A stretch of 64,000 nucleotides of DNA, taken from assembly GCA_951406725.2 (NCBI GenBank), contig OX597823.1, positions 89,652,001 through 89,716,000 of the forward strand, read 5' to 3'. The position numbers were made by a program, and so were the translations under genes. Origin of the DNA: Octopus vulgaris (Eukaryota). Below, piece by piece: positions 1 to 64,000 of this stretch (positions within the stretch are counted from its first letter, which is position 1; the number at the start of each line of letters is the position of its first letter). The notes below the pieces were generated by a model. It did no database searches. It was not told the DNA's origin and saw nothing but the letters and a program-made list of their open reading frames with translations.

Positions 1-1
1 A

Positions 2-1309
2 GCTAAAGATAAACCCCTCTACATAGCTTTTGTAGACTTGGAGAAAGCCTTTGACAGGGTTCCCCGTTCCCTTATCTGGTGGTCGATGCGGAAACTGGAG
101 ATTGAAGAATGGCTAATAAGGGCTGTACAGGCTCTATACAGAGAGGCTGTTAGCAAGGTTAGGATTGGCAACGAATATAGTGAAGAATTCCGAGTAGAAG
201 TAGGTGTGCACCAGGGCTCAGCCCTCAGTCCCCTTTTGTTCATCATAGTACTTCAAGCAATAACAGAGGAATTCAAAACGGGATGCCCCTGGGAGCTCCT
301 CTATGCCGATGACCTAGCTCTCATAGCAGAATCACTACCGGAACTAGAAGAGAAATTTCGGGTATGGAAGCAAGGGTTGGAATCAAAGGGCCTTAGAATA
401 AATGTAGCAAAGACCAAAGTATTAGTAAGCAGCAAGAGGTACTCAACACACATCCCCTCGGGTAGGTGGCCCTGCTCAACCTGTAGGAAAGGTACAGGTA
501 GAAACTCCATAAGATGCACCCAATGTAAGTTATGGACACATAAGAGGTGCAGCAACATTAAAGGGAAATTAACAGATAAGATAGCTTTCATGTGCGGCAG
601 ATGCACAGGGACAATAGACACAACAGACACTCAGAAAACAGATTCCATCACACTCCAGGGAGAGAAACTAGAAGTAGTTGATAGTTTCCGCTACCTGGGA
701 GACCAAGTTAGTAGCGGAGGTGGATGCACAGAGAGTATCACCACTAGAATACGAATAGCCTGGGCAAAGTTCAGAAAGCTCCTACCCCTACTGGCAACAA
801 AAGGCCTCTCCCTCAGAGCAAAAGGTAGATTATATGATGCATGTGTGCGAACTGCCATGCTTCACGGTAATGAAACATGGGCTGTGACTGCAGAAGACAT
901 GCGTAGACTTGAAAGAAATGAAGCTAGCATGATCCGCTGGATGTGTAGTGTCAGTGTGCACGCAAAACAGAGTGTAAGTATCCTGAGAGAAATGCTGGAT
1001 ATAAGAAGCATCAGATGTGGTGTGCAAGAGCGACGCTTGCGATGGTATGGTCATGTGCTGCGGATGAATGAAGAGAGATGTGTGAAGAAGTGTCACTCCC
1101 AAACAGTTGAAGGTATCAGGGGGAGAGGTAGACCCAGGAAGACATGGGATGAGGTGGTCAAGCATGACCTCAGAGCATTGGGCCTCACTGAGGCAATGGC
1201 GAAGGACCGAGATCTCTGGAGATATGCTGTGACTACAAAGACCCGGGCTGCTTTCTGCAGCAATTCCACATACCCCCTACCCATTCTAAGTACCCCCTAC
1301 CCATTCTAA
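2..1309 (+). CDS. Reverse transcriptase ORF (3' part) of an RTE-clade non-LTR retrotransposon; runs off the 5' window edge
   Basis: Frame is open from position 2 (AKDKPLYIAFVDLEKAFDRVP). RT motifs DLEKAFD, GVHQGSALSPLLF, LYADD, GLRINVAKTK and FRYLG are present, then RTE-type C-terminal motifs RRLRWYGHVLRM and GRGRPRKTW. No stop or frameshift. Confidence 0.95.
   Translation, partial: AKDKPLYIAFVDLEKAFDRVPRSLIWWSMRKLEIEEWLIRAVQALYREAVSKVRIGNEYSEEFRVEVGVHQGSALSPLLFIIVLQAITEEFKTGCPWELLYADDLALIAESLPELEEKFRVWKQGLESKGLRINVAKTKVLVSSKRYSTHIPSGRWPCSTCRKGTGRNSIRCTQCKLWTHKRCSNIKGKLTDKIAFMCGRCTGTIDTTDTQKTDSITLQGEKLEVVDSFRYLGDQVSSGGGCTESITTRIRIAWAKFRKLLPLLATKGLSLRAKGRLYDACVRTAMLHGNETWAVTAEDMRRLERNEASMIRWMCSVSVHAKQSVSILREMLDIRSIRCGVQERRLRWYGHVLRMNEERCVKKCHSQTVEGIRGRGRPRKTWDEVVKHDLRALGLTEAMAKDRDLWRYAVTTKTRAAFCSNSTYPLPILSTPYPF
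473..604 (+). other. PHD-type (C4HC3) zinc finger coded in frame within the RT ORF
   Basis: CSTC-x10-CTQC-x4(KLWT)-H-x2-C-x14-CGRC matches the PHD spacing, with the W-x-H motif and an aromatic residue before the last Cys pair. Confidence 0.85.
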
Positions 1310-1370
1310 GTACCCCGGATCCCCAAAGTACCCTGGATCCCCAAAATACCCCAATCCCCAAAGTACCCCG
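1271..1370 (+). repeat. Short tandem repeats at the ORF end / 3'UTR start of the LINE
   Basis: TACCCCCTACCCATTCTAAG x2 (1271-1310), then degenerate GGATCCCCAAAGTACCC units. Confidence 0.9.
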
Positions 1371-2308
1371 GACCTCGTTGCCCCCGTGCCGCTGACACGT
1401 TAAAATGCTCGAATCCGATCGTGACGATGCCGGACCCTCCGGCCCCTGTGCAGGTGGCACGTAAAAAGCACCCAATCCACTCACGGAGTGGTTGGCGTTA
1501 GGAAGGGCATCCAGCCGTAGAAACTCTGCCAGATTCAGACTGGAGCCTGGAGCGGCCCCTGGCTTCCCAGACCCGGTCAAACCGTCCAACCCGTGCTAGC
1601 GCGGAAAGCGGACGTTAAACGATGATGATGATGATGATGATATACATATACATACACACACACACACACGTATACACATTACATGTATGCACACGCAATG
1701 GATTTCTTCCTGTTTTTGATCTGCCACATTCACTCTAAGTAACAAAGTATTGGCCAACTTGTGGCTAAAAGTAAAAACTGAACCTCTCACCACTTGGTTC
1801 CACCACAAACCTCTTCACCATACAACCATGTCTGCAATTACAGTAGAGTAGCTATTTTGCTGAGAAATGCTAATAGCTTTAGTAAACACGTTAATAGTCT
1901 CAGTAAACATGTTAAAAGCTTCTGTAAATATACATAAGACAGTTTCACTCTTGCTGTGCATGCCCCCTTAAGGTTTGGGATTTCCGTGTAAAAGAATGAT
2001 TGCACAGACTAAGAAAATTTTTGTTGTTTCCAAAAGAATTAGGCTATCAATTATTATAATAAAGTGATTTATAATCTGAATAATACAAATATTTATTTAT
2101 TTGCTACAGGGCAAATGATTTCAACTCTGTAATTAATTTGCAACAAAATTCATCTGATTTAATCATGTCTGCAGACATATTTACAATACGAAGATTGGAT
2201 TGAATGGTTAAGAAGATTTCACAACAGGTGATAAGATGATGAGTATGAATTAAAGCTGTAGTCTCCTGCTAGCATGGTGCTTATCTTTTATTTGGTCGTG
2301 TTATAGTC

Positions 2309-2420
2309 ATCATCATTTTATTGTTCACTTTTCTATGCTTGCATGGGTTGGACAGATTTGTCAAGGCAGATTTTCTATGCCCAGATGCCCTTCCTATTAC
2401 CAATCCTCACTTGTTTTGAA
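2309..2420 (-). mobile_element. Diverged copy of the RTE 3' terminus
   Basis: (CAT)n followed by CTATGCTTGCATGGGTTGGACAG...GATGCCCTTCCTA, the reverse complement of the 1500-1640 end. Confidence 0.7.
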
Positions 2421-2444
2421 TTTGAACTCAGATGGACAATATTA

Positions 2445-3022
2445 ATAATAATAATAATAATTGCTCTGATGCAGTACCAGGCAGTGACTCTCATGACTTC
2501 TGATCTTAACTCACTAAAAATGTTATCATATACATTGTTTTGTCTTGGTATAAAAGATGGGCTACAGCAAATATTCTGCTGAATACCACAGAATTGCTTG
2601 TCAGTTGCTTGACCATATCCTTTGGTGGCTGATGATATGTGCATCTCTGATCATGAGCAGAAGTAGTGGGGGAGCATTATAGCCATGTGTTGAGAGGAAT
2701 TCTTTAAGGTTTGGATAATTTACCTTTGAAAGGATGGGTGTGTCATTCAACATCCTTAAACAACCTTTATTCAAGGACCTTTTGAATAGGATGGGCTACT
2801 TGACCCGAAGAAAATTCTAACTGGGCCCCACCTGCAAGGTCATGCATGGTTTATCTTGATATGAGATCACCATGTCACGCACATATGGTTGTGATGCATG
2901 TGCCTGGTGTACCCTTATCAAACGGGTGGTCATGGTGGGTATACTGAAATTTGTATATTTTACCCCAGTGTCACTTTGATGGCAAGCACTGCTCTCTCAT
3001 TCAATAATGATAATAATAATAA
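2445..3022. repeat. Unclassified ~570-bp insert bounded by (AAT)n tracts, probably an interspersed repeat
   Basis: GC-richer block between (AAT)n at ~2443-2460 and ~3003-3022. Class not determinable here. Confidence 0.35.
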
Positions 3023-3029
3023 TACATGA

Positions 3030-3353
3030 GGGGAAATATGCTTAGAAAAACTGCTTTATTAGAGTCAGTTGGGATCTTGAGATAGGTACTTGAGTGTTAA
3101 GTATCATGAAAAAAGATTGTGACCTTTGACAACAGGTTGTTGTCCACTTTTATAGAATTAACAGGAATAAGTGAAATGGAAAGAAGACCTACAAAAATCA
3201 GCTTTGCTTGGAACTGCAAGAATTCTTTGCAGGGTGCTTGAAGCATGACCAGTAAATGAGTGTCACCTTAGTCTGTTGGCTGTGGACAGCTGACACTTTC
3301 CATTATACCCAGCAAAATAAGCTGAGGTTTCATATAATAATAATAATAATAAT
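3030..3353 (+). mobile_element. R4/Dong-clade LINE 3' remnant
   Basis: 3192-3248 translates QKSALLGTARILCRVLEA*, resembling the C-terminus of R4/Dong ORFs, followed by a short UTR and (TAA)n tail at ~3335-3353. Confidence 0.7.
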
Positions 3354-3840
3354 TTTTAATATTCATACAATATGTTAAAATGTTTTCCAGAAGAGGTGTA
3401 CAAGGTACATATGGTTGTGGAAATACATGTATTTTTTTTACCCTTATCATGCATGAGGGTGGGATAAAAATGGTATATAATGAGTATGTGTGTGTGTGCA
3501 TACATACAGAAATATAGGTAAATGAATTAAAGTAAATATTGTAATGGAAATCCACCAACAAGAATTGGCAAATTTGGTTGAATTAAAGCTCCTAGTTTAC
3601 CCACTTTTAACTACTTTCAACTTTTTGTGCTTGAACCTCATACATCCTGAAGCACATATAAGCAATTTTTTTTTTGTCAGTTAAGTCTTGAAGGAGCTCA
3701 AATCTATTGAACAATAGGTTTTCATAGGTTCATAGATGGCAACCTTAGTGGTCTTCAAGAAAATTCTGTCCTCCAGGGGGCTCCCATGTTGATAGGTTCA
3801 AAATCCATTGACGTATAAATTGTGTCAGTCTCTGGTAAAA

Positions 3841-4042
3841 TGGAAGAAATGGAAGACAAGGAGGAGTAAGAAGAAAGAATGGAAGAGGAGGGGAAAGAGG
3901 AAAGGAAGGAGAGGAGAAGGTGGAAGAAAGGAAGAATGATAAGGATTAGCTGGAAGACAAGAGGGGGGAGGATGAAAGGGAAGAGAATAAAGAAGAAAAG
4001 GAAGATCAAGATGAGGAGGACAAAGAAGAAAACGAAGAGAAG
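3841..4042. repeat. Purine-rich (GAA/GGA) low-complexity tract
   Basis: Almost entirely A/G on the + strand. Confidence 0.9.
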
Positions 4043-6214
4043 AATTCTAACTCTGCTACTGGAGTAGAAATTTTCAGTAAAATGGTGAGTCAATTGTTTC
4101 GGTTCTTTTGAGAAGCTCTACTCTAGCATAGGCGATATTTGCTTTGGCTAACTCATTATTTAATGTAACTGATTCCTATTAAGTTTTACTTGTTAGGTAA
4201 ATAATTTTGACTATTGATTTTTTTTTCCTTTTTCATATCCATTTTCCTGTTTTATTCAATGCTTGTATAGATCCATTGATTTTAGACATTTATATGTTAG
4301 CACGAGGTGCATAAAAGGCCATTTATTAGCTGAGTGGATATTTACCAATTTCATACTTCGCTATGTGGAAGTGAATTGGCTAAGCTGGTTATTTGCTAGA
4401 CAAATCAATAATGTCATCAAGACCCAGAAATCCTCGAATTGAACAATTTGAATTGTTAAGGTTGAAAATATCACAAAAAGCATTCAAACAAATATCGTCT
4501 GACCTTAGAAAGTTGAGGAATTTTTAATTAAAACTAGGCATGAATCAATGAGAGAGTTATCACAGTGTGACGATTTTTAAATATGGATATAATTTCGTGT
4601 CAGAACTCATGTTGATAATTAAATCGATAAATAGTTATCGTTAGATGAGATAACTGGTCGAACAACTTGGGTTTCGTCAGTGTCTTTTTTTTTTTCTATG
4701 AATTGGTTTATTCAGAGGAGGTAGGGAAGCTCTTGTGCCTTTTTCAAAAGCAATGTCTATCAAAAAAATAATAACTGCCTCTCGCTAAAAGAAAAGCTAT
4801 TGTTTTATTATTACACCCGTCTAGTGAGATGGCTATAATATAAAAATTTACAGGAAAACATGGAATTAGAGAATGTGAGTAAAGATGTGAAAAACTGGAT
4901 TTTGGGGGCAAAAATTGTTTCACAGAAGGACGGCCCTTTCCCATTAAATAGTAATAGTTATTCCAAAAGTCTGCCAGAGAATTACACCCATATCGTGAGA
5001 CGGGTGTAAAATATTTACAAAAAATAAAGTAAATTCCAAGTTGAAGAGAACAACTGCTTTTTGCAGTGGTATCCATTTTATTTGATTTAAAATCAAAGAG
5101 TTTAAGAAGCCAACAAACCAAACCCAGTTATATGTTAACTGATAAGAACAAGACCAAAATGCGTGTGGAGTAATTCACCCCAAAATGGCGTATCGTTCTT
5201 ATTACCTTTCCTCGCGAAGCTCACGTATTGGTCAGCTGTAGTTGACTGCGAACAATGTTATAGAGTAGGTTGGTATTGATATAGTAATATTAAAACTGGT
5301 TTAACTATTTTAGAAACGTATGTGGTGTAAAGAGTTTTAAAACAATTTAAGTAAATTTACCGAAGTTACGATCGCGAATTTCATGTTAGTCTGTGTATAA
5401 AACGTACATAAATTTTATATAGCATGAAAAATGTACGTATAATTTAAATAAGATTAAAACAGTCATATTTATTTTGGGTAGTACGTTGGAACAATGTACC
5501 TCCAGTTTCTATTTTTGTAATATTAACATATTACTAGAAGGTATAATACAAGCCTATGGACACAGAATAACGAGTGACTTTTCATATTAAGAAACTCCGC
5601 CAGTTCTCTTTACGAATTTATAGGATGTCACAGTGGTCGCTTCTGGTTAATTTACTTTCATTTCTCTTGAACCATGAACTACATGATAACCGGTACACAG
5701 TGGTGGAAACAGTTTACCCAATTTAATTTATTAATTAAAAAAAAATGAATAATCAAAAATAATTTGCGAAAAATCAGATTTGACAATCACCATTTTATTA
5801 CAGCAGATTTGTATCACTTATTTCATTTCAAAGAAAACGATCCTTTTCTTGGCCGAGATTGCAGAGAATGATGATCTCTGCCAATTTCAGTAGCTTCGCC
5901 TTTTGGATCACAAAGCAAAACCTCGCCTAAAAGTACATTCAAGGAATTGAAGGAATAAATTTCAAAACTAGCAATACCTATACAATAGTGGGTCTTAACC
6001 TTGGCGATAATCCACCCTTGGAGGGATGAGTTCACAAAAGCGCTTATGAGAGGGGCAATAAAGACAGTGGGTGATTGGAGATGAAAAGATTGTAGAAAAT
6101 AATGGTTGGTGCCATTCTAGTTGGTTTTGGAATAAATTTTATCAGAAACTTACAGTTAAAGAACACAAATATTCTTGAAAATTAGACTGAAAATATTCGT
6201 TTCTTTTCTAGGTA

Positions 6215-6345
6215 CAAGGAGCGAAATTTTCGGAGAGGGGACTAGTCGATTAGATCGACCCTAGTACGCAACTGGTACTTAATTTATCGACCACGAAAGG
6301 ATGAAAGGCAAAGTCGATCTCTGCGGAAATTGGACTGAAAATATT
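6215..6345 (-). mobile_element. SINE family A fragment
   Basis: Reverse complement of the core GACTTTGCCTTTCATCCTTTCG-GGTCGATAAATTAAGTACCAG seen at 15071-15475. Confidence 0.8.
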
Positions 6346-6622
6346 GCCAGACAAAACGTGTTGCATGGGCAAGGTAAGATATTCTAAATATATCTCTCTT
6401 GTAGTCCCACAGTGAGTGCAATTGTCTTTACGTGTCACCGAGGAAGCCTCTACGTGGTTAACTAATCTGCTAAACACATCAGCCAAATGTTCTTGAAACT
6501 AAACCTTTTTGTCTTAAATAAGGGCAGAACAGATAATTTAATCTTAGACATACGCCTATAGCGAACACTAGTGAAATCCCTCTCTCCTTTATTATAGTCT
6601 TTTATTATATAAACATATATTC

Positions 6623-6740
6623 GCGCCAATACCAACCAATCAGAGTGGTGGACACAACGGGGTCCAAATAGCGCCCAGAGGTTAGCTGTTTATCTGCTAC
6701 GTTCGAATGTATGTATATATAAAGAAGGAAAGAGGAATTG
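6623..6740 (+). repeat. ~120-bp dispersed repeat, copy 1 (copy 2 at 16642-16760); contains CCAAT and TATATAA
   Basis: GCGCCAATACCAACCAATCAGAGT(G/A)GTGGACACAACGG...TATATAA...AGAGGAATT present at both loci. Confidence 0.85.
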
Positions 6741-6934
6741 CACGAAAGCGTATGCTACACTCCTAAAAAGATGTGGTTGCAGGTGACTGTTTTTATCATA
6801 AGAGATTTGAACAAATAAGTTTGACGTAGGTTAATAACAGTTAATGATAGGATCTTCTAAAAATTAAAAAAAAGTAGGGGTGATGTTTTTGTAATTAGTA
6901 TAAAAATCTACACATTTTAGTCCACCTCTTTTAC

Positions 6935-7230
6935 GTGTTTCTGTTATTTTGGACTGTGGGCATGCGAGATCGCAACCTCAAAGGGTTTCAATCGAACAAA
7001 TCGTTATATTAAGCCTGGTACTTATTCAATCAATTTCTTATGCCGAACCACTAAGTTACAGAGACGTAAACATCGGTTGTCAAGGGGTGGAGCTCCGCTT
7101 ACCATAATCACTCATAAGTCATAGGTCAGCCGGGGGCTATAGCAGAAGACACTTATCTTGTGGTACAAATCAGTGGGACTGAATCCAAAACCACACGGTC
7201 GCAATGCGAGATTCGTAAGCACGCAGCCAT
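6935..7230 (-). mobile_element. SINE family B (tRNA head, CORE-like GGCAAGTGTCTT segment), diverged
   Basis: Contains AAGCCTGGTACTTATTC...GCCGAACCACTAAG and GCTATAGCAGAAGACACTT...GTGGGACTGAA; related copies at 11592, 35245, 46055 and 52660. Confidence 0.65.
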
Positions 7231-8204
7231 ACAAACTTACAATGTTTTAACTTAAGTTACTTTCGTTATCGATACAAGACAGTAGAAGTTGATTATCAAA
7301 GGAAGAGATCGAATGCAATAAAATGGTGATTATGTGTTCATTAAAGACTAAAAACCATACAGACACAACCAAAACTAGGGTTACTCGACAGAAATGACAG
7401 GTCGTAAATCGATAAATTGGTTCGATTTAGTTCAATTTAGCGGCAACACTTCCGTCCCCGTCCCTGACAGGTGGAAATCTTTCCAATTTAGCTGAGGTAG
7501 TATGGTGAAAAAGTCATTTATCTCAATACAATTCAATTTTAGTGAAATTTATTTCACATGAAGTCCAGTAAATAAATATATTACGGTAAAGAAAACATTG
7601 GGACTGCCTAGAATTTGCATTAGATTTGAAGATCACACACACAGATCGATAGACAAGGCGAGAGAGACAGAGATCTTTTTTGTGACAAAATTTACAAAAA
7701 TAACTTTCTGCCGATTAAAAATATCAAAGTATACATACTCATGTACTGAGTTCTATTTCTCCTGATTATTTCACCGAAACCACACTCACGCACATGCATG
7801 CACACAATATTATCATGTTTCATTTGAGTATGTGACTATGAAGGTACTCCAGTTTTGAGGTACCTTATTTTCCAACACGAGTCATGTCTGCTGTGAATGA
7901 CATGACTTGTTTCCTTCCACAATGAGATTTGTTTCAGATGTTCGTAAAGGATAACACTGCCAGATGACAAAACTATATTTATCAGTATACAATAATTCAT
8001 CGATGATTAAGCATTGATGAATTGTTAAGAGAATGACACATCATGGTGGTCTTTAAAATCCTTGTAAAAAGCAATGTCCATAGTTGGAATGCTTTTGACC
8101 ATTGGTTTGCTTAATCAGAACCGACTTCGGTCTAAATAACAACAATGAATAAACACCGTGGATAATAGTTATTATTATTGTCGAACGGCTTTTATAATAA
8201 AGTT

Positions 8205-8695
8205 CCGACCTCTAATTGTGGAGGGAACTTGTGGAAGGAGTAGACGCAAGAAGACGTGGGACGAAGTGGTGAGAAAGGATCTTCAGACGTTGGGCCTCAC
8301 TTCTGGCGATTTGATGTGTTTCAGAAAACAGGCCAAGCTAAGTAAAATCGTGGCCATATATACATACAGGCATGTAAAATTTACCGTGGCCTTTACGATT
8401 ATGCCTCTTCTCCCACCACCTCTTTCAGACGAGAGGTCCGTTTCTTGTAAGCTCGCGGGTGCTAGTGTCACTTAAAAAGCATCCGTGCCAGTGCCGCGTG
8501 GAATGCACTAGTGCAAGTACCACGTATTAAGCACCCAGTACACTTTGTAAGGTTGTTGGTGTTAGGACAGGCATCTAGCCATAGAAACCATGCCAAAGCA
8601 GACAATTGGAGCCTGGTGCAGCTCGCTGGCTTTACCAGCTCCTGTCAAACCGTCTAACCCATCCCAACATGGAAAATGGACGTTAAATGATGATA
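8205..8695 (+). mobile_element. 5'-truncated RTE copy
   Basis: Encodes VEGTCGRSRRKKTWDEVVRKDLQTLGLT, homologous to the end of the ORF at 2-1309; ends GGACGTTAAATGATGAT. Confidence 0.9.
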
Positions 8696-8789
8696 TTCCA
8701 GTATCCATGTGAAGGTGAAAAATCATCAAAAGAATAGTGGTAAACTAACCCTTCCATCTAAAGAAGGTTTTATTATAATTAGACTTGTA

Positions 8790-9530
8790 AAGGTAGAAGA
8801 GTTAGAAAGTCGGCAAAAAATACTTTGCAGTATTGCTTTCGATTCTCTTTATTCTGAGTTCAAATCCTGCCGATGTCAATTAGGTCTTTCTTTCTTTCTT
8901 TCTTTTTTTTTTTTTTTTGTAGGGGTCGATAAAATAGAATACCGGTCAAGTACTTGATTCGATAAAGTTAATCTGAAAATTTACCCTTGATTCGATATAA
9001 TACACAAGCTCCTCCTGAAATTGTTGGTCGTATGCCGAAATTAAAAAGAATGATCATTTCTTGATTTTTAAAAAGTAGCGAGCTGGTGGGATTGCAACAA
9101 CAAAAAAAAAAATACCACGTAATATTTACTCTAAATATCTACATTCTGAGTTCAAAATCTCCTCTATGTTAACTTTGCCCTTTGAGCCACCGAGGTCGAT
9201 GCAATATAGTACCAGTTAAGTACTACTAGTCAACGGTATCAACTAAACCTCTATCTACCCTCAGAAATGTTTGGCTTGTTCCTAAATCAGAAACCATTAA
9301 TGACTGGATTGGCAGAACCGTTCGAACGTCAAACAATAATACGTGGCAGAATCTATTCTTCCGGTTTGTGTTCCTAGTTCAAACCCGTTGAGGTCAACTT
9401 GGCCTTTTCGACGTCATTCCGATAAAATAAAGTATCAAGGCTGATTTAATCGATTAACATCCTCCTCTCATATTTCTGACCTTTTGTCCGCCTTAGAAAT
9501 CGTTTATGTTGAGTCGGTAGAACGTTGGAA
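8790..9530 (+). mobile_element. Cluster of three degenerate SINE family A copies
   Basis: (TTCTG)AGTTCAAA B-box-like motif followed by a CGAT...GTA(C/T)C core at ~8850-8945, ~9145-9215 and ~9375-9435. Confidence 0.65.
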
Positions 9531-9567
9531 AAAAAAACAAAAAACAACACTGCGTTCGGATCTTTTC

Positions 9568-10056
9568 CAATTTCTAGTTAACTAAACACTTTTAAACTTT
9601 TTACATTTGCGAAGAAAGAAAGATAACCTTCCTCCACCCCTAACCCTAACTCTAACTAACCTTAAAACAGATTGAAATGGTTGACACCGCTAGAAAAAAA
9701 TCCCATTTTCCGTAGCGGTGTCGTATGAAATTGTCACCCATAATTATGACCCTAGTATCGATCTATTGCATTTCAAGCTGTGTTAGAGTTAGGGGTGGGG
9801 GAAGGGTATCTTTTTTTCTTCAGAAATGTAAATAAACCCAATCTGTTTCTGAGGGACATATTCATACAGCACGGAATGTTTTCATCCCAAATGGAGGTGA
9901 GCGATTGGTTAAAATTGCCGAAATGCTCGATTTTAAAGTGGAAATATCTTACAAGCTATAGAATTTTCTCAATAAAGCCAAAAAAAAAAAATGATGTTTT
10001 ATAAACACATTCTACCAGTATACGAAGTTTAAAAGTGTTTAGTTAACTAGAAATTG
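9568..10056. mobile_element. Foldback/MITE-like element with perfect 32-bp inverted repeats and inner imperfect inverted repeats
   Basis: CAATTTCTAGTTAACTAAACACTTTTAAACTT (9568-9599) is the exact reverse complement of 10025-10056. Inner arms ~9620-9678 and ~9770-9812 carry TAACCC/GTTAGG motifs. Confidence 0.85.
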
Positions 10057-10469
10057 TGTTGAAAACTACGTTCTGTGGACCTATTTTGCCAAATCGACTT
10101 TACTTTCGTTCTTCTTGCTCTCGATAAAATAAAGTACCAGTAAATGGTTAAATGACATCCAAATTACACCGGAAGTGACGACAGTGAAAAACAAATAATC
10201 TCTCTCTCACACACTACATTGTGCATTGTGTATATAATGAGATTTACGACTGGTAGTGTTTACTTTAGAGCTCTACGTAGATTATCATCATCCACTCAGC
10301 TTCCAGTAAAGTGATGTTTACCATTATACTTAGTAACATTACTGAGTTTATATTGTTTGTTCCCAACGTACGTTTCACTGTTATGCTTGTTCAGAACCTC
10401 TGCATTGGATATTTCAAGTTCAATTAGATACATTTGGAACATCTAACGCAGAAGTTCCAAACAACCATA

Positions 10470-10670
10470 ACAGTGGACTCATGATCGTAAGATTGTGGTT
10501 TCGTTCGATTCCTGGATTAGGTGATGCGTTGTGTTTTTGAGTAAAACACTCCATTTCACGTTGCTCCAGTCCACTCAGCTGGTTAAAATGAGTCATCCTG
10601 CAACGTACGTAACCAGAGAGGAATATATACGCCAGGGAAACCGGGAAACTACCCCTATGCTCCTTACAGA
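10470..10670 (+). mobile_element. SINE family D (tRNA-derived)
   Basis: GGACTCATGATCGTAAGATTGTGGTT...TCGATTCCTGG...TTGAGTAAAACACT-CATTTCACGTTGCTCCAG. Related copies at ~47000-47110 (+) and ~14125-14205 (-); head only at 20167-20226. Confidence 0.65.
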
Positions 10671-11219
10671 GTAAATGCAGACTAATCATCTAAATTGGAG
10701 GTCTTGAGCCATTGGTAGCTTGTGTACACCGCCCTTTGATAGTCTGTATATGGAAGCTTGCATCATTAGATCAACAAAATTTATATATTACGTAAAAACT
10801 TTCTAACTTGTAGCTTAACACAAGAGGCCTACACACTGGCTATCAAACGCGTCCCTAGTGATTTGCATTGCTTTATAATGAGCCAAAGTACGATTGGGGG
10901 ACCTCAGACAGCATTTTTTTCCTGTACCCCTCTCTACTGCTATTAACACCTCATTCCCTTTCTGGCAAATTACTCTGGTGATACTTTTGATGCATGTATT
11001 TATGAAATGATAGGATTTCACTTAAAGTTACTTCCAGCGCCATAAAATTTCACTTTCCACCGCACTAAACTGCATATCAGTCCGCCCCAAAACTTCCCCA
11101 CCAATCCGAAATACTGTCATCACTCCAAAACACCTCTACCACTCCAAAACACTACCCTACCAACCCCAAACGCCACCCCAAAACATCACTGCCTACCAAC
11201 TCCAAATCACCTCTACGAA

Positions 11220-11395
11220 GTCGTTTGGCCTGCTAGAAATAACAGCTAAGTTTTTTTTCAAATTACATCCTACCGTCTAAAAACAGGTATAACAATGCAC
11301 TCTTAGATATATGAAAATATTGGAAGGACAAGACTGGAACGTCGTTTTATTTTAGGCTTATTTGATCAGGGCTGAATAGGGTTAAACAACAACAC
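11220..11395 (+). mobile_element. Repeat family C copy (GCTAGAAATAGCAGCCAAATCT...CAGGGCTGACCTGGGGCTAAACAACAAC type; SINE-like with (AAC)n tail)
   Basis: Same motif order recurs at ~6450, 8040, 23570-23920, 25300, 44200, 49320, 58270-58590, 62065-62240 and 63050-63340. Confidence 0.6.
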
Positions 11396-11591
11396 ACCCA
11401 AAATCAAATGAGCCCCCACCCCAACATCATCACCACCACTATCACTATAAAATACCATCTTCAAACTGAGCCTCATGTGGTTGATCTAGATGCTAGACAT
11501 AACTACATCTTCCTTCAAATTACACCATACAGTTTTTGAAAAGAACACACTAAATAATATGGTTTTGTGGTCGATCGATAGATTAGATACA

Positions 11592-11702
11592 GTCTTTCAG
11601 TTTCCGTCTACAAAATCTACTCCCATGGCTTTGGTCGGCCCAGAGCTATAATAAAAGACACTTGCCCAAGGTGCTGCAAAGTGGGACTGAACCCAAAACC
11701 AC
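11592..11702 (-). mobile_element. SINE family B 5' half
   Basis: Reverse strand reads GGTTTTGGGTTCAGTCCCACT...CACCTTGGGCAAGTGTCTT...GGCCGACCAAAGCC...GTAGACGGAAACTGAAAGA. Confidence 0.8.
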
Positions 11703-12411
11703 GCCCGCAGCCTTATTTTTGAAAAAGTTGTTCTACGCAAAGTGCGACGAAAGTGTCTCGTATGTGCGCTGCGGATATTAATTTATAATTAATATTTGTT
11801 TGGCTTGAAAAGCATGTTATTCTGTCGCAAGTTCTTTTTCGCGGTTTATATTTTATTAATTCCAATATACTGCTATAAAATAAAAAACGAACTTTTCGGC
11901 GGACTTTCGCAAAAATATAAAAAATTGTTTCAGAATCATATTACCGTTGTATGAAACATAGGAATAACAGAAATAAAATAAAATAAAAATTAAGGTGGAA
12001 GGGAGACACCCTAATCTCTTACCCTTTTTTCTTCCCCGTGAGGTAGTAAAAGCCATTCCGAAAGTCCGTTACGTTTTCTATATTTTCTCTGAATATTTTA
12101 CCATATTTGCCGGCATAAAAGACCCGCTCCAATTTTAACAACGCATATTCAGGGGAAAAAATTGTTTCTAATGCATTAAAGCATAAAACATAGCCCCAAC
12201 TTAGTATATAGGACCTGGGATAACTTCTTTTTACACTTTTTTGAAGAAAAAAAAACTTTATGTACCATGAAAAATCTTAATTATAAAAGAGAGTTTATTT
12301 GTTGTTTTAATTTCGATGTAAAAGTGCGCTATTTTTTCTTTTCTTTTTCTCTTATCACTATTGCATTTCGAACTGTTCTTTATAGAAACAAACATATGCA
12401 TTAACACTTAC

Positions 12412-12484
12412 CATTGCTGCTATGTACAACTACATGGTACAGAATAACCAACAGGAACATGATCCAAAGACGCACTGGTATCAT
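12412..12484 (-). CDS. Putative first coding exon of an unidentified secreted or membrane protein (signal peptide MIPVRLWIMFLLVILYHVVVHSSN, phase-1 intron)
   Basis: ATG with A at -3, a basic residue then a hydrophobic core, 73 nt (24 codons + 1) ending at consensus donor G|GTAAGT, TATA box ~130 nt upstream, non-repetitive context. Downstream exons not identified. Confidence 0.5.
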
Positions 12485-12612
12485 CGTTATTATTTTGTTT
12501 TCCGAGTTTCCCTGTATTTGTTTTCTTGTCGAAGTCGGGAGGACAAAGACATGTGAAAGAAGAAAGTGAGGGTTTTAAGGGGTTCTCTACCGCTGGCAAG
12601 GAAGGGTTGGTT

Positions 12613-12619
12613 ATTTATA
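12613..12619 (-). promoter_or_regulatory. Candidate TATA box (TATAAAT) for the 12412-12484 exon
   Basis: Minus strand reads CGCTATAAATAACC, implying a start near 12585 and a ~100-nt 5'UTR. Confidence 0.4.
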
Positions 12620-13321
12620 GCGTGTGGAGTGAGTTGATTGTATTTTTCCGTTTGTTTTGTTTTGATTTTTACTGGAACATGTGCATCAGTACTACATTTA
12701 ATAATTTCTCGTAAGGACAGGGAAAAACTGCATTAATATTTTTTTACAAAAGAATTTTGCAATTCTATCGAAGTATTATCGTCATCACTAATATTTATAT
12801 ATACAGATGTGTGTGTGTGCGCGCGCGCTTTTCGCTTATTTTATTGTTTTCGCAACATTTACTGGGGAAGCCTGTGGATTCTTCAAATATGTTTTCTAAT
12901 TAAAGCTACCATCACCACCACTTCGGCATTCATCAACAAGTGTTATGTAGTTAGGTTTAGTTGCTGTAAGACTGGCTATATATATATATATACATATATG
13001 TATATATTTTTTCTACTAGTTTCAGCTCAGAGCTGCGGCCATGCTAATGCACCGCCGTTATATACACTTACTCTGTGTGCGTGTATGTGTGTTTATGTAG
13101 AGGCAATCACTAAAGAGAAATGATGTGAAGTTTTGCTGTTGCTGTCCTACGTAGTGAAAATCATAACAAACGATTCATTGAATGGGTGATTTTCAGCAGA
13201 CGAGAAACAACGCAACAACAAGCAAACACGTATTACACATATACGCACGCACGCTACACGCGCACATACTCACATACGTGTGCGTGTGTGAGCTAATCAA
13301 TGAAAAAACAGATACTATTTG

Positions 13322-13418
13322 AGCCAATGAGAAAAAGATTAAAGTATTTCTAGCCAATGGAAAACAAGAAAATACTTTGCTTTTTATTTTATTTTATTTT
13401 TTCCAATTTGACCAATGC
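13322..13418 (+). promoter_or_regulatory. Cluster of CCAAT boxes
   Basis: AGCCAATGA and AGCCAATGG 30 bp apart, plus two more CCAAT at ~13403 and ~13412. Function unverified. Confidence 0.3.
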
Positions 13419-14665
13419 AACTCACTCACACGCGCAAAGATACACACACACACACACACACACATACACAAACACGCTCATGTTCTAGACAAAAAGAGAA
13501 AGAGAAATCGATGAGAAACCATGAAATGTTTTATTTTGTTATTAGCTTTTATCCGAGGCACAAATGATGGGAATATTTGCTGAAAAAGTAGAAATAAAAA
13601 TATACATATATATATAAAGTTGCACACACGATGTATGAAAAAAAGGGGTGGGAGAGAAATATAAACCCAGACAGACTGGGGGGTGAGTTGCAGAAGATAG
13701 AGGTGCAGTGGAGAGGGTCATGTGAAATAAATGAGGAAAGAGAAAGAAAATGGGAGATACAAGATTGGAGAGAGACAAAGGGTAGTTGCATGTCTAGACA
13801 TGTGTTTATGTATGTGTGTATGATTTTTCTTAGAGTTTAAGTTCTTGAAAGAGTTCAAACTGGTCGATAACAAAGCAACAAGACTTTGGTATGTCTTACA
13901 GATCTTCACTGTGCTACCAGTAGATTGAATTTGGAGAATCTGCGTTAATTTCTTTTGTTCTTTTATGTATTATGTACATATGTATGTATTATTTTTATCT
14001 ATTTTATTTTATCTAGTTTCAGCTCACGAGCTGTGGCCATGCTGGGGCACCGCTATTTTTAAAAGTGGTGAAAGAGTACAGCAGGGATCACCACCCACTG
14101 CCGGAGCCTCGTGGAGCTTTTTTAGGTGTTTTCGCTCAATAAACGCACACATCGCCCGGTCTGGGAATCGAAACCGCGATCCTACGACCGCGAGTTCACT
14201 GCCCTGTCAGACGAGGGAGGGTCACTGCTTGAAACTTTCGCAGATCGTGTTAGATTAGCGAAATCAATGAACTTGGTGTTTAATTTGAACACCCAAAGGG
14301 AAAACACTGAAGGGAGAATCCCTGCTGGCACATTGGTGGGGTAGAAAATTGAAGGATAGATAGATTTGATAAGGGACATAAGAGTTAGGAAACTACAGAA
14401 TGGAAGAACCAAAGAGTAACTCCCAGATGGAGGTTGTATGCTGACACCTAGTTCAGAAGTGCGAGACTGTTGTTGTCGTGGTAAAACGGATAAAATGGAA
14501 ACAGGTCCACGAAATGGATATCACTGCATACTGTTGAGTTAATCCTTATAAGTCTTAGGGACTTCTTTTCAGTGGATATTAAAGGGAAAATAGAATCGGT
14601 TTTACAGCAAAATTTTCAAAATAGCAACATTTTCACAATGCCCTGGAGTGTGCCTGTACATACCA

Positions 14666-14797
14666 CCTGACATCCATATAAGATGTCTATATGTAACTCC
14701 TGGCATCCATGTAGACTGCCTGTATGTTGTTCCTGGCTGCCATGTAAGATGTCTATATGTAGCTTCTGACATCCATGTAGGATGTCTGTATGTAGCT
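14666..14797 (+). repeat. 33-bp minisatellite, 4 copies
   Basis: Units of about CCTGACATCCATGTAAGATGTCTATATGTAGCT start at 14666, 14699, 14732 and 14765. Confidence 0.9.
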
Positions 14798-14879
14798 CGT
14801 GTCACTCCTGGCAGTCATGCGGGAAGCTGTAGGTATATAGTAGTTTTGTAGTATACCTGTGTGTGTGTGTGTGTGTGGT

Positions 14880-16000
14880 TTCTAGAATAAGGACAGGCTG
14901 GGCAAAGTTTAGAGAGTTTCTACTGTTAGCAACTAAGGGACTCAGTGAAAGTCAGCTTGCATGATACTTGTGTATGTACAGCTATGTTACATAGCAGTGA
15001 CACACGGACTTTGACAACAGAGGATTTAAGAAGGCTTGAAAGAAATGAAGCTGGCATGCTCCGCTGGGTGGGTGGCGAGATGGCAGATTCGTTAGCATGC
15101 TGAGCGAAATGCGTAGCCGTATTTCGTCTGCTGTTATGTTCCGAGTTCAAATTCAGCTGAGGTCAACTTTGCCTTTCATCCTTTCGGTGTCGATAAATTA
15201 AGTACCAGTTGCACAATGGGGTCGATGTAATCGACTTAATCCGTTTGTCTGTCCTTATTTGTCCCCTCTGTGTGTAGCCCCTTGTGGGTAGTAAAGAAAT
15301 AGGTATTTGGTCTGCCGTTACGTTCTGAGTTCAAATTCCGCCGAGGTCGACTTTGCCTTTCATCCTTTCGGGGTCGATAAATTAAGTACCAGTTATGCAC
15401 TGGGGTCGATATAATCGACTTAATCCATATGTTTGTCCCCTCTGTGTTTAGCCCCTTGTGGGTAGTAAAGAAATAAATATCAGTGTGCATGCACGACAGA
15501 GTGTAGATATGATTTCAGAGGAAAACTAAGTATTAGAAGCATCAGATATTGTGTGCAAGATAGAAGACTGCGCTGGTTTGGTCATGTGATGCCTATGGAT
15601 GAGGACAACTGCGTAAAAAAGTGCAGGGCTCTTGTTGTGGAGGGTACCCGTGGAAGGGGTAGATTTAGGAAGACGTAGAATGAAGTAGTGAGAAAGGATA
15701 TTCAGATGCTAGGCCTCACTGAGAAAATGACGAAACCAGGAGATGTGGCGATTTGCTGTACTTTATAGGAGATGTTAAGCTAAGTATTGTTGTCTTCTAC
15801 ATATACAGGCTTGTCCTTTCAGGTGTCGGTGCTGCATAAATACACCTGTACTGGCAGCACGTAAAAAGCACCCAGCACATTGTTAAGTGGTTGGTGTTAG
15901 GAAGGTTATCCAGCCGTAGAAACCATGCCATAACAGACAATTGGAGTTTGGACAGCTCCATGTCAAACCGTCAAATCCATGCCAGCATGGAAAGCGGTAA
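14880..16000 (+). mobile_element. Older degenerate RTE 3' fragment interrupted by a SINE
   Basis: Homologous to ~750-1620 (AGGCTTGAAAGAAATGAAGCT...CGCTGG | ATCAGTGTGCA...); the homology is split exactly by 15071-15475. Confidence 0.9.
15071..15475 (+). mobile_element. SINE family A, dimeric copy
   Basis: tRNA-like head GGTGGCGAGATGGCAG...GAGTTCAAATTC, core GCCTTTCATCCTTTCGGGGTCGATAAATTAAGTACCAG, tail CCCCTTGTGGGTAGTAAAGAAATA; the body is repeated twice. The core resembles, from memory, the Meta/MESC SINE domain. Confidence 0.9.
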
Positions 16001-16641
16001 GAAGACGGTGAAAGAGTCTATAGCCACTGAAGTGAGAAGTAAGTTCATAGACACGAGAAAGATGAGAATACCAGTTCGTAGTCAATCGTACACGGTAGTT
16101 GAAATACTCTATCAAGAAGTCACGGCCATGGTACTGTGCCGGTTACAGGTACATGTTGTATGTGAAGTTGTGGCTATGATGCTGCTTCCTGGGTCATTTG
16201 ATACAGGAGTTCTTGCAGCTTATATATTTGCTGTTGATCTATGGTGAAGTAATTCATGAACAGGGAAGTGTTGGAACCTGGGTGAATTGCTTGCTGAGCT
16301 GTGTACATAGAGAGATGATGTTGGCGACGTTAAGAAGGACATGATGGTGGCGACAAAGAAGGAGGTTGCCATAATGTTGTTGGACGAAATTGGTGAGTCT
16401 CAATGTAGCTGCTGTGATGGTATTGTCTAGCATTGTCGCTGGAACTGGCTGTGTCTTAGTAGTTAGTGGCTAGACCTTAAAAGGTCTAGAACCAAAGACC
16501 CCGGGATGAGGAAAAGTGGAGTTCTTTATAAGGAGCAATAGGCTCAAACTGGGGTGGTAAACAAACTCTCCTGCATGATCCCATTTAGGGCCTCTGACTG
16601 GTTATTCATGGCTGTTGGCGCAATCGAGTGAGAAGCAAATT

Positions 16642-16760
16642 GCGCCAATACCAACCAATCAGAGTAGTGGACACAACGGAATCCAAACAGCGGCCAAAGG
16701 CTAGCTGTTCCTTGCTATGTTCTAATGCACTTATATATAATACATGGGAGAGAGGAATTT
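16642..16760 (+). repeat. ~120-bp dispersed repeat, copy 2 (see 6623-6740)
   Basis: Direct similarity to 6623-6740. Confidence 0.85.
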
Positions 16761-17129
16761 CTGTGGTGTAGGCACTCATCTCTAAAACTGAGAAGGACTG
16801 AAAGAAAGAGCTAACTACCTCTTCTCACAGAAAAACTGATATGCAAGAGAAGAAAATGAAACACTGTGAAAAAAAGAGAAGAATGTTTGTAGCATATTGT
16901 GGAACAATAGTAACAATAACTATAACAGAAAATATAAAATTTACCAATAGTTGAAAGCTTCTATTTAGTTGCTCTGCCGGGACTGCTAATTAGTATTAGA
17001 TCATAATCGTTACTTTTCATCTGCTAGCTAAGCTGTTAAAAATGTTATTTACTCAGACAGTAAAAGATACTTCTGCCAGTGGTAGATCAAAGATGGTATG
17101 GGGAAAGTTGCTGTATACCTATCTCAAAT

Positions 17130-17595
17130 TTTGAAATTTCGCTGTGGTCAACCTATTTTGATTCCAAGAGATTCTTCGTTGTTCACTCATCCCCTTTTGA
17201 TATCAACCTACTTGAAACTGCCCCTGGTTCTATGATATTTCATATTGTTTTACCTAAAATTAAAACTTACCGTCAGAATTTCATGTCTATGTTCCAAATA
17301 CCAGCTTAATAATGGCAAAGTTATTTCACCAAATTCTTCTGTATTTTAAAAAATTCATCTTAACAATAATCACTATATTTCAACAGATATTTCACCTAAG
17401 GCTGCTCTTGGTCTTATGATACTATGTGTTCTAAATTGATACAAAATTAAAACAATCCGTCAAAATTTCATGTTTATGTTCCAAACACCATCTTAATAAT
17501 GGTAAAGTTATTTTACTAAATTCTTCATTATTTAAAAAATTTATTGAAACAAACGAATTCTATTTGTACAGAAAATATGGTAACAAAAGAGTCAA
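17130..17595. mobile_element. AT-rich MITE-like repeat (family E) with an internal tandem duplication
   Basis: AATTTCATGT(C/T)TATGTTCCAAA(T/C)ACCA(G/T)CTTAATAATGG(C/T)AAAGTTATTT occurs twice (~17277 and ~17464). Ends ATATGGTAACAAAA like 63830-63970; reverse copies at 55685, 56020, 58865 and 59280. Confidence 0.65.
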
Positions 17596-17651
17596 GCATT
17601 GATTCAGAATTCTCTTCAAGGCTGGTAGCAAGGTTTCGTGTTTGCCTCAAA

Positions 17652-18296
17652 GCAGTAGTTCATAAATGGAGTCAGTATGGCCTTTAGAGGTCCATCTAAG
17701 ATATTGCTATTAAAATTTATGTGCAATAAATTGGAAATACCTCTACAAAAGAATGAAAAAATGCACAAAATATTTTAACAGTTTTCATACAATTCCTAAT
17801 ATCTATATATATAAAGCTGAAGTTGTCTGTGTATAGCAGGTTTGGTAGCCTTCAACTAATACTATCTCCTCCGAGACCCTGTGGCGCAATTTGCCCAAAA
17901 TTGAGAGTATGATAGAAGAAGGCTTGTTCTTCATTCCGTAGAAGAAAAATTCAAATTGGACCATGTTAACACCAAAAATTATTTACATCAAAAAGGTGCT
18001 TTTTTTTCTATGAAAATCCCTATTTTTTACGATTTTTTGACTGCTGTGTCGCCATTTTTCGGTGTATTTCAACCAGAAAAATGTTCACTCAAAGAGAATA
18101 ACAAGCTACATAATGCAAAATTTTTACTTTTCAAAAATTCCAATTCTAAAGGGTCAAAACAAACCCGAGGAACGCCGGGCGATACTGCTAGTTTGATTAT
18201 AAAAATATAATAGGCTTTTTTAAAACTTCAAATGGCTATGGAAGTCCACCCAAATAAAATAGGGGTCCATAGGCAAAAAATGGTTGAGACTCACTG
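17652..18296. mobile_element. hAT-like non-autonomous DNA element hosting a nested Helitron-type insert
   Basis: Ends CAGTAGTTCATAAA and ATGGTTGAGACTCACTG form an imperfect CAG...CTG TIR, with subterminal GGTCCAT motifs. Confidence 0.45.
17802..18191 (+). mobile_element. Non-autonomous Helitron-type element (390 bp)
   Basis: 5' A|TCTATATATATAAAG, 3' subterminal hairpin CCCG-AGGAACGC-CGGG followed by CTAG|T; sits at an A/T junction with no TSD. Confidence 0.75.
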
Positions 18297-18301
18297 TGTG
18301 G

Positions 18302-18504
18302 TTCAGTAAGGTCATGTCAGAATGGATACGGAAAAAGTTTCATGATTTTAAACTTGAAAATATTTGACTGGATGGTGATTCCTTTTCATTGCAGACACTG
18401 CTGAGACTAGTGAATATTATCAGAAAGAAATATTAGAACTAGAATATAGTAAAGAGAGGAAAGAGAATTTTAGTGGCGACAACTTTGAAAAGTTCTAGCA
18501 AAAT
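18302..18504 (+). repeat. ~200-bp segment duplicated in inverted orientation at 28113-28307
   Basis: Reverse-complement alignment by eye is near-continuous. Confidence 0.9.
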
Positions 18505-18538
18505 GGTTGAGAATCATGCTGGATCTCTTAAATGAATC

Positions 18539-18657
18539 TAGCATAGTCTCATAATGATGGGAGACAGTTTTGAACAGAAATTATTTGGACTAGAATAGAC
18601 ACATTTGTTGCAAATATTACTGATAAAATGTATCCCGTTATTATGAGACACCCTGTA
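18539..18657. mobile_element. ~120-bp Tc1/mariner-type MITE
   Basis: Imperfect TIRs TAGCATAGTCTCATAATGATGGGAGA and TATCCCGTTATTATGAGACACCCTGTA, with TA at both ends. Confidence 0.7.
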
Positions 18658-19076
18658 GGATAGATAAATAAAAAGAATTGCCATGTGCTCGACAGTAGTA
18701 CATCCATTCAACTCATATGAATACAGAGTGAAAATGAAAATCAAAAGAAAAACCATGTTGAAACGATTATGTTTGTTGTAATAATGATGGGGATCTGACA
18801 TAGAACAGGTCAAACAACTACATAGAATCAGTGTTTCTGGTTTATCAGTTGTTATGTTGGGATTTTTTTTTTTTTTTCAATTTTATCCTATTTTATAATA
18901 TTTTTAGTCAATTTTTATTGCCATTCATCTATATTTAGTACTACAGTCTGTCTGCTTGCCACCATCCATCACACTTTCCTCCTTTTACTTCCGGTGATAA
19001 ATCAATTTATCGAAAGAAATATAATGTTAGGAATACAGTCTGTGTGTCTGAGTATGTATGTATTCACACACGCACG

Positions 19077-19148
19077 TGTGTGTGTGTGTATATATATATA
19101 TCGTGTTTGTACCTTACATTACATATATATATATATATATATACATAC

Positions 19149-19180
<32 letters not shown>

Positions 19181-19428
19181 ATATACATACATATATATAT
19201 ATACATACATATACATACATATATATATATACATATATATATATACATATATATATACATACATATATATATACATATATATATACATACATATATATAT
19301 ATACATACATATATATATACATATATATATATACATACATATATATATATACATACATATATATATATACATATATATATATACATACATATATATATAT
19401 ACATACATATATATATATACATACATAT

Positions 19429-19477
<49 letters not shown>

Positions 19478-19482
19478 CATAC

Positions 19483-19571
<89 letters not shown>

Positions 19572-19593
19572 CATATATATATATACATACATA

Positions 19594-19647
<54 letters not shown>
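19077..19647. repeat. Long compound (TA)n/(TACA)n microsatellite (~570 bp)
   Basis: Direct inspection; source of six spurious YI-repeat ORFs. Confidence 0.98.
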
Positions 19648-20166
19648 ATAAATAAAATGTAAGGCACAAACACGATCCCTTTTTGTTGCATATTTTATGG
19701 AGGTAGTTTCCTTTTTGTCCCCACCTCACACACACACACCATGACATTTTTCTAATGGCTTTTTACGTATCGGGGCGATCAATAAAATCATATAGCATCG
19801 CTTATTCTTGCTGGTCCGTGTGATTGAAGTATTTGTTTGGATAAAACATAATACACGTTGTAGAAAAATCATGCAACACAAAGAGATTGAGTACAAAAAT
19901 CTTTTCCTTTCTCATTGCTTTACATAATTACAAAAATCAATAGACGTATTTCATGTTTATTTATTTGATTATTGTAATTTTTTCGTTTGTTTTTTGTCTC
20001 CCCAAATAATTGATATACTATTTTTATATATTTGTTTCCACCCAGAAAAATAATACCGTGATAAATTAAATAAATAAATAAAAACATGTTCTTTCGTAAT
20101 AAGAAATGAATAATTAGTATAATTCATTTTACAGTGGATTGACAAAAGTTCATGGTCAAAATAAAA

Positions 20167-20226
20167 TGGCTCAGTGGTTAGAGCGTCAAGCTCACAATCA
20201 TGAGGTTGTGAGTTTGATTTCCGGAC
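20167..20226 (+). mobile_element. tRNA-derived SINE head (not a tRNA gene)
   Basis: TGGCTCAGTGGTTAGAGCG (A box) and GAGTTTGATTTCC (degenerate B box); no acceptor stem. Confidence 0.6.
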
Positions 20227-20299
20227 GTGAAATTTTTTTTTTTTTTCTCATGCGAGAAAACTCATTTGCATACACCCAGTCAGAGCTCACCTTGACCAT

Positions 20300-21110
20300 G
20301 TCAAGTTAACAAAGGTTAACATTCAAATGGCGACCTCCGATTGGCATGCGAATCTTGTATGGTGCTCTCATTCAGATGCTAATATCATTGATGGCGAACA
20401 CATACGCTGACATTGTGCTGTCCCTGACGACGACTCCACGGAGTCGAACGATCAGGAGAATGAAAATGATGGAGCTGACTGCAAGGATATGGGGATTTCA
20501 GATAGTAAACACAATGATGTGGCAAATCCACAGCTAGAAAGTTTACACTTGCAACGCTCTCTTCAAAACCAATTTGATATACGGCAAAATGTTGATACAT
20601 GCGGTTGCACATCATTATCAAGTGCTGAGGATGGAAGTGACCTAATAATCAATGGGCTAAACAAAGCATTTCTTGCTTTACAACAAAGTTATGTTCAAGA
20701 CAAAGAATTCCTTGAGGGACCAGTGAAAACATTCACCAAGCAACTTCTGGAACAGATACTGTGTTAGCTTCCGCGCTTCATTGCTTTGGTCGGTACTCTG
20801 GTGTGGCACATGCTCTTGGCAAGAAAAAACGAAGATCTCTAGTGCGAAAGCTTTTTCTCACAAATGAAAATCTTTAGTCAGTATGAAGACAATTGGTGTG
20901 CAACCAACTGCAGCATCCAAGAGAAAGTTGGTTGGTTGGTGATGACGGAAACCACATTGGTGCTAGCAGACTGTTGAAGGATTGTTTGAAAAGTGTGAAA
21001 GGAAAGGTACTGATCAGCTCTCAGATTATGCCTAGACGCAAAGCCCAACATAACATTTGTGAATGTGCTAAAAACAACCAATCTCTTGGTAAAACACACT
21101 CTACCAAGTA
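20300..21110 (+). pseudogene. Degenerate C-terminal remnant of a probable DNA-transposon protein (Mutator/SWIM-type suspected)
   Basis: Broken frames give ALHCFGRYSG, IGVQPTAASKRK and RRKAQHNICECAKNNQSLGKTH*, which I recall from C-termini of invertebrate SWIM-containing transposases. Many frameshifts; needs a search. Confidence 0.4.
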
Positions 21111-21920
21111 AACTCAAGATGAAGAACGATGTTGTAAGTCGACCGATTGCGAAGTTATGCCTGATTTTAGGAGACAGGTAATTAGATAGATTTATTTGCA
21201 AGTTTACACAAGGACTTCATCACGATGGTTCTCATTTTCACTCTAATATAGCTCATAGAACGAGAGAAAGAAAGCAAGCTGTCTCAGTGCATCGCTTGAG
21301 ATGAATGCAGTGCTGAAATGCAAAAACTCGATGTGCAATACACCAAACTGCACAGGGATGCGAACTCTGGCTGCATCACTGATAGAACTTTGCTGTCGCC
21401 ACTCATAGGATTTCCAACTGAGATGGGCGTCCTGCAAAGAGATGGTATGTCTTCAGAGATATTGACTGAATAGGTGGCATGAACATCAATGGCGAACTTA
21501 CAAAACCTCTGTTTTGCAGATGACACCATAATCATCGCCAAAACCACGGATAAGTTTTGATGACAGTGCTGAACATAGTTCAGTTATAGGTCTATCTGTG
21601 CTCTTATACGCATGTAAGATGTGAGCTACTGCAAAGAGGCAAGAACATCGATTGGTTATGGAGCAAAGAGTCACGGTAAGATCCATGTAAGGAATATCAT
21701 TACGAGAGCTTATTCAATGGAGCGGAGTAAATAATGTGATCTCAAAATATGGAAAATAGAAGCTGAGCTGGACATGTTGCAAGGTTCACAGACAACAGGT
21801 GGACCCATGCAAGTGATTGGAAAAGGACATTTGGAACGACTCCATGACAACAGGAAGAAGATTTAGTTAAGCGATTTGGGACAAGGTGGATAAGAATGGT
21901 GCAATGAAAATAAAGCCTTG
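21110..21920 (+). mobile_element. Old RTE-1-type LINE remnant of a different family
   Basis: Fragments GVLQRDGMSS, NINGE-LQNLCFADDTIII and AGHVARFTDNRWTHA in broken frames. Confidence 0.75.
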
Positions 21921-21927
21921 TACTTAT

Positions 21928-22000
<73 letters not shown>

Positions 22001-22002
<2 letters not shown>

Positions 22003-22754
22003 CTGCGCTGGTATGGTCATGTGGAAGAATGGATGAGGACAGCTGTGTGAAAAAGTGCCACACCCTAGCGGTTGAGGGAACCTGTGGAAGAGGTAGACCC
22101 AGGAAGACCTGGGATAAAGTGGTGAAGCACGACCTTCGAACTTTAGGCCTCACCAAGGAAATGACTAGTGACCGAGACCTTTGGAAATATGCCATGCATG
22201 AGAAGACCCAGCAAGCCAAATGTAACCATAATCTGATGGCCTATGCAAGGGGCGTAACCAGCCCACTTATGTGTACCTTTTCCTTCTTTGGACACTAAAA
22301 CTCTGCTTGCGAAGACCTGTTGAGACAAGTGAAATCAATCAAAATCAAATTCGATGACTGGTGTCCATGCTAGCAGGGTGCAAAGAGCACCATACGAGCG
22401 TGATCATTGACAGAGTGGCTAACTGGCTTCTGTGCCAGTTGCATGTAAAAGGGCACCATTTGAGTGTAATCGTTACCAGCGTCGCCTTACTGGTACCTGT
22501 GCTGGTGGCATGTGTAAAAAGATTCGAGCGAGGTCGTTGCCAGTACCGCCTGACTGGGCCCCATGCCGGTGGCACGTAAAAAGCACCCACTACACTCTCG
22601 GAGTGATTGGCATTAGGAAGGGCATCCAGCTGTAGAAATTCTGCCAAATCAAGATTGGAGCCTGGTGCAGCAATCTGGTTCGCCAGCCCTCAGTCAAAAT
22701 CGTCCAACCCATGCTTGCATGGAAAGCAGACGTTAAACAATGATGATGATGATG

Positions 22755-22755
<1 letters not shown>
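22001..22755 (+). mobile_element. 5'-truncated RTE copy embedded in a (TA)n tract
   Basis: RMDEDSCVKKCHTLAVEGTCGRGRPRKTWDKVVKHDLRTLGLT, long 3'UTR, (GAT)n tail; (TA)n on both flanks. Confidence 0.93.
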
Positions 22756-22785
<30 letters not shown>

Positions 22786-24252
22786 TTGGAAAAGGATGTG
22801 TGGCGTTCGATCATATGATATAAATAATATATAAATATATGCATATATACATGCATATATGTACATTAAGGCCCACAGAGGCCCTAAGCACTTAAAAGGT
22901 AACTGTAGCCATCTGAGAAATGAGCTCCGTGAGGTTGGGTGGTTGTTGCAGTGAGTATCACTGGCCATTCTCTGCGGCAACACCTTTGCAATCAGGTTAG
23001 CGAGACGCAACTAACCATGCCACTTGTTCTAGAGTATACAACCCATTACTCCCTCCCTACACACATCTTCTGTTGCTTGATCACCTCTCCCTTTTTCTCG
23101 TTTTCTTGGTGAGGTAGCTATGGGATTTTTTTTCTTGATAATTTGGTCTTTTACATTTTCCATGATTTTTTGTCTTTTTTTTCTTCCTGTAAAAACATGT
23201 TAATTAAAGTTGAAACCACTGCTGTAAATGGGCAACCAACACGTCTCCATTGCGATGTCTTCAATGATAAATATGAGCTTGTTAATTGGTTTGCCAATTA
23301 TCCAGTTAGTGTTACATGTTTAGTTGGTGTATATCAATGACGTGATATCTCCTAAGACATTTTGAATTCCTATATTGTATTTCAGATGAACTGCTTTAAA
23401 TCGAATCTTATTTATCTTGAATAAACCAGCTCGTTAATAATTCAATATCCTTAATGCACAAAATTGTTTCAAGTGTTCATCGATTCCCTTGGATAACCAC
23501 ATAGAACTCTACCACCCGCTTCACAGGGGTCAATAGTGACCACTTTGCCTATCCCTACTCGACATAGTTGCTTAGCCTTTTAGAAATAGCCAAATCTCCA
23601 TTGTATTATACTGTATTGTCTTGAAAATAGAAAAGACGCATTCGAGAATGTATTCTTACATAAACAAAAGGATTTGATACCTTTCATTATAGATCTAAGA
23701 CAGTAGCTGACAGAATTGTTTGCCGGGCAAAATGCTTAGCGGCAATTTCTTCCAGCTCTTTACATTCAGAGACCACCTTTGCCGTTCATCCATCAGGAGT
23801 TGATATAGTACCAGTTGAGCACTGTGGTGGATGCAATCGACTTCCTCTCCCCACAAAATTGCTGGCCTCTTGCTCAAAATTAGAAGATTATAGGTCTGTC
23901 TGATCAGGGCTAAACAACAACATTAGCTATGACCAGGAAACCCCTGGGAAGTCGTTCAACATTATAAGAAAAACAAACTGATTTCTCTCATAATCACGCC
24001 GTATTATCTTAAAAATAGAAAGACATCTTGTACAATGTAGTTGTGTCCTACATATAGGAAAAGAACGGTGTTGCGGATCTAGTTTTTCTCATTCGCAAAA
24101 TGAGCCCCTTTTAATTTTGCTCAGATTGTTTTCAGTTTTGGTGTATTGATGCAACTCTGAATTTTGATTATGATCAACCAATTACTTTATCTTGTAAATT
24201 AAAGAATCTGATGTTATTTGGAATTAAAGTTGGAAAATTTGCGTAATTTCAG

Positions 24253-24298
24253 CCAATCAACAGACAGCGTGACATGAGCAGCTTGTTACCATGACAAC
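24253..24298 (+). promoter_or_regulatory. CCAAT box plus RFX X-box-like palindrome
   Basis: AGCCAATCA (CCAAT at 24253-24257) and GTTACCATGACAAC (24285-24298). Confidence 0.35.
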
Positions 24299-24455
24299 TG
24301 CACGCTGTGTTGAGGTTCATTTCACTGTTGTCTGTGACTTAGTGGTTCACTTTGTTGTTCTTTGTGACGCACGTTGTTCTATGTTGATTCTCCACACCAC
24401 GAGATTCTTTTCACTTGCGTGTTTTGTTTTAATTTTTCTGTGTGTTAGTATATTA

Positions 24456-25020
24456 CATCATCATCATCATTTATCATTTAGCGTCCGCTTTCCATGCTAG
24501 CATGGGTTGGACGGTTCAACTGGGGTCAGTGAAGCTGGGAGGCTTCATCAGGCCCAGTCAGATCTGGCAGTGTTTCTACGGCTGGATGCCCTTCCTAACG
24601 CCAACCACTCCGTGAGTGTAGTGGGTGCTTTTTACGTGCCACTCGCACAGGTGCCAGACAGAGCTGGCAAACGGCCACGAACGGATGGTGCTTTTACGTG
24701 TCACCGGCACGGGGGCCAGGTAAGGCTGGCAACGGACACGAACGGATGGTGCTTTTACGTGCCACCGACACAGGGGCCAGACAGAGCTGGCAAACGGCCA
24801 CGAACGGATGGTGCTTTTACGTGTCACCGGCACGGGGGCCAGGCAGGGCTGGCAACGGACACGAACGGATGGTTCGCTTAACCACAGCTGCAATTCCCAC
24901 TGATGTTGATCGACCTCAATTTTGGTTCTGCTTTCTGATATATGATTTGGTTTGATTTTGATTGTTCTCACTGGTCTTGCCGGGTCTTCTCGCGCACAGC
25001 ATACTTCCATAGGTCTCGGT
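24456..25020 (-). mobile_element. 5'-truncated RTE copy with ABAB tandem expansion in the 3'UTR
   Basis: (CAT)n tail at 24456; ORF end (RDLWKYAVREKTRQ) at ~24970-25020; four ~61-bp units at 24624-24870. Confidence 0.92.
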
Positions 25021-25154
25021 TGCATGCAAAAAGCATATAAGATACAGGTACTTTTTTTCCTTGGAACAAATTTTTTGTAGGCCAGTGTTATTCTTATCAT
25101 AGTTTACAAATCCAAGCATGAAAACATTACTCAACTTTGGAGCTTTGAAGACAG

Positions 25155-25207
<53 letters not shown>

Positions 25208-25753
25208 AATGCATAATGTACATATATACATATACAAATACATACATCCATATGCACTTAAATATTAATGATGTGCACATATACATGACAGGTATGCCAC
25301 AGTCGGAACACCTTTGATGTATAAATCTGCTTGAGCAGGGCTGACTTGGTGTTAAACATCAACAACATCAACAATATTTCCAATGCATTCACCCGAGTTC
25401 TTTCCAGTGACTTGACCTTCAATGCCTTTTTTATCTTAGACTAGATAATTAATTAATTAGTCCGCAAGTAAATCAATATTTTTAACATGAACATTTTATG
25501 TTATATCGATACATGTTAATAGATACAGAACCGGTGTTTCATTGATGTATAAATGCATGGGAGAAAGAGAAGGGGGGGGGGCAACAAAGATCCCTCACAC
25601 ATTTTACTGTTTGACAAACACTTTAACAGCAAACTCACGGAGTGCACTAGTCCAAACCATGGTGGCAACTGGATAGCAAATCCATTAAGCTACACGAAAA
25701 CTTCAGTAGCGCTATGAACAAATGGCCATGTAAAATATGGGAGGTTTTTATGC

Positions 25754-25787
<34 letters not shown>

Positions 25788-25788
<1 letters not shown>

Positions 25789-25907
25789 TTAAAGCAGCAG
25801 AAAATTCAGCAAAACCTGTTACTCTGCTTTAAATAAAGCATATTACTCTACCACTGGTATTTGAGTTCTCTTTTTTCCACCTTGTTTCACATTTGTGTGT
25901 TTACTCC

Positions 25908-25910
<3 letters not shown>
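25788..25910. mobile_element. Short insert within a (TA)n microsatellite (Penelope-like suspected)
   Basis: ~120 bp of complex sequence flanked on both sides by (TA)n, with an internal inverted TTAAAGCAG/CTGCTTTAA. Confidence 0.4.
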
Positions 25911-25947
<37 letters not shown>

Positions 25948-27486
25948 CACACACACTCTCTCTCTCTTTCTCTCTCTCTAATGGCTCTGGGTTGTAAAAC
26001 AAAATAAATACATTTGGAAAATGTTTAGTTCCAGGTCTCAGTCCTGATTGATGAATTTACATTGTCTAATGTGCTCTTTCATTTTATAAGATGCTAAGTT
26101 GTAATTTGAAGAAACTTGGCTGTTATTTCTAACTGAACAAGTGACCACACAGAGGCTTCTTAATAGCCCTGCAGGTTATTATTGGAATTGGCGCTTCTTT
26201 CTATTAGCTAATGGACCATGATAATAAAACTTAGCGTATGTGACATGGTATGGGGCAGTAAAATGTTGTCTGGTGTGGTGTGATGTGGTGGAGTGTTGTG
26301 TTGTGGTGTAGTGTGTCTTCTATCAATCAAATGGCTAACTAAAACGTTATTGATTTTATAACTCACGTTTATCTGCTACAGAGTACACAAACGGTACATT
26401 ATTCATTCCTATTAGAAATTCTGTTGGTGTAGTGCCTGCTTTTGACTTTTTCAACATTTAACAAACCTGGCACTAATTGAAACTTATTCACCAGGGCAAA
26501 CCAACGTTATTGGTTTCGAAAGAAAGATAATATAATATCCTGTGAGCTACAACAAACCGAACCAATGGAATACCGCAGGTCTCAAGAGCTTTCAAAATTC
26601 ATATCCTATTGTTGCTACCATCTAACCATCCCACCATCTTATCCTTGGTCGAGCAGTCCCCTGATCACAAGCATTCCAGCTGTGACCATCCTGTCTATTT
26701 TGCCCAGATGTGTTCATCTTTTTATTTATTTTTTTCTTTTTCAAGAAATTTTTGAGACAATTGTGCATGTGATTTGAGAAAGATTTGCATGCTATTCCTA
26801 GCTGGTCGTTCATTTGTTGGCTCATTCATATTTTGTCTCAATAGAACGTGGACTGCTGCCAACTTTGAGACCAAGTTTAGAACCTGTGATATAGGGGTTC
26901 AACCAGTACATCAGTCCGGATAAATGAAGGGGCTTAAGACTATCTGCTGGGCTCTTTCTTAAAAGAAAAAAAGTTTTAAAAAATGAAAAGAGAAAAAACT
27001 CAGCACTCTTAAGTTTTGAGAAGATCCATCTTCACCATCCTGGGCCCTGAAAGTAGCTTTTGTTCCACCTTTCTCTTGGAAGCCCTCATCAAAACATGTT
27101 TTTTTCTAAAGTCCTGGCCAACCCAGCAATAAATAGGTGCTACTATGAATGTGGAGAAATTACAGTAATTTTTATTGTTAGCACCCACATGGATGGCGAG
27201 CTGGTGGAATCAACTTTACCTTTCATCCCTCTGGGTGACCATAGCTTCGTATTGTTTCCACAAGCAACCATTGGAGGTCTTCTCGCTCTGAGGGAATTTT
27301 CTTTTTTGTGTCTTTACTTTTGTTAATTTTACTATTTACACGCCTTCATGTAACCCTCACCTCATTTTCATATAATATTGTATCTATAGTACCATCCTCG
27401 ATCTTCTTGTAAACCCTTAGTAATTAATAAGGAAATCATTATTAGACCTTACTTTTTCTAATGTTTGTGGAGACAAAATTTCTATA

Positions 27487-27716
27487 CATCATCATCATTT
27501 AACGTCCTCCTTTCATACTGGCATGGGTTGGACCGTTTGACAGGCGTTAGCCAGCCAGGAGCCTTCACTAGACTTCTGTGTCTGTTTTGGCATAGTTTTT
27601 ACAGTTGGATGCCCTTCCTAACACCAACAACTCTGCAGAATGGACTGAGTTCTTTTTACATGGCATAAGCACAGGCGAGGTCAGTTTTGGCATGGTTTTT
27701 ACAGCCGGATGCCCTT
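27487..27716 (-). mobile_element. RTE 3'-terminus copy
   Basis: (CAT)n TTTAACGTCC...GCATGGGTTGGAC...GGATGCCCTTCCTAACACCAAC. Confidence 0.85.
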
Positions 27717-27916
27717 GAATGCTTATTTTAAAAGCAGATGAAATAATAAAATTTATTGAAGTTATTTTCGTTCAATGACATCAAACTTTAGAAACAAACC
27801 AATATCCCCTCTTTCAGCGATTTTCAGACAATTTCTTTGTGATAATATGATTTAATATCACTCTCCGTATTTGTGTATCAGATAGATATTTTTCTTAATA
27901 CTTTGCCTGATTTAAG

Positions 27917-28110
27917 ATGGTGAACTGACAGAATCATTAGCACAAGAGGCAAAGTGCTTAGTGGTATTTCGTCCGCCTTTACGTCAAGGTCAACTCCACC
28001 TTTCATCTTTTTGGGGCCAATAAATTAAATACCAGTTGAGCCCTGGAATCGATGTAATTGTATTACCCACTTCCCTGAAATTGCTGGCCTTGTACCAAAA
28101 TTCGAAACTA
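27917..28110 (+). mobile_element. SINE family A copy
   Basis: TGGTGAACTGACAGAATCATTAGC...CCTTTCATCTTTTTGGGGCCAATAAATTAAATACCAG. Confidence 0.8.
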
Positions 28111-28112
28111 AT

Positions 28113-28307
28113 ATTTTGCCAGAACTTTTGAAAGTTGTTGCCACTAAAATTCTCTTTCCTCTTTTTATTATATTCTAGTCTTAATATTTCTTTCTGATAA
28201 TATTCACCAATCTCAGCAGTGTCTGCAATGAACAAAAGGAATCACCATCCAGTCAAGTACTTTCAAGTTTAAAAATCATGAAACTTTTGCCATATGACCT
28301 TACTGAA
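28113..28307 (-). repeat. Inverted copy of 18302-18504
   Basis: See 18302-18504. Confidence 0.9.
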
Positions 28308-28394
28308 TCTTTCTGTCTTCTTTGCAGTTGCAATCTCTCTCTCTCTTTCCCTATATATATATACACACACACACAGACACACTGCAATTGCGCT

Positions 28395-28570
28395 ATTTAT
28401 GTCTGTATGTGTCTGTGTCAAAATTGTGTCTGTGTCCGCAACCACTGGACAGATTTCGACCAAACTTGGCATGAGAAACAGTGGGTACCGGGAGTGTGTC
28501 AACATCTATATGGGATTCACAAAAATTAATCTGTCTGGTTCCAGTCTGGTAAAATCCGACAAAAACGAAT
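28395..28570 (+). mobile_element. Possible Helentron-associated (DINE/HINE-like) fragment
   Basis: (TGTC)-rich tract followed by ACTGGACAGATTTCGACCAAACTTGGCA, resembling the conserved DINE-type core; ends not found. Confidence 0.35.
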
Positions 28571-28764
28571 TATCCCTCTTCCACTATTCAGTGACTCTCC
28601 TACTATTTGTCATCCTTACTACCTCTTTCTCTTATTGAGGGCTGTAGTGTGGGGAGTGGTAACTGAGAGAATTGCAGAGAATGTTACCTCTCATGACTCT
28701 CTCTTAACCAGTTGCGCTCTTTTCCATGTCCCTTTCAGTGTTACTTTGATGTTTCTCTCTCACG

Positions 28765-28802
<38 letters not shown>

Positions 28803-30074
28803 TACTTGAAAATGGATGCATGGCGTTCAGTTAAATAATAATAGAAATAATATATATTCCTAAGTGTTGTACTAATACATCTGTTTGTTTTCTATACCAC
28901 CTGTCTTCGTCTTGTGTTTTTTTCGTGAATTCTCCCTATATATATAATTCTCCCTGTATATATATATACAGCATGAAATTTAATATTAAAAAATTTCTCA
29001 TGAAGATATATATGTCTAAAATAGGATTGTATTAAAATTGTATGTAAAAATTTGTTAAAGCATCTTTTATTTGAATGACTGGAAGATACCAATTTAAATT
29101 TGTTTTCATTCAGTTTCCTTGTACGTCTCCACAGTCCTGTTTTTATTCCCAACAAAACAAACACGTGACTATCTTTCTTTTCCTCCAGGACGTCCTAAGG
29201 ATTGGATGTCTTCTATCGTTTCTCTTTTCAAAGAAAATATTTCTCCAGCATTTACTATTTTACTCTCATTCTGGTCTAACAGCCCTCCATGTTTATTTTT
29301 GTTTGGTTTCCTTGTATGTCTCCACTGTCCTGTTTTTGTTCCCAACTTTAATCCTCCATAAATCTAAAATTTTATTTTGGTATTTATGGGAGCAACTGTC
29401 TTCAAAGAGAAGACTCATATTGTCGTTCAGTGCTCAAAATGAGGAGTAGACAAATAGCTGACAACTGATGAAGGGTCGTTCATTATGTTACTTGCCCTGT
29501 TTTCCATTTTTTCTCTTGTTGTTTGCTTATTTAACTCATTTGTTTTTGTATTTCATGTTGTTTACTGTTGGTGATGTCCTGTACCTATATATATATATTA
29601 CGTATTGAACTCTCTCATACAGTGTTACCTCTCATAACTCTCTCTCTCTCTCTGTTACACACATATTTACTACTTCTCTTACTTCAATTCTCTTTTAACC
29701 GGTTATGTTCTCTCCAATGTTTCTGTCAGGGTCATTTTGAAAAAAAAAAAATACTGTCAGTCTTCACTGATGATTATATTGTAAAGAAAAGAAAAAGACA
29801 AGAATTTTCAGAATGGTAAAGTCAAAGAAGAAAAAAAAAGGCCAAAAAAAGGTGGTGGTTTGTTTTTGTTGGTGGTAGTGAGGTACAAAGGAGGTGGAGG
29901 GATTAAGAAATTTGAAAAACATGAATTTTTGAAAATAAGTCAGGTTTTTTTTTGTGTCAATTCCGAGTGTTTCAGGTTGTATATTATGAAATATTGAAAC
30001 ATACCAAAATAATAAGTTATTTCGAGGGCACATTGAAGCAAGGCATGAGCAGTTAGCTATTTTGATTTTGTATT

Positions 30075-30875
30075 GCTTATTCCAACGAAGATTTTCAGCT
30101 GGCTGCGCAGCCATTTATGCACTATTTTCTACACTTCATCTGTAGCAAATCTACAACCTTATAAAATATGCTTGAGCGATCCAAAGAGGTAATAGTCAGA
30201 AGAGGCGAGATCTGAACTGAATTCAGGCTGTTCCAGCAACTCAAAACCCAATTTTCCAATGGTTTCAACACTGTGGGAGGCCATCTATGAGCGTGCATTA
30301 TTGTGCACCAAAAACAGTTGATTTGATAATAAACCTCAGTGTTTGATGCAAATTGCTGTTTTCAGTAAGCTCTTCTGGCACCAGTCTTATACAGATTTTA
30401 CAGAAGTGAAGTTTGTTGTGAATGATTTTGTATGCAGAACTATGACTAATTTGCAAAGAACTTACCATCTCAACAATGGTCACTTGTTGGTTCACCAGAA
30501 TCATTTCTTGAACTTGATGAAGGTTGATATGCATCCAGCTCCCTTTTCTTGCTTTATGCTTGTCCAATCCACTCATACCCACTTCTTAGTTAAGCAGTCC
30601 CTATATTGTACAGAAAGCCTGTAGAGAACTTCAGCCCCTGACACACTTCACACCAGAGAAATCAGATCACTAATTTTCTTCTTCCTTGGTACACATTGCC
30701 AGTGGGGTGGCCATGTTTACTCGGTAACACAAGAGAGAAGACCGGAGCAATCGAGGTCAAACCTTGATTATGTAACTTCAAGAGTACCACCTTTTAGCAC
30801 ACAACGGTTGAAGGCATTGCAGCTAACCTAAAGAAGGTTTTGGCAAAAGTGTGGATAATTTTTGACTATTAGTAT
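30075..30875 (-). mobile_element. Mariner transposon relic, internally deleted
   Basis: VTIVEMVSSLQISHSSAYKIIHNKLHFCKICIRLVPEELTE (HTH and WVPxxL region), SSDLASSDYYLFGSLK (YSPDLAPSD motif), VHKWLRSQ; TIR-like TATACTAATAGTCAAAAATTATCCACAC at the 5' end. Confidence 0.85.
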
Positions 30876-31197
30876 ATATGAATCTCCTTTGAGCTTTTTA
30901 TTAAATGGCAAGCAGAAAAGAGGATTTCTTCACTTTCATGCATTGATCTGGTAGAGTTGCTTGGTAATGATGATGATCCAGAACTCTTTGAAACAACCAA
31001 CATTCAATATATCAATAATCCATGAGAAGTCATGAATCCAGCTTTGCCCTGCATGCAAGATAGAGAATATGCAAAAGATACTGTAGAAATAGCTTCACTC
31101 TGGGAATTTCAGACTTGCAAAATGATTGATGCCTGCTTCACTGTAAATATATGTCCAAGGATGGAGGTAGGTCAATAATTCTAACAGTTTGAGGAGA

Positions 31198-31382
31198 GAT
31201 ATATAGATGTGTTTATGCTTACATACATACATACATACAAATATGCATGTATGCATACATATGTGTATATATGTGTACATATATATATGTATATATGTGT
31301 GCATATATATATATATATACATATATGTGTGTGTGTTTGTGTATATATGTACATTATATATATATACACATACATATATATC
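31198..31382. repeat. Compound (TA)/(TG)/(TACA) microsatellite
   Basis: Direct inspection. Confidence 0.9.
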
Positions 31383-31499
31383 AATAACATGGTACAGTAA
31401 ATAAACTGTTGTCTAAATTACACAAAAATGAAAATAATGCTGACATCTCATTTTAACAGATATATATACCAAAATTACATAAAAATATCTTGAAATACT

Positions 31500-32260
31500 C
31501 AAGAGTAAATTTATTCAATAAAATCGCCATTAACTTCAACCACGGCCTTGAGACAACTTTGGTATCTCCAGCAACTCATCTGAGCAGTCTCCTTGTTTAA
31601 ATTGATGAATGCTGCCATAATCCTTGCCTTCAGTTCATCTTTTGTATTACAAGGAGTTTTGTTGGTCTCTTCCTCAACTGCGTCCTACCCATAATAATCA
31701 AGGGGGTTGCAGTCTGGGGGTTAGGTGGCCAAATGTTAAGGGTGATGTTGTCACAGAAATTGTCTGACAGCCATGACTGGGTTCTCCTGCTTGTGTGACA
31801 TGGTGCAGAGTCTTGTTGGTAGACATAGGGTCTTCCAGCAGCCACCCTCTTGACCCAGGGCTGCACTACCTCCTCCAGGCACTTGATGTATGCCTCCATG
31901 TTGAGTTTGAGGCAGTGTGGGAAGATGAATGGCAGCACAACGTCACCATCACTAGTGATCACTCCAAACACCATTATAGTGACTGGCTGTTTGATTTTTA
32001 TTACTCTCGGTACATGTCCTCAGATTGACACCCAAACGCTCTGAAATGTTCATATTGGAGCCTCCGGCATGAATGCCAAGCAGTACAGCATGTCATTTCC
32101 AAATTTCTGGTAGAGTGAATTGCGTCATGGTGCTGTTTTTCTCAGACAGTGCCCAGATGACCCTTCTATACTGTGTAGTCAACAAAATCAAAAATAAACA
32201 ATGTGGATGAGCAAAATTAAAAATATAAATGGCGACAATTTACCTATCATACTCTGTATA
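31500..32260 (-). mobile_element. Tc1/mariner-superfamily relic, DD37D (maT) type
   Basis: MVFGVITSDG...YQQDSAPCHTSRRTQSWL...IWPPN(S)PDCNPLDYY; restoring one missing base near 31710 gives 37 residues between the 2nd and 3rd Asp. 5' end TATACAGAGTATGATAGGTAAATTGTCGCC. Confidence 0.85.
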
Positions 32261-32262
32261 TA

Positions 32263-32570
32263 TCATCAACATTGCTTAATGTCTGCCTTCCATGCTAGCA
32301 TAAGTGGAATGGTTTGACAGGAGCAGGGCAGGTGGAAGCCTGCATTAGAATTCTGCAACTGTTTTGGCAGGATTTTTACAGCTGGATGCCCTTCCTAACA
32401 CCAACCATTCAACAAAGTGGACTTAGTGCTTTTTATGTGACAAGCACAAATGAGGTCAGTTGTGGCAAGGTTTTTACAGCTGGATGCCCTTCCAAATGCC
32501 AACCACTTTACAGTATGGACTGGGTGCTTTTAAATGGCACCTGCACTGACAGGGTCACCAAGTACTTGCC
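32263..32570 (-). mobile_element. RTE 3'-terminus-related copy with internal duplication
   Basis: TTCCATGCTAGCAT, then TTTTTACAGCTGGATGCCCTTCC twice. Confidence 0.8.
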
Positions 32571-32929
32571 TAACAAATAATTCTCTTTTGAGAGGGGAGG
32601 GGGCATTGGAGGAGGTGATCATGCATCAGAGGATAAAAGATTATAGTGAGACAGAGGGACAGAAACAGGTGTCTTGCTGTAGAGGAGGTATAAGGTTACC
32701 AGGCCAGGGAAGAGAGAGACAGATCAGGAATGAAGGCAGAAACAGGTGCACTGTCTCAAAGGAAATGCATGGTTACCCAACCTGAGGGAAGTACATAGAA
32801 GGGGAGAGAGAGAGTGGAAGACAGCAGGATATAGATGGTGGCAAAGTGCCAGGAAAACTCCGAAGGGATGGGGATCAGAATGTAAATGGGATGGTTGAGT
32901 AAAGGAATAGAGAGATATATAGTTCATTC

Positions 32930-33720
32930 AGAGTTGCCTCTCTTAGATACATCTCATCGACAAGAGTCAATAAACTCGAAACATCGATGTTTGAGATTCC
33001 CAAGAGATGACGACACTGAATGAACTGGGTGTTTTTACACCTTTTTACCATAAGAGAGCTTTTTCTCCATGGTGACAAATCCAGGTTGAGGGATATTTGA
33101 CCATAGATCTTGATGGCCGAGTGATTCACCACGTAAAGAGAGATATCCAAAGGAGCAGGATTGGTGGAGGTAAACCATCGAGGCCAAATACTTAAAGAGG
33201 CACCCCGTATCCACCATGAAGGACTTTGAAAAACTGGCATCTCTGATAAAGAATACACGATAAGGTGAATCGATGGGGGAAATGACTGACGTGTCTTCCT
33301 GCCAAGTTTCCCTGAGAAGAGTAGGAGCAGGGCTGTGTACATTTCTTGGCTTGGTCCTTGAACTTCCTGTAGTACCATCAGACTGAGGGAGCAGGAAGTG
33401 TACGTGTGCATGAGAAGGAGCGGCACCTGGTCCTTCCTTTGGAATGATACCTTCAAAATGAACGGTTTATACACGTGCGTGAAATCTGACGGGTCAGTTC
33501 TGCGATAGCCCACAAGATTTCAGAGGATTGCTTGTCAACCGGAGCAGAAGAAGTAGAGGGAGATGAAGAAGCGACAAGGTTATCTGCAGAGGATGGTGAG
33601 CCAGAAAATTCCATAATCCTGTCTGCGGAGGCAGCAAGTTGTTCCATCATAAGAGCTAAAATCAACTGTACATTAGAAGGCATCCTCAAGAAAAATAGTT
33701 GTTTCAAAAATTTGTTTGTC
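32930..33720 (-). mobile_element. Ty3/Gypsy LTR-retrotransposon gag-protease relic
   Basis: LKQLFFLRMPSNVQLILA...LAASADRIME (gag), WYYRKFKDQAKKCTQPCSY (gag C-terminal knuckle-like), FMVDTG/ASLSIWP (aspartic protease, frameshifted), NHSAIKIYGQISLNLDL. No LTRs found. Confidence 0.8.
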
Positions 33721-33889
33721 CAAAATCATGCAGGAAGTAGAAGAAAGTGTAGTATAAGTGAAGGGAGAGGAGAGAAAATAGTAATTCAGTGAAGAAGTAG
33801 TGAGAGCAATAGTCCTCATTGTAAGGGAGTGAGAGAAAGTAATAGCAATGAGGTCATGTATCTTCTGTTTTTCTCCATCATAACATATG

Positions 33890-34295
33890 AATGAGAAAGG
33901 AAGGGGTGAAAAAACTCAACATTTCAACTCTGTGTGAGTGTATGTGTGTTTATGTAAAAAGAGGTATGTTAGTGTATGTGTGTGTGTGTGCATGCGCACA
34001 ATGGAAATGGGATGGTGAGCATTCAACGTTGAAAAGAAAAATCAAACAGCATTTCAGATCTGTGTGAGTGTATAAGGGGAGTATGTGAACATTGACAAGT
34101 GTATTAATTTGATTTACCATCCATATCGTCTACTATAATAATACTTGTGTATATTTCCCCGTCACAACATATGAGTTGTGAGGAAGGGGTGGTAAGATGA
34201 ATAAGGAAGGAAGGGGTGATGGCAAACTTGGTAGTGGGATGATGGAAGTTTTATGGTGAAAAAAGAAATCAAACAGCATTTCAACTTTATGTGAG

Positions 34296-34339
<44 letters not shown>

Positions 34340-34445
34340 AAAGGGAGTCATGTGAATGAGTGTGTGCAATAGAAGCAGGATGGTGGGCATTCAATGCTGA
34401 AAAGAAAAAAACGGTGTTTTCAACTCTGTGTGGAAGGGAAGTATG
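33890..34445 (+). repeat. Locally duplicated unit (AAACAGCATTTCAACTCTGTGTGAG plus TG tract), four partial copies
   Basis: Motif at ~33915, 34042, 34270 and 34410; GGATGGTG(A/G)GCATTCAA(C/T)G(T/C)TGAAAAGAAAAA occurs twice. Confidence 0.7.
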
Positions 34446-34549
34446 TAAATGTTTGTATGCGAGATTATGTACCTTATTTATATATAAAATACTACAATTA
34501 GCTGTCATTTTTGATGGCCAGCTAGTTAGAATATAATACTTATATCATA

Positions 34550-34770
34550 AGGTGGTGAGATTGCAGAATCATTAGCTTTACTGGATGAAATGCTTATTGA
34601 CATTTCATTCAGCTTCATGTCCCGAGCTCAAATTCCGTTGTGATTGACTTTGCTTTTCATCCTTTCAGGAGCAATAAAATAAGTACCAGTCAAGTACTGG
34701 GGTCAATGTAATCAACTTATCCCCTCCCCACAAAAACTGCTGGCCCTGTGCCAAAATTCGAAACCATTAT
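34550..34770 (+). mobile_element. SINE family A copy
   Basis: GGTGGTGAGATTGCAGAATCATTAGC...GACTTTGCTTTTCATCCTTTC...AAGTACCAG. Confidence 0.85.
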
Positions 34771-34955
34771 ACTATGTTATATTACAAGAGCCAAAGGCCT
34801 CAAAATGGTGCATATCCTTCCTGATGTCTCCTTTCTGGCATCCAGTATGTGGAATTTTCAACTGAATGCACAAGCAAACTGTTTCCAAGTCTCTATTATA
34901 ATGTATGACTTAATATTATGACAGTTCTATATTCAAGAGATGAAGAATTTTATGT

Positions 34956-35209
34956 ACATTATTTATATTCGACGGATATTTGTCTTCATCTTGTTTGTTA
35001 ACACAACGTTTTGGCTGATATACCCTCCAGCCTTCTTCAGGTGTCTTAGTGAAATTTCAATGTTAACATTGAAAAATACCTTAGGAATGAGAACCCAGGT
35101 TCAAAATTTCCCCCAAGACACCTGAAGAAGGCTGGAGGGTATATCAGCCAAAACATTGTGTTAACAACAAACAAAATGAGTACAAATATCTGTCGAATGT
35201 AAATAATGT
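34956..35209. mobile_element. Penelope-like inverted-repeat remnant with a decayed minimal hammerhead motif in each arm
   Basis: ~100-bp arms (34956-35058 and 35104-35209). Each reads GACAC-CTGAAGA-A-GGCTG-loop-CAGCC-AAAAC-(G/A)TT-GTGTT, on + at 35117-35162 and on - at 35000-35045. Confidence 0.7.
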
Positions 35210-35244
35210 TAACATTATGATGTATATAATAATATATAGAATTA

Positions 35245-35530
35245 CTTTAGACAAGTGTCTTACACTATAGCCCTGGGCTATACAAAGTCTTATGAGTAAA
35301 TTTGGTTGTTGGAAATTGAAAGAAGCTTTGTGTTTGTGTTTGTCCACCACCACCACCACTTAACTGGTTTTGGGTTTGTTTACATCCTAGTCGACTAGCA
35401 GTTAGGCAAAATGAGACTGATAGAATAAGGACCAGGCTTAAAAATAAGTACTAGAGTTAATTTATTCCACTAAACTCTTCCAGCTGGTGCCCCAGCATGG
35501 CCACCGTCCAAATTCTGAAACAAGTAAAAT
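35245..35530 (+). mobile_element. SINE family B, 5'-truncated
   Basis: GACAAGTGTCTTACACTATAGCC...GATAGAATAAGGACCAGGCTT...GGTGCCCCAGCATGGCC. Confidence 0.75.
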
Positions 35531-35569
35531 ATATTTTCATTATGAAATGAATCATTATTATTACTAGGC

Positions 35570-36065
35570 AGGTGATAAGCTGGCAGAAATGTTAGCGCAC
35601 CGGGCGAAATGCTTAGCGGTATTTCGTCTGCCGCTATGTTCTGAGTTCAAATTCCGCCTAGGTCAACTTTGTCTTTAATCCTTTCGGGGTCGATTAAATA
35701 AGTACCAGTTATGCACTGGGGTCGATATAATCGACTTAATATCCGTTTGTCTGTCCTCTCTGTGTTTAGCCCCTTGTGGGTAGTAAAGAAATAGGTATTT
35801 CATCTATGTTCTGAGTTCAAATTCCGCCAAGGTTGACTTTGTCTTTCATCCTTTCAGGGTCAATAAAATAAGTACCAGTAAAACCTGGGGTTGAGGTAAT
35901 TGATTAGTCCCCTCCCCCAAATTTCAGGCCTTGTGCCTATAGTAGAGAGGATTATTATAAGGGTAGTGCACTGACAGTTGTTAGTCTGTCAGACAAAATG
36001 CTTAGCAGTATGTTGTCTTTCATAACATTCTGAGTTCAAATGCTGCTGTAACTGACTTTTCCTTT
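35570..36065 (+). mobile_element. Tandem SINE family A units (about three)
   Basis: TTCTGAGTTCAAAT at ~35639, ~35809 and ~36028; core domain in the first two. Confidence 0.88.
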
Positions 36066-36642
36066 GTGTATGTGTGTATATATATATATATATACACACA
36101 CACTCAGACTGTTAAATGAACAATGTTGTGAATGTAGAATCCGCCATGAAAGAACATGAAACACTAGAACCTGACCTTGGATAGAAATCTAGAAACACAC
36201 AGCTAAGTTCTGGGTTCATCCTCCTCTAGTGTAGGTTTTCAACTTTATGAATCGAATACTGAAATATCTTATTTCCTTCCCTCTCCCTCTTTCCATTGTT
36301 GTCTTGATGGCCTGGTCATTGGTAATGATGTTCGTATGTAATTGACGTAAATTTAGGTTGGGTTCCAATTTCCACTTAATTTTAAACGTTCTTTTTAACT
36401 AAAGATGGTGGGAAGTGAATAGTCAAAGTAAATAAAACCTTCATAAAGATTGCAGCAAGTAATTTGCATGTGAGGTTTTTACGTGTATTGGACTGGTAAC
36501 GAGAAATGGGTCACAGCTGGAGTAATTAATGATAATAGGTCTGGTAGACTAAGACTAACTTGAAGCGAACAAGGAGATAAAGTAACTATGTATGTGGGTG
36601 TGTGCAAACAAGGGGTTTGCTTTCAAACACCAATAACAAAAA

Positions 36643-36902
36643 TCATCATCATCATTGTTTAACATCCGCTTTCCATGCTAGCATGGATTGGATGATTTGA
36701 CTGAGGGCTGGTGAACCAGATGGCTGCACCAGGCTTCACTCTTGATCTGGCACAGTTTCTACAGCTGGCTGCCCTTCCTAATGCCAACCACTCCAAGAGT
36801 GTAGTGGGTGCTTTTAGGTGCCACTGGCGCGGGGCCAGTCAGGCGGTACTGGCAACGACCTCGCTCGAATCTTTTACAGGTGCCAGTAAGGCGACGCTGG
36901 TA
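36643..36902 (-). mobile_element. RTE 3'UTR copy
   Basis: (CAT)n TGTTTAACATCCGCTTTCCATGCTAGCATGG...; close to the reverse complement of 22490-22755. Confidence 0.9.
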
Positions 36903-36910
36903 AATGTGTT

Positions 36911-38480
36911 AAATATCTCCTTTTTAACTTGGTTAGTGTTGCTGCCTTGATGGGCTTATGGTTAAAGGTGTTTGTAAGTAGTAACATAATGTAAAAGTAG
37001 AGATTTCACTTGCTGCTAGGAATTACTAGAGGGGAATTCTATGAAGGTTTTTTTTTTAACATTTCTCTAGAGATGAAAAGAAAATTCTTTGTTACACCCT
37101 GGGGAGTGTTGAACCATGGCAAGGTATGTCTTATGTACACACCTTTACTCATAAGATTACCAGGTTCTTCTCCCAATAAATGCTGTAAAAAAACAAACAA
37201 AAAAAGACACTCAAGTCTATCACAGCATCAGATCAATAATCAATAAAAACAGATTTAAATATCTCATTTCTTGGAACTGCTTTGGTGGCCTGGTAGGTAA
37301 AGGTGTTGTTAAGTAGTACTTTAATACATGGTAGAGGGGTTCAGTCTTTGCCAGGAATTACATGGGATTTTTATTAAATGTGGAAAAAGAAAAATGTCTA
37401 GTTAGTTCCCAGGACAGTACTGAATCCTGGCCATGATGTCCTGTGCTGTCTAATCTACAATTTTACTAACAGGACAACCTCCATCCCCCAGTAAATACTG
37501 TAAATCACAAGATATTTAAATTTATCATAGCTTCAGCTCAATCATCAATAATGATGAAACTTAGACTTAAATATCTCATTTTTCATTCCCCCATTGTTCA
37601 TGCATCAGTGGCCTGGCAAATAAAGACATGTTTGTAAGTAGCATTTTGATTTATAGGTGGAGGTTTCAAATAATGGCAGGAACTAAACAGCATCTTAAAT
37701 ATTTTTCCATTTCTTAACTTTTATTATCACTTGAGATATAAAAAAAAAAAAAAAAGAATAATAATTATAAAAGTGAATATAAAAGTAAGAACACTGCATG
37801 TCCTGGGCAATATTGAAGCTGGTTAATTATGTCTTTCCTCACATGGCACTGCAACAAAAATAGCTATATAACAACAACAATAATGGTTTCAAATTTTGGT
37901 ACAAGGCAGGCAATTTTAGGGGCAAGATGAAGTTGATTACATCAACCCCCAGTGTTCAATGGTACTTATTTTATCAACCCTGAAAGGATGAAAGGCAAAG
38001 TCTATCTTGGCAGAATTTGAACTCAGAACATGAAGCCGGATAAAATGTTTAGTGGCATTTTATCCAGCACAGTAACGATTCTCCCAGCTCAATGCTTTTC
38101 TGTAGAACAATAATAATCCTTTGTACTATAGGCATAAGGCTTGAAATGAAGGAAGGGGCTTAGTCAATTATATTGACATCAATGTTCAACTGATACCTAT
38201 TTGAAATGTACAGACGGACGAAGTGCTGCTAAGCATTTTCCCCAGCATGCTAACAATTCTGCCAGCTCACAATTTTTATATGTAATAATAATAAAAACAA
38301 AAAGAGTACAATGGGATATTAAAATCTATCAGAGATTTAGATCAATTACTAATGATGAAATATCTTGTTACTCACAGGATATAACTTCTAGGTTGATGGG
38401 TGTTTAAGTGAAGGCCTAATACATAGGTGCAGGTTTCAATCTTGCCAAGAACTACAAGGGATCTTATTGAATATTTATAT
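36911..38480 (+). repeat. Degenerate tandem array of ~310-350-bp units with tRNA-like heads; unit 3 interrupted by SINEs
   Basis: Units start AAATATCT at 36911, 37257, 37569 and 38358. They share, in degenerate form, TAAAGGTGTTTGTAAGTAG, GGTAGAGGTTTCA, GCCAGGAA(T/C)TA and TATCA-AG--TCAG-TCAAT. Confidence 0.75.
37885..38270 (-). mobile_element. Two SINE family A copies, reverse orientation
   Basis: GGTACTTATTTTATCAACCCTGAAAGGATGAAAGGCAAAGTC...TTTGAACTCAGAAC; second partial copy ends TTCTGCCAGCTCAC. Confidence 0.85.
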
Positions 38481-38661
38481 TTAACTCTGCACTAGATGTT
38501 CTACATAGTGGTTTACAAATGTCATTACTGATGAGACCACAGCTCTAAACTCTATAGAATATGTGTAGAGATAACTTAAAAGTGATCCAATGGCATTGCT
38601 GACACAAAAAGGAAGGGCACAGTATTCACTTGTAAACCTTTAATATACTTGGTATTATTTA

Positions 38662-39050
38662 AGGCGGCGAGCTGGCAGGAGCATGCCAGGCGAAATGTTT
38701 AGCGGTATTTCATCTGCCGCTTTGTTCTGAGCTCAAATTCCGCTGAGGTTGACTTTGCCTTTCATCCTTTCGGGGTCGATTATATGCACTGGCGTCGATA
38801 TAATTGACTTAATCCCTTTGTCTGTCCTTGTTTGTCCCCTCTATGTTTAGCCCCTTGTGGGCAATAAAGAAATAAGAAACGTTAGCATGCCAGGCGATAA
38901 TGCTTAGTGGTATTTCGTCTGTCTTTGTGTTCTGAGTTCAAATTCCACCGAGGTAGGCTTGCCTTTCATCCTTTTGGGGTTGATAAATTAAATACCAGTT
39001 GCATACTGGGTTGATCTAATTTTGGGCCTTGTACCTAGAGTAGAAAAGAA
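38662..39050 (+). mobile_element. SINE family A dimer
   Basis: GGCGGCGAGCTGGCAG head; two core copies. Confidence 0.9.
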
Positions 39051-39103
39051 TTTACTTGGTATTATTTTAAGGTTACTAAACAAATTATGGCATCCCTACT
39101 AGT

Positions 39104-39590
39104 CATCATCATCATCGTTTAATGTCCACTTTCCATGCTAGCATGGGTTGGACGATTTTGACTGAGGGCTGGTGAACCAGATGGCTGCACCAGGCTCCAA
39201 TCTTGATCTGGCAGAGTTTCTACAGCTGGATGCCCTTCCTAACGCACTCCGAGAGTGTAGTGGGTGCTTTTTACGTGCCACCGGCACAGGGGCTAGTCAG
39301 GTGGTACTGGCAATGACCTCGCTCGAATCTTTTTACACGTGCCAGTGAAGCGATGTTGGTAACAATCACACTCGAATGGTGCCCTTTTACGTGCCACGGG
39401 TACAGAAGCCAGTTGGCTGCTCTGGCAATGATCACGCTCGGATGGTGCTCTTGGCACCCTACTAGCACAGGCATAAGTACCGGTAAGGCGACACTAGTAA
39501 CGATCACACTCGTATAGTGCTCTTTGCACCCCGCTAGCATGGATGCCAGTCATCGAATTGACTTTGATTTCACTTGCCTCAACAGGTCTT
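39104..39590 (-). mobile_element. RTE 3'UTR copy, same subfamily as 22001-22755
   Basis: Reverse complement matches ~22310-22755, with one extra internal repeat unit. Confidence 0.92.
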
Positions 39591-39635
39591 TAGTACATAT
39601 CATAATTTGAGATATATAAATATATGTCATAATAC

Positions 39636-39860
39636 ATCATCATCATTGGTTAATGTCTACTTTCCATGCTGGCATAGGTCGGACGGTTTGACAGGAGACT
39701 ACTCCAGGCTTCTGGGTGTGTTTTGGCAAAGTTTTTATAGCTAGATGCCCCTCCTAACACCAACCATATGGCAGAGTGCTTTTTATGTGGCATGAGCACA
39801 GGCAAGGTTAGTTTTGGCATGGCTTTTACAGCTGGATACCCTTCCAAACACCAACCACTT
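39636..39860 (-). mobile_element. RTE 3'-terminus-related copy (type of 27487 and 32263)
   Basis: (CAT)n...TTTCCATGCTGGCAT...GATGCCCCTCCTAACACCAAC. Confidence 0.8.
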
Positions 39861-40759
39861 ATAACAATATATGGCAAGGCTCAATTGTCAATTTCTCATA
39901 TCTTTCTCTCACATATTTCTTTTGATCTGCATGGCTGATAAATTAAGTACCAGTTACGTACTGGGAGTCAATCTAATCGACCAGCCTCTTCCCCCAAAAT
40001 TTCAGGCCTTGTGCCTAGAGTAGAATAGAAAATTTCTTATATCTTAGTCTCATTCTGGGTTGTTTTCTTGTAAAGTTGAAAATGTTTATGAATTTATAGC
40101 TTGTGGGGATCACTTACTTTGGTTTTCTTCCTAAGTATTCTATAATTAGGCATAAAATATACTTAGATATTGCTAAGTGTTAGGAGATTGTGTGGCGTAT
40201 ATGACTTGTATAGAAAACCATAGTTGAGGAAGATACAAAGCAAACTGCATCAGAATTTGCAAAACAGTTCATTTATGTTACACTTTGATCATAAAACACT
40301 GTTGTGATCATGGAAAAGTACCTTAACTTGATCAGTGGGTTGTCTAACCCATGCCAGCATGGAGAGTGGATGTTAAATGATGATGATAGACCAATATATC
40401 GGAATCTATTCTTTAAAAATAAACTCCCATATGGAGAGTGGGTGAAACATGATCCTGTTAAATTTGAAACCGAGTCAGTATGGAATTATAAAATGTAAGT
40501 AAACCTTCTTGTTATCATTGCTTTCACACCTGTATATTTTCCTTTGCTAGCAAGAGTTTGTAATAAAGTAATAAAACAATGGCATTAGGAAAACAATATT
40601 AGGCTGGAAAGAAAATTCTTCTGCATTTCAAGATAGGGAAAGAAACAAATACTTCTTTGGTCTTGATATATTTAATCAAGATAATATTTCTCCTCATTAA
40701 TGATAATGTGATCTATTTAGTAGATTGTTTATTTCTTAGGTATAAAATTCTGCAGGTTT

Positions 40760-41700
40760 TGAAGCAAAGAAACAATATCATATTTAATATTTTTTAGATC
40801 ATTGCAACATTATACAGAGTAAAAATAATTTATTAATCATGGAAAGACAATAGTCTAAGGAATCGAGGTCAGGAAAAGATGAAGCAAAACTTCCATATTT
40901 TTAGTGCTACAATTTTTTCTAAGTAACTTGGGCAATATATAATCTTGCATTATATAAAAGCAATATTCATTGGGCAATATTTACAATTGACCAATGAGGT
41001 GTGCATTTTCTGCAAATTTTTATTTGCAGAATGATACTTCTCTGCATTAACTGCTTCCTTTTGGTTTAACATTTCATGGCAGATGAAACCCTTCATACAC
41101 AAAGCATAACTTTTTTTGTTTTGAGATGTAGTACTGATTTAGCGATGGGCCCTCCTTTTCCATTAACTGCTAACCAACATCATTGGATATGATTATAGAG
41201 AACCCATTTTTCATCACTTGTGTTGATTTTACTCAAGAAAGTTTCAGCAGCAAGTCTACTCTCCTAAGACATGCAGAGGATAATTTCTTGATTAAGCTTA
41301 GAAATACCCACTGATTGAGTTCAAATACATTTCCGAGATCATGACAGTGTTTTATGATTGAAGTGTAATTTGAATGAACTGTTTTGCAAATTCTTATGCA
41401 GTTTACTTTGTATCTTCCTCAGATATGGTTTACAGATGCTCAATATTGACTGAGCTTAGTCATTCAGATCAAAAGAAATATGTGAGAGAAAAATTTCTCA
41501 AGTGAAATTAGCCAAACCATTGTGCACAGGTGCAGACATATAAATCTTCATCTCCACAAACAGAATGAATATTTCTTGCCATTTCATTACTGAAGAGCTC
41601 CCTTTTCAATGCATATAGCATGCACTGTCTGATACGGATCTGATATAAACTCATTTTAAAAGGGTAAAAATTGTTATGAATTTAACCATTATGATATGAA
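40760..41700 (-). mobile_element. Highly degenerate mariner relic
   Basis: KINTSDEKWVLYN at ~41195-41230 (TGDEKW motif) and PDLDSLDYCLS at ~40840-40873 (SPDLAPSDY motif). Confidence 0.7.
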
Positions 41701-41753
41701 GTAATCTGCAAAATAAAAGAGAAAAGCATTAGAATGTAAAAATTAACCCTTAT

Positions 41754-41759
41754 TTTATT
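41754..41759 (-). other. Candidate AATAAA polyadenylation signal for the GOLGA1-like gene (alternatives at 41897 and 42163)
   Basis: AATAAA on the minus strand ~670 nt past the stop. In AT-rich DNA this is weak evidence. Confidence 0.25.
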
Positions 41760-42431
41760 GTAAGTATTGAAGTACCCTCAAAAATGTAACCTTCTCTCCT
41801 CCAGTCTAATAGGTAAAAACAGAACAAATATATATATATATATATAAAAAAAAGACCATGGGTTCCAAAATGATGACAGGGTTTAACAAAAAGATTTTTA
41901 TTTTCAGTGGCAACCAAAATAAATACACAGCCATACCAAGAGTTAATCAAGTACCGAATTACCAAGTACCACTACCTAACTGCATTTGCACCTGCAATCA
42001 TGCATCAGACTTACCGCATATAAATATTAATTTATATTGTGTATAGATATATATACACAAACACACACACATTTATATATATATATTTAGTTGTACTACT
42101 AGATTGGAAGTTTTGTTTTGATGGTATATTTCTTGTCAGTTCCTTGTCTTTTTCTTTCCATTTTTATTTTACTTTTTTTTTTGTTACCGCAGTTATTTCT
42201 TTTTAAATTATTTTGTTTATACAAGAGATATAAGAAAATAGTGTCCTTTCTTTATACAAGGTGGTCATTTACATAGGTGAAGCAGCAAATAGCACTGAGT
42301 ATGATGATGATAAGAGAGAGAGAGAGGAAAGGAGAAAAGAACAAAGAAGAGAGAGATATATAATAATGAAGGTGGAAGTGGTGATGCTTATATATCCCAT
42401 GGCAATCGTCTTGATAATTAAAACACGGTTG

Positions 42432-42590
42432 CTAAAATGAGGGTGGTATAATTTTGGCAGTTTGACCGCGGCCAAGTGAAGGGCGTGACCCAAACCAGGA
42501 CATTTTGTACTCAAGAGTATCTCGAATCATCTGCTGCTCGTCTTGTGTGAATTTCAGGAGAACAGACACTGCTCGGATTAGTTGCAGGGC
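42432..42590 (-). CDS. GOLGA1: Golgin-97-like gene, last coding exon (C-terminal half of GRIP domain)
   Basis: TTGTTGCAG| [52 protein letters not shown]; matches the golgin-97 C-terminal pattern AVSVLLxF...[11 protein letters not shown]. 159 nt. Confidence 0.95.
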
Positions 42591-42904
42591 CTGCAACAAA
42601 AACAAAATAAAATGTTACAATGGCATAAAAAAAAAAATGTACAAAAATACTGAGAATATTTAACTTCCTTGAAATAATTGAAAATGTGCTGGTGTGGCTG
42701 TATGAGTGGATTTGGTAGCCAGAAACTGGAAGTGGCTCATTACATATATGCATGGAAGATGGATGTTAGATGATATATATGGAGTTGGTGGGTTACTTCT
42801 GTCTTCTTGTTTTGACATTGATTGATAGTTGTAAATGAATGTCACCCTCATACAAGCAGTGTCTTTCGTTTTCTGTTCCATGAAAAACATGTCTGAACTT
42901 GAGC

Positions 42905-43437
42905 AAGCATTACCTTATTTGGAAACAGGTAACTGTTGACAACAAGAAGGGCATCTGAGCATGGAAAATCTGACTCAATACATTCTGTCCAAGTAAGCAT
43001 GGAAAATTGAGCGTTGAGAAGACCCGGCAGGACAAGTGAGACCATAACCTGCGGCCTTTACCTGGGATGTAGCCAGTCCACTTATGCATACCTTTTCTCC
43101 TTGGGACACAAAACTCTGCTTGCAAAGACCTGTTGAAGCAAGCGAAATCGATCAAAAAATGAATGGAAATTGTAGTTGTGATACCTGTGCCGGTGGTACG
43201 TAAAAAGATCCATCCGATTGTGGCTGTTGCCAGCGCTGCCTCGACTGGCCTCCGTGGCACATAAAAAGCACCCACTACACTCACGAAGTGGTTGGCGTTA
43301 GGAAGGGCATCCAGCTGTAGAAACACTGCCAGATCACACTGGAGCCTGGTGCAGCCTCCTGGCTTCCCAGACCCTGGTCGAACTGTCCAGCCCAAGCTAG
43401 CATGGAAAACGGATGTTAAATGATGATTATGATGATA
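42905..43437 (+). mobile_element. Two abutting RTE 3' ends in the last GOLGA1 intron
   Basis: An old copy ends CATGGAAAATTGAGCGTT (~43015) and is joined directly to a younger copy from GAGAAGACCCGGCAG to a (GAT)n tail. Confidence 0.88.
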
Positions 43438-43471
43438 GGAAAAAAAAGAAAAGGACAAAAGTGAAACTTAC

Positions 43472-43825
43472 TTCATTCTCTCGGCTCAGCATAAACTTCA
43501 GAACAACATGTTTCAGGTAAAGGAAGTTGACATCTTTCTCGTCGGCTTTAACTCGGAATGAATCAGTTGCATGAACTGGAAGATCGGAATGAGTGCGCAT
43601 GTGGTTTAACTCAAGGCTTTTGGCATAAGCCTCGTGAGGCAGCTTATTAAGGCTAGAGGATATATTTACAGACTGTTCGAGATTGTTTTTTCTTTTGAGA
43701 GGAGGCGTGTTAGAGGAGTCCCGATTGTCTGGAGGTAGATTGTCATTTGGAAGCGCTTGGACTTTCAATTCTTTCTGTAGAGTTTTCCGTAGATCTATTA
43801 ATTTTTGCTGTTGGCTCTTCAGTGT
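43472..43825 (-). CDS. GOLGA1: Golgin-97-like exon (end of coiled coil, linker, start of GRIP domain)
   Basis: CTGCAG| TLKSQQQKLIDLRKTLQKELKVQ...DVNFLYLKHVVLKFMLSRENE |GTAAGT; 354 nt, phase 0-0. Confidence 0.95.
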
Positions 43826-43884
43826 CTGCAGAAAAATAACCATTAAAAACATAGAATTTGTGTGTGTGTGTGTATGTATATATA

Positions 43885-44130
43885 TATATATATTAGAGGG
43901 AAACCACTATGTTCCACTATGCTAGACCACTGGTGTAAAATCGATGTTAATTAAATTAATAACTAATTTCTTACCCTCATTTTAAATATAAATTATATAT
44001 ATATTTTTTGAATGAATGACAAAAGAACAAGAATCATTAGCTTACAGATGTTTCTGCTATAAGCAATACATTCTACATTCAGAGCTCAGTGCTTGTGCAA
44101 CACCTTGTAGCTTCCTAAAAGCCATTTATA
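43885..44130 (-). mobile_element. Penelope-like fragment next to (TA)n with a strongly decayed hammerhead-like motif
   Basis: Minus strand GCT-TTTAGGA-A-GCTA...TAGC-A-GAAAC-ATCT-GTA-AGC at ~44039-44123; the CUGANGA core is degenerate. Confidence 0.35.
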
Positions 44131-44610
44131 CATATAATAGTTTCTAAAAAATAAAAAAAATCCCCTACACCACATAAGCCAATGACAGAGCTATTATATG
44201 GTCAACTGATCTGCTAAATCTCACACCATTTGCACAAAGTAATCAGAAAAAGGAAAAAAAAATTTGGTAATGGCTGGAATGCATTCCATAGCAAATTTAC
44301 TACTTGTAGTTGTGGTGGCATTCATCTAGGCTGGGTTGAGCTGGCTCCAACCAATGAGTTCACCATGTCTCTTACAAATGCTGACAGCATCCAACATTAA
44401 TGCTTCAGCCAGTGGCCCAAAAATCCAGCTTCAAAATTTGACAAATTCCCTAATGGGAGAGCAAGTACATTAGATAGCATGGATGCTGTAGCCAGAGTCA
44501 TCATTTATTAAGTGGGAGAATGTGTCATGAGTCATTGCCAAAGATCACCCTGACAGGAAGTGTGGAGAGCAAGAGGCTCTCAAAGACATTTGTGGATTAA
44601 CAAAATATAT

Positions 44611-45370
44611 AATAATAATAATAATAATGAAATTATTGTATACAGTGCTCAGGTGCACCACAACTTGTCAGAAAGTGCATATAAAGTACATGCAGTAATG
44701 TAGAAATGTCTGGAAAGTGAACATGCTTGTGTGTGTATGGATGGGAGAAAATCAAGTGTAGTGTTGGCGAATCTCAGGAAGCATGGAAGTCTTGAAGGAT
44801 GCAGTGCTCCGACAACTAACAACCGATGCCGGCAGTTTGTTCCACGCTTCAGCAACTCTCAGCGTGAAAAAATGTTTCCTGAAGTCATGGGAGCTGTGCT
44901 GTTTTCTTACTTTGTAAATATGTCCACGGGTGTTAGATGGGTGGAGTTTGAAGAGGTGCTCAGTGTTATTGTTTGTGCGATGGTTGATAATTTTATGGGT
45001 GTCTGCCAGGTCAGCTGCCAGACGTCGGAGTTTCAATGTGTCCATGCCCAGGGAAGTAAGGCGTTCAGGATATGGCAAATGCCTGATGGAGGGTATTCTT
45101 TTGGTTGCACGTCGCTGAACAGCTTCCAGACGATTGATGTCCTGGGCAAGATAGGGGTTCCAGACCGGTGATGCAAATTCCAGGTGAGGTCTTACCATAG
45201 CTATATAAAGCCGCAGATAGATAGCCGGAGAGCGGCTCACAAAGGATTTGGTGAGTGATGCCAAGACACCCTCAGCCTTCTTGACAATTTTGGCGATGTG
45301 TTTTGTCCAACGCAAATCACTGTCGACAATAACACCCAGGTCACGTTCACTTGAAGACTTTTTGAGACTA
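44611..45370 (-). mobile_element. 5'-truncated CR1-clade LINE with open C-terminal ORF2 and (TTA)n tail
   Basis: ERDLGVIVDSDLRWTKHI...LYIAMVRPHLEFASPVWNP...LEAVQRRATK...YPERL...LRRLAADL...TRGH...FFTLRVAEAWNKLP; stop at 44752; tail at 44611-44628. Confidence 0.93.
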
Positions 45371-45859
45371 TATCAAAGAATAGACTGCAAACCTGTTCTG
45401 CTCTGGCCCCTTCTCTCATAGCATAAAGTAGCTTCTCTTGGAGTTTATAGTCTTGCAAGATTCATGGTGGCCTCATTGGTGCTGCTGCCATGTAAACAGC
45501 ACTCTTTAAAGTGGTTAGAATTAGAAAGGGCATCCAGTTGTAGAAACCAAGCTAAAAAGACCCCTATCAAACCATTCAACTCCTATGTCAGTATGAAACA
45601 GGGACATTAAATGATCTTGTAATTATACTGGATTACTAATAATAAGAACAAGCCACCTTGCCAGTTGTTAGACTTGCTATGACAAGCAACCAAATCTCTC
45701 TCAAATCACACTCCTATTTTAGAATAACACAAAAAAAAATTGCATAATATAGACTGAGGAACCCAACAGGAAACAAACAAAAAACTGGTTTGATGAGGTC
45801 AAACAATGAGAACAGAAGAGACAAAATTTACTGAAAGGAAAGGAAAAACACAAACTCAC

Positions 45860-45970
45860 CTTATTTTTATCATTAAGTGTTTCTTCTAATTGGCGTAAAT
45901 TATTCCTTGTTAAGATGAGTTCACTTGAAAGCTCAGCACCATCTTGTATCTGTGCTTCCAGTTTAGCAAT
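45860..45970 (-). CDS. GOLGA1: Golgin-97-like coiled-coil exon
   Basis: CCCAG| IAKLEAQIQDGAELSSELILTRNNLRQLEETLNDKNK |GTGAGT; 111 nt, phase 0-0. Confidence 0.9.
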
Positions 45971-46054
45971 CTGGGTAAGAATAAAATACAAAATTAGGTG
46001 AAGTTAGAATTCCTCATAATTTGGTATTGTAGTAGTTTTAGTGTAAGTGTGGCT

Positions 46055-46180
46055 GTAGTCCACTTCCCAAGCACATGGTTTCAGGTTCAGTCCCTCTGCA
46101 TGGCATCTTCTACTATATATAGCCCCAAGCCAACCAAAGCTTTGAGAGTGGATTTATAGACAATCTAAAAGAAGTTCTGT
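46055..46180 (+). mobile_element. SINE family B fragment
   Basis: CTTCCCAAGCACATGGTTTCAGGTTCAGTCCC...AACCAAAGC...GAGTGGATTT. Confidence 0.7.
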
Positions 46181-48359
46181 GTGTGTGTGTGTATTTCTTT
46201 TCTGGAATTGGTTCTCAAAGTACATACAGGGGATGTGGACTCAAGTCCCACAAACACCCTTCAACTTGTTCTATCCAAAAGGGTTCTTCAACTCAATATT
46301 TCCATGCTATTATTTATAGTTTTGTGTGTGCTTGAAGAACTAATTGCAAAAAAGATATTCCAGGTTCTCTCAAAAGTTTGTAAATTTTTATGCTATCAAC
46401 AACACACACAAGTAAATACATGTGCATGCGTAAGTCACACTAGTTTGTATTTGATTTTAAATGAAAAAACTGAGGTGGAACTTATGAGTAAATACAGTGT
46501 GTGTGTGCACGCTTTTAAGTCCTTGACTTAACATCATCTGATAGATGTAAATGAGTGTTGCTTGCATTGAGGCAGTCATTCATTTCCAGTATTGTGAAAA
46601 TCAGTCTGGCCATGGGGAAATAAAAGGGCATTCAGTCAAAGAAATTCTACTTCATTCTAACTAGTCCAAAGCATGTAAGCATGGAAAAGTGAACATTGAA
46701 ATAATGACATGGCAATCTTTAGACTTTTAGCATAAAATCTTTGATGTATTTAAAAGAAAATAAAAAAGAGATGAGTAAAATAAATAGTTCCATGATTTAA
46801 ATCATAAAAAATTAGGAGTACAATCGTTGCACAAGGTGGACTAAAAGTCACAACCCTTAGCACCAAGCTGTTGCACCAACTTCATTTTCATGACTTTTGG
46901 CCAACCCTAATAGTTTCTCCACTTAAAGATAATTAACAGAATTTCAGTCAATCATTGCTGTGAAGGTACCTGGCCTCATGATTAGGGTGAAGGCAACATG
47001 GTCTAGTGGTTAGGGTGCTGTACTCAGGATTGCCAACCATAATTTCTATTTTTGGACCAGGCAGCATGTATTTCTTGAGCAAAACACTTCATTTCATGTT
47101 GCTCTAGTGTTGTATAAGGACCAGTGTTTCAAAAAGAGGGTGAGGTAGGATTTGCATTCAAACCTCGTAAAACTCTCACCAGTAATGACTACCCAAACAA
47201 ACCCATAGGTTGGAAGGTTGTGTCCAAGTGGTGCAAAGGTGCCATCCACCAGGAGTAGAGAACCAGTAACAAATGGGCAGATGCTGCAATGTGCTGTTAT
47301 GCTACAGACTCTCACACAGGTACATTGTTGTAATTCATTTAACTCCAGATCATCCAGGATCATTGGCATTCATTTTATAGGGTTAAGGAACATATTCTTT
47401 TAATCATTTATTGATTTCAATCATTGGACAGTGGCCATTCTGGAGTACTGCATTCAAGAGTCGATTTTGGCACTTATTCTATCATTTCCCAAAAGGATGA
47501 AAGGGCAAAAGCATTGGGAGCAAATATAACTGAATATCTCCTTGAAGACAGTAATCCCTACATGGCATCAGTCTAATAAACCAGAAAAAGAAACTGTATA
47601 TTAGATGGTGGTGGCGGTGGTAGTTGTTTGATGTACTGAATTACCTGCTCCTGAATTAACCGGAAAGTGAGTGAGTATTCCACAGACATATGTACTCTTA
47701 ATGTAATTCTCAGACAAAACCAATGTGGTACAGCATATGACGAAGCTGTACTTTTTGAAATACATGTACAAGCCACCCAGTGAGCTCCTATACAGCTCCT
47801 GTCGCCCAATTTCATTCACATGTTTAGGTGATCAACCTACAACTATGGAGAATGTCTTGCTCAAGATGCCATGCACGGAGATTGTACGTGGGGCCCTTAC
47901 GGTTGCATAATGAACCTGACCATTCAGCCATCCTGTGCTTATGTTCACTGTTGTTATTTTTTCACCTTAAGTCAGGAGGGGGAGGGAGACAGAATATCAA
48001 GTTGTTCTATCCATGACCATCTTAATTTATTTTGTATTTATCTAAAACAAAGTACATCAGACTATATATCATCCAATATGTCCTTTGACGTGGTAATGTG
48101 CATGTCTACATTAGTGTACATGTATGTCTCCATGTATGTGGGATCTGAGGGAGTTTTGCTGCTACTTCTAGCAAATCAACCTTGCATAGAAGCCCACTTG
48201 TTGCTTATATACAGAATGACCCAAAGGTAAAGAAGTCTTTTGATCCTAAAAGACTGCTTGTTTAGTAAAGGCTGGCCTGAAGCTAAACACCAGCAGCAGT
48301 AGCAATGTGTAAACCTCACAGCAATATAAAACAAAACAAGGCATTATACTGGTCCCTAC

Positions 48360-48541
48360 CTGTTTTCTGTACTGGTCCAGTGTCACCTCATTGTCTTCCA
48401 CCTCTTTCTTTAGTGCAGTATAAATTTCAGATTTCTCTTTCAACACTTGCTCATACTCCATTTTCTCAACTTGCTGACTCTGTTGTAATGACTGCAGTTG
48501 TTGAAATAATTCTGCATTACGTAAAAGTAATTTATCTTTCT
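48360..48541 (-). CDS. GOLGA1: Golgin-97-like coiled-coil exon
   Basis: TTTTGTAG| (E)KDKLLLRNAELFQQLQSLQQSQQVEKMEYEQVLKEKSEIYTALKKEVEDNEVTLDQYRKQ |GTAGGG; 182 nt, phase 1-0, complements the upstream 103-nt exon. Confidence 0.9.
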
Positions 48542-48600
48542 CTACAAAATAAAAAAAATAATTAATTAATTGATATTTGCTGATGATTAGTAGACAAATT

Positions 48601-48946
48601 TCATCATCATTGTTTTAATGTCCTCTTCCTTACTTGCATGGGTCAGACAGAGTTTACTGAGGAAGATTTTCTACAATCAGATGCCCTTCCTATTCACTAA
48701 CCCTCACCTGGATCCAAGCGAAGTAATACTTCCCCCAAAGCCAAACATGATTTCACAAAATCTCGCCTGGCACGTAAAAAGCACCCACTACACTCTCGGA
48801 GTGGTTGGCGTTAGGAAGGGCATCCAGCTGTAGAAACACAGTCAGATCAGACTGGAGCCTGGTGCAGCCTCCTGGCTTCCCACACCCCGGTTGAACTGTC
48901 CAACTCATGCTAGCACGGAAAATGGATGTTAAACGATGCTGATGAT
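48601..48946. mobile_element. Two RTE 3' ends in opposite orientation
   Basis: Minus-strand copy ~48601-48755 with (CAT)n, and plus-strand copy 48768-48946 ending GGATGTTAAACGATGCTGATGA. Confidence 0.85.
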
Positions 48947-50466
48947 ACTGCTTGAAAACAGTGACACTCATTTACAAGGACAAAGAGAGAATACTTGTGC
49001 TGAAATTAAAAACAAAAAAATTTGATTTTAATTCACTAATAAGCTCTGAAAACTGCAGTCAACTATTTTAATGGGATCCATAGTTTAGTGGTTGTTTTTA
49101 AAACATTTCATCATCTGGCTCTGTATACAATGAATTTTCTCAAGAGGAAATGACCTGAATAACATGTAATGGTGACAGGAGGGACATCTGGCTGTAAAAA
49201 AATCTACCACAGTGAATTCCGTCTGACCTCGTACATGCATAGAAATATGATGTTATAATGATGATAAACAATATCAACAACCACAAGAAGCAGCCAACAA
49301 AATAGCTATAATGTAGTGTTCGAATTGTTAGAAATGGCAGTTAAATATCCCTCAAACAGCCAGATAAAAAGAAGATGAAAAAAGGAGAGAGAGAGAGAGA
49401 GAAACAAAGTTCTAGATTAAATCAGATAAAGTATGATGGTATAAGACACTGACTAAAAGCCAAAAAACAGGATGTTCATGGCTAGAATGTTTGATCAGAA
49501 GTTTAACTATGAGAAAGGAAGGGTTCAGCTAGTGCATTAATCCAGAGGGCAAAGATCCAAGAAAGGGCCCCATGAAATGCTGATGAGAGTAGGGAAGAAA
49601 AGACTACACCTACCCAGAGAGGTGACCTCAAAGCAACCTCATTCTACCTTGTAAAATTTCTGCACCCCTGCCTGTGTGATATTACTAACCAATTATTTTT
49701 GGTCTGGCAACCATATCTAAGATATTCATGTTCTCCAAACATTTAGGAATTGTAAAAAACGGAAAACAATCAACAGCAACTTTTGATGAGAATATTTGTC
49801 AATCCAGGGATTAACCATTTTGTTGATGCAAATACCAAGGGCCAGAAGATAAGTTCCAGTTTCTGTAGGTGTCAACTGGACAAAATACAATAATTCTTCC
49901 TGGATATGTAAATCTAAGTACACGTGACTTGTCAGTATCTAAAAGACATCACAGTCACAGTCCCATAAAAAGAAAACATTTATCATAAAGAAATTGGTTA
50001 TAGTAGAAAACCAGTCAACATTTCACCCACATTCCTTGTGAGAATATATATTCAAGACATATTGTTCTTTACTTCTCTATGGCATCATTACCCCTTCTTC
50101 CTTAAAAGAAAGGGTATGATGCCATGTAAGGACTCTGCTGTTGGTTTTTGAAATTGAAAATTAAATATATAACCTCAGCCATCTCCATTTAAGGAATTAG
50201 CATTTCCTCAGTGCAGCCCCACCCCTCTAATGACCTCAGTAAAGAGTCGATTATTATCATTATTATTGTTGCTTGTATTATTATCGTTTCATTTCCAACC
50301 CATGCTAGCATGGAAAACGGACGCTAAATGATGATGATATAGCTATTATAAGGTAAGTGAGCTGGCAGAACTACCAGCATACTAGACAAAAACTTAGCAA
50401 CATTTTGTCCATCTTTACAGCCCAAAGGGTGGCATTTTACAAAAAATGTAGTTCCTTAATACTTAC

Positions 50467-50569
50467 CTTCTGTACAAAACTGGAGATCTGCCTTAGTTTT
50501 TGATGCTTCTATATTCACAGCCTGCAATTCCTCTAAAGCTGCATTGAGTTGTTTTTCCACAGCTTCTAG
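50467..50569 (-). CDS. GOLGA1: Golgin-97-like coiled-coil exon
   Basis: TTTTCAG| LEAVEKQLNAALEELQAVNIEASKTKADLQFCTE+G |GTAAGT; 103 nt, phase 0-1. Confidence 0.9.
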
Positions 50570-50968
50570 CTGAAAATGCCAGACACAAAGAAAATAAAAT
50601 ACAGAATCAATAACAAATTAAAATAGTCATATTTAAGAAGGGTAAGGAATCGTTGGTTAGTCTGAGGTAAGCCTTACTTGGGACTACGTGACAATAGTCA
50701 TTTTTATTGAATGGAAACACCACAATGAAAATGTTGAAAATGTTCACACACTGTCTGTCAAGTACATCATCATTAATTTAACATACACTTTTCCATTCTG
50801 GCATGGACTAGACAGAATTCATTGAGGCAAATTTTCTATTGCTGGGTCTCTTTCCTGTTGCCAACTCTCTACTGTTCCTAAACAAGAGAATATTTCCTTG
50901 TGGCCAGATGGTTTTTTTTGTGGAAGAATAGAAACAAACATTGCTGGTTTACAGCCACCATGTGATCC

Positions 50969-51139
50969 AGTCATGACTCTCCCATTTTTTCTTTTTTCAT
51001 TTACATCACTTTCCAACTACACTGACCCCTCTCTTCTAAAATGTGAGTAGCCATGTTGCTCCTCTACAGCAAACAACTTGTTCTGCTCCAGCCCTTTCTT
51101 ACATAGCTTTACCCCTCTCTACTCTTTATTCTACCATAA
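50969..51139 (+). repeat. Near-identical direct repeat, copy 1 (copy 2 at 53262-53417)
   Basis: AGTCATGACTCTCCCATTT...TCACTTTCCAACTACAC...CTCTTTATTCTACCATAA at both loci. Confidence 0.92.
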
Positions 51140-51224
51140 TGTGATGTCAAGAATCAAAGGAGGGGTGCACACACGTGTGCATGCGTGCACAAACACACAC
51201 ACAATAAGCTTCTTTGTTTCATAA

Positions 51225-51480
51225 TCGTCATTTAACATCCATTTTCCATGCCGACATGGGTTGGACAGGTTAACAAGAAGTGAGAAGCCAGAACGCTGCA
51301 CCAGACTCCAACTGTCAGTTCTGACATGGTTTTTTTATGACTGGATGCCCTTCCTAATGCCAACCATTTTACAGAGTGGGTGCTCTCTACATGTCGCTCA
51401 CCAGCACCATCTACCAAATCCTTCACAAGGCTTTGGTTGGCTCAGGGCTACAGAAAACAACACTTGTCCAAGTTGCTATA
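51225..51480 (-). mobile_element. RTE 3' end followed by a SINE family B fragment
   Basis: TCATTTAACATCCATTTTCCATGCC...GGATGCCCTTCCTAATGCCAAC, then TCTACCAAATCCTTCACAAGGCTTTGGTTGG. Confidence 0.75.
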
Positions 51481-51904
51481 CCATGAAACACCACACAATC
51501 AGGCTACTTGCCAACTAAACTCACAAAAATGACTGAAGGTGTTATAATATCACAAGAAATCATAAAGCAGAAATTTCAAGTACAATTCTTTTTTTTTTAA
51601 ATTTTAGAAATGAAAGGACACTGCCCATGACATTTATACAAAGTCATGTTTCTGAGACTGGAGCAGAGAAAGGTTGTGGAGGAACCACAACTCTTGTGTT
51701 TTCCTCAGATAAGAAGAGGTCTGGTCTTTATTATTTCTCAGCCAGTGTGCCTTTCCCTTTTCAAAGATAAAATAACAAGAGTGTATTTGGCTTCTATTTC
51801 TAGAAAGAGAGGTTACCTTGCTGGCTCGTGCAAAGACTTCCTCTACTGGTAATAAAGACTTAGGTAGAAACTCATTTAGCATAATTAACGAAGCCATAAC
51901 CTAC

Positions 51905-51994
51905 CTTCGTTTCCACATTCTCTAGTTTACTTGTCTTCTCCTGAAGTTCACTTAACACAGCAGAATATTCGTTCTCTCGAGAAATTAGTTTATT
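51905..51994 (-). CDS. GOLGA1: Golgin-97-like coiled-coil exon
   Basis: CTTCCAG| NKLISRENEYSAVLSELQEKTSKLENVETK |GTAGGT; 90 nt, phase 0-0. Confidence 0.9.
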
Positions 51995-52089
51995 CTGGAA
52001 GAGACAGGAAGAAAATAGATATTTATTGCAACATAATGGAAAGGAAAGAAGGTGAACAATTTTGTAATATTTAAACTGCTTTTCATTTT

Positions 52090-52480
52090 TACTTGCAGCG
52101 TTTGGTGAAAGAGAAAGTGGCCATGATCCTTGCAGGCCATCCAAGACTAGTAAGGTCGATGTGATTAATGTATTGCAGGTCAACACTTGTAAGAAAGCCA
52201 TAAACAGGGAGAAGATTCCAAAGGGACAATGTTTTGGGGAGCAAGGACTGGGAGATAGCAGTTGGTGCAGGACAAGTGGGGGAACTGAATACAACAATGG
52301 GGATGAAATGTGGAAAGGCAGATGGATCAGAGTGCCTTTTGAGAGTGGTGAAGGTATGAGACCAGTCAACTCTGAGGGACAGAGGCCATTAAAGTAGTGA
52401 TGGAAAAGACAAAGAGGGGGCCAATACACTTGTGAGCCAGAGGCTGGAGTGTGTCTTAATGATTCAAAAGGTTTTTTTAT
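52090..52480 (-). mobile_element. Old CR1/L2-group LINE 3' remnant
   Basis: Broken frames give SLAHK...LCLFHHYFNGLCPSELTGLIPSP, resembling the L-x-HRR...LFYRYY-x-G-x-C-x-SEL motif of such ORF2 ends. Confidence 0.6.
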
Positions 52481-52659
52481 TTCAGTTAGTATACAAGAAC
52501 TTTTTATTTACAGTGCAATTATAATAAATATCACCACACATTCCTTTTCTGAGATAACAATCTTTTCAATCTCCACTAATCAATGTGTACAAAATTTTTA
52601 TGCTGCACAGTTTTTTTTCCATGTGACAAAAGTATGTGCACAGTGAATGCAATCATTCT

Positions 52660-52960
52660 TTTATTTGTTTCAGTTATTAGATTGTGGTCATGCTGGAGCA
52701 CTGGTTTGAAGAATTTAGTTGAACAAATCAACCCTGATATTTTTTCTTTTTAATCTGGTATTTATTTCATTGATCTCATTTCGCTGAACCATCAAGTTAG
52801 GGAGATGCAAACAAACTAAAACTAGCTCTCAAGCAATGGGAGACAAACACACAGATATGCACATGGGTTTCCATGCAGTTTCCATCCAACAAATTCACTA
52901 ACAAGGCACTGGTTGGCCTAAGACTACAATAGACAACACTTTCAGAAGGTGCTGCACAGT
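52660..52960 (-). mobile_element. SINE family B, diverged
   Basis: GTGGTCATGCTGGAGCACT...CTGGTATTTATTTC...CAGTTTCCATCCAACAAATTCAC...GACAACACTT. Confidence 0.7.
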
Positions 52961-52983
52961 AATAACACTAAATTATATTTTAC

Positions 52984-53079
52984 CTGTATTTCGTTTCTTT
53001 CTTCTTCTAAAGATTGAATTTTCCTTTCTAAAAGCAGTTGTTTTGCACTCAATTCCTCTTCATTTTCTTCCATTTGAGC
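52984..53079 (-). CDS. GOLGA1: Golgin-97-like coiled-coil exon
   Basis: TTTATTTAAG| AQMEENEEELSAKQLLLERKIQSLEEERNEIQ |GTAAAA; 96 nt, phase 0-0. Confidence 0.88.
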
Positions 53080-53261
53080 CTTAAATAAAGAATAATTTAT
53101 AGAAACAAAATAATCCAACTTTAAAACGTTTGTTGATGCTGAAAATTTTATAATCAACAAATTTAATACCCACATAAACATCAGTTCAGATCATTAAATA
53201 ATGATTGTTAAAGATTCCAGATTGGCCATGATTAAGCAGAGCTTTGATCAATATGTATTCT

Positions 53262-53417
53262 AGTCATGACTCTCCCATTTATATCACTTTCCAACTACAC
53301 CGACCCCTCTATTCTAAAATGTGAGTAGCTATGTTGGTCCTCGACAGCAAATAACTTGTTCTGCTCCAGCCCTTTCTTACATAGCTTTACCCCTCTCTAC
53401 TCTTTATTCTACCATAA
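53262..53417 (+). repeat. Near-identical direct repeat, copy 2
   Basis: See 50969-51139. Confidence 0.92.
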
Positions 53418-53474
53418 AGTTCTCCAGACCCATTTGGGGGTCCTAGTCTAGCAAGCTGCATTGACAAAAAAAAT

Positions 53475-53945
53475 AAAAGCACCCAGTACACGCTGTAAAG
53501 TAGTTGGCATCAGGAAGGGCATCCAGCAGTAGAAACCATTCAAACAGATACACAAGCATAATACATCATTGTTTAGCGTCCATTTTCCATGCTAGCATGG
53601 GTTGGATGGTTCAACTGGGGTCTGGGAAGCCAGAAGGCTGCACCAGGCCCAGTCTGATCTGGCAATGTTTTTATGGTTGGATGCCCTTACTAACGCCAAC
53701 TACTTCGAGAGTGTAGTGGGTGCTTTTTACGTACCACTGGCACAGGTGTCAGACGAGGCTGGCAAACGTCCACGATCGGATGGTGTTTTTTTAACCCATG
53801 CCAGCGTGGAATAATGCATGTTAAATGATGATAATGATGAGCATCACCATCATACAGTGTTGTTAACAGGAAAGGCATCCCTATCTGAACAGGTTCCGTG
53901 TGAGCCATGCAAGGATGAAATAGTGAAGGTTAAGTGATGATGAAG
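53475..53945. mobile_element. Nested RTE 3' ends: a plus-strand copy interrupted by a minus-strand copy, then a further plus-strand remnant
   Basis: AAAAGCACCCAGTACAC...GTAGAAACCA (+, 53475-53540), minus copy 53565-53790, resumption AACCCATGCCAGCGTGG...TTAAATGATGA (+, 53793-53840). Confidence 0.8.
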
Positions 53946-54754
53946 ATGACATCCAGAGAGAGGTGGAGGGAATGCTGAGCTATAGCTTGGAAATGGTGTT
54001 AAGATGGAAGATGAGAAAATATTTTGTTACTTAGACATCACACTATATGGAGAAGGCGGATTGGAGCGGAATATCACATGTGAATGATATTAAGTGAATG
54101 AAGGGGATCCAACCGCTAAAATTATTGCTCCAATAAACTACTATACTTGTAAAAGTGTGAAAAGTGGAGGTGATGTCATATCTATTTAAGTTTGTATAAA
54201 CACCTTCATGGGCATGCACGTGTATATGGCAACGGATCTCCTTTGTTCAACAATGAGGATTGTTTAACCAATGAAACAACCTTTTCTTGAATTAAGACAC
54301 GAGCGACTGAGCATTCCTCAGGCACGTGCATGGTTATGTCATATCAAGCAGAATCAATGTGACACCATGCATGATAGAGCTGTATGAGCTTTTTGAATTT
54401 GAAGTACAATCCACCCAGTGAGCTTCTATACACTTTCTATCTACTTAAGTTCGCTCACAAAATAAGTATCAACTTGCAGCACATGACATTTACTCAAGAT
54501 GCCACACGGCAGGAATTAACCTGAGACCTTGTGATTGCAAAGTGGGGGTTCATAGTTTGATGGCATGAAACGGTATTCAACAGTTGTACTCAACTGAGAG
54601 GGAAAATGGTAGGGAGAAAGGTGGGTTTATACAATGTGTTGAGGAGGTTAAAATATGATAAAAGGCAGAGGAATAGGCTTGTTGCTGTAGAAGAGATTCA
54701 TGACTATCCTGCATTATATATGGGTGAACAGGAGTGAATAAGACATATATATAA

Positions 54755-54925
54755 TCATCATCATTGTTTAACCTCCACCTCCCATGTTGGCATGGGTGGG
54801 ATGGTTTGACAGAAACTGGCCAGGTAGAAGCCTACACTTGACTTCTGTCTGTCTTGGCAGGGTTTTTACAGCTGGATGCCCTTCCTAACACCAACAATCC
54901 CACAGAGTGGACAGTGCTTTTTACA
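54755..54925 (-). mobile_element. RTE 3'-terminus copy
   Basis: (CAT)n TGTTTAAC...GCTGGATGCCCTTCCTAACACCAAC. Confidence 0.82.
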
Positions 54926-55171
54926 CTTGCCACCTATCTATCTCTCCCTTCTTTTACTTGACCATCCCATTGATATTCTGATCCCTGTCCCTTGTGAGTA
55001 TGCCCAGCACTCTGCCACTATCTCTATCCTGCTGTCTCCCACTCTCTCTCCTTCTCCTGAACCCCAACTTAACAATACAGCCATGCCTGCACCAATGACT
55101 ATAAATTTAAAATGCAAAAGAAAAAAGCAAAAATAAAAGATTATCAAATAAAAAAAAAGAAAGCAACTTAC

Positions 55172-55324
55172 AATTGTCTGGTCAGCAGAAAACTTAACTT
55201 CTTCAAGAGTCATTAAACCAGTTTTTACTTGAGATTCAAGACTGTCAATTTTATTTAGTAAAAGTTCTTCTGTTTCTGAATGCTTCATTTTGATTTCTTC
55301 CAGCAATAGTTCATGTTGTTCTCT
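55172..55324 (-). CDS. GOLGA1: Golgin-97-like coiled-coil exon
   Basis: ATTTTAG| REQHELLLEEIKMKHSETEELLLNKIDSLESQVKTGLMTLEEVKFSADQTI |GTAAGT; 153 nt, phase 0-0. Confidence 0.9.
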
Positions 55325-55428
55325 CTAAAATCAAGACAATGGGGGAAAAAAATGAATTGATTTAAAAAAATAACCCCAATTCAATAATTTTCGGTTTTTG
55401 ATTGTTTTTTTAAAATCTTTTTAATTAA

Positions 55429-55649
55429 CCCTTTAGCATTTAAACCGACCATATCTGGCCAAAAGTATTCTGCCTGTTTTATGTTCAAACTGGCCAGATC
55501 TGGTCTCTCACACCAACCCTACAATATCGTTTTAAAAATTAACAGCTACCTCGTCAAAATCTCATAGCTACAAGATAATGCATGATTAGTTCAAAACAAT
55601 TTGGATAAAAAAGCATTAATTTTGGTAGAATAATGTGAACACTAAAGGG
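55429..55649 (+). mobile_element. piggyBac-like MITE with TTAA target duplication
   Basis: TTAA|CCCTTTAG...CTAAAGGG|TTAA. Confidence 0.85.
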
Positions 55650-56129
55650 TTAAACTGATTATGTCATTCTCTCAGACTCATTTCTTAACCTTTTTGTTAC
55701 CATATTTCTATTGAAATGCACTGCTTTGTTCCAATCAGTTTTGAGGGGGAAAAATGAAGTATTTAGTAAAAAAAAACTATCCTTGTTAATCTGGTGTTTG
55801 AAACTTGATGAAATTTTGATGGAAGGTTTTAATTTAATCACTTTAAAACAGCACCTTGTAAATCACTTTGTAACATAGGGCTAGGGGTGGCCCCAGGTGA
55901 ATTAGTATCACAAAGGTTAAATCACACCCTACCATCATCGGATGATGTAGGCTGGGATTTACTATGTTTAAATACAAAAACGAGTGGATGGTCATGGCTG
56001 GAATGCCTTTGAACATCTGCTTAATCCTTTTGTCATCATATTTCTGTTGAAATACATTGCTTTTGTACCAATATCTTGAATATAATGAAGAATTTTGTAA
56101 AAAAACTGTCATCATTAAGCAGGTGCTTT

Positions 56130-56410
56130 TAAGGCAGCGAGTTGGCAGAATTGGTAGCACACTGGGCAAAGTGCTTAGCAGCCTTTCATCTGTCCTTACG
56201 TTCTGAGTTCAAATTCCGCCGAGGTTGACTTTGCCTTTCATTCTTTTGAGGTTGATAAATTGAATAACAGTTGAGCTCTGGGGTTGATGTAATTGACTTA
56301 ACCCCATCACCACCACCATTTACTTTACTGATCCCAGAATGAAGAAAGACAAAGTCAACCTCAGTGGGATTTGAACTCAAAACAAAGACTGACAAAATGC
56401 TGCTAAACAT
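56130..56410. mobile_element. SINE family A copy (+) followed by an inverted partial copy
   Basis: GGCAGCGAGTTGGCAG...GTTCTGAGTTCAAATTCCGCCGAGGTTGACTTTG, then CAAAGTCAACCTCAGTGGGATTTGAACTCA. Confidence 0.85.
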
Positions 56411-56791
56411 CTCAATGGGAATTTTAAATTCAATTTCTTTACAACTGGAATGGTCTCAGGAGATTTGGTCTCTTAAGGGTTAATGTCCTCCTCAACACGA
56501 AAATCTAAAACAGGATATTTCGTTTAATGCTATAATTTTCTGGACTATTAACTTTATCTTCAGTGACAAAACTATTTCTAAAGATGAAGTTAATAAACCA
56601 AATGATTTATTCACAGAATAATCTTTTATAAGCAATTTTTGGCATTTAGTAAATATCAAAAGAAAGCGCATAATACCATATTTGATAGACACAAATGAAT
56701 TATTGTGTAATTACAACAAATGATAAAAGAAAGAATAAAATATATGCAGGAGGGACAAGTTTAACAAATACTATATTAGCTTAATGTTTAA

Positions 56792-57011
56792 CCCTTTAAT
56801 GTTCAGATTATTCTGTCAAATGTGATGTTTGTTTATTTAAAATGGTTTGAATTAATCATGCATTATCTTGTAGTTTAGAGATTTCAGTGATGTGATTTTT
56901 TAGTTTTAGAATGACATGGTAGGGCTGAGGTGAGAGGCAAGATCTGGTCAGTTTCAATATAAAACAGGTTAAATATTTTGGCCGGATATGGCCGGTTTGA
57001 ATGCTAAAGGG
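56792..57011 (-). mobile_element. Second copy of the piggyBac-like MITE, inverted relative to 55429-55649
   Basis: TTAA|CCCTTTAA...GGCCGGATATGGCCGGTTTGAATGCTAAAGGG|TTAA. Confidence 0.85.
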
Positions 57012-57614
57012 TTAAAAGAAAGACTATTATGTTAGGATGTTAGTCTTTCATCAGAAGACAGAGAAATAATGGGGAGCGGGGAGAAAAAAGCCGGTGAGAA
57101 AGAAAAAAAAAGCTGAGGAGTTGGAAGTCAGGTGGGAATGTGGTTCTGGGTAGGTGAGGGAGTTAGGCAGAGGAGAAATGAGTGTGTATGTACAAGTATA
57201 GGAGTGTATCTGTATTCAGAGAGGAGCATGTAGGGATGGGTGAGTGTATGTATGTAAAAGTGAATAAAATGTGGAAGTGTAGTGGTGTAGATTAGTGTGT
57301 GTGTGTGTGTGTACACATGTGTAATTGTTAGATGTTTGTGAAGTAGTGGGAATTGAGTGTGAAGCAAAAGGGAATGTAAGTGGAATGTGTAGAGGGATAG
57401 AAGTGTGTGAGACATTATACCATGGGAATAAGGAATGGGCATAAGAAGCTGAATGATAAAAAAGATGTCAGTTCAGGGAGAGAAGAGAAAAATGAATTAC
57501 AATAGAGAACACTGGGGAAAAGTGAGAGAGGAAAAAGGGACTTAAAAATTACACAACATTGATGGAAAGCCCAGGGAGGTTGGAAGAAACGTCCTAAGGA
57601 TGGTGAGAGACTAT

Positions 57615-57862
57615 TATCATCATCGTTTAACGTCCGCTTTCCATGCTAGCATGGATTGGATGGTTTGATCGGGATCTGGGAAGCCAGGAGGCTGCATCAG
57701 GCTCCAGTCTGATCTGGCAATGTTTCTACAGCTGGATGCTCTTCCTAACGCCAACCACTCCAAGAGTGTGGTGGGTGCTTTTTATATGCCAGTAGCACAG
57801 GAGTCAGGGGAGGCTGGCAACCGCAACGATCGGTTGGTGCTTTTTACGTGCCACGTGCACAG
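57615..57862 (-). mobile_element. RTE 3'UTR copy
   Basis: (CAT)n CGTTTAACGTCCGCTTTCCATGCTAGCATGG...GGTGCTTTTT. Confidence 0.9.
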
Positions 57863-58612
57863 GTCAACACTTATGTCTATTTCACTACACCTTGTACAAA
57901 TGAATTAGTCTGTTTTCTAGTAGAGTTTTAGATTTTTATTCATTTTTTACATCAATTTTTCTATGCTCACGGGTTAAATAAATGCATTGTTGAGGCACTG
58001 TTTTACAGCTGGATGCTTGACCCACAGAGAAAGTTTCTGGTTACTTTCGGGTACCCTTCGTAATTGTGGTATTGTTTGTAAATAAATGTGTTCATTTTTT
58101 GTCTTTACGTCCGTATTTCCATGATAGCATGAGTTAGATGAATATACTTGCGAGGCATTGTTTTGCAACACAATTCCATTGACTGTTTATCAAAATTAAT
58201 ATTCCAATAATTTATTTTCTAATCATTCACTTTAGAAATGGCAGGCTTGCATAACAAGCCAACAAAAAAAAAACTTTGCAAGAAACAGCAGCCAAATCTT
58301 TGTCAAATCACTCGCCATTTAACATACATGTTCCAATACTGGTTGGATGGTTTTACAGGATCCAAAGACTACATTGTACTTTAATGTCTACTTAGGCATG
58401 GTTTCTATGGCTGGATGCCCTTTCTGACAACAATCATTTTACAGCATGTACTGGGAGCCCTTTTTATGGTACCAGCATAAAAAGTAAAAGATACAAAGGA
58501 CCTTGTAGTCTATACTGGAAGACAAGATGATCACAACTGGAATATCCTTGATCATATCCTTAATAACAAGAATGACCTGGGGTTAAACAACAGCAGAGTA
58601 ATATAAACATAC

Positions 58613-58708
58613 CTCCTTCTCATGTAAAACATCTTTCTGAGTGGCAAGGTCCCAGTTCTCTGATACTCTCTTTTCTGCATCATCTAGTTTCATTTGCAGA
58701 TCTTCAAT
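58613..58708 (-). CDS. GOLGA1: Golgin-97-like coiled-coil exon
   Basis: TTTTCTCATAG| IEDLQMKLDDAEKRVSENWDLATQKDVLHEKE |GTATGT; 96 nt, phase 0-0. Confidence 0.9.
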
Positions 58709-60287
58709 CTATGAGAAAACAAAACAATAAATCTATACATACATAAATAAAATTACAAAACAAACCCTTTTGTTTATTATACTTCAGATGAAATACACTA
58801 TCTTTATTTCAATTGATTTTTAGAATAATGAAGAATTTAGTAAAATAAGTTTGTCATTATTAACAGCCCCTTTTTTTCTTTTTTACTATATTCCTGTTGA
58901 AATATACTATCATCATCATTTGACATCCGTCTTCCATGCTAGCATGAGTTGGACAATTTGACAGGTGGTGGCCAGCCAGAGGACTACACTACACATCACT
59001 CTCTGTTTTGGTATAGTTTTTACAGCTAATTGCCCTTCCTAATGCCAACCACTTTACTGTATTTCAATTAAAATAATGAAAAATTGAGAAAAAATAACTG
59101 TCATTATTAAGCTGATGCTTGAAACATAAATTATATCTTGAAATCAAAAAGGTTAAATCATACTTTACCATCATTGGATAATGTAATCTGGGGCTTTACT
59201 ATGTTTAAATACATAAATAAAAAATGAGTGGATGGTCATGGCTGGCATCCCTTTGAACAGAGGCCTGCTTTATCACATCTCTTAAAATACACTGCATTTG
59301 TTTCAATTAAATTTGAAAACAATGAAAAATTAGGTAAAATAACTCATTATTAAGTAAATGTTTGGAACATAAATTAACATGAACTTTTAATTTTAAATCA
59401 GTAGATTTCTCACACCAACCTAACTCTGTCTCAGGTAGGTTGGTATCTCTATTACATTTGATTGATTAGGTCCCCAATCATTCTCATAAGTTTTATACAT
59501 GAATCAGTTTATAGGAATCTTTGTTTTCAAAGTAAGAATAACGACACTCTTACTAGCAAGGCCACAGATGCATTTATGATGACTATTACAGTTCTAAGTT
59601 ATTTACATTTATCTTTCAGTAAAGGTAACCATATTGAACTGAATTTTTTTTATTTTATTTCTTTCGCTTTATCAAAGAGGGAAGGTCAGAAGTCATGACA
59701 TTAAAAACTGATAAGAGAAGAGTAAAGTATAAATTTATTGGTCACTGCAGCAGGAAGTAACAGATTAAATACTGGAGCTTACCTCAGGTCTGAAATCTAG
59801 TGTGAATGTTTGAAACAGAGGTCTCTGCTAAAGGTACCTAAATAGGGGTCGGGGTTTAAATCAGGTGATGAATTAAGTATAGTGAATGCAAGATTAACTG
59901 CCTGGGCTGTCAACAAAATTATATATATACATACATATATACACAAACATATATACATGCATGCATACACATACATATCTGAAGGCATTCTGATCTGATG
60001 GTCTTAAAGTTCCAATCTACCACTTTAGATTGGTTATTTATCTTTTTTATTGACTCTGAAAGGATGAAATGCAAAGTTGATCCTGGTGGGATTTGAACTC
60101 AGAGTGTGGAGAGTTGGAACAAATACCATGGAACATTCTGTTCAACATTAACAACTCTACTGCCTCACAATCTTTTAACAATTCATGCTCCAAATTAATC
60201 CTGCATCTCAAAACAACTCCCTACAATCATATCCTAATGACTTAAAAAAATGAAGAACAAGTTAAATAATGCAGGACTTGATAGACT

Positions 60288-60525
60288 CATCATCATTGAA
60301 CGTCCATTGCCCATGCTGGCATGCTGGAAGGCTGCACCAGACTCCGGTCTGATTTGACATGGTTTTCTAAGGCTGAATGCCCTTCCTAACACCAACCACT
60401 CCAAGAGTGCCACCAGCATGGGTGCCATTTGCATGACACTGGTATCTGCCATGACTGCGATTTTGCTCAGTTCAATGGGTCTTTTTCTCAACCACGACAT
60501 AATGCCAAAGGTCTTGGCCATTGCC
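60288..60525 (-). mobile_element. RTE 3'UTR copy, internally deleted
   Basis: (CAT)n TGAACGTCC...GAAGGCTGCACCAGACTCC...GCCCTTCCTAACACCAACCACTCC. Confidence 0.8.
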
Positions 60526-60956
60526 TTGTAAAAGCAAAATGGGATGGTCACAAATAAAATACCTTTGACAATACATGTGCCAAATCAGAAGATACTAATA
60601 CAAGTTAAACCAATTCTTACATACTTCATTTGATTAATCTGAAGAGAGTGAACGTCCAAGATCAAAGAGCCTTTATTTTTCTATTATGGTCAACAAGTAA
60701 CCAAGTGAAAGAAAAAATCAAGGCAGGATGAGATAATTTCTATTGGTTTCAGCAAAACTTTAGACTTTCTAATGAGTGAAATACCTTAGATACATGTCTC
60801 AACATTAATAATTTAATTAGAAAAGTATTTCTAGCTTAATGTTGTTTGTAAAAATGAGGAGTACACTTGGTCACTTGATCAAATCAGCTAAAAGAAATAT
60901 TTAAAAAATAAAAGTTGAAGTAGTGTTAACACAATGCAGGGAATATAAAATGTTAA

Positions 60957-61467
60957 TCCCTTGATGCCGGTATTACTTGAAGCATGCAAGACACTGCTCT
61001 GGGTTTTTTTTTTTATATAATGAGGCCACACAAGTGCAAACGAACTTGTGTCTATTTACGTTCACCATTACAATAACATAGTGTCGTACATTTACGTCTA
61101 CCGGTTTATGAAAGCGAACTATGTGAAGCTATTTATCATAATATGATATGCACGAGTAATTCTGCTCAAGTTCAGAAAATAGCTTGTGTGTGGTACAACT
61201 CAAAACACGGTATTGTGCATGCAAAGTATTCGCATGTCATTGGTCTACTGCTAGTCTCATAACTTGAAAGTAACCTAAAATAGCTAAGATAATGCACGGG
61301 ACGGCGAGCATGCACACCCCAAGAGATAAAATACACAATAGCGAATGTAAATGGCTGCTAAAAAGTCCATGATAGATGTAGGGCAGCTCTACATCGTATA
61401 TTTACGTTAACCAAAGGTGGGCAAGCAAAACTGTGATCGCATATTTGCGTCAACGGTTGTCAAGGGA
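60957..61467. mobile_element. TTAA-flanked non-autonomous DNA transposon (piggyBac-like, ~510 bp)
   Basis: TTAA|TCCCTTGA...TCAAGGGA|TTAA; subterminal motif ATTT(A/G)CGT four times (~61034, 61090, 61400, 61443). Confidence 0.8.
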
Positions 61468-62689
61468 TTAACTAAGGTTAATTTGACAAGGAAAAAAAAA
61501 ACAGTAGTGATTAATATTTTCTTTCTTTTCAACATGGGAGACAACTGTACCCTTATGACCTCTCATCAATGAAACAGCTTTCACTGTGCTCACCAACGTA
61601 TGATGAAACGGCTAAGTAAAAAGCATAAAAGTATATATTAGTTGAAATCGGAAAATAGTGAAGACAAAGTCTTGAAGAACTACAACAATGGTGTAATCTA
61701 TTGGAGAGAAATGAGATACCTACCTAGTAGTGTGGATCCCTATGTACGATGAATTGGTATGCAGTCGCCAGCACAAGCAATTCATGAGAACCTAAGTCTG
61801 ATTCCAATAGCAAAGCGAACAAAGATATTTAAGTAGAGGGACAGAATCAATTCTAGACCCACTACAAGCCAAGAAAAATACTTGTAAATCTCATCAGTTG
61901 TACAGTATCACAGCTGCTGTTTCCAGCATGAAGTTGTTTCAACCTTGTAATACCTGTTTAAAGCTAGGTAAGCTGAGCCATTTCAGAGCAAGACCCTTAA
62001 CTCAGACACATTAGTGACATGATACAAACCAACAATCTCTTTGGGTCAATAATAACACGTCTACATGGTCATTCAATCTGCTAAGAACAGCAGTCAAATT
62101 TTCATCAAATCATACCTTATCTCTTTAAAAAATGAAATTTTTAGATAATATAGTCTTAGATATATTACACCAGAAACAATTACTGGCAAGCCTTTGATTC
62201 AAGGCCTGTTCAGTCAGGGCTGATCTAAGTTAAACAACAACCAGCACTGCTATCTTCTTGAGCTCTCTCTCTCTCATTTAATAATATTGTAGTGTTACTC
62301 AGGTTGCTCCATCAAAATGGTTAGCAACAAGAAGGTATAATCATCACCATCATTGTCATCATCATTTTACATCTGCTTTTTTTTTTTCTCCATGCTGGCA
62401 TGGATTGGACAGGTTTTACAGCTGGATGCTCTTCCTGTTGCCAACCCTTTTTAGTTACCTCTTAGGACATGCAGGGATGCTGTATTTCCATTTTAGAATG
62501 GAGATACACATCTAAATCATAAAAACTCAACCAAAAGCCACATGCAACTTAAAGCAGCATTAACAAGACAGCCATAAAGATTTTATACACCAAATCTAAC
62601 CCAGCATGAATAAGCCAAAGAAAAAATGTATATCACAAAAACCAATGATGATGATGATGATGAAGATAATGATGATGGTGATGATATAC

Positions 62690-62785
62690 CTGTTTGTGCA
62701 GATTTATCTTTTCTAAATTAGCTGCCTGTTGACTTCCACTTAATTCTTCACTGTCTTCTATAATCTTCGCATTCAGATGGGAGAT
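62690..62785 (-). CDS. GOLGA1: Golgin-97-like coiled-coil exon
   Basis: TTCTCAG| ISHLNAKIIEDSEELSGSQQAANLEKINLHKQ |GTATAT; 96 nt, phase 0-0. Confidence 0.9.
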
Positions 62786-63366
62786 CTGAGAATTGAGGAA
62801 AAAAACAATTTCGAATGAACCAAAATTATCTTTTTTTAAAAAAGAAAACCCACAACAAAACTCAATTTCTATTAATTGTGTGTTAAATATACCACCCGCT
62901 CCCTTTCTTGAACCAACAAACAAGGCTCAACAGGAGGTAGTTTTTCATTCAGCAAAAGGAATAACATAGCAGCCTATAATACAATTTGGGGATCAGGATC
63001 ACTTTTGAAGGGGTTACAATCAGAGTCAAGACTTATCGAATACTGCTCAACATAGCTGCTGAGACAACTAGAAACAGCAGTCAAATCTCTCTCACATTAC
63101 ACCCTACCATAAGAAAATGTGAAGAAAGACATTAGATAATGTAATTATAGATATGTAACATCTGAGAAAAGATGGGATGAGAAATGCTATTGATCACAGT
63201 TCTGCTCAGTCAGGTCTGCTTGAAGATAAATAAGTTTTCTGACTCAGATATTTTTTTTTCCAACACAGATGTAATCCAAAGATCTGGATCATTTTTGATC
63301 TGCTCAGTTCAGGTCTGACTTGGGCTAAACAACATCATTAAACGACACCATATATTTCAGCCTTAC

Positions 63367-63462
63367 CTGCCCTTCAAGGTGGGTTATCTTGTCACTCCAA
63401 GTAAACTTTACTTCCTGCAACTGTTGCCGTGACTCAGACAACTTTTTCTCAAGGCTATCCCT
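63367..63462 (-). CDS. GOLGA1: Golgin-97-like coiled-coil exon (most 5' exon in the window; gene continues beyond 64000)
   Basis: TTTTCCAG| RDSLEKKLSESRQQLQEVKFTWSDKITHLEGQ |GTAAGG; 96 nt, phase 0-0. Confidence 0.9.
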
Positions 63463-64000
63463 CTGGAAAATGAAAATAAAAACAATTCATCATTAGACAG
63501 GTCAATTAGCAGAACGATTAAAGCATCAGACAAAACATTTTGAGGTGTTTATAGTTTCATTTTTAAGTTCAAACCCTGCTAAGAACAACTTCACCTTTCA
63601 TCATTCTCGGGCTTTATAAAGTGCCAGCCAAGACTGGAGTCGATTCAATTAAATCACACCCCACTCGGCCTTGTGTTGCCTAATTAAACAGTAGTGGATT
63701 GGCAGAATCACAAGAATAACGAGGGAAGTGCTTTGCATCATTTCTTCCAACCCTTTTTGTTCTGAGTATAACCTTTCTGATACCAGTCTACCCAAGACTC
63801 CCTAGTGGTTCTATGATACAAACTATTTTTAAGTGATTCCATCAAAATCTCACATCAATTTATGTTCCTAAACACCATCTTAATGATAGTTGTCTTACTA
63901 AATCCTTCATTATTTTAAAAATTAATTAAAAGCAAAAATTGTGTATTACAACAGAAATATGGTAACAAAATAAGATTAAATCCTGTTGACTTTGCCTTTC

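Follow-up and report, generated by a model that had tools for sequence, protein, structure and literature searches.

A Predicted PHD Finger between Reverse Transcriptase Motifs 6 and 7 in a Young RTE Retrotransposon Family of Octopus vulgaris

Introduction

How LINEs that are not site-specific engage chromatin is an open question, and at the locus described here a domain of the chromatin-reader type appears to sit inside the catalytic domain itself. The window, i.e., the whole stretch of 64,000 nucleotides analysed (Octopus vulgaris, contig OX597823.1), begins within a LINE reverse transcriptase (RT) gene, for which the original prediction, made from the letters alone, had proposed a complete PHD zinc finger inserted into the RT of a young RTE element. 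Is the insert a genuine folded domain, how far does it extend beyond this copy, and what might it do for the element?

The PHD fingers of CR1/L2 elements (in ORF1 or at the N-terminus of an ORF), the chromodomains of chromoviruses and the MBD of CopiaMBD are also retrotransposon-borne domains of the chromatin-reader type; for these domains an effect on integration is proposed or shown (PMC4120745, PMC6673714). They occupy ORF1 or the end of an ORF, or neighbour an integrase, whereas the PHD finger of the window element lies inside the catalytic RT. The accessible part of PMC4120745 calls the structure of ORF2 highly constrained and, as of 2014, names no functional study of LINE PHD fingers, and that of PMC5786205 does not mention PHD. 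No description of a PHD finger inside a LINE RT was found in the accessible full-text literature; most subscription journals, Repbase and Dfam lie outside it, and an earlier note may well exist in any of them. In automatic annotation, many of the proteins discussed below already bear PF00078 and PF00628 together.

Results

The Window Copy and Its Family

The features of the window copy are listed in Table 1, where the numbering of RT motifs 5–7 follows the original prediction and is anchored by an alignment to R2Bm. The frame, described in the original prediction as undamaged, is indeed open over all its 435 codons and runs through the 5′ edge of the window; the copy as a whole begins 183 bp upstream of the window, directly after a (TA)n tract, and has neither an endonuclease nor a start codon. 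The family is young, its scored copies being at least 99% identical; the window copy is a 5′-truncated, dead-on-arrival member of it and not itself active.

Table 1. Coordinates of the features of the LINE copy in the window.
Feature	Position	Strand	Remarks
3′ part of 5′-truncated RTE LINE copy	1..1641	+	98.6% identity to full-length copy L041 over 1,660 columns
Open frame, 435 aa (RT palm, PHD insert, motif 7, thumb, C-terminal region)	2..1309	+	
YADD catalytic motif (RT motif 5)	302..313	+	A-D-D invariant in 70 alignment rows
RT motif 6 (GLRINVAKTKVL)	389..424	+	End aligns to R2Bm 666–668, just before the 6a loop (672–677)
Variable linker into finger	425..466	+	dN/dS 0.20–0.66
Predicted Pygopus-like C4HC3 PHD finger, basic surface	467..604	+	Ligands 473–604; dN/dS 0.11–0.18
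Cage positions W156, T165 (V in most relatives), S169, W178	467–469, 494–496, 506–508, 533–535	+	
Variable linker and β-hairpin back into RT	605..667	+	dN/dS 0.36–0.76; strands at model residues 392–403
RT motif 7 (LEVVDSFRYLG)	668..700	+	F, Y, L, G invariant in 49/49 homologues
20- and 18-bp tandem repeats at ORF end	1271..1372	+	Copy number differs between copies and shifts the stop codon
(GAT)7 tail, 3′ end of element	1621..1641	+	
TA/CA microsatellite target flank	1642..1679	none	

Near-identical copies differ in C-terminal length by tens of residues at the repeats at the ORF end. Elsewhere in the window, short copies of the 3′ UTR end of the family, 70–87% identical, occur in about 17 places between 8511 and 60409 (for example, 24456–24716, 43254–43436 and 57613–57853), and older remnants of an RT thumb lie at 14881–15759 and 22004–22229; these may be truncated older relatives or a SINE using this tail.

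The best 40 of 3,070 candidate DNA matches were scored, and all 40 are 100% identical over 341 bp; of 45,783 candidate protein matches the best 150 were scored, none of which falls below 99% identity over 230 aa, and 148 of these contain no stop. Since only the best candidates were scored, the counts indicate that many young copies exist and do not depict the age profile of the family. ORFs starting with ATG, 1,078–1,113 aa in length, were present in four of the 20 DNA matches (from the 40) that were extended. Full-length copies encode a single ORF with EN, RT and PHD only (Pfam EEP and RVT_1), with no C-terminal zinc finger and apparently no ORF1. The assignment to RTE is based on this architecture, a single ORF with an APE endonuclease and RT, together with a 3′ microsatellite tail ((GAT)3–13 in 34 of 35 copies, the remaining one being masked by N) and on the nearest hits; the trees comprise search hits and octopus elements, and named reference clades are absent from them. 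For the RTE sequence of O. bimaculoides, the label RTE8BF presumably points to an amphioxus relative in Repbase.

The region upstream of the ORFs of L041 and L045 consists of tandem repeats. In L045 (5922–8501, minus-strand element) a 349-bp unit, repeated at least 7.4 times with 98% similarity between the repeats, forms an array, after which come shorter repeats; tandem arrays at the 5′ side are also found in L033, L047, L048 and L050, and several loci end before the true 5′ end of the element. We take the 349-bp array of full-length copies to resemble the repeated promoter monomers of some LINEs. An apparent 5′ end common to all copies proved to be an artefact of using the truncated window copy as the reference, and other copies extend further. 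The genome also contains further PHD-bearing subfamilies (L055–L063) with open ORFs of 1,034–1,062 aa and differing, repeat-rich 3′ UTRs. The PHD insert of the element is old and shared, and the family itself is young.

RTE-clade LINEs such as the octopus element RTE-2_OV (accessible text of PMC9115989) and the PHD-less fish proteins P0070 and P0210 likewise combine a single ORF, containing an APE endonuclease and RT, with a microsatellite tail. The window family is like them in having an ORF of about 1,080–1,110 aa, a (GAT)n tail overlapping the target and frequent 5′ truncation, and differs in the 63-aa PHD insert between motifs 6 and 7. It was also considered that the window element might be RTE-2_OV with a mislabelled zinc finger, which was rejected: none of four RTE-2_OV primers (PMC9115989) had a match among 87 loci, and in the copies recognised by one of the primers the loop measures 28 aa and the C-terminus carries a C2H2 finger.

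The Insert Is Predicted to Fold as a PHD Finger

The first cysteine codon starts at position 473 and the last one occupies 602–604, so the C4HC3 finger announced in the original prediction at 473..604 coincides exactly with the span of its ligand codons; the eight putative ligands (C158, C161, C172, C175, H180, C183, C198 and C201) have the spacing of a PHD finger (PF00628). Pfam searches with the frame found RVT_1 at residues 4–143 (75 bits) and PHD at 158–201, the latter scoring 22.3 bits in the whole 435-aa frame, below the cut-off of 24, and 28.1 bits (E 2e-6) on the isolated 73 aa. The stretch that starts at the "KT" of motif 6 and runs to the "F.YLG" of motif 7 measures 82–96 aa (median 90) in PHD carriers and 22–28 aa in PHD-less RTEs, which gives a net insert of about 63 aa and agrees with both the insert of some 60 aa and the normally short loop of the original prediction. 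All eight ligands are kept in 187 of 198 distinct homologous inserts.

The predicted model of the isolated finger (pLDDT 82.7) has the PHD fold with a two-stranded central sheet. The Foldseek matches listed for it are all PHD-finger protein entries (probability 0.69–1.0, TM about 0.5–0.7), none of those listed having an E-value of 0.001 or better. In a 605-aa RT model (pLDDT 91.7) the finger blocks reach 85–92, and the strands are intact on either side. The Pfam scan, the ligand conservation and the predicted fold, each of which had been proposed as a check, consequently uphold the domain assignment, and the alignments and models alike support the view that the RT of this young RTE family contains a genuine, folded PHD finger.

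The Finger Hangs from the Loop That Forms 6a in R2

The predicted RT core superposes on R2 and L1 RTs (Z 21–26), the best fold match being R2 (Z 25.9 and 24.1). By alignment, motif 6 of the window element ends at R2Bm residue 666, or at 666–668 when the profile is included; in the family profile, R2Bm 668 corresponds to position 719, and the match to the Pygo PHD finger begins at 728–730. The finger consequently hangs from the same loop as 6a, which in R2Bm, R2Tg and R2Pm is also an insertion between RT motifs 6 and 7. According to the accessible text of PMC10499050, the R2Bm 6a loop (672–677) recognises an upstream target motif, and its deletion blocks nicking; 6a of two vertebrate R2s likewise wedges into upstream DNA (accessible part of PMC11601368). 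Since the R2 loop wedges into upstream target DNA at this place, the finger, by analogy, would face the same DNA, although the two linkers are long and variable and it may therefore not face the DNA in the way of the short R2 loop. The elements differ considerably: R2 6a, a short loop that contacts DNA in a sequence-specific manner, belongs to a site-specific element of the RLE type and is described as unique to R2 in the accessible text of PMC10499050, whereas the window element carries a whole zinc-finger domain on two linkers and is a non-site-specific APE element.

The Insert Marks a Large RTE Lineage and Appears to Be under Selection

Homologue searches and HMMER yielded 312 stored proteins; by motif pattern, 202 of them have both motifs and a long insert and two have a short insert, 108 being dropped as fragments or for lack of a pattern match, and, as the set was gathered with PHD-bearing queries, the share of RTEs carrying the finger is not deducible from it. 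The nearest named homologues of the window frame are Octopus proteins. The named carriers are Octopus vulgaris, O. bimaculoides and the catfish Neoarius graeffei, together with a gene model catalogued as belonging to the nematode Acanthocheilonema viteae, and most carriers are metagenome contigs of 3–4 kb. Among the Atlas clusters named PHD and RT, represented by very few records, Cnidaria and Mollusca are the commonest phyla; the Atlas neighbours of the finger itself are small PHD and Pygo-type clusters, and the finger may stem from a host Pygo or from the PHD of another transposon. The PHD-in-RT architecture is thus not peculiar to the window element and marks a large RTE lineage.

Several full PHD-RTE proteins (P0285, P0385–P0387, P0222) are filed in bacterial bins on contigs of 4–5 kb, under Candidatus Thiodiazotropha from a clam and a Terriglobia bacterium; they most likely represent host or other animal DNA. 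The LINE ORF is also annotated inside host genes (P0012, P0001, P0051), namely, in catfish slc22a21 isoforms and in octopus models fused to other domains, which are probably annotation artefacts and possibly cases of exonisation.

The dN/dS ratio is 0.11–0.18 for the finger, 0.20–0.76 for the linkers, 0.06–0.08 for the RT core and 0.05–0.12 for EN and thumb; these are rough values, obtained from non-independent comparisons of the family with five sister-subfamily copies of the same genome, with 34–74% divergence at synonymous sites. They support purifying selection on the finger, as far as sequence comparison goes. In both trees built without the insert, a single gain or loss of the insert suffices: the PHD split has an SH-aLRT of 98 in a quick tree with five PHD-less rows, and in a second tree, in which the PHD-less rows number 12 and include chimeric gene models, it has a bootstrap of 55 and occurs in 48% of bootstrap trees. 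These topologies are consistent with a single origin of the insert.

These data also bear on the notion that the insert is merely a neutral passenger, or a product of chance matching or chimeric assembly, to which the sub-threshold Pfam score of the full frame might point. One genomic copy (L052, 3716–4621) has indeed lost the region by an in-frame deletion covering the whole finger, but motif 6 is removed with it, and that copy is accordingly dead. The finger is present in all 150 scored copies; the scored genomic matches are many and identical or nearly so, which speaks against chance or an assembly error, and, with the ligands as conserved as reported above and the low dN/dS, such an origin is extremely improbable.

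The Pygopus-Type Pocket Is Kept, and the Acidic Contacts Are Largely Lost

Among solved structures in the PDB, the Pygo PHD finger gives the strongest hit with the family profile (E 1e-7), followed by Alfin-like, PHF2, PHF13 and TAF3. The K4me2 cage of Pygo consists of W366, Y341, D352, V350 and A356, and mutation of E360 abolishes binding (accessible text of PMC2726290). Four of the five cage positions are kept in the 187 full fingers: the W366 position is W in 183, the Y341 position is aromatic or His (W/Y/F/H) in 172, the V350 position is V in 173 and T in 13 (V/T in 186), and the A356 position is S in 172 and A in 13 (S/A in 185). At the V350 position the window family has T and the sister subfamilies have V. 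D352 falls in a two-residue deletion of the finger. The E360 position is E in just six of the 187, and the position of PHF13 E248 in nine. All 187 fingers are positively charged (median +7, range +1 to +12), with K/R frequent at C1-3 (150), C2+2 (140), H+1 (148) and H+2 (167); hand counts for the aligned stretch give −6 for Pygo1 and +4 for PHF13, an H3K4me reader that is thus also basic in this stretch.

The finger therefore shares with Pygopus, as with PHF13, TAF3 and PHF2, the C4HC3 spacing, and retains the cage positions Y341, V350, A356 and W366, but D352 is deleted, E360 is replaced by non-acidic residues, the charge is positive instead of negative, loop 2 is shorter and the BCL9-binding segment is absent from the alignment. 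A (semi-)aromatic cage with a pocket-dividing Trp, as expected for H3K4me2/3 readers, is present; the acidic residues or negative groove for H3 A1/R2 are missing. The features of an H3K4me0 reader of the BHC80/AIRE type are missing too, the C1-3 position being basic in most fingers and the cage Trp being present. Judging from sequence conservation, the pocket looks kept and the H3-specific acids lost, a combination more in keeping with a grip on DNA or the nucleosome, supplemented by a weak methyl-lysine contact, than with a stand-alone H3K4me3 reader.

A canonical H3K4me2/3 reader, which would steer new insertions to active, H3K4-methylated chromatin, is nevertheless suggested by the four conserved cage positions, by the pocket-dividing Trp and by the identity of the best solved matches, Pygo, PHF2, PHF13 and TAF3 all being H3K4me readers. 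There are precedents as well, since captured retrotransposon chromodomains and MBD affect, or are linked to, the place of insertion (accessible part of PMC6673714). The lost acidic contacts and the strongly positive charge count against this explanation, typical H3-binding sites being mainly acidic (accessible text of PMC10124903); RAG2, however, reads H3K4me3 without an acidic R2 pocket (accessible text of PMC3241642), and the missing acids therefore lower the odds of H3 binding and do not exclude it. Together with the insertion data given below, we regard a canonical reader as unlikely.

A hydrophobic pocket conserved without H3-specific acids would also suit a host protein that is not a histone, or a methylated peptide different from H3K4, with nucleic acid contact being secondary; PHD fingers with atypical partners are known, and the rear face of Pygo binds BCL9 (PMC2726290, PMC3241642, PMC10124903, all in their accessible parts). 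Binding of nucleic acid accounts more simply for the conserved basic ring, and the similarity of the finger across distant hosts agrees with a ligand that is universal, for example DNA or H3. Such a partner is therefore less probable than the canonical reader, and the roles that may be imagined for it, such as recruitment of a repair or chromatin factor or evasion of silencing, are no more probable.

A PHD-Less RTE of the Same Genome Shares the (TA)n Preference

In 27 of the 34 copies whose tail is readable, a TA repeat follows the 3′ end (8 or more matches in 10, a score reached by 2.0% of window positions), and TA tracts also precede most of the 5′ truncation points that were mapped. As a control, a PHD-less RTE of the same genome was used, to which 13 of the 18 control loci belong as one family (L070–L072, L076–L083, L086 and L087). 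The family is fairly young; its copies are about 90–98% identical, bear an (CAAAGTGAT)n tail, which likewise ends in GAT, and land in (TA)n; the end of its ORF also has no zinc finger. TA follows all eight copies with a recognisable tail, and most of the other five enter TA/AT-rich sequence. Microsatellite targeting is thus common to distant RTEs in one genome. The proposal that the finger causes the (TA)n preference was rejected, because the PHD-less RTE has the same bias and the bias consequently needs no PHD finger; this fits the view, set out in the accessible text of PMC6007223, that RTE tails and endonucleases set the insertion site.

The suggestion of the original prediction that the finger steers insertion accordingly receives no backing from the sole bias measured, which also tells against a canonical H3K4 reader. 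Targeting of promoters by CpG content fared no better: the observed/expected CpG ratio of the 3′ flanks is 0.40 (21 copies), as compared with 0.44 for the window and 0.64 for the 13 PHD-less copies, values that constitute a crude proxy on survivors of selection and, with control flanks at fixed coordinates, a weak test. This lack of CpG enrichment stands, with the same reservation, against steering to CpG-rich sites and against the canonical H3K4 reader.

The PHD-less RTE has spread recently into the same sites, which means that a finger is not needed for RTE mobility. This touches on a further explanation, in which the finger would bind the 3′ UTR of the element's own RNA and replace the missing ORF1 and C-terminal zinc finger. 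The strongly basic character of the finger would suit such a module, as would the reduction of full-length copies to one ORF with just EN, RT and PHD and the occurrence of other LINE PHD fingers in ORF1 proteins (accessible part of PMC4120745). However, the equivalent loop touches DNA and not RNA in three R2 structures (accessible text of PMC10499050 and PMC11601368), sister subfamilies have widely different 3′ UTRs and yet an almost unvarying finger, and the PHD-less RTE is mobile in the same genome with an ORF end that has no zinc finger either. An RNA-binding role is thus rather improbable, and no likelier than the non-histone partner.

Discussion

The PHD-in-RT architecture is real, selected and widespread and, apparently, undescribed in searchable papers. 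As for its function, we tentatively prefer, with a confidence that comes near to balance and stays below it, a target-side anchor, in which the finger would grip DNA beside the nick and probably a methylated H3 tail. The predicted fold, the position in the RT, purifying selection, the cage positions and the basic charge point in this direction, and from them we infer the binding itself. The basic surface would grip chromosomal DNA next to the nick, and the aromatic pocket would probably hold a methylated histone H3 tail. In this way the finger could keep a single-ORF protein, devoid of a C-terminal zinc finger and of ORF1, attached to nucleosomal DNA during the nicking of an AT-rich site by the endonuclease and the pairing of the (GAT)n tail with that site. 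It would be the endonuclease and the tail, and not the finger, that select (TA)n sites.

A stronger version, that a widespread animal LINE lineage has made the motif 6–7 loop a true histone reader, coupling TPRT to H3K4-methylated nucleosomes, seems doubtful, though less so than a reader that steers insertions. The existence of many intact, near-identical copies alongside a PHD-less RTE in the same genome makes the role of the finger directly testable.

The family demonstrates that the loop between motifs 6 and 7 of a non-LTR RT can accommodate an entire domain, predicted here to be folded, and this tolerance bears on the addition of targeting modules to retrotransposon-based gene-insertion tools. 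If the finger does read histones, this loop, considered together with R2 6a, would be a general docking port for targeting modules in non-LTR RTs.
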